A stretch of 64,000 nucleotides of DNA from Thecamonas trahens ATCC 50062 (lineage: Eukaryota; Protista; Apusomonadida), in NCBI RefSeq assembly GCF_000142905.1, contig NW_013657641.1, positions 254,907-318,906 of the forward strand. Reading direction: 5' to 3'. The notes below the pieces were generated by a model that saw only the letters and a program-made list of their open reading frames with translations, made no database searches and was not told the DNA's origin. This document shows positions 1 through 64,000 of this stretch, piece after piece. Position 1 is the first letter of the stretch. Each line of letters starts with the position of its first letter. The position numbers were made by a program, and so were the translations under genes.

Positions 1-1578
1 GGTCCAGGAGATGGCGATGATGAGCAAGTCCGGGAGCGAGGGAGCGTCGATCATGGCGACATAGGCCGAGACGGCGTAGGCGCGTAGCTCGTCGTCGGCG
101 TCGTCGTCGCCGGTGCCCTCAGCAATGAGGCGGAGCAGGTCGTCGAGCATGGCCGGCGATACAACGGTCGGCGCGTACTCAAAGACCAGGTTCATGACAC
201 GGACGTACCAGGTGGAGCTCGGCGCATAGCGCTCGGCGAGGTTGGCGATGCGCTCGACGAGGTCGGTGCGGAGGTGGGTGTCGACCGAGGAGCGAAGGTA
301 GGCGAGGAGGCGCTCGACAACGGCCGACACGTTGTGCGGATTGGTCATCTTGAACAGAAGGTCCAGCGTCTTGCGCTTGAGGGTGTCGTCGTCACCCTCG
401 AGCGAGTCGAGGACGGTGACGGCGTGGCGGGCGGCGTACTTGGGGTCGAGCGCCACAATCTGCGAGAGGGCGGTGATGCCGACGTAGCGGAGGTTGTTGT
501 TGGTGGAGCCAATAAACTTGGAGACCATGTTGGCGGCCATCTCAAGGAGCAGCGTGTTGGGGTACATGGTGGCGATGGTGCGGACGGCTTCGAGCACTAC
601 CGAGAAGCCGGCAAAGACGCCGCAGTCGGCCTTGACCATGGCAACCTTGACAACCTCGTACGCTGATTCTGAGCCGCGCAGGTTGTCGGCGCAGAGCAGG
701 CCGATAATGCGCAGAAGCTGGATCTGGATCCACGGCGCAGGCACGCCGTGGTAGGAAAAAGTGGACGCGAGCTTGTTGTCGGCGACTTGCTTGAGAATTG
801 AGACAAACGAGGGGATTAGGTCGATCCACCCCGCCTTGTCCACCACAACCAGGTCGTGGATGAGAACAAGGGTGGCGGCCATGACGGCCGGGTCGCGGTC
901 GCAGAGGACTTTGCGGATCTCGTCCTGTAGACCGTCGACGACATCGGGGACCTTGGAGTAGAGCGAGTGGAGGGCCATGACGGCCTTCTTGCGCACCATG
1001 CCTGACTCGTGCTGCAACAGCGAGACGACCGACGGTAGGACAGCCGGGATGTAGTCTGCCGAGAGCAGGGCCGTGCTGACAAGAGCCACACAGACCTCGA
1101 GCACGTTGGTCGACTTGAGATCGCGCTGCAGCGAGTGGACGAGCAGGATGATGAGCTCGTGTTCTGGATGCAGAAAGAGGGCAGCAGCAAGGTAGCCTGT
1201 CCGCTTGTGGAGGATGTTCTTCTCCTGAGTCAGGTTAACGGCGTGGATGTACGCCGGTTCAAACGAGAAGCCGAGCATTTCACAGTACATGGCCCTCACC
1301 AGCAGCTCCTTCTTGCCCTTGGCCGGCATGTCCGGGTTCTTCAGCGCAGTCTTGACCGTCTCCATCTCGTTCCGTACAATACGTTCCTCCTCCTGCCACA
1401 CCTCCTTGATCATGTGAGTGCCGAGGGGAGGGAGGTAGGGGTAGAGGGGGTAGGGGAGGGAGGGAGGGGAGGGGAGGGGAGGGGAGGGGCGTACCTGCTT
1501 GGACGTGGCCTCGCCGATGTGCTTGACCAGGCGGAAGAACTCGTGGGAGAGCCCCCGGTATGTCTCGGAGGCAGACAT
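1..1578 (-). CDS. AP4E1: AP-4 adaptor complex subunit epsilon (adaptin N-terminal region); runs off the window's left edge; intron 1393-1494
   Basis: Manual translation; absent from the ORF track because there is no stop in the window. MSASETYRGLSHEFFRLVKHIGEATSKQ|EEERIVRNEMETVK...LVRAMYCEMLG...YIHAVNLTQEKNILHKRTGYLAAALFLHPEHELIILLVHSLQRDLKS matches the AP-4 epsilon N-terminus. A GT..AG intron joins the exons in frame. Confidence 0.9.
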   Translation of the reverse strand, partial: MSASETYRGLSHEFFRLVKHIGEATSKQVRPSPPLPSPPSLPYPLYPYLPPLGTHMIKEVWQEEERIVRNEMETVKTALKNPDMPAKGKKELLVRAMYCEMLGFSFEPAYIHAVNLTQEKNILHKRTGYLAAALFLHPEHELIILLVHSLQRDLKSTNVLEVCVALVSTALLSADYIPAVLPSVVSLLQHESGMVRKKAVMALHSLYSKVPDVVDGLQDEIRKVLCDRDPAVMAATLVLIHDLVVVDKAGWIDLIPSFVSILKQVADNKLASTFSYHGVPAPWIQIQLLRIIGLLCADNLRGSESAYEVVKVAMVKADCGVFAGFSVVLEAVRTIATMYPNTLLLEMAANMVSKFIGSTNNNLRYVGITALSQIVALDPKYAARHAVTVLDSLEGDDDTLKRKTLDLLFKMTNPHNVSAVVERLLAYLRSSVDTHLRTDLVERIANLAERYAPSSTWYVRVMNLVFEYAPTVVSPAMLDDLLRLIAEGTGDDDADDELRAYAVSAYVAMIDAPSLPDLLIIAISWT

Positions 1579-1592
1579 AGGGGAAGGTGTCG

Positions 1593-1594
<2 letters not shown>

Positions 1595-1652
<58 letters not shown>
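1595..1652. repeat. (GT)n microsatellite immediately upstream of the AP4E1 start
   Basis: Seen directly in the sequence. Confidence 0.95.
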
Positions 1653-1659
<7 letters not shown>

Positions 1660-2100
1660 TGGGTGAAGTGCGTGAGGTGGGGTGACAGCGGTGGTGAGCG
1701 AGCTGACTCTGCCGGATTTCGCGGTTCGGTGCTGCCCGATCATGGCTGGGTCGGCGCCCCGGGGGGGGGGGGGGGGGCAATCATGCACACCACATCTATG
1801 CCTCTTGATATTTGACCATCTCTGCCACCCAGCCTAACCCTCGATGATGCGTGACTTCAAGGTCACCAGCCGACGCTGCGCGACGCATGCTTGGCCTGTG
1901 GCTTGAGGTGGGAGGCGCGCCCGCACGTGATGGCGGCCGACACGTAGACGCCTGCCTGAAGGATGCCCGAGCTGCCGTCGCGGTGACGCCCCGACGATCG
2001 GGAAGGAGAGCATGATAGAGCTGAGCACAGCGGCCGGGCGGGAGAGCGCGAGGACGTCGTGGATCGTCTTGCAACGGACGAGCTTGCCGGTCGGCGTGGC

Positions 2101-2570
2101 CGCGCAAGTGGTGGCACGCTATCTTGTACTGGATTCTGGACGCCGCGCTCATCAACGCGTCCGCGCTCTACGCCGACGCAAGCCCACGCCCCGCCATGAC
2201 TCACGTGGCTTTTCTCTACGACATCATCGACGCCCTCGCCGCCGGCGCCGACGTCGTCAGCTTCGCGCTGTCGCGCAAGTGGAAGCGTCCCTCTGCAGCG
2301 GCTACTCGTCATCACCACTCTCCCCAGCAAGCCGCTCTGCGACGCGACTGCCTCCCCTGCCGGAAGGTTCATGGTAAGCGATCGCGGCCGCGGACCTTTT
2401 GCGCCGCGTGTGGCGTCCATCTCTGCATCGCCGACTGTTTTCTGTTGCGGCAGCCATTAACACATTGTACTACTCTTTTGCAACAATTCATGGACGTTGC
2501 GACGTCTGTCGAGCGTCGCGGAGCGCGGCTTGCGCGATGGACATCTTTGTCCATTGCGTACCGTAAAGGG
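2101..2570 (+). mobile_element. piggyBac-family DNA transposon remnant, copy 1 (5'-truncated transposase C-terminus plus right end)
   Basis: RKWWHAILYWILDAALINA motif and a Cys-rich C-terminal domain (CLPC...CAACGVHLCIADCF). Ends ...GTACCGTAAAGGG, a CCCTTT-type terminal repeat. Clearly homologous to 49495-49923. Confidence 0.8.
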
Positions 2571-2853
2571 ATGAGTGTGTAGGACGTTGCAAAGGCCACG
2601 ATGTCTTGATGCCCGAGATCGTGGGGGGTGAGCGGCAGAAGCAGATCGGATAAGCCCACGCCGACACACCCATGACCATGCCCCATACATGATCCCCCTC
2701 CCCTCGTTCCATCCGAACGTTCGAGGAGCAGACAAGGACACGTGACCTCCCTGGCGAATGGACGGGCAAAAAGAGTGGGAATGGGGCGGTGGGGACGACA
2801 GCGAGGTCAGTGGCACCTGACTCTCACCAGTGTAGCAAGAGAGAGAAGGAAGT

Positions 2854-4188
2854 ATGTACAAGATGACCATTGCTGCTGTGCTGGCAGTCATGGCTGTGTC
2901 ACTGTCCTTGGCGGCGGTGGCAGTGGAGGGCAAGGGCGTGACACTGGGTCTCTCGCGGACAGAGCATGGATTCAAGGCGGACAAGGAGATGATGATGATG
3001 ATGACGGCGGCGGATTCGATGCGCCCGCATGCCTCGCATACCCTGCTCAAGCCGGGTGTCGGTGCCAAGACGGTTGAGGTGCCCATGTCTGGCGGACTCC
3101 TCACTCTCGGTGCTTACTACATCAACGTCACCATCGGCAGCCAGCCGTTCCTCGCCCTCGTCGACACCGGCTCGTCCAACATCTGGGTGACCGGCTACAA
3201 GCCTGACGCCAAGTACGCTCCGGTGGCCTGCAACTCACCGGTCTGCCAAAAGTGCAACACGGACGGCTCGGGCTCTTGCCTCTTTGGCCCGCCCATGTGC
3301 GAGAACGAGGTCTGCCAGTTTGGCATCACCTACGGCGGCGGCGGCTCGCTGGCGGCCGGCCCGCTCGCCACCGATACCATTTGCGTTGGCGGCCTCTGCA
3401 CCGACTCGGCGCCGTTTGGCCGCGTGGAGACGAACCTTCCGCCGGGTCCGGGTGCGTTATCGGCCATTGTCGGCCTGGCCTTTGAGCGCAACGCGTGCAA
3501 CCCGTCGTGCGTCCCGACGCTCTTCGACTCGCTTGTGGCCGACAACGCTGGGGTCGAGCCATTTTTTGGCATGTGCCTCACCCAGGACCGCGGCGGCGTC
3601 ATTGACGTCGGATTTGTCAACACCTCGCGTGTCTCGGCGCCGTTTGTCGACATCTACGTCACCCACGAGCACTGGTACAACATCGAGGTTGTTGACTTTG
3701 TCATCGATGGCCACGGCCTCGGGCTGCCCGAGCTTGTGTACAAGGTCACTAACGACGTCATTGGCTCGTTCGTCGACTCGGGCACGTCACTCCTCCTCCT
3801 TGGCTCCCTGCCGTTTGCCGCGCTCGCAGAGCGCATGACGACCCAGTACGCCTCGCTCCCGGGCATGTCAGGCTCGTCCAACTTTTTCACCGGCGCCTGC
3901 TTCCCGACCTCGCTCGTCGACCCGCAGCTCGCCAACTACCCGGCGATCTCGGTTGCCATCAAGACGAACGACCCGAAGGAGCGGACCAAGGTTGTGACCC
4001 TTGCCATTCCGGCCTCGTCGTACCTCCTCAAGGCCGGATCGCAGCGTTGCCTCGGCATCGCCTCTGTCTCGGGCATCGGCGCCATCCTCGGCGACGTCTT
4101 CCTCGAGAACTACTACACCGTCTACTACCCGCAGGCCGGCAAGATCTCCATCGCCGAGGTCTTTGAGTCCAACTGCGTCCCGTCATAG
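2854..4188 (+). CDS. Secreted pepsin-family (A1) aspartic protease
   Basis: Signal-peptide-like N-terminus, two catalytic motifs VDTGSS and VDSGTS, and ILGDVFLENYYTVY at the C-terminus. Confidence 0.9.
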   Translation: MYKMTIAAVLAVMAVSLSLAAVAVEGKGVTLGLSRTEHGFKADKEMMMMMTAADSMRPHASHTLLKPGVGAKTVEVPMSGGLLTLGAYYINVTIGSQPFLALVDTGSSNIWVTGYKPDAKYAPVACNSPVCQKCNTDGSGSCLFGPPMCENEVCQFGITYGGGGSLAAGPLATDTICVGGLCTDSAPFGRVETNLPPGPGALSAIVGLAFERNACNPSCVPTLFDSLVADNAGVEPFFGMCLTQDRGGVIDVGFVNTSRVSAPFVDIYVTHEHWYNIEVVDFVIDGHGLGLPELVYKVTNDVIGSFVDSGTSLLLLGSLPFAALAERMTTQYASLPGMSGSSNFFTGACFPTSLVDPQLANYPAISVAIKTNDPKERTKVVTLAIPASSYLLKAGSQRCLGIASVSGIGAILGDVFLENYYTVYYPQAGKISIAEVFESNCVPS

Positions 4189-4411
4189 CTCGATAAACCG
4201 TCACCGCGCCGCTGCCGAAGTGGATGCATGCACCAGCGGCGGGAGCGGGCAAAATAAATAGTATGCAACAAAAGGCGGTCACCCCCGCTGCTTACGCCAG
4301 CCAAAGAAAGGCGAGCACGCCAGCCAGGCCGTGCTGATGGGCGCGTGCGGCAGGCGGGGAGGAGAGCACACTTGCCTCTGCCTAGTCTCCAACTCCAAAT
4401 ATCTTGTTGCC

Positions 4412-6109
4412 ATGTTCTCAGGCTTCTTCTGGCCGCTTATTCTCCGCACCGTTGCCGGTGCGCAGACGGTGTACGGCCTTGTCCTCGCTGCCGACGTTGG
4501 CAACCTGGCTCTTGTAGCCGGTACGCTGACAGGCCTCACTGCTATGGCCGTTTTCGTGGCTGCGGCCTGGGGGCTCTCCAAGCCATCGATTGTGGCGGCG
4601 TGGCGGGCAAAGGTTGCGCATGGAGCCGGCGGCTCTGTCGATGGCGAGCGAGGCATGCGGAGCGATCGGCTGGATGTGCTCGGTGTGGAGCAGGTCTACG
4701 TCGACGCTGATCCGGTGCCGCTGGAAACGTTTGGCGCGGCGGGTCGAGCCGAGCGGATTGCGGGCGGAACGGTGATGGTGGTTGGCGGCGGTGTGTCGGG
4801 CCTCGGCGCGGCCTGGGCGCTGGAGCAGGACGGGTGGCAGGTGACACTCATCGAGGCCGAGGCCGAGCTCGGCGGGCATACGACGACGCTGCGTGGGGAG
4901 GATCTCGGTTTGCCGGCGGATCCTGTGACCGGCGCCGTGCCGACGGTCGACCCCGGGTTCCAGATCTGCAACCCGCTGCACTACCCGGGCTTGCTCGCCT
5001 GGTTCCGCAAGTTGGGCAAGTACGTGGCGCTGCGACCGACCGAGAACTCGCTCTCTGTCTCGTCGCATGTCGACGGCTACGGCTGGGCGTCGTGCGCGTC
5101 GTGGCTCGGGCTGGTCAAGTGTCTCGCGCTGCGCGGGCGGAAGTTTGCGGCCATGATGCGCGATATGGTCCGGTTCCACGCCGAGGCAGAGGGCTACCTC
5201 ACTGCTCTGCCGGACATGACGCTGCGCGAGTTTGTGGCGCGCGAAGGGTACTCGGACGCGTTTGCGGCCGACTACCTCATGCCGTGCGTTGCGTCACTGT
5301 GGTCGTGCTCGGCTGAGGGCGCATGGGCGTGCTCGATCCACTTTATCATCCGCTTCTTCCGCAACCACCACATGCTCAACATCTTTTCTCGCCCGGTCTG
5401 GCACACGCTCATCGGCGGCTCGTCGACGTACGTTGACGCGTTTAAGGCCTCGTTTAGGGGCACGATTGTGACCAGTGCGCCGGCGGCACGGTTGGTCCAC
5501 GCGCCCAACGGTGGCGAAGCGTGGCGGGTGACGACTGCCGACGGGCGGAGCTTTGACGCCTCGGCCGTCGTCCTCGCCACCCACTCGTCGACGACGCTGC
5601 GGCTGCTGCAGGCCTCGAGCGCCGCGGTGACGTCCGGGCTCGGTACGCGGCGCGCATCGGCGTTGCTTGCCACGCTCAACGAGCTGCCATACTACTCGAG
5701 CAAGGTCTACGTCCACACCGACGCGTCGCTCATGCCCGCGGCGCGCGAGCTGTGGGCCTCATGGAACTCGGTCGTGCTTAGCACTGGCGAGTCGATCTGC
5801 ACATACTACGTCAACAAGCTGCAGGCGCCCGACTACACCGGCACGGACATCTTTGTCACCGTGGTGCCAGAGGGCACGTCTGCGGCGGCGCTCCCGTCCG
5901 ACCTCTCTCTCCTCCGCAAGCTCCCGTTCGACTGGGAGCACCCGTCGATGTCTGTGGGCGCAGTGGCAGCGCGGTGCTGCGACGCATCGCTCCAGCATCC
6001 GGGCGATGGACTCGTGCTCGCGGGCGCGTGGCTTGGCAACGGCTTCCATGAGGCCGGCTTCCAGTCAGGCCTGCGCGCGGCAGCGGCGCTGGGCGACGCG
6101 CGGCTGTAG
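4412..6109 (+). CDS. Membrane-anchored FAD-dependent oxidoreductase, COG2907 / amine-oxidase-like (UfaD-like; same domain as the N-terminus of plant cyclopropane synthases)
   Basis: Motifs VVGGGVSGLGAAW, EAEAELGGH, VDPGFQICNPLHYP, IRFFRNHHML, VHTDASLMP..W.SWN, YYVNKLQ and AGAWLGNGFHEAGFQSG. Hydrophobic N-terminal segments. Start codon uncertain. Confidence 0.85.
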   Translation: MFSGFFWPLILRTVAGAQTVYGLVLAADVGNLALVAGTLTGLTAMAVFVAAAWGLSKPSIVAAWRAKVAHGAGGSVDGERGMRSDRLDVLGVEQVYVDADPVPLETFGAAGRAERIAGGTVMVVGGGVSGLGAAWALEQDGWQVTLIEAEAELGGHTTTLRGEDLGLPADPVTGAVPTVDPGFQICNPLHYPGLLAWFRKLGKYVALRPTENSLSVSSHVDGYGWASCASWLGLVKCLALRGRKFAAMMRDMVRFHAEAEGYLTALPDMTLREFVAREGYSDAFAADYLMPCVASLWSCSAEGAWACSIHFIIRFFRNHHMLNIFSRPVWHTLIGGSSTYVDAFKASFRGTIVTSAPAARLVHAPNGGEAWRVTTADGRSFDASAVVLATHSSTTLRLLQASSAAVTSGLGTRRASALLATLNELPYYSSKVYVHTDASLMPAARELWASWNSVVLSTGESICTYYVNKLQAPDYTGTDIFVTVVPEGTSAAALPSDLSLLRKLPFDWEHPSMSVGAVAARCCDASLQHPGDGLVLAGAWLGNGFHEAGFQSGLRAAAALGDARL

Positions 6110-6149
6110 CACAGATAGAGATTGAATTTATTGTTGCTTCCGCCGAGCA

Positions 6150-7508
6150 TTACATGTACATGGTGGTGGGTGCATCGGAGGAGCGCCGGAGGCGTCGGAT
6201 GCGATCCTGCTCCTCCTCTTGCTTGGCGTGCTTGATGCGGAGCTTGATGAGGGCCTTCCGCTCGCGTGATGCCGATCGCTCCATGCGCGAGGTGTTGGCG
6301 GCCTGGGCGATGGACGGGACGAGAACGAGGAGGGTACGGATGGCGCGCGCAGCGGCAAGGCCGTCCTCGTACGCCGGCGAGGCGCGGAGAAGGAGCGCTG
6401 TGACGTGCGGAGCAACAATGACCGACGCGTTGGCCAAGAGCGCGCCGGCGACGCCCGAGATCGCGCCCTTGGCCAGCGGGCCGTAGGCGAGGACCGAGAG
6501 CGTCCTTGCAGTGTCCTCGTGGGTGGTGAGGAAGTGATCGGTGTGTGACGAGGCGTCCGAGTCCGAGCCGCCATCGTCGCTCTCGCTCTCGTGACCGCCA
6601 TAGCCCGGCGAGTCCGAGTCCGAGTACGAGTCGGAGCCGCCGTCGGGCTCCATCAGGTGAATGGCGTGGATCGAGTGCGCCATCATGCCAGTAGGCGGCA
6701 GCGCCGGGCCCGGGAATATCGGTGGTGCGCCGTGGCGCGACCGCGACCGCGACCGCCGCGGCGCCAGCGGAATGGTGTCGCCGTCGTCGGTGGTGAGCTC
6801 GGTTTCGGGCTCGGCCTCGAGCGTGTACACGTGCGGCGACTCGTGGCGCCCGGCCCAGGCCAGGATGTGGTCGACGTACGACGCAATGAGCGCTGGCGGA
6901 AGCTTGAACTCGGAGTAAAAGACCACCAGTCGCTCATCGCCGTGGACACGGAGCGGGAACGCCGGCTGGCCGTCGACCACGATGGCGTCGGCCGGGAGCG
7001 ACGGCGCCGTAAAGTAGCCGATGAGCGGCAGCTCGAGCTCGCGGATGATGTGCTTGGCGACAAGCGCGCCAATGTTTCCAACCACCGACGGGAAGCCCTC
7101 GAGGACAGGTGCCCCATCGGCTGCCGCCGCGCCATCAAGCTCGTTGAGCACAAAGTCGCCATGGGCGTAGGCCTGGCGGACCTGGCGCCGGCGAATGACA
7201 CCTGGTACCGAGCTGATCTCGCGTGCACTTGCCATCGGTGACTTGACCTTGGCTTCGGCCGTCTCCTTGTCGCTGCTGTCGCTGCTCGTCATCGTGTGCT
7301 GAAGCGCAGACGCCAGCGGTGGCACGAGCTCGGACGCCACAAGCGAGACCTTGGCCGATCCGGCCGGCACCGGGGTTGGCGACTTGGAGCCTGGCGATTC
7401 CGAGCTCGACTTTCCCGCCGCCTCGGCCGCAGCAGCTGCAGCTGCAGCTGCCGCCGCCGACCGGGGACCCGGCGGTGATCCGTGAGTCAGATCCGATGGC
7501 CCGTTCAT
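6150..7508 (-). CDS. PAC2-family proteasome assembly chaperone/activator (archaeal PbaA/PbaB-like) with C-terminal HbYX motif
   Basis: VLEGFPSVVGNIGALVAKHIIRELELPLIGYF...P...IVVDG.P.FPLRV, GAISGVAGALL, and the C-terminus ...TTMYM*. Confidence 0.7.
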   Translation of the reverse strand: MNGPSDLTHGSPPGPRSAAAAAAAAAAAEAAGKSSSESPGSKSPTPVPAGSAKVSLVASELVPPLASALQHTMTSSDSSDKETAEAKVKSPMASAREISSVPGVIRRRQVRQAYAHGDFVLNELDGAAAADGAPVLEGFPSVVGNIGALVAKHIIRELELPLIGYFTAPSLPADAIVVDGQPAFPLRVHGDERLVVFYSEFKLPPALIASYVDHILAWAGRHESPHVYTLEAEPETELTTDDGDTIPLAPRRSRSRSRHGAPPIFPGPALPPTGMMAHSIHAIHLMEPDGGSDSYSDSDSPGYGGHESESDDGGSDSDASSHTDHFLTTHEDTARTLSVLAYGPLAKGAISGVAGALLANASVIVAPHVTALLLRASPAYEDGLAAARAIRTLLVLVPSIAQAANTSRMERSASRERKALIKLRIKHAKQEEEQDRIRRLRRSSDAPTTMYM

Positions 7509-8063
7509 GTCAAAGGTAGGGGTGGGGGTGGGTGGAGGGGGGGGGGGTGGCTGCGTTCCTCAATTTGAGAACACAATTCGGGAAGGGCGAGGATTCGGCG
7601 ATGAGAACATGTGAGTGAGGGCGGGCGGGGTGATGGAAATGGCGGCGATACGCAGAGAACAAATGCAATGAGGCGGAATGAGGGATGCACAAGAACGTAC
7701 TTGGGGGTAGGTAACCTTGACTGCCTTGTGGCTGTTGTTTCTATCTTGTTTCTACTTGGTCGAGTCGATGAACTCGGACGCGCACGCGGAGGGGCGAAGG
7801 GGACGGCGGAAGTGTTCCGAGTGGCTTCGGGCGAAAGTGAGTCAGGTGAATGGCACGAGCAGAGTGTGTGATGCGAGTAGGCGCAAACGATTGGATGAAC
7901 CAATATTGGGGGAGGAGGTTTGGAACATGATGTGTTTGTGGCAGGAACAATGGCTATGACGCCACGCAACAAACGCGCCGTGCCGCACGTGCGGTACCGC
8001 CGACCGAACAACTGCCGGCCGGCCGGCCAAGAGAGGACAGGGTAGGATGTGATGGGTGCGGCT

Positions 8064-9899
8064 TCAGAAGGCCTCCCCGGAAAAGTCCGAGCCTGAGTCG
8101 TCGTCATCGAGGTCGACGTCTGAGGCTACGACGCCCTGGATGTTGGCCGGCTCGGCGGGGACCTCGACCTCCTCCTCGTAGTACTCGTACTCATCGTCGT
8201 CGTCGTCGACGCCGGCGGCTGCGGCGACGGCGTTGACGACGGCGTCGAGCGCATCACCGGCGCCTGCAGCTGCAGCGCCATCGTCGGCTGCGTCATCGTC
8301 GGCGTCGGCGACGTCAATGTCGACGGCGTTGACATCAGCGCGGGTAGTGTCTGCAGCGGCGGTGTCTGCGGCGGCAAGGTCGTCGTCGTCGTCGAAAAAG
8401 TCGGACGAGGCAAACGAGGCGTTGGTGGCGGCGAGGTCGTGGCCGGACGGCGAGATGCCGACCTCGTACTCGGACGGCGGCTCGCAGACGAGCTTGGGCG
8501 CGACGCAGACAACAATGTCCTCGTCCTCGTGCGGCGGGAAGACCGGCACGACCGCGGCGTCGGGGCCCTTGGGCACGCGGACGGCATCCGAGTGGGTGAG
8601 CAGCTCGCGGATGGCGGCGTCGCCGGACGGGCCGTAGATGATTTTGGCGTCCTCCTCCTCGAGCTTGCGGGCGAGCTCGGCCTCGGCCTGCGCCATGCGG
8701 CGCTTACGGCGGAGCTTGCGCTTCTTGACCGTGTCGTTGATGACGACGCGCGAGGGCCGGACAAAGACGCCGTAGGCAACGCGGTCGGCAATGTCAATCG
8801 ATTTGAGGTCGGCGTTGCGCTTTTCCTTGAGGCGGCGCTCGCGACGGCGCTTGGCGATCTCGCGGCGGACCTCGTCTTCCTCGGTCGTCTCGCCGGACTG
8901 CATGCGGCGGTAGGCAGCGTAGCCCCAGCGGAGGTGGGTAAAGGCGCCGGTGTGGAGGCGGTCGGCCTCGCGGGCGCTCCGCTTCGACTCCTGCTCTTCG
9001 ACAAACCGGGCCATGGTAGCCTCCAGTGCCTCGTCGGGCGTCCGCGTGTTCTTGGCGCAGGTAAAGTACCGCACGCCGTCGACGTAGCCAAAGTTCTTGC
9101 CGTAGTGCGGGTCGTCGAGCTCGACGCCGACCCAGGTACCGTAGGCAAACTGTGTCTGGCCCACAAACCGGACGGTGCCGGCCACGGTCTTGGGCGCGGT
9201 CCGGAACGAGAGGCCCTTGTCCTCCTCCACGCGGCCGTTTTCCTCCCACAGGTTAAGCTCCGGGTGGTCCGGGTCGACCATCTTGGGAATGGTGATGTTG
9301 TTGCGAACGACGTCGAGCTCGCGGGTCTCACGGCGGCGCTCCGCCCGGCGGCGCTTGGCCTGCGCTGTCGCCTCGTCATCGTCCGACGTGATGCCCGGAT
9401 CCTCGTCCGCAAAATCGTATCGGATGACTGGATGCGGGAGCAGGTTCGTCACCCACACCTTGGTTCCGGGCTTGAGCAAGGCCGCCGGCTCGAGACGGAC
9501 CTTGTCCGGGCGCACAAAGATGCCAAACTTCTTGCGCGCGCCCGGCGGCTTGAGCGACCCGTCCTTCTTGCGGTTCTTCTCCAGTACAAACACCGTCCGG
9601 CTTGCAATGTTGCCAAAGTTCTTGCCATGCCGCGACGAGTCGAGCTCCACGCCAAGCCAGAGTCCGGGCTCCTTTTCCGGCAGCTCGTCAGCAAAGCGAA
9701 TGACGCCGTGTGCCTCGGTCTTGCGATTGATGCGGACAGCAACCCGAGCGCCTTTACGCAGGCCCTGCGCCATCTTGTACTCTTCCCCAAGCGCCCGGAC
9801 CAGCGGGTCTCTCCTCAGCTCATGCGCAGTCATAGCCACGACGCCGCCTTGATGATAAGCTCCCGACGGCCGAAACGGAGCCCGCTCCTGCGGCTCCAC
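8064..9899 (-). CDS. Protein with two CAP-Gly domains and an acidic tail (microtubule-associated); 5' end uncertain next to a gap
   Basis: GVIRF...[18 protein letters not shown]...GIFVRP and [41 protein letters not shown]...GVFVRP. Confidence 0.85.
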
Positions 9900-9996
9900 A
9901 TCCTAGTGGCCACAGAGAACGATAAAGGAAGAGAGATACACACACACATACACACATGGGTGGGTGAGTATGGTCGGTGGTAGTGGGGGGGGGGGG

Positions 9997-10271
9997 NNNN
10001 NNNNNNNNNNNNNNNNNNNNNNNNNNNNNNNNNNNNNNNNNNNNNNNNNNNNNNNNNNNNNNNNNNNNNNNNNNNNNNNNNNNNNNNNNNNNNNNNNNNN
10101 NNNNNNNNNNNNNNNNNNNNNNNNNNNNNNNNNNNNNNNNNNNNNNNNNNNNNNNNNNNNNNNNNNNNNNNNNNNNNNNNNNNNNNNNNNNNNNNNNNNN
10201 NNNNNNNNNNNNNNNNNNNNNNNNNNNNNNNNNNNNNNNNNNNNNNNNNNNNNNNNNNNNNNNNNNNNNNN
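9997..10271. other. Assembly gap (N run); other gaps at 16312-16411, 51152-51322, 52461-53009, 56402-56501 and 63324-63939
   Basis: N runs, mostly flanked by poly-G/C or dinucleotide tracts. Confidence 0.99.
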
Positions 10272-10678
10272 TTCCCCCCCCTCCACTGTTGGTTCGGGGC
10301 TTTGGTGGTGGCGGTCCACGAGCCATAGGCAAAGGTCGTCGTTTCGCCCTTTGTTGCCGTCTTGTAGGGGTTTTTTGCCAGTCCCTGCCTTGCTGGCCAT
10401 ACCGGCCCTGCCCCCGGCATTGCCGTCACTACCCCTGCCCCCCTCCCCTCCTCGCTCCTCTCCTCTTCCTCTTCCCCACCCTCTAGTACACTCATACACA
10501 TCCTCTGCTTGGGCTACGAACTAGCAGGTAGGCTACAGCTGGCGTGTAGCTGGAGCACCTGTCCGCACCCCCCCCCCCCCCCTCCCTCTCTCCCGGACCA
10601 CCCCCCCCCCCCACCCACCCACCCACCCCGCAGACACACACACACACACAACGCAAGGGACTGCTTGGGAGTCGGGCA

Positions 10679-13540
10679 ATGGAGGGACTCAATCTCGACA
10701 TCAAGTCGGCGGCGGATGCTGCCGAGGTGTTTGGCATGGTGGAGGCCATGTCGCTCTGCTTCTTGCCGGAGCTTGTCTCGTCGTCGATCTATGAGACGAC
10801 GACCACGTCCAAGACCCATGCCAAGAAGCTCGGGGCGACGGCGCGCGAGCTCAAGGCTGCGCTCAAGGATGCGCAGGAACATGTGGCGTCGTATGTTGAT
10901 GCCGCGACGATGACCAAGGGCACGTCGACGTACGCGCCGGACGCGTCCGAGCTGACCTCGTCGCTGGAGGCTGTGGTGGCGTCTTTAGCGGCGGCGGCGT
11001 TGCAGCTGCAGCGCAAGGCGGCTGCCGAGTCGATTGTCAAGCTTGGCCTTGACGCGCAGCACCGCGAGGACGGCGTCGGTACGGCGCTGACCAAACTCTT
11101 TCTCACCGTCGCCATCTTTGCGGTCGGCCCGTCGAAGCTCGCGGCCAAGCAAGTGCTCTCAACGCTCGACGCTGTCGGCGATGAGGTCACTGGTGCGTTT
11201 GAGCTCTTGTGGCAGGCAATGGCCAACACGCCGGCCACGGCTGGAGCCGGGGCTCACGCTGCAGAGCCGGGAGCACTGCCGGCCCCGGGCACGGTGGTCT
11301 CGTCACCCAACGCGGGACAGCGCAATAGCGGCGCCGGCGGCAGCGGAAGCGGCAGCGGCGACGGCGTGCTGTACGCGGTCTTGGGTGCACCCGATGCTGG
11401 CATCCAGGCGGCGGTCGAGGGCGTTGTCACCGAGCTGGTGCGTGTGGGCAAGGAAATTGGGCGTGTGGCGCTCAAAATCATGGAGCTCGGCGTTGAGCCG
11501 TTCGAGCTGTTCCTGGCTCCGGGCGCAGGGCATCCGTTTGTGCAGCTCTGGCGCAAGCTCGACGGCCTGCTCGCCGACTTTGCTATCAAGGGTATGGCGG
11601 TGCTGAAGGAGCTGGCGCTTGTGGCGCCGACGCTGGCGCACCAGGAGTTAACCCGACTGCAAGGGACGCTGGAAGGTACGGTTCACATTTCGTCGTCGCT
11701 CAACACGGTGCTGCGGCAGCTGGAGGGCCTCTACCACCAGTACCGTGTGCTCAAGGCATCCAACGCAGGCGCGGCGACAACCGACGACGCGGCCCAGCTT
11801 GTGCAGGGTCTGGCGGTGCGGGCACGCCGGGTGATGGACATCATTTCGTCGACAACGTTTGAGGAGATCGACACAACGGCCCACACCGCTGAAGTCCGGT
11901 CGCTCATCCAAGAGTACGCTCGGGCGGTGGCGTCCAACTCGAGCCCGCGGTCCGAGTCGGAGGAGGCCGCGCACGTCGACTCGTTCATCGAGCAGCTCAT
12001 TGCGGTCATCCGGTCTGTGGTCGGTGACTTTGAGATCTCGCTCATCAACAAGATCAATGACGTGCTGCTGCAGTACCCGCACCTCATTGCCATTGTGGAC
12101 CAGTCTGCCGCGTCGGGCTCGGACTCGGCGTCGACCATCCAGCGAGTTGTTCGCAAGTGGCTCTGCTCCAAGGAGCCGATGAAGGAGCAGTTCCCCAAGG
12201 CGTCAGCCGTCGACTTTTTCGACTCGTGGCTCGACGGCACCGCCCTCGTCCGTCTCCTCAACGAGAGCCACCCGGGCCTCGCCGCAGCGCTGCCGAGCCC
12301 CCCGACCGCAAGCGGGCTTAACCGCTCGACCGAGATCCGCCTCGCAAGCCTCGACGCGGTGGCCAGCTCCGAGCTCATCGCCTACCTCTCGGCCCTCAAC
12401 AATGCGCTTGGCTCGCTGCCAGGTCTTCCGCTGGCGGGCTTTGCGCGGCTAGTCCACGATGAGTCGATGCCGGTGGTTGACGCCGCCACCCGCTGGTCCC
12501 CGCTTCGGGCCCACTGCCTCACCGCGGTGCTGATGATGCTGCAGGTTCATGAGCTCGGTCCGGACGCCATCAAGGCGCAGCTCGACGTGGTCCGCCACGA
12601 GCACGTCCACGACGACGACGACGACGACGACGCGGGCGAGGCTGATGGCAAGCACACCAACGGGCGCAGCGCTGGATTGGGCTCGGGTGTCGCTGCTGAC
12701 ACTGCGGGCGCTAGCGCAGCAGCGAGCAGGGTGTCGATCGGCTCGTCGTCGACGTCGCCGATGGCCTCGCCGCGGTCGCCGCGCGACGCGCCAAGCAGCT
12801 CGGAGAAGCCCAAGCCGCTCAATTTGACCAACGTGGTGGCGGCGCAGCGGCGGCCGTCGGTCGACCGCGCGTCGCCACGGATGAATCCCGAGTCCTCAGA
12901 CGACGCCATCCTGCAGGCCTCGGTCACCGTCCTCCACGCGGCTAAGAAGCTCGTCAACGCGCCGCCCAGCGGCCTGCTCAAGCAGGGCAAGGAGCTGCAC
13001 ATGTCTCTAGTCGGCCTCCGCGACCTCATCCTCAACCAGGTCAAGGTCCGATCGGATCCGTCGTACAGCGAGACGAACAAGCGGATCCAACGCCGGTGCA
13101 ACGTGCTCTTCGACTCGGCCACGTCGCTGCTCAAGGCGTGCAAGGTCGATGCGCCCGCCGACGAGCGAAAGGCAATCATGTCCGGCATGGCCGACGCCGT
13201 CTCGTTCATCACTTCGCAGCAGGTCTCGATCAAGTCCATCCGCTCGCACGCGCGCTCGGCCCTTCTCCTCGCCAAGGACATCAAGGCGCTGAACGCACCG
13301 GACAGCCACATCGCCGACCAGTTTTCGGCCGCGGCTGCCGCCTTTTCGCGCGCCGTCTCCACGCGCGTTCTCGGCATCGGATCCTCAGCTTCGGGCATGG
13401 CGGTCCTCGACCTCCTCGACGACGTCGACGCCAAGGCTGCCGACTTTGCCGCTGCGGCAAGCTCGGACATTTCGACCGCGCGGGCCTCGTCCGACGCGTA
13501 CTCGTCATCGCTGGCGGCGCTGCTCTCGGCGCTGACCTGA
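10679..13540 (+). CDS. Large alpha-helical protein with a central calponin-homology (CH)-like domain
   Basis: 953-aa ORF with coding-like composition. VVRKWL...VDFFDSWLDGTALVRLLNESHPGL resembles the CH consensus (L.W...NF..SW.DG.AL..L+...P). Flanks are Ala/Leu-rich and helical. Confidence 0.6.
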   Translation: MEGLNLDIKSAADAAEVFGMVEAMSLCFLPELVSSSIYETTTTSKTHAKKLGATARELKAALKDAQEHVASYVDAATMTKGTSTYAPDASELTSSLEAVVASLAAAALQLQRKAAAESIVKLGLDAQHREDGVGTALTKLFLTVAIFAVGPSKLAAKQVLSTLDAVGDEVTGAFELLWQAMANTPATAGAGAHAAEPGALPAPGTVVSSPNAGQRNSGAGGSGSGSGDGVLYAVLGAPDAGIQAAVEGVVTELVRVGKEIGRVALKIMELGVEPFELFLAPGAGHPFVQLWRKLDGLLADFAIKGMAVLKELALVAPTLAHQELTRLQGTLEGTVHISSSLNTVLRQLEGLYHQYRVLKASNAGAATTDDAAQLVQGLAVRARRVMDIISSTTFEEIDTTAHTAEVRSLIQEYARAVASNSSPRSESEEAAHVDSFIEQLIAVIRSVVGDFEISLINKINDVLLQYPHLIAIVDQSAASGSDSASTIQRVVRKWLCSKEPMKEQFPKASAVDFFDSWLDGTALVRLLNESHPGLAAALPSPPTASGLNRSTEIRLASLDAVASSELIAYLSALNNALGSLPGLPLAGFARLVHDESMPVVDAATRWSPLRAHCLTAVLMMLQVHELGPDAIKAQLDVVRHEHVHDDDDDDDAGEADGKHTNGRSAGLGSGVAADTAGASAAASRVSIGSSSTSPMASPRSPRDAPSSSEKPKPLNLTNVVAAQRRPSVDRASPRMNPESSDDAILQASVTVLHAAKKLVNAPPSGLLKQGKELHMSLVGLRDLILNQVKVRSDPSYSETNKRIQRRCNVLFDSATSLLKACKVDAPADERKAIMSGMADAVSFITSQQVSIKSIRSHARSALLLAKDIKALNAPDSHIADQFSAAAAAFSRAVSTRVLGIGSSASGMAVLDLLDDVDAKAADFAAAASSDISTARASSDAYSSSLAALLSALT

Positions 13541-13649
13541 GCGTGCTATGGTGTAAAGAGTTGCGTGCGACTAGTGTAGCTGTTAATTGTATAGCCTGAG
13601 CTTGCTCTCGCTCTCTCTCTCTCGCTCTCTCTCTCTCCCTCAGCTCAGC

Positions 13650-15248
13650 TCACGATGAGTAAAAGTCCATCTTGATCCAGTCAAAGTCAAAGACCTCGGG
13701 CATGCCGGTGTGGGCAACCGACGGCCAGTCAGCCCAGGTGAAGGGCGGCTGCTGGTCGTGGGTCGGCCCCGACTGGGCGTAGCCGACGGCCGAGCCGTCC
13801 TTCATCAGCTGGTACGAGGTCATCTTCGAGTCGATGCCGCCAAAGGCGTTGTGGATCAGCCACTTGTTGTGCGGGTACGGGCGGGTGACGAGGTCGAAGC
13901 GCGACGAGATGGAGAGGCCGGCGTTGGGCACGCCGTCGGGGCCGATCGACGCCGGGTCATTCTTCCAGTCGTTGTAGCGAAGGAGGGCACCAAAGTCGTC
14001 AAGCGTGGCGATACGCGACTCGTTGCGAGCAAAGATGTGGGCGCGCGACGCGTTGTTGCGCGAGAACAGGTACGGACCCCACTCGGCGACGGCAGCCGGG
14101 AAGCCCGACTCGACGTAGTTGACCGAGTTGGCTGGCACGTTGTACGAGGGCCAGTACGTGCCAGCAGCGAGGACCGGGGTCAGGTCGCGAGTAAAGAACG
14201 CCTTTGGGTTCTCTTCGGCCATCCACAGCGTGTTCGGCTTGAGCGGCTGGCCCGGAGTGAACAGGTTGTAGTCGACGACGAGCCACTGGTTGAGGTACGT
14301 CGACGAGGTGTGGGTGGTAAAGGCCTTGACCCACTCGGGGCCCGAAGAGGCCATGCGGTTGGCGACGATGGTGCGGATCCACGAGAGCACGCCCTTGGTA
14401 GGCGTGATGTACTTCCACAGCTCGGCATTGAGGTTGCCGTTGGTGGTCTCGGTCGTGGCCAGCCGCGACGACATAAAGTAGATGTCGTCGATCGAGTTGA
14501 GCGCGCCCGGGTAGGACGAGAACGAGACACGGACGGCGGCGGTCGAGGCGGCAGCAAGCGGGAACGAGTACGACTTGTACGAGCGGAGCATCGAGTTGAA
14601 GGTCGACCACGTGGTGTGACCCATAAACAGCTCGGCGTTGTCCGGCATGACCTTGATCAGGGCCGAGCAGTGGTTGCCAAAGTCGAGCTTCTCCTCGCCC
14701 ACCACCGACTGGATGGTCTCGATGTCGCCGTTGGCGGAGAGCGCCCACACCTCGAGCAGGCCGAGCTGATGGGCCTCCGGGGCAAAGTGCTGGTAGCCTT
14801 CGTAGAGGCCCATAAACTGGCGGAGAACAAGATGCACGTGGTTCCACCACACCGAGCTGTTGGCGTTCTGCCCCGCAAGCTCAAGAGTAGCCTCCAGATT
14901 GGCCTCGAGGAAAGCGTTGACCTTGCTGGAGAGGCCATCGCCATACTGGTTGCGGAACGAGTAGTACATAGACTCGTGCGAGAGGTAGGCCTCGAGAAGA
15001 CCGGCAGCATACATCTGGACATCATCCGGGTATCCCTTGGTCGTCACAATCTCCAGCTGGTCCCAGCCCGTCGAGTTGAGGTAAGGAAGGAGGTAGCCGA
15101 CCGCCACCGCATCCGCCGCCTTGCCGCTCTCCACCGCAAAGCCGTCCGTCCGCGTCTGCACCACCGAGTACCACGTCTTGCCGCCCTCACCAGCCACGCT
15201 CGTCACCACCATAGCGGCCACAACAGCCATTACCACCCATGTCTGCAT
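13650..15248 (-). CDS. Phospholipase B-like protein (PLBD family, Ntn hydrolase)
   Basis: Signal peptide, NSTGWDQLEI, HCSALIK (catalytic Cys), SFSSYPG.L.S.DD, YWPSYNVP, LRYNDW.NDP, ISSRFDL, GGIDSK and SGPTHDQQPPF.W. Confidence 0.93.
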   Translation of the reverse strand: MQTWVVMAVVAAMVVTSVAGEGGKTWYSVVQTRTDGFAVESGKAADAVAVGYLLPYLNSTGWDQLEIVTTKGYPDDVQMYAAGLLEAYLSHESMYYSFRNQYGDGLSSKVNAFLEANLEATLELAGQNANSSVWWNHVHLVLRQFMGLYEGYQHFAPEAHQLGLLEVWALSANGDIETIQSVVGEEKLDFGNHCSALIKVMPDNAELFMGHTTWSTFNSMLRSYKSYSFPLAAASTAAVRVSFSSYPGALNSIDDIYFMSSRLATTETTNGNLNAELWKYITPTKGVLSWIRTIVANRMASSGPEWVKAFTTHTSSTYLNQWLVVDYNLFTPGQPLKPNTLWMAEENPKAFFTRDLTPVLAAGTYWPSYNVPANSVNYVESGFPAAVAEWGPYLFSRNNASRAHIFARNESRIATLDDFGALLRYNDWKNDPASIGPDGVPNAGLSISSRFDLVTRPYPHNKWLIHNAFGGIDSKMTSYQLMKDGSAVGYAQSGPTHDQQPPFTWADWPSVAHTGMPEVFDFDWIKMDFYSS

Positions 15249-15546
15249 ATTTTTGCTTCTTCTGCGAGTTGGGTCTGTCGATGTTCGTCGCCTCCCTCCC
15301 TCCCTGCCCCGCCCCGCCCCGCCCATCCCTACGCCGCTCGCTCGCCATGTCGCCCACTCGGCCGTCGTCCGACGCAAATTTGTCGCGTTTGGTCGTTCGA
15401 CGGCGCCTACATATTGGCTAGTGCCCGCCCGTATGGACCGCTACGATTTTGGCCCACCACCGCCACTGGCTGGGCACAATGGCATGGGTGTGGGCAGTGG
15501 GTGCATTGGGTGTGATGATGGCCCATGCGGAAGGGAATCGATCCTT

Positions 15547-16107
15547 TCAATCGGCGCCATAGCTATGGTCGTGGTGCTCGACCGAGTCAGGATGGGCGAG
15601 ATGGCCGACGTAGCGCCGATCGTAGCGGAGTCGCAGCTCGTGGTGGCGGACGGCGGCGCGCTGGCGGGCGGTGAGGCCGTCGACGTTGGCAGAGTCGGCC
15701 AGGGCTTGATCGGAGCACGAGTCCAGAGCAAGGACGCGATCGATGACTCGGCCCGGGAGGTGCGGCCAGCAGGCGGCAAGCTCGAGCGGGTCCAGCACGT
15801 CGGGCTTCTTCCCGGCAGTCCGGGCAGCATGGGCCGCAAGCGGATCAAATCCCTCGACGCCGATACCAAACCGCGGGTCATCCGTCACGTCGTAGACGTG
15901 CAGCCCGATGGCAACGTATGCCTTACGTCCGTCCCCTCCGTCGGCTGCGGCCAGCTCGTCCAGCGAGACGTCGACCAGAGCCTCCTGGATGACGGCGGCC
16001 ATGGGAACCGACTTTGCAAAGAACAGGCGATATGCAAGGTAGACGAGAATGAGGCCGACAACAGCAACCTGCGCAAAGATCAGCTTCATCGGCATATCGT
16101 ACACCAC
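15547..16107 (-). CDS. Cytochrome b5-like heme/steroid-binding protein (MAPR-like) with N-terminal TM helix
   Basis: TM segment followed by VSLDELAAADGGDGRKAYVAIGLHVYDVT...RYVGHL. Start uncertain (ATG at 16095 possible). Confidence 0.65.
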   Translation of the reverse strand: MVYDMPMKLIFAQVAVVGLILVYLAYRLFFAKSVPMAAVIQEALVDVSLDELAAADGGDGRKAYVAIGLHVYDVTDDPRFGIGVEGFDPLAAHAARTAGKKPDVLDPLELAACWPHLPGRVIDRVLALDSCSDQALADSANVDGLTARQRAAVRHHELRLRYDRRYVGHLAHPDSVEHHDHSYGAD

Positions 16108-16751
16108 ATCCGACTGATCCGAGGAGAGGCACGGTGAGTGTGTTTGTCAACAGCCATGGCGACCTCCACGCTATCCCGCACGGCAACCATCATCATCATC
16201 ATCAGCAGCAGCAGCAGCAGCAGTATCAAGATGACTGACGCTACTGCCATCGCTATCGGCGTTGTGGTCGCCGATGCCCAGTCATCGTCCCCCCCCCCTA
16301 ATAAAAAAAACNNNNNNNNNNNNNNNNNNNNNNNNNNNNNNNNNNNNNNNNNNNNNNNNNNNNNNNNNNNNNNNNNNNNNNNNNNNNNNNNNNNNNNNNN
16401 NNNNNNNNNNNCCCTCCCCCAACATACCGTCTCATGCTGCAATGGCGAGCTGGTGGCGGTCGGCCCACCAGAGGCGGACGGCACCGAGTTGGGGTTGGTC
16501 ACCCGCCGACGGAGACCACCCACGGCAGGCTCCTGCTCAAGCAGCGGATTCGACCATACCACCCGGGACTTGGACGAGTGCCAGCGGGACTTGCCCGGGG
16601 GCACGTTGCTCATCATTGATCCCTCTGCCATCGACATCGTCAACCGCCACAGATGGGTGGGTGCAAGGCAGAGACAAGTGGCGAGGCTTGTGGGGCTTGC
16701 TGCTCGCTGGCTCACTACGATCTCAGGGCAGGGTAGAGACAGTTTTTGTTA

Positions 16752-19700
16752 CTACTCGTCGGGGCCAAGGCCCTTGAGCCGGTCCATGTTGACGTTCTCG
16801 CGAGTCCGCTCCGGATCCATGACCGGGATGAGCCGGAGGAGGAAGCCGATGGGGAGCGAGATGATGCCAATGGCGAGGGCCAGGAGCCACTCGGTCCCGG
16901 TCTGGCCGGTCGTGGACGCAAAGTCACCGCCAACCTCAACGATGAAGACCTGCGCGAGGACGAGGCCAATCCAGATAACGACAAACAGGCGGTTGTCGAC
17001 AATACCGGCCATCGGGTTGAGTCCGGGCTTGCCGTACGAGTGAGCGTTAATCTCGTTGAAGAGCTGGCACCAGACAAAGGCGTTGAAGACAAGCGTGTGG
17101 TGCTCGGTCGAGTCGCGAGCGAGGTCAAACACGTTGTGTCCGTCAAAGAGGAGCCAGAGTGTGGCCGCGAGCTGGAATGTGGCCTGGCCAAGGATGTTGA
17201 TCCACATGGTCGGCGCGATGAGCGAGTCCGACATGCGCGTCGGCATGCGCTCAAGGAGCTCGTCGGTCGGCGGGTCGGTGGCAAGCGCCAGCGCGCCGAG
17301 CGTGTCCATGATGAGGTTGACCCAGAGGAGCTGGACGGCCTTGAGCGGCGACTCGCCGTCCTCGTTGGCCACCGCACCCACAAACGCCACTGTGACTGCC
17401 ACAATGTTGACCGTCAGCTGGAACTGGAGGAACTTGCGAATCGAGTCATAGACCGAGCGGCCCCAGCGGAGGGCCACCACAATCGACGAGAACGCGTCGT
17501 CCATGAGGATGATGTCTGCAGCCTCCTTGGCAACGTCAGTTCCGGTGATACCCATGCCAAAGCCGATGTCAGCCTTGGAGAGTGCTGGCGCATCGTTGGT
17601 CCCGTCGCCGGTCACCGCCACCACCTCGCCAAAGTCGGTCTGCAGACGGTCGACGAGCCGCTGCTTGTCGAGCGGCGCCGCTCGTGCCACCACCGTGAGG
17701 TTCGGCAGAATGTGCTTGAGCTCGGCGTTAGTCGTCTGCGCAAAGTCCGGGCCCTCGAGCGCCACATCGTGCTCGGCGTCGTAGATGTGGCACTTGGTGC
17801 CGATGGCCTTGGCCGTCGCCAGGTTGTCGCCAGTCACCATGATGACCCGCACGCCTGCGCGCTGGACGGCACGCACCGCTCCGGGCACGTCGCTCCGGAT
17901 CACGTCGTGGATGCCAAACAGGCCATCGAGCACAAGCTCCGACATATCCTCCTCCGAAAACTCGTTCTCCGGCATCGTGGCATAGTCGCGATGCGCGAGG
18001 CAGAGCGTCCGCAGCGCGTCGTCAGCCATGCTTCCGATCTTGGCCTCGAGCTCGGCAATCTCGCCCGACCGCATCGGCCGCGCCTGCCCGTTGCTGTCCA
18101 TCACTTGCGTACACGCCGCGAGCACCCGCTCGGCCGCGCCCTTGACATAGAACCGGTATCCAGCGCCTTCGCGCTCGACCACCACCGCCGACCGCTTGCG
18201 CGACGATGAGAACGGGAAGGTCTCGACAATGCTGAGCGAGCCGTGCCCAAGCTTTGCGTCCTTGCGCATCACGTCGTAGCTCGCTAGCGACTTGACCTTG
18301 CCCGGGCATGCGTTGACAGCATTCCGCGCAAACTCCAGCAGCGCCATCTCAGTCGTCGAGCCCGACCACTCGATGTTCCCAGACTCACGCTCGACCTCGG
18401 CGGCCGTCGAGTTGATGGCAATGTTCTCTACCAGTGCGTGGAGGAGCGAGTCGTGCGGCGACGAGTCGCGCCAGCGCTCCGCCAGCTCGCCGAGCGCCGC
18501 CGTCTCCATCTGGTCAACGCCGTCGAGCGAGGCTGCAGCGACAATTCCGTCGACAACCGTCATCTGGTTCGCCGTGAGCGTCCCGGTCTTGTCCGACGCA
18601 ATGACGGTGGCACGGCCCATGGTCTCGCATGCCGCGAGCGTGCGAACAAGGTTCTTCTCACGCAGCATGCGCAGCATGGCGTACGCCAGCGCGATAGTCA
18701 CCGCCAGCGGGAGGCCCTCGGGTACCGCCACCACCGCAATGGTGATGCCCGTGGTGACAAACGAGGTGAGCCGGTCCAGCGTCCGCGCCGTCCGCAGCCG
18801 CTCGTTGTCTGACACTGCAGTGACAAAGTACTTGATGGCGAGAATGACAAAGAGCAGGCCGGCAATGGCAATGCCGAGCTTACCGATCGCCCGCGCCAGC
18901 GTGTCCAGCTGCCTCTGCAGCGGCGTGTCCTCGGGCGGGACACGGAGCGCCATGACTGCCCGCCCGTTGTGCGAGTTGATGCCGACGCCGGTCACCAGCA
19001 TCAGGGCGTTGCCCTCCTGAATCTTGGAGCCCGAGATGAAAAACGGCTTGTCGCCCGACTTGCGGCAGAGGTCTGGCTCGCCGGTCTGGCCCGACTCGTC
19101 TGTCGCGCACGACGAGCCCGAGACATACAGCCCGTCAACAGGCACAATGTCCCCCGTCGAGAGCACAAGCAAGTCGCCCACAACCACGTCATGGACCGAG
19201 ATCGAGACCGGGCCCTCCGACTCGGCGCGGATGACGTTGACATCGCGCGCGTCCTTGATTTTGTTCAGCTTCTGGAACTGCTTCTCGCGCTTGAAGTCGT
19301 TAATGGCCGTGACCAGAACCACAATGATGACCGCAATGAGAATAGCGGTTCCCTCGACCCACGGCGGCGGCGCAGAGTCTGAGTCGTCGGCATCGTCCGT
19401 AAACGCCATGCCCAGAATGAGCGAGATGAACGCCGCCGCAATGAGCAGGAGCAGGATAAAGTCGTTGAGCGTGTCCCAGCAGAGCTCAACAAAGCCCTTG
19501 GTGTCGGGATCAGGGAGCCGGTTGACGCCAAACCGCTCCTTCCGGGTCGGCACCTCGGACGACTTGACGCCGCGGGTGGTACTCGATCCCACTCCTTTCG
19601 CCACGCCCTCCACTCCGCCAAGCTCCTCCAGCTTGTTCTCGTTGGCGGGATACAGCTCGTAAAGCGAGTCGGCAGTGTATGACGCATCCTCGGCCCGGCC

Positions 19701-20072
19701 ACGGCCTGCACCAACAGACGACACCGAGCTCCGCCGCTCCAGCCTCGCAGTCGCTGCACGGCGTTCGATTTCCCGCTTTCGCTCGCGGATAATACTCGCA
19801 TGTCGCTTCAGCTGCCCTCCACCTCCAGCAGCCGGTGTCCGTGAAGACTTCTTCCCGCCGCTGTCGCCCTTGCTCGCAGCACCTGCCTTGGACTTGTTTT
19901 TGGTCTTTTTGTTCTCCGCAACGGCAACGTCAGCTCCCGCACGGCCACGACCACCGCCACGGCCACGACCATCACCACGACCACCACCATCAGCTACAGA
20001 CTTTTTCGGCGGCATGGCCTCATACTCTTCCGAGTAGTAAGAGTACGAGTAAAAATCATCCTCAGACTCCAT
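16752..20072 (-). CDS. P-type IIB (PMCA-like) calcium-transporting ATPase
   Basis: VVAVPEGLPLAVT, SDKTGTLT, KGAAE, MVTGDN, VTGDGTNDAPAL, KFLQFQLTVN and LLWVNLIMDT. Confidence 0.97.
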   Translation of the reverse strand: MESEDDFYSYSYYSEEYEAMPPKKSVADGGGRGDGRGRGGGRGRAGADVAVAENKKTKNKSKAGAASKGDSGGKKSSRTPAAGGGGQLKRHASIIRERKREIERRAATARLERRSSVSSVGAGRGRAEDASYTADSLYELYPANENKLEELGGVEGVAKGVGSSTTRGVKSSEVPTRKERFGVNRLPDPDTKGFVELCWDTLNDFILLLLIAAAFISLILGMAFTDDADDSDSAPPPWVEGTAILIAVIIVVLVTAINDFKREKQFQKLNKIKDARDVNVIRAESEGPVSISVHDVVVGDLLVLSTGDIVPVDGLYVSGSSCATDESGQTGEPDLCRKSGDKPFFISGSKIQEGNALMLVTGVGINSHNGRAVMALRVPPEDTPLQRQLDTLARAIGKLGIAIAGLLFVILAIKYFVTAVSDNERLRTARTLDRLTSFVTTGITIAVVAVPEGLPLAVTIALAYAMLRMLREKNLVRTLAACETMGRATVIASDKTGTLTANQMTVVDGIVAAASLDGVDQMETAALGELAERWRDSSPHDSLLHALVENIAINSTAAEVERESGNIEWSGSTTEMALLEFARNAVNACPGKVKSLASYDVMRKDAKLGHGSLSIVETFPFSSSRKRSAVVVEREGAGYRFYVKGAAERVLAACTQVMDSNGQARPMRSGEIAELEAKIGSMADDALRTLCLAHRDYATMPENEFSEEDMSELVLDGLFGIHDVIRSDVPGAVRAVQRAGVRVIMVTGDNLATAKAIGTKCHIYDAEHDVALEGPDFAQTTNAELKHILPNLTVVARAAPLDKQRLVDRLQTDFGEVVAVTGDGTNDAPALSKADIGFGMGITGTDVAKEAADIILMDDAFSSIVVALRWGRSVYDSIRKFLQFQLTVNIVAVTVAFVGAVANEDGESPLKAVQLLWVNLIMDTLGALALATDPPTDELLERMPTRMSDSLIAPTMWINILGQATFQLAATLWLLFDGHNVFDLARDSTEHHTLVFNAFVWCQLFNEINAHSYGKPGLNPMAGIVDNRLFVVIWIGLVLAQVFIVEVGGDFASTTGQTGTEWLLALAIGIISLPIGFLLRLIPVMDPERTRENVNMDRLKGLGPDE

Positions 20073-20945
20073 AGTCACTGCACAGTGGGGAACGCGGGGG
20101 TGAGGTGGGAAGTGAGAAGGGGTGAGGGGGGGGAGAGAGCCAGCGAGAGCGGTGTTCATACACCTGTTCGTAACGAATGCGGAATGTCAAATGATCACAG
20201 CATGATTCATGGTTAAAAGTGGGGACTGACGACGTGCTGACGCGGTTGAGTACACAGCTCCGCCACATGTGCTGGCTGACGTTTGAAGAGAAGAGCCATC
20301 ATGATGCCACAAGTGATGGTGGGTTCGCTTCGAGTCTGGGTACGGCAGCGAGGTGGGAGCAGTGATCGATGTGTGTGTGTGGGGGGGGGGATAATGCACA
20401 TGGTGGCCGATGTGCGGCACGGGGTGGGTTGGATTGGGACACACTAGCTGCAGTGGCGAGCGAGCGAGTATGAGCAGACCAAGACCTCGATGTCGAACCA
20501 CAGCAGACCAGGTTGGTTCCGAATACCTCGCCGTGCCCTCTTCTCAGAACCGAGTGCTTCTTCCCGATCTGACGAGCGTGATTGATGAAGCCAAGAAAAG
20601 GGGTTGCCGAGCTGCCCGACGAGGCCAACCATCGCATTGTCTTCACCACAGCGCCATGGTTCGCGCCTGATGTGGGAGAGCTGGATAGGGCGGGGGTGGG
20701 TGGACGTACAATTGCGTGGGTTGGGAGAGTGGAGAGACTTTGTGTCTGCCACAGAGTTAGGTGCGTGCAGTGAGCAGTTGGCAGCGAGCAGATGGCAGCT
20801 AGCAGCGAGTGGCGGGTGACGGGCGGTCGGTTGGTGGCGGGGCGACGGCCAGGCGGGGAGGACCCATCACTGCACTCCTGTAGGATCAGCTAGGGCAGTG
20901 AGGGAGAGAGAGAAGGAAGGTGAAAATCGAGGGTACTGGGGGAGG

Positions 20946-21830
20946 ATGTCGCACACGCTGATGGCCGAGTTGGGGATGGATGAGACGGAACTGATGCGGA
21001 GAGAGTTGGCGGCCAAGACAGCATACTGCGCCGGACTGGAGCACAAGTTGGCGGCCGCGCTGGTGGTGTGTGAGGAGAAGGCAGGTAAGGACAAGGTCAA
21101 GTCACTGCTGGCAGCCGAGCTGAAGGACTCTGTGGCGCGCATGGCCGCCTTTGAAGAGGCTCTCGAGGGCATGAGGGCAGAGTACGAGGCGCTGTATGTG
21201 GCCAAGGGCGCCGAGGCCGCCCGGAGGATGCTGGCCGAGGCGCGCGTGGCCGAGCTGGAGGCCCAGCTGGCGGCACTCCGGCTGACGTTGTCGCCTGATC
21301 CGCTGCGAACCATGCGTGCCACTGGTCCGGAGACGCTCTCCGACTCGGACGGAGTGACGCCGACCTCGCCGTCGTTCCCGCGCCCGTCGGAAGCGCCTGT
21401 GGCTAGTCCTGACCCGCCGCCGCGCGCGAATGCGCAGCCAGAGCCGGACTCTGTCCTGCTCTCAGACTCGATTACCATCTCGGACGTCACCCTGTCATCG
21501 TCGGACGATGCCGAGCTGGTGGCAATCGCCCAGCAGAGAGCCGAGTCCCTGACGCCGTCAATCTCGCTCTCAGTCTCGCTCTCGTCAGAGTCGGATGCTG
21601 AGCCTGGGCCGGTGCAAGTGCCAGAGCCGCGCCCGAGCAAGTCACAGCGTCGTCAGCGGCGCAAGCGTCCGCTGCCTGTAGCCCCGGTTGCGGCATCTGC
21701 TCCGGCTGTGGAGAGCCAGGAGCGCCCGGCGCCATCGCGCAGACGACGCAAGAAGAAGCGAGCATCCGAGGCCGAGGTGCCCGCTAAGCAGCGAGACCGC
21801 CGGCGGAAGAAGAAGCGAACGCGATCGTAG
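20946..21830 (+). CDS. Hypothetical coiled-coil protein with a basic, NLS-like C-terminus
   Basis: Heptad-rich N-terminal half, Ser/Pro/acidic middle and K/R clusters. No recognisable family. Confidence 0.6.
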   Translation: MSHTLMAELGMDETELMRRELAAKTAYCAGLEHKLAAALVVCEEKAGKDKVKSLLAAELKDSVARMAAFEEALEGMRAEYEALYVAKGAEAARRMLAEARVAELEAQLAALRLTLSPDPLRTMRATGPETLSDSDGVTPTSPSFPRPSEAPVASPDPPPRANAQPEPDSVLLSDSITISDVTLSSSDDAELVAIAQQRAESLTPSISLSVSLSSESDAEPGPVQVPEPRPSKSQRRQRRKRPLPVAPVAASAPAVESQERPAPSRRRRKKKRASEAEVPAKQRDRRRKKKRTRS

Positions 21831-21884
21831 ATGAACATGCCGCAAGAGCAGATGTAGTCTTTATGGCGGTGAGCGGCGATCCTG

Positions 21885-22271
21885 CTAGAGCAGGCCCGAG
21901 GTTCCAGGCTTGTGGCCAGCGTAGCCCGGGACTGCGTGGAGGATGTCCGGGAGGTGTGGATCGCGGGCGGCGGGCTCCTTGCCCTGCGGGCGATGACCTG
22001 TATAGCCTGGCATTGGAAGGCCCCTGTTGGCGAATGTGTAGCGGGCCTTCTCGCGAGCCCTAAAGTTGTTCTTGGTCGCCGCCCGGTTCTCCCGCAGCTT
22101 GCCCGACCCGGCGCCTTCCAGATGCTGCCGGGTGAGCAAGACCTCGTCTGCCACAGTCCGCAGCACCTCGACCGTTCTCGTCGACATGTCGATGCCGACC
22201 GTGCTCAGATCGACATCAACCCCTGCATCCCCCACCGGATCGACCTTCCAAGCTACCCCCGCCGTCGCCAC
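21885..22271 (-). CDS. Small PYG-repeat protein (FAM166/CIMIP2-like candidate ciliary microtubule inner protein); 5' exon unresolved
   Basis: Two repeats, MPGYTGHRP and VPGYAGHKP. Confidence 0.55.
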   Translation of the reverse strand: MATAGVAWKVDPVGDAGVDVDLSTVGIDMSTRTVEVLRTVADEVLLTRQHLEGAGSGKLRENRAATKNNFRAREKARYTFANRGLPMPGYTGHRPQGKEPAARDPHLPDILHAVPGYAGHKPGTSGLL

Positions 22272-22931
22272 AGCCGCCAGTCGAGTCCGTTACCCATCGC
22301 CGAGCCAGCCACCCACCACCGCCAACCACCGCCCGTCGCCGCACCCACCGAGCGCAAACCAGCCACAACCACAGTCGCCACACGTGTGAGTATGCGCACC
22401 ACATCCGCATGTGAACTTCTCTACCGTATGCTACAGCAGCGCATGTGGCCCGCAGCCTGCCGCAGCTGACTCGAGTCAGCCAACGGACTCTCACCGAGCA
22501 CCCACACACCCCAGCCACCCAGCTAACCATCACATGCGGAATATCAGCCTCAGCACCGACGCCCACTACCTCCGTACCTAGTGTGCTCATGGGTGTAAAG
22601 CTCTGGGCAATACGGCGTGATGGCAAGAGATCCTCCGAGCCCGTGGACATGGTCGTCGTTTGTTGGGTCGAGTGTGCCTCGCTGAGCCCTCGCCGTACTC
22701 GCCAAGGAGCCGGCTACCACATATCGCCCACTGCATCGACTTTATCCGATGATGTCTTGCACTCGGTCGGCATCATGGCTGTGGCTAATTGCGACCATCG
22801 TGGCCCAGCCTGTACGCTACATGGCGCGGTATCGCTACATCAGCCGTTGTCAATCGAGGTCACTAGGGAAGGAAGATTGGGGGGCGGGGGAGGGGGATCG
22901 ACAGCAGCTGCGGCATACCTTTCTCGCATCC

Positions 22932-24466
22932 ATGCAACGCCGGGGAGGTGGTCGAGGCTGGATGCCTGGCCCTGTGACGGTGGTAGTGGTGGCCGGCGTG
23001 CTCGTGCTCGCCACGCTGCTGACTCAGCTTGGCTTCGGTGAACGGCGGTCGGGGCTGGCAGGGCAACGGGCTGCTCTGCGGCCCGATGCACGCCCAACTA
23101 CCTTTCCGCCGCCCTCGCCTGGGTCGCACCCATTGCCTGGTGGCGGACGTCGTGACATCGAAGTCTTTCGCTCGTTTGCGCTCCTGCCGGGCACCGCGCC
23201 GCTCCCGATCAGCCACGTCGCGCAAGCGCAGTACGACGCGGCGGCGGCGGTGGTGGTGGACGGCACGGCGGAGCCTGTGGTGGTGGCGAGTCCGTGGCCA
23301 CCGTTTTCTTCTGATTGGGCCGAGACGGCGATGCCACTGGACGGATACCGCGGCGATTGCCTGCAAATGCGCCGGACGGTGCGCAATCCGCTGTGCCTGC
23401 GATCGGCGGCCGGCTGTGCGGCGAGTGACCGGCTGCTGGCCAGGGCCGGCGAGATCGAGATCTACTGGCACGAGCGGGCTGCAGCCGCAATCGGGAATGG
23501 GGTCGAGGTCTCGCCGTTGGTCCTAGCTCGGTGCAACGCACTCGAGCTGGCCTCGAGCTTTGTCGCCGAGGATGTGGAAGAGGCGTGCCTCGATGCAGAG
23601 CCTCTGCCAAGAGAGACGTCGCCGGCCAAGGCGGTGTGCGAGGCGGAACGGCGGCGGCTACGTGAGATCATGATGCCCGACGTGCTGTCGCACTGGCCTC
23701 GGATTTCGCCGCACGATGTGTGGCGCGTGCTCGGCAAGGAGCGGATGCTGGTGCTGGGCGGCGACTCGATCGCCAGCCAGCTCGACTCGCACCTCCGCTG
23801 TGCCATGATGGAGGAGGGTGCTGGGTCGATTAAGATCTCGCGGCCTGGGCAGGACGGCGGCGAGCAACTCGATCTCTTTGCCACCGTTGGGCCCAACGGC
23901 GCTGTCGTGGCCAAGACCATCCACTACCGGTACTCCCCGGCGCTGGTCGACGCGCTGCTCGAGATAGCAGACGTCATTGTCCTCAACGTTGGTCTCCACA
24001 TCCGGATCAATGGGCCAGAGGACGAGATGATGTATGCGAACGAACTACGGGCGCTGTTCGGCCATGTCCGCGAGTGGGCCAAGGAGGCCGGACACGTGTT
24101 TGTGGCGCAGCAGACGTCAGCGCAGCACTTTCCACCACCACCGGAACAGGTATGTTTGAAGACGCACGGCTTGTTGCTGGCGCGCCTTGCAGCTGCAGTC
24201 CCATTGTCAACGGGACGCGCAAGCAGATCCGCAACGAGATCCTCAACGCGGTCGCGCGCGAGCTCGACCCCGACTCGGCATGGCTCCACATCCTTCCGCT
24301 CTACGAGCTGACCAAAGAGTCGCACCATGCGCATCTCGGCATGATCGAGCATCGCGATCCGGCGGTTGGCACCAGCTGCGACTGCACCCACTGGTGCTAC
24401 GCGCCTGCTCTGACCGAGGCCTGGCTCGGCGCACTGTACCCGATTCTCTCTGCCGAGTTTAGCTGA
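22932..24466 (+). CDS. Type II membrane PC-esterase / TBL-like SGNH O-acyltransferase/esterase (frameshift near 24132)
   Basis: N-terminal TM helix, LGGDSIASQ (GDS), LNVGLH and QHF, then after a one-base frameshift CDCTHWCY (DxxH) in ORF 24074-24466. Confidence 0.75.
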
Positions 24467-24726
24467 GATGGCCAGAAGTCTTACACACTCGCACTTTCTT
24501 CCGAGCAGTTGGTAAATGACTGTTTGGTGCCAATCCATCAGCTGAGGGTTATCACAATGGTGGCCCTGGTCGTGAGCTGCGATGTCCTTCCAATAGAAGC
24601 CATGGAGCCTGTCGGGCTTCGGTCGACAGGCGGCGTTGGCAGGCTGAACCGGACAGCGGCAGCAGCAGTCACATCTGACTCTTGCCGTGAGCGAGAGGTA
24701 GCACGACAAACAGGAGAGAGCCGGAA

Positions 24727-25548
24727 ATGACTGCTGCATCTGCAGCTGGCTACGCCGAGCGTGTGCTGGCTGTCCTCGGCGTGGCGTACTCGCGGGTGCT
24801 CCTGGCTCGGTTCAATGGCTCGCGAGGACACGGAAGCGATGATGCGGAGTCGGACGTGGATGTGTACATTGTGTACGCACCTTCGACAGAGGAAGTGCTT
24901 GTGGCTGGGCTGGAGGCATCAGTGGCGCCGCCGGATACGCTGACGACGTCGATCGAGGCTGGCGCCGGGCCAGGCATCGAGAAGACCACCGATGTGGCTC
25001 TGTACGAGGTTGGCAAGTTCCTCGCGCTCCTTCGAGCTGGCTCGCCGTTGGCGGTAGAGACGGTCTTTGCGCCGAGCGAGGACGTATATGTGGATCCACT
25101 TCTGGCGCCGGTGCTGGAGATGCGGGATGAGGTACTGACGCGAAAGGCGTTCCGCTCGCTGCTCGGGCACACCTCGTCCGAGTTCAAGCAGATTGAGCTG
25201 GCCGAGGCGCGCGGCGTAGGGTGGAGCAAGCTGCTGTACCATGCGCAGCGGCTGATGCTCGAGGTCGAGGCAGTGTACAGCGGGGGGCGACCGCAGGTCA
25301 AGTTTAGCGGAGAGACGCTGGCGGCGCTGATGGCGACCAAGCAAGGTAAGCTCGGCGGCGCCGGCGAGGCGGCGCTCCTGGAGAAGCTGCGGTCGCGCCA
25401 TCAGCAGCTGCAGCGCGACGACCCTACGCCGGCGCATCTGCCTCAGGCGCTGCCTGTCAAGTACGCGCCATTCAACGAGCTGCTGCTAGCAATTCGTGAG
25501 GCGCTGTGGGTTGTGCCGCCGCCGGCAGCTACGAGAGCGAGCGAATGA
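24727..25548 (+). CDS. Pol-beta-superfamily nucleotidyltransferase, PF10127/COG3541 (RlaP-like)
   Basis: GSRGHGSDDAESDVDV (GS...DxD), D..LYEVGKFL.LL..GSP...E.VF and KLLYHAQRL, all typical of this family. Confidence 0.8.
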   Translation: MTAASAAGYAERVLAVLGVAYSRVLLARFNGSRGHGSDDAESDVDVYIVYAPSTEEVLVAGLEASVAPPDTLTTSIEAGAGPGIEKTTDVALYEVGKFLALLRAGSPLAVETVFAPSEDVYVDPLLAPVLEMRDEVLTRKAFRSLLGHTSSEFKQIELAEARGVGWSKLLYHAQRLMLEVEAVYSGGRPQVKFSGETLAALMATKQGKLGGAGEAALLEKLRSRHQQLQRDDPTPAHLPQALPVKYAPFNELLLAIREALWVVPPPAATRASE

Positions 25549-26641
25549 CGTTGAGTGGCGAGGTCCGGGTCGACATGTCGCCCATGATGGAGCGTAGGGC
25601 GGCGACCCAGCGGTCGCGGTCAGCTTTGTCGGCGGCCTCGAGAAGGTACTGCTTGTGGACAGCAATGAGGATAAGCTGGGTCGGCTTCTTCCCCTCGCGG
25701 ACGCCGAGCATGGACGTAGTGAGGACCGAGCCGACTTGCGGCTTGCCGACGGCCGGGCGGTAGACAAGGACTTTTGAGGTGAGGGTAAAGTACCGCTTCT
25801 TCCAGCGCTTGAACGGACCGCCACGCTTGCGTAGCATGCCTTCGCACATGACGATCTTGTTGACGTCGCTGCCGGGCTTAGACCCGCTGCTCAGCGCGGC
25901 GGATTGGAAAGCCTTGAGGCGGGCGGTGTCGCCAGCGCAGAATGACGAGCGGCGGCGGTCGCGGGTGGTCGGAGGGGCAGCCGGCGCGTGCGAGCCGTGG
26001 TACTCGTGCTGCGACGGAGGCGGGAGGCAGGTCGCCCGCCCGCCCGGGGCCAACGTCGACGCCCGCTGTGAAAACGAGAGCCGCTGCGACGAGCGCGACG
26101 AGCCAGCGCCGCCGCTGGAGACGAGGCCGATGGTGCTGCCGGCACCGCCAGGGCCAGGCCCAGCCTGGGTGGAAGCCCCCTCGTTGGACGAGTCGCTCTC
26201 GGCACCGGCGACGGCAGGTGCGGTCGGGAGGCGGGTGCCTGGCGGGAGCGAGAGGACCGACATGACGGGTGAGGATGCGGCCGACGACGGCTCTTGTGCG
26301 GCGTGAAACTGCGAGGAGTCCGGCCGGAGCGAGTCCGTGTCGTCAGAGTCGGTCTCGGACTCGGACCGCCTGCCCATCCAGTTACGATCGTGAAGGAGAG
26401 CCGCAATGGCGGCGTCGCGGTCCGAAACTTCGAGCGACGACGACCGGCGCATGCGTGTGGTGACATAGACCGGCGAGCTGGGAAGGTACAGATTGGCCGC
26501 CATGAGGCCACCACCAGAAACATAGCCATTGACACCAAGGAGTGAGCCAGAGGTATCGTCTGGAGTCCCAACCAGTGGCGTAGCTGGCCACTCTACGGCC
26601 GAGAGCACGTCTGTTTCCGACGACATGGAAGCGCCCTGCAT
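25529..26641 (-). CDS. Ser-rich protein with a C-terminal PH domain
   Basis: CEGMLRKRGGPFKRWKKRYFTL...YLLEAADKADRDRWVAAL. Confidence 0.85.
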   Translation of the reverse strand: MQGASMSSETDVLSAVEWPATPLVGTPDDTSGSLLGVNGYVSGGGLMAANLYLPSSPVYVTTRMRRSSSLEVSDRDAAIAALLHDRNWMGRRSESETDSDDTDSLRPDSSQFHAAQEPSSAASSPVMSVLSLPPGTRLPTAPAVAGAESDSSNEGASTQAGPGPGGAGSTIGLVSSGGAGSSRSSQRLSFSQRASTLAPGGRATCLPPPSQHEYHGSHAPAAPPTTRDRRRSSFCAGDTARLKAFQSAALSSGSKPGSDVNKIVMCEGMLRKRGGPFKRWKKRYFTLTSKVLVYRPAVGKPQVGSVLTTSMLGVREGKKPTQLILIAVHKQYLLEAADKADRDRWVAALRSIMGDMSTRTSPLNVIRSLS

Positions 26642-27559
26642 GACGGAGAGTCGAACTGCAGAGCTGACGCCTTCCACAGGCTCCAGAGCTTGTCTTGCCA
26701 CAGTCACCAGGCCTCTATCTGCCACAAAGCCCAAAGCAACCGACTACGCTTAGCCCTTTGCCCCTATGAGGAGGGTGAGCAGAGGTGCAGCAGGTAGTAC
26801 CGCTCGTGGAAGGTACGCGGGAAGGTGGGGGGGGGGGGGGCGGAGCGAGAGAGATGTTGGTGAGCGGTTAAAGCCTTTTTCCTTGTCCTTTTTGGGCCAA
26901 ATGCTGTTTCGCTGCCCACGTGCACGCGTGCAGGGATTTGCGGCTTAGCTTGGAGCTTGCGTGGAGGGGGAGGTGGGGAGAGGTGGGGGGGATGGGGAGG
27001 ATAGGAGGCGGGGGGAATGGAGGGGGAGGGGGGCTGGGAGGGGAGGGGAGGACAAGGGTGATGCCGTGATGCGGGGGGAGAGAGCCAGAGATGTGTGCCG
27101 AGATGGTGAGGTGGAGGAGAGGCGGAGGAGCTGGAGAGCTCTCGCTAATGGCACGTGCTGTCGCTGGCTGCAGTACAGTGGCGGGGGGAGGGGAGGGGGG
27201 GGAGAGATGGTACGTCTCTTCCTGCTCTACCTTGCATCAGCCTTGCATCCGCGGATGCGAGTCGTCGTTGTGCGAGCAGGTCATGGGAGGGAGAGGCGCG
27301 AAAAGGCACAATGGATCGCGACCGTGAGGGGTTGGCCAAGATGTGGCATGCTGGGATCTTGTCACTGGCGGTGTAGAGGGAGCTAGACGGAGAAGGGAGG
27401 GGGGGAGAGATGGGAGGGACGGGGAGGGAGGGCGGGCGAGTGCGACTCGATCGACAGCGACAGCTCGGCAACAGCGACAGCCAATGCCACAAGGTGACGG
27501 GCAGTGAGGGGGAGCGTGGTTGTGGCAACACACGTCGTGGTTGCCTCTCCTCCCCAACC

Positions 27560-29049
27560 ATGTCGTCGTATGCAGACTGCCACTTCTTTGTGACGAGCAA
27601 GTGCACAAAGGTATGAGTGAGTGTGTGCTGGTGTGTGCGGGGGGGGGGGGGGAGGGGGAGGGCTGAGGCAGGGCGAGGTGGGCCAAGGAACAGGGACAAG
27701 GTCGCAAACTGACGGAAGGAGTTGGAGGGCGGTAACAGCAACCATGCCGGTTCAGGCACTGTGCTGCGGCGAGAAAGACTACGACAGTGTGCAGAGACTG
27801 GAAGGAAGACCAGTCGTGTACCAACATGCGGTGCCGGTTCCGGCATCCGTCGCGACCGATGGCGCCGTCGTCATCGAGGTACAGCTCGAGCTACCAGGCT
27901 TCGTCGGAGCGACCTGCTGGTATGGAGATGGGCGGAGGTGAAGGGGATCCTGGGGAGACGCCGTGTGTGTACGAGATGCAGGACTCGGGATGCATGCGCG
28001 GTGTGCTCTGCCCGTTTGTGCACGGGGCGGCGGCCCGGGCACTGAGGGCGCAGCAGAAGCGGACGCAGCCTGGGTACGCGCCACGGACCGGGGGTGGCGG
28101 GAGCGGCAGGAGCAGCGTGGCGGTGTGCATGTATGAGAACTCGCCGGGCGGGTGCCGCAACGGCGATGCGTGCACGTTCAGGCATGTGGGTCGGAAGCCG
28201 GCGGCTGCGCCGGCGCCGATGGAGGAGGCACGGCCGCGGATGAATGGGACCGACGCGCGCGAGCTGCTCAAGCGCAAACGGCCGTCGCTTGCGGCGCGAC
28301 TCGGCCCGTTGCCGACGGCTCCGACGTCGTCAGGCGATGACGGGAGCGCAGCTGACGATGACGCGCCGCCGGCCAAGAAAACCAAGCCGCTGTCGGGCTC
28401 GAGCTCGGTCATGTCGCGGCTGGGGCCCCGGCTTGGCACTGCGCCCGCACCGGCCGGCGGAGCCAATGCTTCGACCGCCGCCGCGCCCAAGACAAAGGCC
28501 GCTGAGGCCGCCAAGGCCGGGTCAGCGGCCGGTAACGATGCCGACGCCGCAAAGGCTGCGGCTAAGGCCAGGTCGCAGGCCGCAGCTGCTGTCAAGGCCA
28601 AGGCTGATGCGATTGCCCGCGCCAAGGCTGTTGCAGCAGCCAAGGCCAAGGCTGCCGCCCGTGCCGAGGCCAAGGAGGAAGCCAAGACTACTGCCGCTGC
28701 TGCCGCCAAGGCGGAGGCGGAGGCGGCCGCCAAGGCCAAAGCGGAGGCGGAGGCGGCCGCCAAGGCCAAAGCGGAGGCGGAGGCAGCCGCCAAGGCCAAA
28801 GCGGAGGCGGAGGCAGCCGCCAAGGCCAAAGCGGAGGCGGAGGCAGCCGCCAAGGCCAAAGCGGAGGCGGAGGCGGCCGCCAAGGCCAAAGCGGAGGCGG
28901 AGGCAGCCGCCAAGGCGAAGGCCAAGGCAGACGTGGCCGCCAAGGCCAAGGCAGACGCGGCCGCCAAGGCCGGGGCTGATGCTGAGCCTGTGGACGATGT
29001 GCTCGCCATGCTCGATCAGGCGCTCAACGACTCGGACGACGACCTGTGA
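27560..29049 (+). CDS. CCCH zinc-finger protein (ZC3H11A-like N-terminus) with Ala/Lys/Glu repeat tail; intron 27611-27738
   Basis: MSSYADCHFFVTSKCTK|QPCRFRHCAAARKTTTVCRDWKEDQSCTNMRCRFRH, followed by two more CCCH fingers. The GT..AG intron is in frame. Confidence 0.8.
28702..28930 (+). repeat. Coding 30-bp tandem repeat (about 7 units of AAKAKAEAEA)
   Basis: Near-identical units gccgccaaggccaaagcggaggcggaggc(g/a), with no spacers. Confidence 0.95.
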
Positions 29050-29194
29050 CCGCCGGCCGAGGTCCAAAGCCAATTGAACGATTGCTACTATTCCCATCCA
29101 ACCCGACCGACCAACCTTGTCGACTGCGGCCGATCCCGATCGTGATCTCGAGGCGGTGGCAAGGTCACACTGCACTCTCTGAGCCGGTAGACTT

Positions 29195-32100
29195 ATGTCG
29201 TCGACGTCGTCGCCGGCACCGCTGTCGCCGACTACAGAGGGCGAGAGCTCGTCGCGGAAGCGGCGTGCGTCGGGAGCAGAGCTGGAGGACTACGCGGCGT
29301 CGCTGTCGCCAGAGGAGGCGGTGGCCGCGGCCGCCCTCCCTGGTTTTTCGCCGTCGTCGCTCAAGAAGGCGCGGCCTGCGCGCGGCGTGCAAGGCTCCAT
29401 CCACCACATGGAGCTGACCAACTTCAAGTCGTACAAGGGCACGCAGATTGTGGGGCCTTTCAAGAACTTCCAGGCCGTCGTCGGCCCAAACGGTGCAGGT
29501 ACGTGTCCGTCGGCTGCCGGCCGACCACCAGAAGAAGGCCGTGCGGCCAAAAAAGGTCGCAGAACGGGGCCCGTTGCCGGTGCCCTTGCAGCTTTTGAGG
29601 GGGCAGAGCTCCTGCTCGCGGCACGTTTGATGCCACCTCTATGACCCGCATGGTGGTGGGGGGATGTGGGGTGAGCGGGGTGAGCGGAGGGATGCTTCGG
29701 GAGGGTTCAGGTGGGTAGGGGGTGGGGGTGGGAGGCGGCGGGTGCCGGTTGATGGCTGGTAGATTCATGACGACTCACATTTGGGCGACTGGCCTTGCGG
29801 CGAGGTGCAGGCAAGTCGAACCTTATGGATGCGATTTCGTTTGTGCTTGGGGTGCGTACGCAGCAGCTGCGGTCAGCGCAGCTCCGGGATCTCATTCACC
29901 GGCCTGAAGGCGCATCTGAGCCGACGCATGGGGCGAGCGTGGCACTGGTGTTTGAGCCTGTGGGCGGCGAGACGCTCCGGTTCGAGCGGGTCATTTCTGC
30001 ACGCGGCTCGTCGTCGTACAAGCTCAACGGCAAGACTGTGCCGTGGGCCAAGTACAACAAGACGCTTGAGGGACTGGGCATTCTTGTGGAGGCGCGCAAC
30101 TTTCTTGTGTTCCAGGGCGACGTGGAGGCGATTGCGTCCAAGACGCCGATGGAGCTCTCGCTGCTGATGGAGCACGTCTCGGGCTCGATCGAGTTCAAGG
30201 ATGAGTACGAGGCGCTGAAGCGGAGCAAAGAGAAGGCGGAGGAGAACACCATCTACAACTTTACCGCAAGAAGACGCTCAAGGCCGAGAAGAAGCAGTAC
30301 AAGCAGCAGAAGGACGAGGCCGAGGCGTGGCTGGCGCTGACGCAGGAGCGCAAGGCGATCAGCCAGGAGCAGGCGCTCTTTCAGCTCTTCCACATTGCCA
30401 ACGAGCTTGAGCTGCTCTCGGTGACACTCGCGGCGCAAAAGGAGGAACAGGCATCGGTTGGCTCGCGGAAGGAGCACATGGCGAGCACGGTGGCTCAGCA
30501 GAAGAAGGAGCTGGCCAAGGCGCACCGGGTGGTGCTCTCGCTACAGAAGAAGATGCTTGGCATCCAGAGCTCCAAGTCCAAGGCCAAGCCGGGCCTCATC
30601 AAGGCCAAGACGCAGATCGAGCACGTGACGCGCAAGCTGGCTGAGAAGCGCGACGCGCTGACACGCAAGGAAGGCGAGGCCGAAAAGCAGGCGACTGAGC
30701 TCGCGTCGCTCAATGCCATGCTTGCCGAGGTCGACGCTCTGGCGAGCGCGTTTGAGGCCTCGCTGCCCGAGGCGCTGCGGGTGGCCGGGGCGGGGCTCGG
30801 CGGAGAGGCCGCCGAGGTCGAGGCCACCGACGAGCTCTCGTCGTCGCTCCTCAACGCGTCGTCGCGGCTCGACGAGGTGCTGACGCGGGAGCAGCTGACC
30901 GAGTACCACGACCTCAAGGCGGCTGCGGCTGCCGAGACCGGAACGCTGACGCAGGAGCTCGCGTCTGCGCGGCGCAAGGTTGACGACGAACGATCGCGGC
31001 TTGTGGTGAACCAGAACAAGGCCGACGAGATCCGTGCCCGGATCTCACTCCTCCGCGAGCAGATGGGCACGCTCGAAGCTCGGCTGAGCCAGGGCGAGGC
31101 GTACGTGGCCAAGACGAGCGCAGAGCGCGAGCGCAAGGCGAGCGCGCACGCGACAATGGCGTCGCGGGTGGCCAACACGGCGGTGCGGATGGAGGAGGTG
31201 ACTGCGCTGCTGCAGGAGACGCAAGCTGAGCTGCAGGAGGTGACTGCGGCGCAGCGCAAGTCGAGCCACGAGGCCAAGCTCGCCGAGGCGCTGGCGGCGA
31301 TGAAGCGGCTGTTCCCGGGTGTGCACGGCAAGGTGGTGCACCTCTGCGCGACGCAGCCCAAGTACCAGCTTGCGCTGACGGTGGCCATGGGCCGGTACGT
31401 CGACGCCGTGGTTGTGGACACGCAGGCGACGGCCATCGAGTGCATCGAGTACATGCGCGAGAACCGGATCGGGACGGCGACCTTCCTTCCACTCAACTCG
31501 CTCAAGGTCAAGGCCATCGACGAGCGGTTCCGGTCGCTGGGTGGGACGGCGACGCTCGCGGTCGACGTCATCGAGTACGACGAGACCTTTGCGCCGGCCT
31601 TTGAGTTTATTCTGGGCAACACGGTGCTGTGCCAAGGCCTGTCCGAGGCGCGGACGCTGGCGTTTGCGACGCGCGGTGTGCTGACGGGCGTGCGCAAAAA
31701 GGTGGTGACGTGGGATGGGACCAAGATCACCAAGTCGGGCCTCATCACCGGCGGCTCTGCCGGCGACGAGGCGTCGACGGCGGCACTGTGGACCGAGAAG
31801 CGGGTCGAGCACTGCATGAAGAAGCGGACCGAGTACGAGAAGGAGCTGGCGGCGCTGGCGCAGGAGCGGCGGCTCAAGACGCAGGCCGAGCGACTGCTCG
31901 AGGGTCTCAACGCTATCGACGCGCGGCTGAGCTCGGCAAAGGCGGATGTGGCCAAGACCAGCGACTCGCTTGCCGACGCGCAAACCGAGGCAACGGCGCT
32001 CGAGGCCAAGCTCGAAGGTCTCACCCCAGCCATCGAAGCGCTGGCTGCCGCCGTGGCCAGCGGCGAGGCCCGGGTCGCCGAGCTCGAGGCGCAGATCGCG

Positions 32101-33488
32101 GCCGTGGAGGACGAGATGTTTGGCGCGTTCTCGCGGGCGGTGGGCGTGGCCTCGATCCGCGAGCTGGAGCAGTCTGCAGTGGCCGAGGCCCAGCGGGCGG
32201 CCAAAAAGCGGCTGCAGTTTTCCAAGCAGCGCGCCAAGCTGCTCAACCAGATCTCGTACACGTCTGCGGCAGACCACGGGCCCGAGGTGGCGGCGCTGAA
32301 GGCGTCCATCGAGGCCGACGAGGCGCGCCTGGTCGAGCTGCAGGATGCGGCAAGTGCTGCCTCGGCCAAGATGGACGCGCTCCTCGCCGACGAGGCTGAG
32401 CTCACCAGCAAGCTGGCCGCTGCGCGCGAGGCCGAGGAGGGCATCGCGCGCCAGGTCAAAAACCTCAAGGCCGACGAGGTGCGGCTGGGCAAGGAAGCCG
32501 TGGCGCTCGCGACGGCCATCGCGTCGTCCGAGGGCGCGGCCGAGGCGCTCGTCGCTAAGCGACAGGCCATTTTCCAGCGGTGCACAGTGGACGAGATCCC
32601 AGTCCCGCTCCGCGCCGGCGGCTTCCTCACCGATGCGGCGGTGCTTGCCGGTGGCGATGCGGTCGAGGTGGACTTTTCAGGCCTCGCCCGCGCGCTCAAG
32701 GCTGTCGACCGCGCCACTGACCGCATGCCGGCAGACAAGTACGCCAAGTACGACGCCGCGTTTGAAGAGCGCCTCCGCCAAATCTCCAAGGACATCGAGA
32801 CCATGGCGCCGAACCTCAAGGCCATCGAGCGGCTCGACGAGCTCGCGGCCAAGTTCAAGGAGACGTCGGCCGAGTTTGACCACGCCCGCTCAGAATCCAA
32901 GGTTGCCAACGAGCGCTTTGCACGCATCCAGAAGCTGCGGACCGACCGCTACCGCGACGCGTACGACCACATCGCGCGGGTCATCGACGAGATCTACAAG
33001 GAGCTCACAAAGTCGGAACTCAACTACGCGGGTGGCACCGCGTTCCTCTCGCTCGAGTCGCCCGAAGAGCCGTACCTCCGCGGCGTCAAGTTCAACGCCA
33101 TGCCGCCCAACAAGCGGTTCCGCAACATGGAGGACCTGTCCGGCGGTGAGAAGACCGTCGCCGCCCTCGCCCTCCTCTTTGCCATCCACTCGTACCGGCC
33201 GTCGCCGTTCTTTGTCATGGACGAGGTCGATGCCGCCCTCGACTCCAAGAACGTCAAGCGCGTCGCCGAGTACATCCGCACCCGCTCCTCAGACTTTCAG
33301 TGTATCGTCATCTCGCTCAAGGACACGTTTTTGACAAGGCTGACGCCCTCGTCGGCGTCTACCGCGAGCGCGCTGACGAGCCCGACGGCGCTGCCTCGTC
33401 GTCGCCGTCACCCGAGCCCGAGGCCGAGCCGCCTGCCCTCCCCACCTTTTCGCGCACTCTCACCCTTGATCTCCGCGACTATGCATAG
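29195..33488 (+). CDS. SMC1: Cohesin subunit SMC1; intron 29499-29810; apparent frameshifts near 30263 and 33330
   Basis: NFKSYKG, GPNGAG|KSNLMDAISFVLG, ARNFLVFQGDVE, hinge GTATFLPL, LSGGEKTVAALALLFAIH, FFVMDEVDAALD and VISLK..F[F]DKADALVGV. Confidence 0.95.
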
Positions 33489-33803
33489 CTTTCTCTGCAC
33501 CCAGTTGTTTTAAATGATGTTGATCAATCGCTGGACATGCACACGCACACACACCTCGCTCTACAGGTTCTCCCTCTCTCCCTCTCCACGAACGGCCACG
33601 CACAGTGCGACTCGGCCGACTCCCTGCCAACTCGGGGCGAATGGCAAACTCACTGCCCGCGCCCGCGCCACGCCACTCACCGCGCCACGCCACGCCACTC
33701 ACCACGCCACTCCCCCCACCGCCCACCCCCCCCCCCCCCCACCCCACCACCACCAACCACCACCACCAACCACCACCACCAACCACACACCCTTGTAATC
33801 ACC

Positions 33804-35873
33804 ATGGTGCACCGAGTGTGGATAGAGCGGTATGTGCTCCTCGCAGTTGCAGCTGTGGCTGTGGCAGTCATTGCCGGCGGCGCCCTGACCACCACCCAAT
33901 GCGCCCGCCATTTGCTGTGGTCGGCCACGGCGCCGACCTCCTCGCACTCGAAGCCAACCGGGGCGAGCCGTTCCAGTCCAGGGTCTGGGTATGGCTCTGC
34001 GGGCACTGCCGGTGCAGTTGGAAGCCATGGCGCACCCCTCCCGCCATCGGCAGAACACGGATCGTGGTGGTCGTGGTCACCGTCGCCCTCTCACTCATCT
34101 CCGGCGTCGTCGTCATCATCGTCGTCCTCGTCGTCGTCCGCCCACTCGTACTCGACACTCAACAAGTACACCGGGTACGCTGAGTGCTACCTGGTCTCGC
34201 TATATCAGGCCTCGCTACGGGCACTGTGGATCTCGCTGGTGGCGCCTGTTCGGGCCATGGCGTGGTGTCCCTCGCCGCAGGCCGAGGCCGGGGCGCTTGA
34301 TGCCAGCGGAGATCCTTTGCCTCTGTCGCCGTTTTGCGAGTCGTCGCTGCTGGTGATGCGGGTGACCAGCAGCGTACTCGAGGTTGTGCTCCTCTCACCA
34401 GCGTCGTACGTCCACAAGCTGTACTTGGCGCTTAACGGGGCGGCATTTGCGGCGTACAAGGCGGTGCTGCTGGCGACGCTGCCGGGCGAGGTGGCGGCGG
34501 CGATGATGCCGGCGGCGGTCGGTGCCGCCGGCCAGGCGCAGGCCGGTGGAAATCCGTGGGATGCATCGCCGGGCAGGAGCAGCGGGGGCTTTGACGACGC
34601 TTCCGCCCCGGGCGCAGCACAGCCTGGTGCGCTGTATGTGCTCGGCTCGCTGAGCTCGCTTGTGATGGGCGGGCTGTACGGCGGCGCCATGCTTGCGGGA
34701 GTGTGGGACGTAGTGCAGTACGCCAACGTGGCGTGGCTGGCGGTGGCGTGCCTCGGCGGCACGGTGCGGACGGTGGCATCGGGCGTGCTTGCGATGTCCA
34801 AGGCTGTGAGCGAGCGGACTCCGCTGGCGGCGGTGGTGGCGCTCGCATGGCTCCCGATGGTGGTGGCTGCCGGCAACGCTGCGCTCTTCCTCGTCCTCCT
34901 CACCTTGCCTGCACTGTCGCTCGGGCTGATGGCGCAAGTGCCTGCTGTTGTTGTCGGCATCCTTGTCGGGCCGAGTCTCTGGGCTGGCCAGCTGAGCACC
35001 TCGCTCATGTGGGCTGTCTCGACGCTCGGGATGTGGCTGGTGGCACGACTCGTCAAGGAGGCGCACCTTGGGACAGCGCGGCTGTTCTTTATGGTCTACT
35101 TTGACTCGACGCTGGTGGCGGACGAGTCTGTCCTTGTCCACGCGCTTGCCCTTGTGGCCTTCCGGGTCCTTCTCACGCCCATCGACCGGGCCGGGCTCCG
35201 GGGCGTGGCCGCCATCCTCGAGTGGCAGTCGCTCCTCGACCTCCTCGACGACTACACATACTACTCGACACCGCGCGAGTCGCGCAAGCCAGTGGCGAAC
35301 GGCATCGGGACCGCGACCGTGACTATGCCGCCGTCGTCGGCCCGCAAACAGCGCGCGGCGCTGGTGGCATCCAACAAGTGGAGTAGCGGGAACAAGGCCA
35401 GGCGTGCACCGCAGCGCCATCTCCCGCCGCCGCCGCCGCCGCCGATCCTTTCGCCGATTGCGCCACGGGCGCCTACCCCCCGGGGGTTCTCGACCTCGGT
35501 CGAGGCCGCCGACCCGCTCGACGACGAGCGGGTCACCTCGTTTGTGGCATACGCCGACTCGGACGACGACGAGACGACCCTCGACCGCCGCCTCGACGCC
35601 GAGCTTGTCAAGCGGCTCGGTCTGCCGCCGCCGGCCCGACCGCTATCGTCGCGGCCAGGCACGGATCGCCGGCGTCCCTCGCGCTCGGTCTCGGTCCTCG
35701 GCTCGGTCGCGCGCTCGGTCGCGCGCTCGGTTTCGGTCGCGCTCGCGCGGGTCGACGATGTCGTCCGCGCCGTCGACGAGTCGCGCCCGAACCTGCGGTC
35801 GCCGCCGCCGGTCTCGGCGCGGCCGGCTGTCCTGCGGCGGTCGTTGCGGCTCTCTGCCAAGAAGGGCGCGTGA
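33804..35873 (+). CDS. Hypothetical multi-pass membrane protein
   Basis: Long ORF with several hydrophobic segments and a Pro/Ser/Arg-rich tail. No family recognised. Confidence 0.6.
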   Translation: MVHRVWIERYVLLAVAAVAVAVIAGGALTTTQCARHLLWSATAPTSSHSKPTGASRSSPGSGYGSAGTAGAVGSHGAPLPPSAEHGSWWSWSPSPSHSSPASSSSSSSSSSSAHSYSTLNKYTGYAECYLVSLYQASLRALWISLVAPVRAMAWCPSPQAEAGALDASGDPLPLSPFCESSLLVMRVTSSVLEVVLLSPASYVHKLYLALNGAAFAAYKAVLLATLPGEVAAAMMPAAVGAAGQAQAGGNPWDASPGRSSGGFDDASAPGAAQPGALYVLGSLSSLVMGGLYGGAMLAGVWDVVQYANVAWLAVACLGGTVRTVASGVLAMSKAVSERTPLAAVVALAWLPMVVAAGNAALFLVLLTLPALSLGLMAQVPAVVVGILVGPSLWAGQLSTSLMWAVSTLGMWLVARLVKEAHLGTARLFFMVYFDSTLVADESVLVHALALVAFRVLLTPIDRAGLRGVAAILEWQSLLDLLDDYTYYSTPRESRKPVANGIGTATVTMPPSSARKQRAALVASNKWSSGNKARRAPQRHLPPPPPPPILSPIAPRAPTPRGFSTSVEAADPLDDERVTSFVAYADSDDDETTLDRRLDAELVKRLGLPPPARPLSSRPGTDRRRPSRSVSVLGSVARSVARSVSVALARVDDVVRAVDESRPNLRSPPPVSARPAVLRRSLRLSAKKGA

Positions 35874-35937
35874 GAAGTTGTTAAATGCAAGACAGCCTCT
35901 GGCATCGGAGAGAGTGTTATGATCGTGGGGAGGGAGG

Positions 35938-38339
35938 CTACGAGGCCGAGCCGGCCGCAGCGAGCTTGGCCTGAAGCTTGGCCACCATGTCCTTATACTC
36001 GGAGAGCTCCGGTGACTCGGTGTGGACCGAGGCGAGCTGGAGCTTGACGGAGCGGACGCGAGCAGCAAAGGTGAGCGAGCAGATTGTCTCGGGCGCGTTG
36101 TACGAGCCCGGGGCAACCTGGACAAACATGAGGGTCTTTGAGTCGCCACCGAGCGAGTCGGCGAGGAGAAAAGTGAGCTTGGAGTTGCGGTAGGGGATGT
36201 GGGCCTTGTTCTTGGCGGTGAGCGACTGGATGACGTCGCCGAGGGCCGAGAGTGAGCGGTTGATGTTCTGGGCCTCCTTGAGGCGCTCGGCGGTGACGCC
36301 CGACTTTGCGACGCGCTCTGAGCCGGCCAGGTCGACGAGCGAGAGCTTGCCGACGGTGGCGATGCGCGAGATCTTGTTCTGGCAGCGGGCGACGATGCGA
36401 AGGATGGCGTGCGAGCGTGACGAGTGCTCGTTCATGTCTGTGGCAAAGGTGGAGCGGTTGGCGGCGCCGCGCTGGATGACAGCAAGCACGTCGTCGAGCG
36501 AGGAGCATGTCTCCTCGACGAGGCCGGGCACGTCGATGCCCTGGGCGCCCATGCGGATGTCGAGGCGTGCCTGGATCGAGTGGACGCCCTCGGCCGGCGG
36601 CTCGGCGAGCAGGTCGTAGATGTTCTCGTTGTAGATTTCCATGTTAGAGACGGTGATCGAGATGTCGTAGTCCTCGGAGCGCTCGTCGGCGATGCGGAAG
36701 AGCTCCTGCAGGGTCCGCTTGTTGATGCCAGGGTTCTCTGGCGGACCCTCCATGGTGTACGTCTTGCCGGAGCCGGTCTGTCCGTAGGCAAAGATGCACA
36801 CGTTGTAGCCGTCGAGGACCGAGGTGACCAGCGGCTTGGTGTCCTGGAACACCTCGTCCTGCTTAGTGCCCGGCCCGTAGACGCGGTCAAACTTGAAGAT
36901 CTTGCGGATCTCCTCGCCGCGCGAGGTGTCGACCACAGCAATCTCCTCGTTGTTCATCGCGGTCGCCGCCATGATCTGCCCGGCGCCCAGCTCGGCCTCG
37001 GACAGCGGACGGGTCCGACAGTACACGCGGATGTTGCCGCGCATCTCCTGCAGCTTGTTGTACAGCTTCTTGTTCTTTTGCATGGCGACGCGGTACTTGG
37101 CCACCGCAGCCTCGGTCCGCTCAGACTCTTCCTCCACCTTGTCGCGGACCATGTCGGCAAACTGCTGGATGTCCGGCCCGATTGTCTTGCGCTGCCGGTA
37201 CGCCTCGTCCTTGAGCGCTGCAAAGTCGGACCGCAGGCTCACAAACTTGCGGTGCAGCGCACGGACGCCGTTGGCAAAGTCGGCTGTCCCGACGCCGCAA
37301 GCGTCCGCTTGAGCTTCTTCAGCATCGCCTCCTTCTGCTCGGCATCGGTGGCAGAGAGCGCCTCCAGCTCGTCGATGCGCTGCTGCAGCGCCTTGCGCTC
37401 CTCCTCGCGCTTGCTCTCCTCGGCATGCATCTGCTTCTCCATCCATTCCTTGAGCTTCAGCTCCTTGGCGGCAAACTCAGACTGCATCTTCTCCAGCTCG
37501 GCCGCCGGCACCGAGCCGCCAGCACCGTCGGCTCCATCGGCCTCGTCACCCTCGTCGCCCTCGTCGCCGGCCTCGCTCTTGCCGGTCACCGCCGCCAGCT
37601 TCTGCTTGTACTTGGCCTCCCGCTTCTGAAGCTTTGCAACTTGGGCCTGCAGCGCCTGCACCTCAGCCCCATCCCCGCCCGCTCCACTGGCCGAGCCCAC
37701 CGGCGGGCCGTTGAGCAGCTCCTCGCGAGCGTCGAGCAGCTCCTTGTGGGTCTTCCGCACAGCCGCCAGCTCCTTCTCCAGCCGCTCGAACGAGTCCCTC
37801 ACCGTCTGTTCCAGCACCTTGTTCTCTATCTCCCCCAGTCCCCACCGCCACCGTCACACCCACCAGTCCGTCCGTTCCCCCCCCCCACCCCGGATTTCCC
37901 ATGCCCATGTCCAACCCAGCCAACCAGTGAGTCGCACCGTCCGCCTGCTGTGAGCGGACTATTTTTTTGCTCTCCAACCAACGATCATGACCACGTCTGA
38001 ACGATGACATGCTCTCAGCCAACGATCATTGCCATTGTTGAGGACATATGCTTGTGATGGAGAACGCCATCATTCCATGGGCAGCCATCTCAAGCTCATG
38101 CCATCGTAATCGTTGCCATTCGCCGGCCGATGCTCTCATCATCGTCCACCGCTCGCCGGCCGAACCTCCCGCCCACCACTGAGGCACCGGCCACACACAC
38201 ACACCTCCTCCGCACGTATGCGTGCTGTCGAGGGCGGGAAAGGGGGTGAGTGGGGTGGGACAAAGGCTGACGTACCTTTGAGTACAATCTTCAGCTTCTT
38301 ACGGAGCTTCAGATTCTCCTGCTCCTTGGCTGAAGACAT
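35938..38339 (-). CDS. Kinesin-14 (C-terminal motor, KIFC3-like); intron 37826-38275; frameshift near 37295
   Basis: Coiled coil, then LQEMRGNIRVYCRTRP, DGYNVCIFAYGQTGSGKTYTM, NEHSSRSH, LVDLAGSER and HIPYRNSKLT. Confidence 0.93.
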
Positions 38340-39099
38340 GGTGGTCTCCGCTGAGGGAGAGGGTCAGGTGGTGTCTTTGGACGCCCGCCCGCCCGACTCG
38401 CCCGCCACACTCGCCGGCTCGACCGACATGCCCCGCTGACCATCCATCCGACTGGACACATTGATCGATCCAAGCCGGGTTCTGGACATCGATGATTTGG
38501 GTTTAGATGGGCGGTGCGGGAGAGGGTAGGAGGGGGGGGGGGCAACGGGGTGATGAAGGGCGGAGAAGTGGTCGTGTGGTCGGACTTGGGGTGCGGTTGA
38601 GTGGGGTGACTGTGGGGACGGGTGGACTGCGTATAAAAGCATGAAAAGGTGAGCATGTGTACCACAGAGGTAGCTGTTGTGTGTTGCGCGCGGCAGTGTG
38701 CGTGCAATCGACAACGATGGCCTGTATCGTGGTTTGTCTCGCCATGCCCACAGCATCAAGTCTCCCTTGCAATTGCGGTGACATAGTAAACATTACGCAA
38801 AGATCTGACGGATCATGTTTTTTCTCAGTCACCCATGACAAGAACATACACCGTCACACCTGATACGACACGTTACACCTTTAGCAGCTACACAGCACCT
38901 TGACAACTATCTCAGATAGTACATATCCAACTTTGAGCGCGTCCATGATCTTAAAGCAGCCAATAGAGCCCCAAATCATCAAACTGGGCGCGGATGTGTA
39001 CCTCGTCGCGGCAAATCAACTCAAATGGCGCGCAACGGCAGCGGTGGCGGAGGCGAAGCAGACAGGGGAGACCAAGTGCTCTCTCTATATCTTTCTGTG

Positions 39100-39717
39100 A
39101 TGCTCAAGTTGCTGGGATTGGGGCATCGGCACTCGCATGGCGCGGGTCGCAGGCTCTCTGCGCGGGACCAGTCGCGGAGGCGAGGTGCTGCGGCGCTGGC
39201 TGTGTTGTGTGGGGTGGCGAGTCTGACCTTTGTGTTCTTTCTTCCGGACGAGGCGTCGCCTGTCCGACGGGCGCTGTTTGCGCCACATGATCCGTGCCTC
39301 TCGGTGGTGTACACAAGCGCAGCGGCGATGGCCAAGGGCGTGCTGGGCCAAGCCCGAGGGCTTGTGGCCGAGCTTGTAGTCTTTGACAAGGATGGCCAGT
39401 GCTCGGTGGAGGCTATTCAGGCGGCGGCAAGTCCGCGGCTGGTCCTCGCTGCCGACGCACCGTTCTGCGCCAAGCAGAGCGCGTGGCTTCTGCCATCGCA
39501 ACAGAGCGCGAGCGGGCTGCGGGTCCTAGTCGATGAGCAGCCGCTGGAGAAGCACGCGGCAGTGGCCGAGCTAGGCGTGGACGGCAGCGGCGGCAGCGGT
39601 CGGCAGGGAGAGCCTGCGTATGCGGTGGCACGGGTGTGCCCGACAAGCAACGGCGGGCATTGGCGGCTTGTAGAGCGAGTCTTCCACGTCTTTGAGGCAG
39701 AAGCCAACAGCAAGTAG
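39100..39717 (+). CDS. Hypothetical protein with one TM segment
   Basis: ORF with hydrophobic stretch AALAVLCGVASLTFVFFL. It converges tightly on the kinase gene. Confidence 0.4.
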   Translation: MLKLLGLGHRHSHGAGRRLSARDQSRRRGAAALAVLCGVASLTFVFFLPDEASPVRRALFAPHDPCLSVVYTSAAAMAKGVLGQARGLVAELVVFDKDGQCSVEAIQAAASPRLVLAADAPFCAKQSAWLLPSQQSASGLRVLVDEQPLEKHAAVAELGVDGSGGSGRQGEPAYAVARVCPTSNGGHWRLVERVFHVFEAEANSK

Positions 39718-39742
39718 CCAGCAGCAAGGAGCGGGACTTGTC

Positions 39743-41776
39743 CTATCCGCGCTTGGCCGAGCGGCGCTCCTTGGACGAGCCGCGGGCGGAGCCGGCTGGT
39801 GAGTTGCGGCGGGTCTTCTTGGACGACGCAGTCGTCGCACGCATGTACGACGGCACGCTCTTGGCCGAGGAGGTGAGGGTCGAGCTCACCGACCGCGGCG
39901 AGGCGCGCATGAGGTGACTCCCGCTCGGTGGTCCCGAGGTGGTAGTAGCAGCGTCGGCGGCGGAGGTGTTGAGCATCGGCATCGACGAGTGGCCCTCGCC
40001 CGAGAGCGAGCGCTTTCGGCTGGACGGCGCAGCGACGATCGATCTCGGCGAGAGCTTGCGGGTGCGCTCGCCCTGGGAAGCGGCAATGCGCGAGATAGAC
40101 AAGGGAACGACGTTGTGGACGACCGATGGCGCCAAGCTGACGTCCTGGTCCGAAGCCAGCGAGCCGGAGTCTGCGCCAGCAGAGTCGATGGCGGCATCGT
40201 CTGATACTTGATCGTTGTCGTCTGCAGGGATGCCGGCTGGTGAGTCAGGCGGTAGCTCTGAGCCTGTAGCGGAGCGGCCGATGCCGCGCCAGAGATAGGC
40301 GGTGGCCAGAACGACATGCATGGCCTTGCGGAGGCGTGCGCGGGCCTTGAAGGATAGAAGCATCTCAAACATGGTAGGCTGGATGACGGCGTCGGCATCG
40401 GCTTGGCCGGTCAGCCACGGATGGGTCAGGGCCTCGGCGGCCGAGTAGCGCTCGATGGGGTTGACAGCCAAGAGCCGGGCGAGCAGGTCTGCGCCGAGGT
40501 CCGAGAGTGGGACGTGCGGCGGGAGTGAGTACTCGCCGCCAGCAATGAGGGCAAAGAGAGCCTCGGTCGACTTTGAGCGGAATGGCAGCTTGCCGACGAG
40601 CAGAACGTACATGATGATGCCGAGTGACCAGACGTCGCACTTTTCCGAGTAGACCTGGCGGTCGTTGATGACCTCGGGCGCCATGTACGCCGGCGTTCCG
40701 CACTTGTCGTCCATGACGTGGTCCGAGTCCATGCGGTAGGAGAGGCCAAAGTCGGAGACCTTGATCTTGGACAAGTCGTCCTTGACCAGCAGGATGTTGG
40801 CAGGCTTGAGGTCGCGATGCGCAATGCGCTGCGAGTGCATGTAGCCGATGGCCTCGAGCAGCTGCTTCATCACCACGCGGGTCTCGGCTTCCGAGAGTGG
40901 GTGCGCCGAGGAGACCCGGTCACGGAGCTCAAACTCACACAGCTCCATGACAATATACATGTGCATGTCTGTCTGCATCACCCGCTTGAGCTGGACTACC
41001 GACTTGTGGTGCAGCCGCTTCATGATGCCTACCTCGTAGAGCAGACCCTTAAACGACGACTCGTCGGTCTTCTTCAGCTCCACGGTCTTGATAGCGTACT
41101 CCTCGCCCGACACCACATCTCTGCAGCGATAGACTGTGCCGTACGCTCCCTGGCCCAGCACGTCCAGGATCTCGTAGTAGTCCTCGACCTCGCGGACAAG
41201 CTCGCCCATGCTGTCGCCATCGATGGCAAGCGAGATTCGCCGCCGCCGCTCCAGCGCGCTCGACGTCGATCCCCTGCGCTCGTTGGCCGAGCCCTTGCTT
41301 CTTGCGCCACCCTTTGTGCTGCGCATTCTAAGCGGCGACAGCGTAGACGCTGAGCCTGACGCAGGCGGAGCTAGCCGGGCAGAGGGGCGGCCTTCCCGTC
41401 CGCTCCCGCCCGCCGACCGCAGGCCAGAGGAGTTCTTCGCCGACGTACGCCTGCCGACAGGCCGGGCGCCACCACTTGCAGAGCCACCATGGCGTGAGCG
41501 AGAGTCCCCCGAGCCAGACAGCTCGCCTCCTCCTGTTGCATTCTTCCCAGCCGAGCCTCTTGACGCCCGTGAGCTGCCTGGCGTTGTTCCTCTCGACGAG
41601 GCCGACCCGCTGGCACCACCACCAACCGGTTGGCGACTCTGAGCTCTCCCTGGGAGACCCGGACCAGCCGAGGCAGACAGACCACGACCAGAACGAGAGC
41701 CTGTCTCACTCTCGCCTATTGTACCATTGCCTTCGGAGCCTCCTTGTCCTCCTCGCTTGCTGCTGCCTCGCCTCAT
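39743..41776 (-). CDS. CAMK-group Ser/Thr protein kinase (STK33-like)
   Basis: LGQGAYGTV, AIK, HRDLKPANILL, DFG, CGTPAYMAPE and KCDVWSLG; post-kinase PTMFEML resembles STK33. Confidence 0.9.
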   Translation of the reverse strand: MRRGSSKRGGQGGSEGNGTIGESETGSRSGRGLSASAGPGLPGRAQSRQPVGGGASGSASSRGTTPGSSRASRGSAGKNATGGGELSGSGDSRSRHGGSASGGARPVGRRTSAKNSSGLRSAGGSGREGRPSARLAPPASGSASTLSPLRMRSTKGGARSKGSANERRGSTSSALERRRRISLAIDGDSMGELVREVEDYYEILDVLGQGAYGTVYRCRDVVSGEEYAIKTVELKKTDESSFKGLLYEVGIMKRLHHKSVVQLKRVMQTDMHMYIVMELCEFELRDRVSSAHPLSEAETRVVMKQLLEAIGYMHSQRIAHRDLKPANILLVKDDLSKIKVSDFGLSYRMDSDHVMDDKCGTPAYMAPEVINDRQVYSEKCDVWSLGIIMYVLLVGKLPFRSKSTEALFALIAGGEYSLPPHVPLSDLGADLLARLLAVNPIERYSAAEALTHPWLTGQADADAVIQPTMFEMLLSFKARARLRKAMHVVLATAYLWRGIGRSATGSELPPDSPAGIPADDNDQVSDDAAIDSAGADSGSLASDQDVSLAPSVVHNVVPLSISRIAASQGERTRKLSPRSIVAAPSSRKRSLSGEGHSSMPMLNTSAADAATTTSGPPSGSHLMRASPRSVSSTLTSSAKSVPSYMRATTASSKKTRRNSPAGSARGSSKERRSAKRG

Positions 41777-42230
41777 CACCCACGCCCACCACGACCCTCG
41801 GTGAGTGCGATGTGCTCCAAACAACCGTCCGCCCATCGAACGTTGCCAATGGACGTTGTCATGCCACCTGCCGCACGGATCGGCTTGGCCCACCATATCA
41901 GGCCACCCATCGATTCGCTCACACTGCGCATCTTACAGCTGCTACTCATTGGACGAGCAGCAGGTATGGCGGGCCGACAGCAGCTGTGTGTGTGTGTGGG
42001 GGGGGGGGGGGGGGGCGGATGCTTGTTGGTGAACGTGTGTTTGATCGAGAGTGATAGTGGTGCTGGGTGCGCAAGGTGGCGCCAGCAGCGGTGGCGGGTG
42101 CGAGCTGGCGGTGCGTTGCGAGCGGGGGTGGGAGCACACCTGTCGTTAGTAGCGGGCAAGAAGGCACCCAGGGACAAGACCAGGCAGGACCACTTGCTTG
42201 GTGCTGGTTTAAAGGGCAGGAGAAGCAGCA

Positions 42231-42282
42231 CGAGCCAGAGTCAGAGCGCGAGCCTGAGCGAGAGCCGGAGCCTGGGCGAGAG

Positions 42283-42325
<43 letters not shown>

Positions 42326-42330
42326 CAGAG
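42231..42330. repeat. (GAGCCA)n hexanucleotide repeat in the divergent kinase/RJL intergenic region
   Basis: Seen directly in the sequence. Confidence 0.9.
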
Positions 42331-42384
42331 TGAGCGCGAGGGCGAGCGGGAGCAATTGAGCCAGACAGAGCACGTATACACAAC

Positions 42385-43097
42385 ATGGCATCATCATCGA
42401 GGCAACTGCGCGAGCCGATGCGGATCAAGATTTTGTCCATGGGATCGGGCGGTGTCGGCAAGTCGTGCCTCATCAAGCGGTACTGCGAGGGACGGGTATG
42501 TAGGGAGTGGGAGCGTAATGGTGAGGGGGCGGGTGGGCGGCGAGGGGGGGGGGGATGAGGAATGGGTGCGCATGGCAGAACAGCTCACGATGGAGAGAAA
42601 TCGCCATGTCTGTGGGACGGATGTGTATGGATATTGGGGGGGGGGGGGGGAGGCGGACGGGCGGACAGTTTGTGGGCAAGTACATCTCGACCATCGGGGT
42701 GGACTACGGCGTGAAGACGGTGCCGTACGATAACTACGATCTCAAGGTCAACTTCTGGGATCTTTCCGGCCATCCTGAGTTCTTTGACGTCCGCAACGAG
42801 TTCTACAGAGATACACAGGGCGCTATGCTGGTCTTTGACGTCTCGTCTCGCTCGTCGTTTGCTGATCTTGAGGCGTGGATCCGCGAGGCCGAGCAGTACG
42901 GCGCCGGTGACGCTCAGATCATTGTCGTCGGAAACAAGGTTGATCTGGACCGGACCGTCTCGGCCAAGGAAGGCAAGGCATGGGCCCGTGCTCATGGCTA
43001 CGAGTACTTTGAGGCCTCGGCCAAGTCCGGCGAGGGCGTCGACGACATCTTTGAGCACCTCTTCGAGTCCATCGCCTCAGCCAACCAGCTGACCTGA
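42385..43097 (+). CDS. RJL: RJL-family small GTPase (DNAJC27/RBJ-like, no J domain); intron 42496-42668
   Basis: RIKILSMGSGGVGKSCLIKRYCEGR|FVGKYISTIGVDYGVK...WDLSGHPEFFDVRNEFYRDTQG, plus GNKVD and EASAK. Confidence 0.9.
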
Positions 43098-43228
43098 TTG
43101 CCGTCATGGCGGAGCAAGTGAACGAACGATCCATGCCTTTCCCCTCAGTAGCTGTACATTGATCTGTGTCGTTGGCACAAGCGGAGTCCTGTCTGCGCCA
43201 CACGTGTCTCGTGACTGGTCCGGCTTCC

Positions 43229-44224
43229 ATGGCGTCCGAGCCTGACAGCTCTGTCATCGAGATCGCCACCGGGATTCGGCGCGTGGTCGTCTACGCCATG
43301 TCTGACCTCCATGTCGACGAGTCACCCAACTCGGTGGTCCTGGATCGGCTGGTCGACGAGCTGGAGGGCGACAGCGGCAGCGGGAGCAGTAGCGCGAGCG
43401 GCGAGCCGGAGGCCGAGAGCGCGTTCCGATTGGCCGTCGTGGCGGGTGACGTGGCGCGGCGGCACGAGGACGTCGGTGCGGCTCTGCTTGCGCTCGTGGC
43501 TGTCTTTGACGCTGTTGTCTATGTCCCAGGCAACAACGAGCTCCGGCTCAGCTCGTCGGCTCGTGGCTCGGGCATGCTCTCCACCGAGGCGTTTGAGCAG
43601 GCGCGGGCGGCGGCTGCTCGGGCCGGCGCCATTGTCGACACGGCGATTGTGGGCGATGTCCTCGTTGTTCCGCTCGCAGGATGGCACTCGGCGCACTTTG
43701 ATGGCGGCAAGCACTTTACCGGCGATGTGGCGTACCAGCGGCGATTCCTCGACTTTCGCGCCACCCGATGGCCGAGCTCGTGGCCGTCGGCCAGCCTCGA
43801 CGGCGCGCCCGACGCGGCGGCAGAGTACTTTGCCCAGTTCAATGCTGGCAACATGGCGGCGGCCAAAGCGGTGCTTCAGAGGAGGGACAAGCGGATTTCT
43901 GCGCTGATCACGGCCTCGCACTTTTTGCCTCGCCTCGACGTGCTGCCTTGGCGGGCGCGGACGTTCATGTCGTCGGACGTGGTCAAGGTCATCGGCGACG
44001 ACCGCATCGAAGACCAGATCCGCGAGCTACACACGGAGCTCGACGGCGAGCATGGTACTGCCCACGTCCACGTTTCGGGCCACGTTCACATCAATCACAA
44101 CAAGGTCTGTGAAGGCGTGCGCTACGTTCAGAACGCGCTTGGGCACCGCCGCGAGCGGGCGCGCAGCTGCTGGACGTGGCTCTCGTCGGACGATGACTAC
44201 GCACCGCTGGCGATCTTTCCCTAG
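43229..44224 (+). CDS. Calcineurin-like metallophosphoesterase (bacterial-like)
   Basis: SDLH, AGDV, PGNNEL, SHFLP and GHVH motifs. Confidence 0.85.
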   Translation: MASEPDSSVIEIATGIRRVVVYAMSDLHVDESPNSVVLDRLVDELEGDSGSGSSSASGEPEAESAFRLAVVAGDVARRHEDVGAALLALVAVFDAVVYVPGNNELRLSSSARGSGMLSTEAFEQARAAAARAGAIVDTAIVGDVLVVPLAGWHSAHFDGGKHFTGDVAYQRRFLDFRATRWPSSWPSASLDGAPDAAAEYFAQFNAGNMAAAKAVLQRRDKRISALITASHFLPRLDVLPWRARTFMSSDVVKVIGDDRIEDQIRELHTELDGEHGTAHVHVSGHVHINHNKVCEGVRYVQNALGHRRERARSCWTWLSSDDDYAPLAIFP

Positions 44225-45231
44225 CAGCTTTGCACCGGTGACGGGGCAAGGCCCGCCAGCCAGCGGCGGGCGTTGGCGCTGGTGATGGCGATGACTTCAG
44301 CGAGAGTAGCGTCCCAGGCGACAGCGAGCGCGGCAACGAGCGGCGTGTAGTCAGCAGCCTGCTCGTTGGCCTCGTACTCTTCCAAGTCCGACTCGAGCAG
44401 GACTTGCTCGCGCGGAATAAGGGCAATTGCTGCGTCAGTGAGCTTGGCGCTTCGCGGGCTTGAGTAGTTGATGGCCGGCGAGAGGCCAAAGAACAGGACG
44501 TCCGCGAGCGGGCCGCGGATGGCCAGCAGTGAGGTGATTAGCCCGGCTTTGAGCGAGACCGAATGCAGGGCGACGCCCGACGGAACAAGCCCGCGGCGGC
44601 TCGCGCTTGCCAGAAACTCAAACAGGTAGCCACCGGCCTGGACACAGTGGATGGAGACCGGGAGGCCGCGTGCAGCCGCGAGATCAAACTGGGCCTCAAA
44701 CAGCGGCTTCTGGGCGATGTTAAAGGCCAGCCGATTCCGCCCGTTCCGCGACATCTCGGCGTATCCGTCGGGCACCTCGCCATCGGCCTCGGCTTGCGGA
44801 TGCCAGCCGCGGAACTTGTCGACTCCGATCTCGCCCACAATGACTGTGTGCCCGGCCGCCGCCGCAGCGTCGAGCCGGTCGCCGAGGCGGGCGATGTAGC
44901 TCGCGACGGCGGCCGAGACAGTGGCATCGGTCGGCAGATCGTCGACTCTCAGCGACGGCAGCTCGACAACCGAGGTGGCATACCACGGATGTGTCCCGTA
45001 GCCACCGATGCGCCACGGCGAGGCCGATGCCGACGCCGCTGCCGAGTCTGGGCCCGACTCGAGCCACTCCGCGAGCATGTCCCAGTCGTCGCTCTCGGCG
45101 ACCGCCATGCTCACAGCGCCGGCGCCGACCATTTGGGACTGACCGGATCCCGTGTGGAGGTGGCAGTGGGTGTCTAGCACCTCTGTGCATGCAGCCGGCG
45201 AGAGCGGCGAGAGCGGCGAGAGCGAGGCCAT
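44221..45231 (-). CDS. TatD-family metal-dependent nuclease
   Basis: DTHCHL, GTHPWY, VGEIGVD, PVSIHCV, LHS and LLESD. Confidence 0.9.
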   Translation of the reverse strand: MASLSPLSPLSPAACTEVLDTHCHLHTGSGQSQMVGAGAVSMAVAESDDWDMLAEWLESGPDSAAASASASPWRIGGYGTHPWYATSVVELPSLRVDDLPTDATVSAAVASYIARLGDRLDAAAAAGHTVIVGEIGVDKFRGWHPQAEADGEVPDGYAEMSRNGRNRLAFNIAQKPLFEAQFDLAAARGLPVSIHCVQAGGYLFEFLASASRRGLVPSGVALHSVSLKAGLITSLLAIRGPLADVLFFGLSPAINYSSPRSAKLTDAAIALIPREQVLLESDLEEYEANEQAADYTPLVAALAVAWDATLAEVIAITSANARRWLAGLAPSPVQSC

Positions 45232-45361
45232 GTGTGGAGAGGGGTGTGTGTGTGGCTCGGTTGGTGCGGGCACGCACCCACTCATAACACACGCGGACAC
45301 GCTCTCCGTGAACACCCACGCAAGTGCTTGTGTTTGTCTTGTTCTTTAAGGTCGCTTGGAC

Positions 45362-46442
45362 TTACTTCATCTTGCGGACGTAGAAGTCGAGCTCCTCACC
45401 CTCGAGGACGTAACCGTCGGCGCGGCCGCACTGGCCAGGGCGCGAGGTGAGCTTGGCGTAGAGGCGGCCAGTGTTGAACTGGCGCTTGATGGCCTCCTCG
45501 AGCGGCTCGAGGTCAGCAGCGCGCTTGACGTGCTTGGACTGGCGCTTGACGGCCTCGGGGTTCTTGCCAAGGGCAATGCCGTAGTACGACTTGTAGTACT
45601 GGCGGAACGGGTGGCGTCAATCTGGACAATGGCCGACTTGACCAGGGTCTTGGTACGCAGGAGCTCGTTCGACGTGGCGTTGTACACGACATCGATGATG
45701 CGGCACTTGCGGGTCACAGCTGGTAGCACAGGCAGGCAGGATGTAGATGGTGAGTGGGAGGAGAGGGGAGAGGGAAGTGGGCAGTGGGAGGGGAGGGGGG
45801 GGGGGGGGCGACAATTCGACAATCTCCGGACGGATCACACCGACACAGAAGAGAGAGGGAGGGCGGGAGGAACAAGGAGGGGGGATGGGGAACGAGGCAG
45901 TGCTTACCCTCCGAGGGCCACGAGAAGTTGCCGCAGTCCAGGCGGAGGGCACGGAACTTGTAGTTGCCGCCGCGGACGCGGTACGGGTGGATGCGCTTCT
46001 CAGCGCCCGAAGACACAAGCTTGGTGTTGGCGGCCTGGCGGCCCATCTCGTACTTGCGCTTCTTGCGCCAGCCAGCGCGCTTGCCACCAGTCGCGCGGCG
46101 CTTGTGCCGCGAGTCACGAGAGATACCCTATCCGCACACATGCCGCATACACAACACCTTGTTCTGTGAGTCGCTCGCTGCTCTTAGCCTGCTTGTGGCT
46201 TGTGTTCCGCTCCCAGACTCGGTCCGCCATCACACAAAATAATTGCCCACCGCGAGGCGACGACGGCCAGCCCCCCTAGGTAGCCAGAGGCCATACCCAC
46301 AGGCATAGCCATGCACACAGGCCACAACGAGGACGCACACCTTGCGCTCTATGCCTATCTATGTCTGTGGCATCCTCCTCATGCTCTACCTGGTAGACGC
46401 CCTTCCTGACTGCGCCAATGTGCCCAAAATACTCCGTACCAT
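45362..46442 (-). CDS. RPS8: 40S ribosomal protein S8 (eS8); introns 46128-46439 and 45720-45907; frameshift near 45610
   Basis: M|[17 protein letters not shown]...[17 protein letters not shown]...[23 protein letters not shown]|[28 protein letters not shown]...[22 protein letters not shown]. Confidence 0.95.
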
Positions 46443-46860
46443 GGTCGATGTGTGTGAAGAGAGAAACGGTGCCACTCCATTCTCACTTTGCCTGCTTTGC
46501 CATTCACGCGAGCTCAACTCGCTCGCTGCCACCGAACCGAACCGAATTGGACGAATCGACCCAATCGACTTGAATCCATGATTGACACTCTCGTTGCGTA
46601 GCAACCGATGCTGAGAGGGGGAGGGGGAGGGGGGACTCGCTGTGGTTGCTGGGATGGTGCGCTGGCTTGAGGGGGTGCAGGTGAGAGAGTAGATGGGATG
46701 GGGATGGGGTGGGAGCTGATTATCGCTTGCACTCTCGATCGCCGCGTTCCATCCATAGCTCGACGTCATCAATGGAAGGTCGGCTTGGCTCGTGAGGGGC
46801 AATAGACTTGTCTCGGGAGCCTTGCTGCGGGGCGCGGACAGACGGCGGAGGAGCAAGAGG

Positions 46861-49043
46861 ATGGAGACACTGGCTGCGCTGGCAGAGATCGAGGCGGTGT
46901 CGCCGATGGCGCGGATCGAGGCGTTGGCCGAGGCGCACCATCTGCGGGTGTGGCGGGCGGCTGATGAGAGCATGGTCTCGCTCAAGTACACCAGCGAGAC
47001 CAAGCTGACGAGTACAATGGCGCGCGAGTGCCGTGGGCTGGTGCTGGAGCGCGATGATGGGCAGAGTGCGAGCGGCTGGAGGGTTGCTGCCCGGCCGATG
47101 GACAAGTTCTCAACGCCGGCGAGCCGGATGGCGCGGCCGAGGCGGCGGCCTTTGACTGGCCGTCGGCTCGGGCGTACACCAAGGCCGATGGCACGTGCAT
47201 GCTGCTCTACTACCGAGCATCGATGGAGGCGTGGCAGGTGGCGACACTCGGGTGCGGCGATGGCAGCAATGCGGTGACGCGGAGTGTGGCGGACAAGACT
47301 TGCGGCAAGGCAAGCGGGGCAGTCGAGACAGCGATGCCGGCGTCGGTGAGCACGGCCGGCACCTTTGCCGACCTGTTCTGGGCTGTCTTCCACGACGTCG
47401 AGGGCTATGCACTGCCGGACGACCGGTCGGTGACGTACGTGTTCGAGCTCACTTCGCCGCGGAACCGCGTGGTTGTTGTCCACGATACAGCGGCGCTGGA
47501 GCTGGTGGCGATGCGGGAGACGGCGAGCGGCGATGAACTGCGGCTGGATGCTCCGCAAGGTTCTGGTTTCCGGCCTGTAGCGGAGAGATGGAGGGGGAGA
47601 GCAGGCGACAGTGCGGCATCTGCGCTGGCAACGCTCCGGTCCGAGTTTGTAGGCGTGAGCCCGCTGCGGTTCGAGGGCTACGTGGTGGTCGACGCGGCGT
47701 GGCGGCGGCTCAAGGTCAAGCATCCCGGTTATGTGGCCATCCATCACCTGGACAACCGATTTGATGTCCGCAACGTGACCAACGTCATCCGATCGGGTGA
47801 GTCGAGGGAGTTCCTCACGTACTTTCCTGACTATGCACCGCTCTTTGACGACATTGCGGCACGGTTTGAGCGCCTCGCGGCACAGCTTGCGGCCGAGGCC
47901 GAGGCGCTGGCAAACGTGGGCGCGGGCAAGGCGGCTTCGCGGATGCGGGCCACATCGGTGCTGCCTGAAGCGCTGGCGCTCGTGGCCAGCGGGGCGACAA
48001 AGGTCCGCGGCGCTCTGGCGCAGATTGAGCTCAAGGCGCTGCTCGGCGCGCTGCGGCTGAAGGACGTCAAGGCCAAGTCAGGCAAGCGCAGGGCGGCTCG
48101 AAAGCGGGCGCGCAAGGCGGCTGCGGCCGCAGGAGCTGCGACGCCATGTGGCGGTGGAAGCGACGAGGGTGCAGGCTTGGGCGATGGCTGGATGGCGGCG
48201 GCAAGCCGGTGGCGCCACGGCTCGCCCGACTCGACCGACGTCGACGTGGTTTATGTGGTGCCAGCAGGGGTGGCGCTTCCGAGCTCGAGCGAGCTGATCG
48301 AGTTTGTGAGGAGAGGCAAGGAAGCCGGCGAAGATCGCAACGTGGTGCAGCTCGATGCGAGCGGGCAGGTAGCGTTTACGCTCAAGGGTGAGGCTGACGA
48401 GGTCAACAACGCGCTGGTAGCAACTGTAGGGCTGCATGCCAGCAACGCCGGGCGCACATGCCCGATTGCGGGCGTCCGGCGGCGGCGGGTGCTGCAAAAG
48501 GCGCTCAATGTGAGCTCTGCACTGGCGGGTATTGTGGCACACGCGACGAGCGACGAGGAGTTGCGGGGCGCGTGTAAGAAGGTGCTCCGCAATCGCGATG
48601 GGCGGGCGCGGTTTGCCGGCCTGGCGCGGGTGCTGGGCGGAGCGAGAGCGGAGCATGTGTGTGCCACCATTGACGTCGACGCGCGCAAGGCCGTGGCGAT
48701 GCAGCTTGGCCTCGCGGTCCTGCTCTCCCGCGGCATCGAGGTGTACACCAAGGGCGAGGTGGCGGCGGCGCTGCCGGGCCTCGCGCCGCTGCTGGGGCGG
48801 GCGGCGGAGCCTGGGGCGGACGCTGTGGGCGCGCTGGGCGATGCCATCGACGAGTGGGCGAGCGGCATGGCCGGACTGCAGTGGAAGAAGGTCAAGGGCG
48901 GATGGATCGAGGTACGGGAAGGGCGAGCCGAAGGCGGAGGCATGGCTGTGGGTGCGGTGGCCGCCGAGGTGCGCGAGGCCGGCAAAGGTGGACTGCGGGT
49001 GCGCAGCAAGGAGTGGCGTGTGGCGTATGAGGGCATGAGGTAA
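46861..49043 (+). CDS. T4 Rnl1-type ATP-dependent RNA ligase fused to a C-terminal Pol-beta-like nucleotidyltransferase domain (frameshift near 47110)
   Basis: Ligase motifs ARECRGLVL, DKF[F]NAGE, YTKADGT (motif I KxDG at 47181), TYVFELTSPRNRVVV, FEGYVVVD and RLKVKHPGY. After a basic linker come HGSPDSTDVDVVY (48216-48245), EDRNVV and KGEADEVNNAL. Confidence 0.8.
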
Positions 49044-49324
49044 AGATGCACGACAGAAGGAGGGGCGGTGGTGTGTGAGAGATGGTGGGCGCCTTGGCGA
49101 GGACCTGGATGTTGTTCAACGGCGCAAAGAGCGCCTTACCGACGTCCGCAAGCACGCGCGCCGCCGCACCCGACGCGCGCGAGTCGCGCCGCGACTCCTT
49201 GAGAGCAAAGTATGGGTTGTTCGCGTCAGGGCACTTATTCAAGTACGACGCCGCGTACGAGTACGACTGCGGCGCGTTCAGCGAGGGGCCCGAGCTCCCG
49301 CGCGCCGCCGGGTCTCTGCGGCAG

Positions 49325-49923
49325 ACACAAAGAGCGCGACGACGTGAATCACCTTGCACGTGGCAAGCACCGAGTTGCCCGAAAGAATGAACGAGCCCCT
49401 GCCCTCTCATCGTCAAGGAGTACAACAACCATATGGGCGGCGTCGATCTCAACTCGCGCCTGCGCGCCTCGCTCTCCACTGCGCCGCCGAGGACGCGCAA
49501 GTGGTGGCACGCCATCTTGTACTGGATGCTGGACGCCGCGCTCATCAACGCGTACGCCCTCTACGCCTATCATCGACGCCCTCGCCGCCAGCGCCGACGC
49601 CGTCGGCTCCACGCCGTCGCGCAAGCGGAAGCGTCCCTCTGCAGCGGCTGCTTGTCATCACCACTCTCCCCAGCAAGCCGCTCTGCGACGCGACTGCCTC
49701 GCCTGCCGGAAGGTTCATGGTAAGCGATCGCGACCGCGGACCTCTTGCGCCGCGTGCGGCGCCCATCTCTGCATCGCCGACTGTTTTCTGTTGTGGCCCA
49801 CTCGTGGCCGCAGCAGACATTAACACATTGAACTACTATTCTACCGCAATTGATGGACGTTGCGACGTCTGTGGAGCGCAGCTTGTGCGACGGACAAATT
49901 TGTCCATTCCGTACCGTAAAGGT
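49325..49923 (+). mobile_element. piggyBac-family transposon remnant, copy 2, ending at TTAA 49924-49927
   Basis: PLIVKEYNNHMGGVD...RTRKWWHAILYWMLDAALINAY, a Cys-rich domain, the subterminal palindrome GGACAAATTTGTCC, and the end GTACCGTAAAGGT followed by TTAA. Frameshifted. Confidence 0.85.
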
Positions 49924-50872
49924 TTAAGCGTCGGCGTTGACGTTGAGGCCCATCGGGACGATGGGGCCGTCGTCCTCGTCCTTGGGCTCGAGGATGGTGA
50001 TGACATCGGGCTGCGGGACCTTGACGCCACCAAGCTTGCCCTCGGGGTCCCAAGGGAGCATGATGGTGACCTTGATGCCGAGAACGCCCTGGCGGAGGAG
50101 GACGTGGCGGGTGGCCTTGTCGAGGTAGGCCTTGGCGGGGTGACCGGTCTTGATCATGTAGCCGTCAACGAACTTCATGGCCTTGGCACGGGCAGCACGG
50201 AGCTTGCCAGTGACGATGACCTCGCAGCCCTTGGCGCCAGCCTCCATGATGAAGCGGACGACACCGTAGCAAGCGCGGCGGACGGGGAGGCCACCGGCGA
50301 GCTTGTAGCGGAGCGACTCGGCCTGGGCAATGGCGCAGAGACCACGGTTCTGGACCTTCTGGGCGTACAGCTCGATGCCGCCGTCGGGGAAGTTGAACCG
50401 CTGCTGGACAACAGCCGTCAGCTCGCGAATGCGGCGGCCGCGCTCGCCAAGCACGTTCTGGGTCTGGGTGGCCTTGATGATGATCTCGGTCCGCGAGGGG
50501 GTGACCCGGACGTTGACACCGGCGTAGCCGTCGTCGGCAAGCTCGGCAGTCAGCATGTCGTTGAGCTCGGCGTAGAACACGCCATCGGCGACAAACTGGT
50601 GACCGTAGTTGCTCACTGTGAGTTGCTTGCCCATCATGACGGTCAGCAGACAGACAAAAGCTGACAAATCGTCCTTTTGCTGGCCATGCCATCCCTCCCT
50701 CCCCCCCACTCCGTCCACCACCACAGACAGCAGGGGCAGTACGCCAGGCCCACACCAGCAAGGTGTACTGTCCACCACCTCCGCCTATACACATGCTGTG
50801 GCTCGGCACCGTATGCTACACCCCACCCTCACCCGCTGGTCGTACCTTGCGCTTCTTAGACACGGCAGCCAT
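49924..50872 (-). CDS. RPS3: 40S ribosomal protein S3 (uS3); intron 50596-50845
   Basis: MAAVSKKRK|[12 protein letters not shown]...[14 protein letters not shown]...[15 protein letters not shown]...[19 protein letters not shown]. Confidence 0.98.
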
Positions 50873-51084
50873 GATTGAATGTGAAAGAGGTGTGGTGAAA
50901 AGCGAGCAGCGGTAAATCCCCAACACTTTTGCCACCCTTGCCCCCCCCGCTCCCCGGCTGGCGAACGATCGGAAACGGAACGAATTGGTCAGGGGGAGGG
51001 GGTGTGGGGTGGGGTGGTGGGGGGGGGGCGGGAGGGGTGGTGGGGGGTGGTGGGGGTGGTGGGGGTAGCTCACTTTGTACCGCA

Positions 51085-51090
51085 ATGAAG

Positions 51091-51136
<46 letters not shown>

Positions 51137-51382
51137 TAGTGTGGTGGTGGTNNNNNNNNNNNNNNNNNNNNNNNNNNNNNNNNNNNNNNNNNNNNNNNNN
51201 NNNNNNNNNNNNNNNNNNNNNNNNNNNNNNNNNNNNNNNNNNNNNNNNNNNNNNNNNNNNNNNNNNNNNNNNNNNNNNNNNNNNNNNNNNNNNNNNNNNN
51301 NNNNNNNNNNNNNNNNNNNNNNTTCCCCCTTTCCCTTCCTCCCTCCTTCTTCCTCCCCTCCCTCCCTCCCTCCCTTCTCCCC

Positions 51383-51421
<39 letters not shown>

Positions 51422-52034
51422 ACCTCACCCCTCCTCCCCCGCCCCTCCCTCCCGCCAGTTCATCTTCTGCGGAGGGCTGGATGCGCCCGACTGGATTCTG
51501 GCAGAGATCACAGTGCTTTCCAAGCTGACGCTGATGCAGATGAAGCGGCTGGTGACCCAGGTGATCCGGTCGATCAAGGACGAGGAGCTCAACTACCAGA
51601 GCATGGCCAAGATTGCAGAGGCTGCAGGCTTCACCGCCTCGGATCTCAAGGCCGCCTTTGCTGGCGTCGACTTTATCATCCGCTCGGCGTCAAAGTACGA
51701 CTGCGAGCCGGAGACGCTCGGCGCCGAGCTGCAGCAGCTGGGTATTCCAGTGGAGATTGGCGGGACGCTTGTCAAGTCGTACGCCAAGGCACTGGACTCG
51801 ATCCGCGACCATCTGGCGGCGACGTCGCTGCATCTGGCTCGCCTCGACGACTTTCAGTGGCGGGTCGACTACCTGTTGACGGGCTCAACCATGCGCGATC
51901 TCAACGTGCCCTCGGTCTCGATGTCGCTGACGTCGACGAGCGGCGAGAAGGTCGCCTTTGAGCTCACCGCCCAAAAGTTCAACGTGCTGTACGACGAGCT
52001 CAAGACGGCGCGGGCACTGATGGAGAGGGTGTGA
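51085..52034 (+). CDS. COMMD4: COMM domain-containing protein 4; intron 51091-51458 (spans a gap)
   Basis: MK|FIFCGGLDAPDWILAEITVLSKL...ELQQLGIP...WRVDY. Confidence 0.9.
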
Positions 52035-52064
52035 GGAGGGCTGTAAAGCAAGGTACGGAGGAAG

Positions 52065-54438
52065 CTACGCGCTCTCGTCGCGAACTACGAGAGCGTTCGA
52101 GGCAGCGTAGCTCGGCTGTTGCTGCTGGGGCTGCGGCTGCTGCGGCTGCTGCTGGGTCGGGGGCGGCGCTTGGGTCTGCCGCTGGGCAGCAACAGCCATT
52201 GGAACGGCCGGCGAAGGGGTGGCCGAGACTTGCATGGGTGCGAGGCCCGGCGAGGGGTGGGCCGAGGGGTGGTCTCTAGCAAGGGTGGTCTGCGGCGGGC
52301 CGGCCGGCTGCATCGGGACGGCCGGCGACGGAGTGGCCGCCACGTTCATGGGCGCAGGTAGCGGAGGGCGCGACGCGGGGACCGACGGCGAGTAGGGCAC
52401 GGGGGCGGCGGCGGCATGTCGCCAGCGCATGGCGCCGGGAGCGTCGGCAGCGTGGCGTAGNNNNNNNNNNNNNNNNNNNNNNNNNNNNNNNNNNNNNNNN
52501 NNNNNNNNNNNNNNNNNNNNNNNNNNNNNNNNNNNNNNNNNNNNNNNNNNNNNNNNNNNNNNNNNNNNNNNNNNNNNNNNNNNNNNNNNNNNNNNNNNNN
52601 NNNNNNNNNNNNNNNNNNNNNNNNNNNNNNNNNNNNNNNNNNNNNNNNNNNNNNNNNNNNNNNNNNNNNNNNNNNNNNNNNNNNNNNNNNNNNNNNNNNN
52701 NNNNNNNNNNNNNNNNNNNNNNNNNNNNNNNNNNNNNNNNNNNNNNNNNNNNNNNNNNNNNNNNNNNNNNNNNNNNNNNNNNNNNNNNNNNNNNNNNNNN
52801 NNNNNNNNNNNNNNNNNNNNNNNNNNNNNNNNNNNNNNNNNNNNNNNNNNNNNNNNNNNNNNNNNNNNNNNNNNNNNNNNNNNNNNNNNNNNNNNNNNNN
52901 NNNNNNNNNNNNNNNNNNNNNNNNNNNNNNNNNNNNNNNNNNNNNNNNNNNNNNNNNNNNNNNNNNNNNNNNNNNNNNNNNNNNNNNNNNNNNNNNNNNN
53001 NNNNNNNNNTGGACGGCGCGGAGCTTGGGGTCGGGAGCGGCTCGCGGAGCGGGCGCACCGCCCGGGCCTTCCACACCCCCTTCCCGTTCTTCTTGACCTT
53101 GAGCAGCTGTGGCTGCTGGGTAAAGTGGCGAAAGGCCTCGGCTTTGGGCTCGCCGCGGGCGGTAAACTCGGCCTCGTATGATTCAAACGCAGCGCTGATC
53201 TTGGCCATCATAGCGTCGAGCTCGTCGCGGCGTTCGCGAAGGAGGAGGCGGCGCTCCCGCTCCTCGCGACGGCGCTCCTCCTCTTCTGCGCGGCGGCGCT
53301 CCTCCTCGGCCTCGGCTAGCGCCTGCTCTTGCTGAGCAATGAGGCGCGCCTGAGCGCGCTCCTCGCGACGGCGGACACGCTCTTCCTTCTCGCGGGCGGC
53401 AGCCTCGGCCTCGGACTCGGCCGCGTGTGCGTCGAGGCGCGACGACCGCCGCGCGCGGGTCCCACGCCGCGCCGCCTCCTCGGCCTCGCGCTCGGCGAGC
53501 TCGCGGGCAAGGCGGAGCGAGGCCTCGCGCTCGGCAGCGCGCTCGCGGCCCTTCTTCATCAGGCGCGACGACATCTTGCGCGGGACCAGCGAGCCGGCGT
53601 GGACTCGCGAGATGCGTGCCTCCTCGGCAGCCTCGGCCTTGAGGTTCGGTAGGATGCGCTTCTTGATGGCCTTGACAAGCTCCTTCTGGTCGAGGTCGCG
53701 CGATCTGCCCAGCTCCTTCAGCACCGCCTTCCAGTCGTCCTCGCTCGACGCAATGTTCTCCCACAAGTCCGGCTCGTCGTCCGGGGTCTCCGTCTCGCGG
53801 TAGAGGCGCAGCCCGCCAAAGTAGTAGTACTGCCGGTCATCAGCGTCGTAGCCGAGGAGCTCGACCCGCAGGTCGTTGCCATGCATGGCGTGTGCCGCCT
53901 CTGTGACTGGCTTGGAGTACTCGAGCTGCCAGAGGCAGAGCGTGTGGAGCATGCACACCCGGTCCTCCAACGTGATGTCCGAATACGACAGATATGGCAC
54001 AGAGCCGTCTTCGTCGGCCTCGAGGTACTCGGCCTCCTCGGCGGCAGCGGCAGCGGCAGCCTCCTCCTCGTCATCCGAAGACGAGCCCATCTCACCGGCG
54101 GCGCGCTTGGCCTCTCTCTCGGCCTTTTGCCGGCGGGCGTGGGCGCGGGCAATCTGGCCGTGCGAGTATGCCGGCGGGCGGAACGGGTTCGAGTCGTCCC
54201 AGTCGTACTCGGCCTCGTAGGTGTCAAAGACCTCTGCGAGGTAGTCGACGTAGGTGAACTCGTCAATGACACGCGACTTTGGCAGCATGGCGCGGAGGAG
54301 AGCAACATGAATATCAGCCAACAGTTGATTGCCAGGCACAACCAAGGCCATCTCTAGATTGGTGACTGTAAACCTGGGACCATCCAGAGCATCAGCAAAG
54401 ACATTACAGAACTGTACAATCGACGGTATCTCCCACAT
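52065..54438 (-). CDS. DDT/WHIM/WSD-domain ISWI partner (CECR2/RSF1-like); interrupted by a gap, both ends uncertain
   Basis: LRTMWEIPSIVQFCNVF...LADIHVALLR, DRVCMLHTLC.WQL, LGYDADDRQYYYFGGLRLYRE and WENIASSEDDW. Pro/Gln-rich tail beyond the gap. Confidence 0.75.
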
Positions 54439-54931
54439 GGTTCTCAGCTCGAGAATTTGCGAGACTACCACCACCAGCACACCCATACCCACACAACAAC
54501 GACGACCACCAGCCATTGCCCCACCAATCACAATGTGAGTCATTCATGTGTACCATGTGGGGGAGGGGGTAGGGGGTAGGGGGTAGGGGGGTGGGGGTGG
54601 GGGGGGGAGGGGAGGGAGGGGAGGGGAGGGGAGGGGCAGGATACTACCATGGGCTAGCCGGCATGGTGGAGGCCGTGGGTGGGTGGGGTTACGGGTGTGG
54701 GAGGGAAGGGGAGAGGGAGGGGAGGGGGGAGGGGAGGAAATGGGGAGTTGGCCTTGCCTACCTTGGTCTGGCGGCAGTAGGCTGAGGTCGCCCATGGTGG
54801 TCGTCGCCGGGGAGGAGAGGGGTGGCCGGAGCCGGAGGATCGGGCGAGAGGAGGGGGGGGGGGCAGGGCAGGGCAGGGCAGGGCAGGGCTGGAGGGTTTG
54901 AGATGGATGCCGGGCATGGGGTCTCTCGCAC

Positions 54932-56150
54932 TCACTCGAGCTGCGGCCACCAGGTGGCGGGCACCGGGAGCTGCTTGGTCGAGGTTGGCGAGATGAGGAG
55001 GTCAGCCGAGGTGCGGAGGAAGGCGCGCCAGGTGGGTGACATGTAGTGGTCGGTGACGGCGTCGTCGGACTCCCACACCTCCCAGAACATGACCGTTGAC
55101 GGATCGCCGCACTGCTGCTTCATGTAGAGATGCAGGCAGCCGTCAGCGGCGCGCGAGTCCTTGAGGTAGGTCGAGGCGGCGGCGACAAAGGCGTCGACGC
55201 AGTCGTCGTCGACGTCAAAGACGCGCATGACAACAAGGACGGCCTCGTCGTCGTCGTCGGCAGAGCCCTCCTCCACCGGCACAAACTCAACCTTGGACAC
55301 GTAGTTGTCGACGTACTTGCGGAGGCGGTCGATCTGAGCGGTAAGCTCATCGAGCTGTGCCGGCGGCACGCTGGCGGCGGACGCTCCCGCCGCGCCAGGG
55401 AACCCATCGTCGCGCTCCAGCGCCGGCGACGCCGGCGGGAGCTCGGTCCGATAGGTAAACTGCGAGCCTTGAATGGCGACGCGGACCTCGGGTGTCGGCT
55501 GTGAAGAGATGATGTTGGGCAGCGCCGTGGCCGAGTCGCGCCGCGCACGGTCCTCCAGCGCGTCGACCGCGCGCTCCAGCGGCTGCGACATGGCGTTGAG
55601 CTGGCGGTACGCCTCGCGGAGAAGGAATCGAGTGCGGAACTGATGGAATGCGTCGGCGTTGGCATACTCGGCGGCCGACGCCGAGAGCGCAGAGCCGACC
55701 GATCGCGTCACCGCATCCAGGGCGTCAAAGAGGCTGACGTACGTCTCGACTCCACCGGAGAACCACTCGCACAGCTCGCGATGATCAATGTTGGCAGACC
55801 CGTCTTCATCGATGCGCTCAAACAGCTCGTCCAGCTGGGCCTTGGTCAGAATGCCGTCGTCAAAATACGCGTGGAATTCCTCCAGCGAGATCTGTGGATT
55901 GCAGAGGCAGGCCAAGCCATGCCTCCCCCCCAAAAGTGAGTCTTTGGCTTGAGTTCTGGAAAAAAAGGCACATTGCTCGCCGTTGCCCAACACACGCCAG
56001 GTGCCAACCCCCCCCCCCTGCCCCTCGTCCTCGCACTCCTTCTTCCATGGCTCTGTGAGAACGTACCCGGTCGTCGTCGTTCTTGTCTGCCCTCCGGAAG
56101 ATGTCCAAGAGGAGGTCCATGCCCGGAGCAGTGGCGTCGTTGTCAGCCAT
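54932..56150 (-). CDS. NECAB: NECAB-like protein (N-terminal EF-hands plus C-terminal ABM domain); intron 55892-56066
   Basis: LDIFRRADKNDDDR|ISLEEFHAYFDDGILTKAQLDELFERIDEDGSANIDHRELCEWF, QFRTRFLL, and ABM-like ...GCLHLY...FWEVWESDDAVTDHY. Confidence 0.8.
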
Positions 56151-56781
56151 GGTATGTCTGTGTGTGGGAGGGTGTGGGGGAGAGTGCGGTGGCGGTGGCG
56201 AAAACCTGGCTGGAGGGGGGGGGAGGGGGCAGGGGGGCAGGAGGCAGGGGGGTTGGGGGTTGGGGGGGGGGGGGGGAGTGGCTTGTCGATCGATCCTGGG
56301 GAGTGGAGCGTGTGATGGCGAGTGTGATGGCGAGTGTGATGTGTGTGGAGGGGAAGGGGGCAGGGGGGGGTCTGGTGGTGAGGTAGTTCCTTGTATGCGA
56401 TNNNNNNNNNNNNNNNNNNNNNNNNNNNNNNNNNNNNNNNNNNNNNNNNNNNNNNNNNNNNNNNNNNNNNNNNNNNNNNNNNNNNNNNNNNNNNNNNNNN
56501 NGGGGAGAGGGGGGGGGGGAGGGGAATGGGCCCGATCTGGGCACCCTGTGCTCATCATCCCCCCTCCCCCTCCCCTCCCCTCCCTTTCCCCCCTCCCTCC
56601 CCTCCGCCCCCCTCTTCTCTCCTCGCATCCGATCGGCGCTCTCTCCTCATCGGTAGCGGCCAAGTGGGTCAGAGTTGGGCGAGCAAGCCGGCGAGACGAG
56701 GGGAGGCAGGTGGCATCGCGGCAAGAGCGGGGAGGCTGGAGGCGAGGGAAGGCACGACTTGACTCGACGTGAGGGAGAAGA

Positions 56782-58410
56782 ATGGCACGTGTGCGTATGT
56801 GGGATGTGGTATGGGTGGGTATGGTGGTGGTGGTGTGCATGGGCGGGCTGAAGCTCGCACTGGTGCCGAGCTACGCCTCGACCGACTACTACGTCCACCG
56901 CGCATGGCTCGCCCTCACCCATACCACGCCCATGGCCGAGTGGTACACCGATGCCACCTCGCAGTGGACACTCGACTATCCGCCGTTCTTTGCCTGGTTC
57001 GAGTACCTCCTCTCGCTTGCCATGCCGTACATCGAGCCGTCGCTGGTCGTCAAGATCGACGACGCCGGCGCCGCAGAGCTCGACGCGGCCTCACCCCGGG
57101 CCAAGATCGTCCATCGCGCCACAGTCATGGTCGCCGATCTGGTGCTGGCGCTAGGCGCGGTGTATGCGGTGTATGGCTTTTGGTACCCGTATCCGCCGCG
57201 GTCGTTTGCAAAGGTCGAGACCGTCGACGACTCGGGCACTGCCGGCGGCATCCGCGGCGGCGGCGGGGTGGCGGCCGGCGGAAGCTCGATCTGGTCGTCG
57301 CCGCAGGCTATCTCCCTCGTTCTCATTCTGGGCTCACCGGCGCTGCTCCTGCTGGACCATGTTCACTTTCAGTACAACGGCATGCTCACTGGCTTGCTCC
57401 TCCTCTCGATCGGCGGCGTGACGTCGCGGTCAGGCTACGCGCTGACGGCGGCGGCGTACGCGGCGCTGCTCGGCTTCAAGCATCTCTATCTTGTTCTGGG
57501 GCTTGTCTACACCGTTTTTCTCTTCAAAGCCGTTGTAGTGCAGCCGAGGGCGTCGCTCGGCTCTATCTCCCTCGCGCGGTTTGCGATCCTTGCTGGCATT
57601 GTTGTGGCTGTCCTCGGTGCTGCCTTTGCTCCATTTGTGGCTGCCGGATCGGGGTGGGCCATGCTTGAGCGGCTGTTCCCGTTCAAGCGAGGCCTTGTGC
57701 ACGCGTACTGGGCACCGAACGTGTGGGCGCTCTACTGCGGCGCTGAGGTCGCGCTCTCATCCGGCTCGGCAACGCGGCTCACATCGGGCCTTGTGGGCGA
57801 GGGTGCGTTCTCGGTCCTGCCGAGCATAAGCCCCGGCACGACGGCATTGCTCACGGTGCTGGCCATGCTGCCGTCGGTGGCCAAGGTCTGGCTGACGACG
57901 CCTGCGGGCGCGCTCGTCGCCGCCCCCCGCGGCGATGCAGCGCGCTTCCTCCGGTACCTGCAGCGGCCGGCGATTGTTTTTATCCACGGCCTCGTCGAGG
58001 TCTCGCTTGCCTCATTCCTCTTTGGCTGGCACGTCCACGAGAAGGCGCTCATTGTACCGCTCATTCCCCTCGCAGTCCTCGCGCCGACCTCGCCGCGCTA
58101 CGCCGGTATGTTCACCTTCCTCCAGGCCGTCGCGCACGTCGCGCTCTTCCCGCTCTTCCCGCCGGGCGTGCTCACCCCGCTCAAGATCGGTGTCAGCGTC
58201 TGCTACACACTCTACATCTACGCCATGCTCTCGCCCGCTCTGCCGAAGCTGTACGTGGCGTATCTCGTCGGCCTTGTTCCCATGCTAGGCTTTGCCTACC
58301 TCGTCGCTCCGCTCGCCCTCCCCTCGCTCGTCTTTCTCCCGACCATGGCCATCTCGCTCTACTGCGCCGTCGGTGTCGTCATGGCCTACCTCTGGATCCT
58401 GCTGTACTAG
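56782..58410 (+). CDS. ALG8: Dolichyl-P-Glc:Glc1Man9GlcNAc2-PP-dolichol alpha-1,3-glucosyltransferase
   Basis: PSYASTDY.VHR.WLA.T...WY...TSQWTLDYPPFFAWFE, DHVHFQYNG, RLFPFKRGL.HAYWAPN.WALY and FGWHVHEKA. Confidence 0.92.
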   Translation: MARVRMWDVVWVGMVVVVCMGGLKLALVPSYASTDYYVHRAWLALTHTTPMAEWYTDATSQWTLDYPPFFAWFEYLLSLAMPYIEPSLVVKIDDAGAAELDAASPRAKIVHRATVMVADLVLALGAVYAVYGFWYPYPPRSFAKVETVDDSGTAGGIRGGGGVAAGGSSIWSSPQAISLVLILGSPALLLLDHVHFQYNGMLTGLLLLSIGGVTSRSGYALTAAAYAALLGFKHLYLVLGLVYTVFLFKAVVVQPRASLGSISLARFAILAGIVVAVLGAAFAPFVAAGSGWAMLERLFPFKRGLVHAYWAPNVWALYCGAEVALSSGSATRLTSGLVGEGAFSVLPSISPGTTALLTVLAMLPSVAKVWLTTPAGALVAAPRGDAARFLRYLQRPAIVFIHGLVEVSLASFLFGWHVHEKALIVPLIPLAVLAPTSPRYAGMFTFLQAVAHVALFPLFPPGVLTPLKIGVSVCYTLYIYAMLSPALPKLYVAYLVGLVPMLGFAYLVAPLALPSLVFLPTMAISLYCAVGVVMAYLWILLY

Positions 58411-58558
58411 CTTGGCCAGCCCGTGATCGTTGATCATCAATCAGGTGTGTTGATAGCGGGCAGGTGGGAGGGGGGCATGAGGGAGAGGGGAAGGGGGGGG
58501 GGGGCACCACCTCGGCGCCTCTGCCGCCATACCTCTCTCTCTCGACCGGGACAGCACC

Positions 58559-60156
58559 ATGTTGAAGGCTGTGAGACGGATTGGGAAGAAGAGCTTCAAG
58601 TTCAAGTACACTGTCACCGTCCACAGCTGCCAGGTTGTCCACACAGCCAAGATGTAGGTTGTGGGCATGGGTGTGGGTGTGGGGTTGGGTGTGGCGGGAG
58701 GGGGGGGGGGGGGAGGGGGAGGGGCAGGCACTCACTCTGGGTGCGGGTGCGGGTGCGGGTATGGGTGCGGGCGCGGGTGCATGGGCAGGGCGCCGATGCC
58801 GCTGATGGTGGCGTGGACACGGGGTCCGCGCAAGGCCTTTACCCATGCCGGGTTCGTCAAGGCGGGAGTGATCGGGTGGGAGAGCGAGCTGTCGATGGTG
58901 GCCACGCTGTATCAAGAGTCGGACGGCTCGGGCTTTGAGAAGAAGATGTACAAGTTTGCGCTGAAGGAGGATCAGGGGAAGAAGGGCGGGAAGAAGACGC
59001 TGGCGGCAGTCGAGCTGGATCTGGCCGAGTTTGCGTCATTGGATGCGTCGGCGGTGCGGCAGGCGTTTGATCTCAAGCCGGCGTCGTCAATGGTCCGCTC
59101 GGCCGAGCTCGAGCTGACCATTGCTTGCGCCTTTGTCCGAGAGTCTGCCGACGACGACGCACTGACGCATTTGCGGCCATGTCGTGGCGGACGGCGGACG
59201 AGCTGGCGATGCTCTCGTCGGAGATGGGATCGGTCGACCACGACGGCGCCGGCGAGTCGCGCCGCGAGTCGCGCTATCGCGAAGAGCTCCTCCGCGAGAC
59301 CGAGGCATATGGCGCCGATGGCGCCCGAGTCGCCGAGCTGGAGACGCAACTCGAGCTGGCGCAGGCCTCAGCAGACGCCGCCGCGCAGTCGTGGACCGAC
59401 GAGCGCGCGGTCTACGAGGCGACCATTGCCAAGCTCAAGAGCCAGGTTGCGCGCGAGAAGGCCAAGGCAGCTAGCATCAAGGACGAGCTGGCCGAGGCGC
59501 GGGCGAGCGCAGGAGCAGCAGGCGGGAGCGGCGGCGGGAGCGACGACGGCAAGTACCGCGCGCTTGCCAAGCAACTCGAGGGCGAGGTTCGCGAGCTGGA
59601 GGAGGACATAACGGCCATCGAGGACGAGAACGAGGTGCTGATGACCAAGTGCCGCCAGCTGGTGGCCGACAAAAAGGCTGCTGAGGCAGAGGCTGCGGCA
59701 CTACGCAAGGAGCTCGTGGCGAGCAAGCAACAGCGCAGTGCGAGCAGCGCAGCCGAAGCCACCGCCGCCAGCAGCGCAGCCGAGCTCGAGGCGGCACGGC
59801 AGGAGGCGGCAGCAGCACGAGTCCAGGTTCGCGAGCTAGAGGCACAGAATGCAGCGCTGGAGCGGCGGCTGCGCGCCATGCCGCAGCTCGCGCGCACCAC
59901 GTCGGCGTCGGGCCACATCCGCGACATCGAGATCGAGCGCGAGGCGCTGGGCGTGGAGCTCGAGACCACCAAAGCTGCGCTCCGTGAGCTGGAGGGTGAG
60001 CTGATCGGCGCCAAGATGGCGTCGGCCGAAGCCGCCTTTGAGCTCGAGACGTTGCGCGGCGAGAAGCGCGGCCTTGCCAAGCAGCTGGCCAAGGCCAAGC
60101 TCGCCTACAACGCGCTCTCGGAGCGGATGACCGAGATGGAAGTCAAGTCGCTGTAG
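58559..60156 (+). CDS. NT-C2 (EEIG1/EHBP1-type) domain protein with a coiled-coil tail; intron 58654-58788; frameshift near 59160
   Basis: MLKAVRRIGKKSFKFKYTV...|..LMVAWTRGPRK...VATLYQE...FEKKMYKF...KTLAAVELDLAEFAS, followed by a long coiled coil. Confidence 0.75.
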
Positions 60157-60297
60157 AAAGGGCGTGTGCGATGAGGAATACAGACATTGATGGCCGTGTG
60201 TGTGTGGGGGGGGGCTGGGTCAGGTCGAGACGGTTCGGTCGGTCGGCTGACGACAACTCGGGCGACGGGCGGGCGCACCTGTCTCTGCGCTGGCGCG

Positions 60298-61320
60298 ATG
60301 GGGGCATGGCGGTGGGTGGTTTGGGCCGGAGCAGGAGCGAGTGCAGGGTATGGGCTGACGCGGTGGAGCGGAGACGGGGTGGGGAGAGGGCTGAGCTGGG
60401 TGGAGCTGGCGGTGGTGGCTGCGTGGGCGGTATGGCTCGTGCACAAGTGCGCGGTGCTGGCGACGAGGTTCGAGGTGGAGAGTGGATGCGAACGGCTGGC
60501 CGACGGCGGGGAGCCGATCGAGCTTCTGGACGGCTTCACCACACACTCGCGGAGCCTGACTGCCAAGCACAAGTTTACGTATCCGGTGTGGATGGTGCTG
60601 GCGGAGATGACCGAGGATGACGACGACGACGATGGCGACGGCGAACTCTCGCCGTGGATGCGGCGGCTGGCGCGCGACGGCTCGAGGCTCGGCGGGTGGT
60701 TTGGGGTGCGGACCGGCGTGGATGACGAGGTGTGGGGCGCAGGGACAGTGGGCCAGCCGGTGGCGAGGCGGGTGCGTGCAGTGGTGGCGGCGCATGCGCC
60801 CGAGGCAGCGCCGGTGGCGCGGGTCTTCATGCTCTCGAGCGCACAGGCTGCGGGCATGCTTTTCAACCCGATCACGGTCTTCTACTGCTACGATGGCGAC
60901 GACAAGCTCGCGTGGCTGGTTGCCGAGGTGACCAACACGCCGTGGGGTGAGCGGGTGGTGTACGTGCTCCCGAGCGACGGCGAGAAGCGTGTCCGCAAGG
61001 CCATGCACGTCTCGCCGTTCAACACCATGGGCTACGACTACGAGTTCCAGTTCAACGATCCGCGGAGTGGCGACGGCAGCGCTCTCTCGCTGACGATCAC
61101 GCTGAGGAGCGACGATGACGATGCGGCGGCCATGTACGCGTGCCTTGTGCTTCGTCCGGTGGCGGCGAGCTCGCGGCGGGCGTTTCTGGCGCACAAGGCG
61201 CTGACAGCGCTGCCGCCTGCGGTGGTCACCTGGCTCCGGATCCACTTTGAGGCTGCGGTGTTGTTTGGGTGGCGGCGAGTCCCGTTTGTCAACCATCCCA
61301 AGTACAGCGGAGGAGAGTAG
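60298..61320 (+). CDS. DUF1365 / COG3496 protein (UfaO-like) with N-terminal hydrophobic anchor
   Basis: THSR...HKFTYPV, FNPITVFYCYD, VAEVTNTPWGER..Y, KAMHVSPFN.M..Y.F and IHFEA. Confidence 0.88.
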   Translation: MGAWRWVVWAGAGASAGYGLTRWSGDGVGRGLSWVELAVVAAWAVWLVHKCAVLATRFEVESGCERLADGGEPIELLDGFTTHSRSLTAKHKFTYPVWMVLAEMTEDDDDDDGDGELSPWMRRLARDGSRLGGWFGVRTGVDDEVWGAGTVGQPVARRVRAVVAAHAPEAAPVARVFMLSSAQAAGMLFNPITVFYCYDGDDKLAWLVAEVTNTPWGERVVYVLPSDGEKRVRKAMHVSPFNTMGYDYEFQFNDPRSGDGSALSLTITLRSDDDDAAAMYACLVLRPVAASSRRAFLAHKALTALPPAVVTWLRIHFEAAVLFGWRRVPFVNHPKYSGGE

Positions 61321-61342
61321 CTGTGGTTTGCGAGGTGGGTGT

Positions 61343-63058
61343 TCATTGCTCGGCCGAGACGCGGCGCGCGGGCTTGTCGGAGCGTGTTGGCGAGGAGCTT
61401 GTGGCCTTTGGCTGCGGCACAAAGGCCTCGTTGTAGTCGAGGGCGGTGCGCATGTCCTGGTGGTCGATGGACTTGATACCGTGCGGGGCGAGGAGGTTGA
61501 GGAGGTAGGCGCGGACCTCTTCGACGACGTCGAGGCGCGAGGCGTCCATGGACCAGATGGCGACTGAGTTGCCCTTGCGGGCGCGCATCTGGAGGGTGAT
61601 GCCCGAGATAAAGTCGAGGTGAACAAACGAGTCGTCGACGGCGGCGATGGTGACGTCCTGCCAGACCGACTTGATGAGGCCGCGGTTCTTGCCGCATTTG
61701 ATGAGCCAGCGGCCGCCGTTGACGTTGCGCGGGTCCTCCCACAGCGGCTTGATGCCGGCCTTGAACATGCGGAGGTTGCAGTATGCCGGCATGTCGCGGA
61801 TGGGGCGCATCGACTTGGAGTAGCGGTCAAAGCCGGTGGCGGTGGCGAACGAGCCAACGACGCGGAGCGACTCGTCAAACTCCTCGGTGGAGACGCCCTT
61901 CCACGGACACTCGTCAAACCAAAAGACCCACTTGTACGGGAGCAGGTCCGAGGTCTCGGGCGACTCGGACGAGCCCGAGAGCGAGCGGACTAGGCTCGAG
62001 TCGGGCGACTTGGAGTCTGTGGCGACTGACTCTGCGAGCGACGAGACAAACTCGGAGGTCTCCTGCAAGGTCATGGTAAAGCCTGCGCGCCGCTTGCGGC
62101 CGGGCGCGGCGTGGGCCGGCTCCTGCGACTTTGCGCGCTCGGGCCGGTCTGCCGAGTTGGTCACCGCCACAGCGGTGGCAACCACTTCGGGGTCGAGGTC
62201 CATGAACGGGATGAACGAAGACGAGCGGGCACGGCGCGAGCGGCGGCGCGAGATCTTGGCCGTCCCGCGGTTCGACTGCTCGTGCGACGACGACGGCGGC
62301 GGGGCACCGCCACTGTTGCGGCCACCGCCGTTGCGGCCACCGCCGTTGCGGCCGCCGCCGTTGCGACCACCGCCGTTGCGACTACCACCGTTGCGGCCAC
62401 CGCCGTTGCGGCCGCCGCCGTTGTGACGCTGAGCCCGGCCGCGCTCGGCGTCGGATGACCACGAGGTGCGCCCGTTGCGCTTGCGCCAGTTGTTGCGCCG
62501 GCCGCCGGACTTTCCGCCGTTTCCGCCGCTGTTCCCGTTGTTCCGCGACTTGCCGCCTGTGGAACCTGACGAGCCGGAGCGAGTGCCCGATAGCGAGCGT
62601 GTGTCTGATGGCGAGCGCGACCAGCGGTCGGGTGAGTCTTGGACGGGTGGCTCATGTCCGGCGTCGCCCGGGGGACGGAGATAGTCTCTGTCAACCGGCA
62701 GCTGCTCCCCGGCCGACCACGACGAACCCTTGCCGTTGCGCCACGTGTTTGTGCAGCGGTCAGAGGGATTGGCGGGAGCAGGCGCCTTGCCCGCGCTTGC
62801 CCGCGGCCCACGCGCTCCACCGCCACCCGCGCGGCGAGCCCTGTCGGCCTCGCCAGGCACTTCTTCCGAGACAAAGCGCCTCCGCGGGCGCGGTGGCCTC
62901 TGAGTGGTGGCCTGTGACGAGGATGCGCTTGCCAGCGAGTCTGTAGTCGGGCCGTCAGCCGTGCCCTTGCCCTTATCCTTGTCCTTGCCCTCGGCCGCCT
63001 CGCCCTCCTTCTGCACCACACTCGCCCAAGAGGCCGAGGCCTTTGCAGCAGACGACAT
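61343..63058 (-). CDS. Atypical eIF4E-family cap-binding protein with a long disordered N-terminal extension
   Basis: LPYKWVFWFD...FKAGIKPLWEDPRNVNGGRW...WQD...SVAIW. Confidence 0.85.
   Translation of the reverse strand: MSSAAKASASWASVVQKEGEAAEGKDKDKGKGTADGPTTDSLASASSSQATTQRPPRPRRRFVSEEVPGEADRARRAGGGGARGPRASAGKAPAPANPSDRCTNTWRNGKGSSWSAGEQLPVDRDYLRPPGDAGHEPPVQDSPDRWSRSPSDTRSLSGTRSGSSGSTGGKSRNNGNSGGNGGKSGGRRNNWRKRNGRTSWSSDAERGRAQRHNGGGRNGGGRNGGSRNGGGRNGGGRNGGGRNGGGRNSGGAPPPSSSHEQSNRGTAKISRRRSRRARSSSFIPFMDLDPEVVATAVAVTNSADRPERAKSQEPAHAAPGRKRRAGFTMTLQETSEFVSSLAESVATDSKSPDSSLVRSLSGSSESPETSDLLPYKWVFWFDECPWKGVSTEEFDESLRVVGSFATATGFDRYSKSMRPIRDMPAYCNLRMFKAGIKPLWEDPRNVNGGRWLIKCGKNRGLIKSVWQDVTIAAVDDSFVHLDFISGITLQMRARKGNSVAIWSMDASRLDVVEEVRAYLLNLLAPHGIKSIDHQDMRTALDYNEAFVPQPKATSSSPTRSDKPARRVSAEQ
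62308..62423 (-). repeat. Coding 15-bp tandem repeat (NGGGR x about 7) in the eIF4E N-terminus
   Basis: ccgccgttgcggcca-like units seen directly. Confidence 0.9.
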
Positions 63059-64000
63059 AGCCCGACGGGTACACACACTCCAGACCTGTACCCCGTTCCC
63101 CGAGTGTTTCCTCGTACCCCACCGTGAGTTGCTGAAGCGAGGTATGGGCATATGGGCAATCGGGTGTGTACGGGTGTGTGTGGCTGTGTGTGGCTGTGCT
63201 GGCGGGGAATTATTCACCGCCAAAAGCATGTGGAAGGTCAGGGGGGGGGGGGGGCTACCTAGTGTAGGGAGGAGGGGAAGGGGGGAAGGGGGTGTGTGGG
63301 TTGTATGTGTGGGTGGAGAGGGGNNNNNNNNNNNNNNNNNNNNNNNNNNNNNNNNNNNNNNNNNNNNNNNNNNNNNNNNNNNNNNNNNNNNNNNNNNNNN
63401 NNNNNNNNNNNNNNNNNNNNNNNNNNNNNNNNNNNNNNNNNNNNNNNNNNNNNNNNNNNNNNNNNNNNNNNNNNNNNNNNNNNNNNNNNNNNNNNNNNNN
63501 NNNNNNNNNNNNNNNNNNNNNNNNNNNNNNNNNNNNNNNNNNNNNNNNNNNNNNNNNNNNNNNNNNNNNNNNNNNNNNNNNNNNNNNNNNNNNNNNNNNN
63601 NNNNNNNNNNNNNNNNNNNNNNNNNNNNNNNNNNNNNNNNNNNNNNNNNNNNNNNNNNNNNNNNNNNNNNNNNNNNNNNNNNNNNNNNNNNNNNNNNNNN
63701 NNNNNNNNNNNNNNNNNNNNNNNNNNNNNNNNNNNNNNNNNNNNNNNNNNNNNNNNNNNNNNNNNNNNNNNNNNNNNNNNNNNNNNNNNNNNNNNNNNNN
63801 NNNNNNNNNNNNNNNNNNNNNNNNNNNNNNNNNNNNNNNNNNNNNNNNNNNNNNNNNNNNNNNNNNNNNNNNNNNNNNNNNNNNNNNNNNNNNNNNNNNN
63901 NNNNNNNNNNNNNNNNNNNNNNNNNNNNNNNNNNNNNNNGTGTGTGTGTATGTATGGAAGGGGGGGTTCATCGCGAGTGATCATGTTGTGCTTGTGATCG

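Follow-up and report, generated by a model that had tools for sequence, protein, structure and literature searches.

The DNA analysed here (the window) is a stretch of 64,000 nucleotides from Thecamonas trahens, a marine protist, with about 30 genes packed into its 64 kb (i.e., approximately one per 2 kb). At 46861-49043 on the forward strand lies a gene predicted to encode a T4 Rnl1-type RNA ligase, followed by a basic linker and a putative nucleotidyltransferase (NTase) domain. In the window sequence, a frame change at 47109/47110 splits this gene into two overlapping frames. The original prediction held that one base was missing at about 47110 and that the intact product had about 727 amino acids (aa), and both points were confirmed by metagenome contigs and translation. 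An additional base after 47109 is present in contigs from two of four DNA runs; the two runs belong to different studies, and their contigs are nearly identical to the window. In the other two runs, no listed piece covers the site. In run X1, a single contig (record 4, 46679-48346) includes the missing base and runs from the ligase through the linker into the first part of the second domain; a contig of run X4 (record 18, 47081-47682) includes it as well, extending just 29 bases to the left of the site. With the base restored, 46861-49043 becomes one ORF of 727 aa with a single stop, and, in line with the intronless gene proposed, this ORF needs no intron. GC3 is 0.80 in both halves, the same as in a neighbouring gene. 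All of the ligase motifs named previously are found in the restored protein (ECRG at residue 56, KFFN at 82, KADG at 108, FEL at 195, EGYVV at 272, and KVK at 285), and HGSPDSTDVD is located at residue 453.

The 47109/47110 frameshift is therefore an assembly error, and the gene is real and intact. The presence of the missing base in contigs of two independent metagenome studies led us to reject a pseudogene with a genuine frameshift, and a second one-base error at 45608, inside the neighbouring RPS8 and with the base present in both DNA and RNA contigs, indicates that this assembly drops single bases. The public record of the gene (AMSG_08277 of T. trahens, uncharacterised) is a 701-aa model that, because of the one-base error, splices round the conserved RGLVL..KFFN stretch and thereby loses conserved ligase residues; a Pfam scan of this model gave no match, and the model can now be corrected. 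As for expression, RNA-library contigs from three runs and two studies contain identical short exact pieces of the gene (151-182 nt, depth about 2), and spliced RPS8 is seen beside them, its first intron (46127-46438) being visible in RNA contigs. One RNA-library contig (X18 record 17, 47570-47725) starts inside the second predicted intron of AMSG_08277, which is a weak observation as DNA carry-over is possible. These pieces are a hint of expression only, because assembled contigs neither rank genes by level nor rule out DNA as their source. If the locus were a decayed or silent acquisition, this would be consistent with the short, shallow RNA pieces, with the lack of any RNA contig spanning both domains, and with the long branch of the C-terminal domain, in which a small number of otherwise conserved residues are replaced (F to M, Q to L). 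We nevertheless regard such decay or silence as extremely unlikely, given the restored base, the like error in RPS8, the retention of all catalytic-looking residues, and the existence of six homologous fusions.

The gene is flanked by ribosomal protein genes at close to the distances first described (about 420 and 900 bp): RPS8 is oriented head-to-head with it, starting at 46442, 419 bp from the ATG of the fusion gene, and the stop of RPS3, at 49924, lies 880 bp from the fusion-gene stop. A high-copy repeat containing a DDE_Tnp_1_7 transposase fragment (49394-49922; depth 100-400 vs. about 6) lies between the fusion gene and RPS3. At the gene density of this window, short distances between genes are to be expected, and the suggested co-regulation with RPS8 and RPS3 is unsupported in view of this density, the transposon remnant before RPS3, and the different neighbours of L059/L060, the one homologous fusion locus whose neighbours could be compared and which has no ribosomal protein gene alongside. 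At that locus, a silicon-transporter-like fragment adjoins the fusion gene (L059:2499-2816; E 1.2e-5, under the cut-off). In the window, a calcineurin-like phosphoesterase gene (a weak Pfam match, E 6e-4) and a TatD nuclease gene are arranged tail to tail at 43163-45345, 1.5-3.7 kb upstream; a healing role for either would be speculative.

The N-terminal half of the protein (46861-48074, forward strand) is, as predicted from homologues, motifs, and profile, a member of the T4 Rnl1-type ATP-dependent RNA ligase family, with a C-terminal helical part. A profile of the fusion clade matches T4 Rnl1 (2c5u) with E 8.6e-16, in agreement with the initial assignment, and motifs I (K108), III (E196), IV (E272), and V (K285/K287) are present, together with R57 and K82. 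Related sequences (29-41% identity) are standalone proteins with a length of about 360 aa, and PF09511 was found in 50 of 55 ligase-half homologues (the protein itself and four outliers set aside, P0004-P0055 all carry it). Arg54 and Lys75 of T4 Rnl1 are described as essential and needed for ATP binding (PMC6379707), and alignment to the T4 enzyme indicates that their equivalents are kept in the window ligase. The motif Ia lysine (SKG in T4) is absent, with Thr or Ser in its place in the Rnl1-NTase fusion clade, and it is likewise lacking in all 49 (of 51) standalone relatives in which the site was located; this looks like a trait of the subfamily, yet it is a caveat to the prediction. Following the ligase is a Lys/Arg-rich, low-complexity linker (48060-48200, forward strand), which had been noted as basic in the original prediction, and a basic stretch occurs at the same place in seven of the seven Rnl1-NTase fusions.

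The C-terminal domain, also on the forward strand, consists of a predicted N-lobe (48201-48485, from alignments and models), a helical C-lobe (48486-48872) with conserved basic residues and ExYTK, and a beta-rich tail modelled at low confidence (48873-49040), where many relatives hold the eroded start of an Rnl1 domain. The N-lobe contains a beta-hairpin with HGS-x4-DxD (48216-48245), a helix, a strand with EDRN, a helix with KGxxDExNN, and a conserved Thr and His. Word-based searches with this half returned either no match or the gene itself alone, and HMMER (E<=0.001) recovered a family that comprises, when clustered at 50% identity, at least 198 clusters. This family is without a name in the resources searched: Pfam had no match on the C-terminal domain in any of 150 scanned members, NCBIfam and PHROGs gave, for 77 members, single stray matches and nothing consistent, PADLOC matched none of 12 members, no PDB sequence names the family at the sequence level, and a plasmid search with one member found no match.

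Members of the family share the signature [HF]GSx[DN]SxDxD, followed by [ND]RN, KGxxDExNN, T..LH, several basic residues, and ExY[TS]K, and the window copy keeps every near-invariant polar residue except one Gln. GS followed by DxD is present in 145 of 151 proteins (rows picked by this motif, with six lacking it), and it is invariant in family alignments that were not filtered on it. The domain was originally assigned to the Pol-beta nucleotidyltransferases by this motif, which holds for the GS and DxD themselves, but the spacer has four residues rather than the 10 of the MNT type, and is thus atypical. MNT enzymes are described as having GS-x10-DxD (PMC13000451). Neither structural model of the domain has a helix in the four-residue spacer. 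In addition, the likely site of the third Asp, a position assigned from strand order and not by superposition, is Asn in 143 of 145 proteins; conserved acids nearby (in GSxD and DExNN) might substitute for it.

The AlphaFold model of the C-terminal half (pLDDT 87) has an alpha/beta lobe and a helical lobe. For the model of the whole domain, the top 11 VIA matches are all Pol-beta nucleotidyltransferases, including ANT(9), AadA, and HalB, with Z 6.8-8.0 and rmsd 4.2-5.2 over about 170 residues, near the tool's threshold for a common arrangement; the best of them is middling (Z 8.0, rmsd 4.3), and the next unrelated row scores 4.8. Foldseek gave no PDB match at E<=0.001 (best E 0.009). The original prediction expected PF09511 and a Pol-beta fold; with the window protein halves searched alone, the Pfam scores fell under the cut-off. 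Pol-beta-fold nucleotidyltransferases are the best match for the modelled C-terminal half, whose putative active site would be a rebuilt one. This assignment relies on the whole domain and the motif, as the N-lobe alone ties between two folds: tRNA splicing endonucleases score Z 4.9 (59 residues at rmsd 2.6; Foldseek E 0.03), against Z 4.0-4.6 for Pol-beta enzymes. The tRNA splicing endonuclease family has a Tyr-His-Lys triad. That this half is instead a nuclease-like or RNA-binding module, with a splicing-endonuclease-like lobe that trims or holds RNA ends for the ligase, would agree with this N-lobe match and with the atypical motif spacing. It is very unlikely, because the endonuclease match is limited to residues 1-63 while Pol-beta enzymes span both lobes with Z 7-8, and conservation falls on GS, DxD, and Asn rather than on the triad. 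ESM Atlas neighbours also fall in clusters with automatic nucleotidyltransferase names, weakly by the tool's own recognition score.

The original prediction called for a search in giant viruses, phages, bacteria, and protists, and members of the C-terminal family were found in all of these. The phage members come from Lak megaphages, Bacillus phage G (gp208, AEO93467.1, a standalone protein of 236 aa), and Salicola phage SCTP-2 (gp171), in 19 records; those of giant viruses were identified by fold in klosneuvirus, terrestrivirus, and indivirus proteins (four matches, E<=0.001). The bacterial members are from five genomes, three of which are Planctomycetota, plus one Myxococcota bin, and the protist members are from Thecamonas, Pelomyxa, Acrasis, and Balamuthia. 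The distribution scans used exact short patterns, and so undercount the family.

An Rnl1 domain is present in 15 of the 150 best family members (by Pfam in 13, and by a local profile in the window protein and P0061), with the ligase first in seven and last in eight. The ligase-first proteins form one group in both domain trees (SH-aLRT 95 in the NTase tree and 99 in the ligase tree, the latter with six rows), and the ligase-last proteins, whose ligases belong to a distant subfamily, form a separate group; both are quick trees without a root, have long branches and skewed composition, and show no donor. They do show two fusion events, in opposite orders. The claim of an undescribed architecture stands insofar as we did not find it in the literature searched, but it is not a one-off, with six more Rnl1-NTase proteins and an independent NTase-Rnl1 group. 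Of the seven ligase-first proteins, two belong to named eukaryotes and one more is on eukaryote-like contigs, and the Acrasis and Balamuthia members have no intact ligase.

The ligase is not the only fusion partner. An NT5C-type HAD phosphatase domain was found in 10 of the 150 best members (eight over the cut-off), HAD_PNKP in one, and a P-loop kinase in one. The Pelomyxa homologue combines in one chain the ligase, the NTase, HAD_SAK_1, and two HxT motifs of a 2H domain. Further, among 112 members without an intact downstream ligase, 27 contain an eroded Rnl1 stretch (E<=1e-3), compared to none of 112 reversed controls, which suggests an early origin of the NTase-Rnl1 chain within the family. 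When the other ligase subfamily was used, the test gave weak scores (best non-fusion E 0.006). An eroded-ligase tail was looked for in the window protein and not detected. The HAD (NT5C-like)/NTase/eroded-Rnl1 architecture is found at L057:4532-6304 and in P0063, P0077, P0079, P0089, P0118, P0163, and P0167, at least once on a eukaryote-like contig beside a mitochondrial carrier gene.

Gene neighbourhoods were compared at 93 distinct loci (118 fetched, merged at 90%), of which nine contain intact Rnl1 fusions and one an eroded ligase. A separate Rnl1 gene is present at five loci; in each case it lies no more than 0.9 kb away, although flanks of up to 6 kb were covered. Overall, Rnl1, Pnk-HD (a Pnk-type kinase fused to HD), Thg1, or RlaP is fused or within 1.5 kb at 22 of the 93 loci; the other 71, many on short contigs, have none of the five tested repair genes within 1.5 kb. 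For this count, profiles for Pnk-HD and Thg1 were derived from the neighbouring genes of these same loci, and HAD fusions were left out; the Pfam neighbour scans covered 131 ORFs in one set and 149 of 193 in another. Two loci have a compact NTase/Pnk-HD/Rnl1 operon with overlapping stops and starts (L058:5971-8753, among housekeeping genes of a bacterial chromosome, and L082:814-3498), and the abutting genes at L012 are in the order Rnl1/NTase/Pnk-HD. Thg1 is likewise an operon partner of the family. In phages, repair clusters at L071:2607-8415, L018:4051-7618, and L072:1-2686 line up genes for Rnl1, the NTase, a second Pol-beta enzyme, and Pnk-HD, the second Pol-beta enzyme of L071 being RlaP-like. 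Elsewhere, the NTase gene is flanked by genes for microbial PARG and a dual-specificity phosphatase (L063:787-3253 and L088:3647-6104), is followed by PARG in L031, or has NADAR nearby in L024, a possible connection with ADP-ribose turnover.

At the genome level, the 26 virus records with the family contain a PF09414 ligase in 18, Rnl1 in 10, RlaP in 15, and RtcB in two, and the eight near-complete ones contain them in eight, four, six, and none, respectively; these counts have no matched baseline, and PF09414 was also matched in six of 14 control genomes. The occurrence of PF09414 and Rnl1 with no RtcB in the near-complete records fits a 3'-OH/5'-P pathway. By association, a role of the C-terminal family in RNA repair is quite likely.

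We lean, if only slightly, toward the analogy-based reading that the window protein repairs broken RNA, probably tRNA, by extension and then sealing. The break would first be healed, leaving a 3'-OH end, to which the predicted nucleotidyltransferase half would add a nucleotide, before the Rnl1-type half would seal the break. This order fits the HAD phosphatase fusions and the link to 3'-OH/5'-P ligases, not RtcB. The concept is already known from RlaP (PF10127), which is reported to add 1-2 NMP to RNA 3'-OH ends in vitro and to rescue aminoacylation of base-lacking tRNA after ligation by T4 Rnl1 (PMC12776372). Defence of a bacterivore against the ribotoxins of its prey is a plausible but unsupported setting. 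Arguing against extension followed by sealing are the features of the model (the middling fold match, the spacer of four residues without a helix, and Asn at the likely third-Asp site), the acceptors of the nearest relatives with solved structures (antibiotics or, for priming, a protein tyrosine, instead of RNA), the presence of RlaP in the same genomes or operons, and the 71 of 93 loci without tested repair genes.

The C-terminal family is not RlaP. Identity of the two was ruled out by a profile-profile probability of 0.8%, with only 20 columns aligning, at the motif, with a 6-residue gap, and PF10127 matched none of 150 family members. The same model does detect a true RlaP elsewhere in the window, a canonical gene at 24727-25548 on the forward strand (PF10127 E 1.3e-13, GS-x10-DxD), 21 kb from the fusion gene. 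RlaP has a Pol-beta-type N-lobe and a helical C-lobe, as is predicted for the C-terminal family, and it is described in phages, bacteria, and some eukaryotes as a companion of enzymes that heal RNA ends and of RNA ligases (PMC12776372; PMC7824862), an association with RNA ligases that the C-terminal family shares in our neighbour scans. It differs from this family in its GS-DxD spacer (about 10 residues vs. four); the C-terminal family is, unlike RlaP, fused to Rnl1 in one chain, and has no RtcB alongside it in the eight near-complete virus records.

RlaP already performs extension and yet co-occurs with the family (in 15 of 26 virus records, directly adjacent in L071, and in the window), so the two may do different things. 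The family could act at a different step of repair, handling an adenylate or phosphate, e.g., by running in reverse to remove the dead-end 5'-AppRNA that the ligase leaves behind, or by capping a terminal phosphate with NMP. Such a step would avoid an unattractive redundancy with RlaP, and a phosphate acceptor, for which deprotonation is unnecessary, would be compatible with Asn at the third-Asp position; the family is also tied to 5'-P ligases in both fusion orders, and the adenylyl-removing domain of GlnE is among the weaker fold matches (1v4a, Z 4.0). However, the repeated HAD phosphatase fusions point to a 3'-OH product, and phages are described as keeping several paralogous ligases (PMC7824862), so that co-occurrence need not mean a different reaction; we therefore consider a separate step possible but improbable. 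In its broadest form, and as speculation with the balance of probability clearly against it, the family would be a second nucleotidyltransferase arm of RNA repair, with a rebuilt Pol-beta site, lacking the phosphate-binding helix and with Asn for the third Asp, that serves a new step (such as AppRNA proofreading or terminal phosphate activation); it would have started as an Rnl1 chain, and one protist line would later have joined it to another Rnl1. If true, this arm would extend across bacteria, several lineages of protists, klosneuviruses, and megaphages (Lak, phage G).

The structural matches raise another alternative, i.e., that the family comprises transferases for proteins or small molecules (silencing a ribotoxin, tuning the ligase by AMPylation, or making an oligonucleotide) and is a counter-defence partner of RNA-repair kits. 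The best fold matches of the model are ANT(9)/AadA, Hailong HalB (both KNTase-like with a helical C-lobe), DrrA, and MNT antitoxins; MNT enzymes are reported to AMPylate HEPN RNases (PMC13000451) and HalB to prime on its own tyrosine (PMC13434031), and an adjacent ligase is absent from most loci. ANT(9)/AadA and HalB have 6-14% identity to the C-terminal half at rmsd 4-5, with no sequence-level match, and neither resistance nor HalA-like genes were found among the scanned neighbours of family members. The helical lobe has no conserved His (among columns conserved at >=60%), and thus no RxxxxH RNase motif, which is a feature of the fused MNT-HEPN toxin-antitoxin FhepTA, and 19 of 145 proteins have Phe instead of the ExYTK tyrosine. 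With PADLOC also negative for the 12 members searched, and with end-healing and sealing enzymes, not toxins or channels, as the recurring partners, we find such a transferase distinctly unlikely, and retain extension followed by sealing as our working reading.

These results would add an unnamed family of predicted enzymes to the kit with which phages and cells repair RNA against tRNA-cutting defences, and place a repair enzyme of bacterial/phage style in free-living protists. Because small standalone members and natural single-chain ligase fusions exist, the reaction is directly testable with the published RlaP assays, and such a test may reveal a new repair step, as the family occurs beside RlaP in the same operons and genomes. 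An enzyme that extends and seals in one chain could also be a useful RNA tool.

What is new, within the literature searched, is the unnamed family and its single-chain Rnl1 fusions. The repair transferases named in the available portion of a jumbo-phage survey are RlaP, the CCA-adding enzyme, and Thg1, with the C-terminal family not among them (PMC7824862). We found neither the family nor its single-chain fusions in print in a search whose scope excluded the Burroughs and Aravind 2016 survey and the supplement of PMC7824862, which may list the family.

Compared to the established systems, the ligase half is of the same Rnl1 type as in T4 Rnl1 plus Pnkp and in fungal Trl1, with the Arg54/Lys75 equivalents and motifs I, III, IV, and V, and relatives of the family share operons with a Pnk-type kinase, reminiscent of T4 Pnkp. 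The ligase half differs from T4 Rnl1 in the motif Ia lysine missing from its subfamily. As originally predicted, the window chain has no kinase or phosphatase domain; it has no CPD domain either, and in place of the healing domains of Pnkp and Trl1 it has the predicted nucleotidyltransferase. The "Swiss army knife" RNA repair proteins of eukaryotes are multidomain, whereas the window protein has just two domains. A HAD_SAK_2 gene lies two genes from a phage family member, and the Pelomyxa homologue resembles the "Swiss army knife" proteins, adding HAD_SAK_1 and 2H to the same ligase-NTase core.
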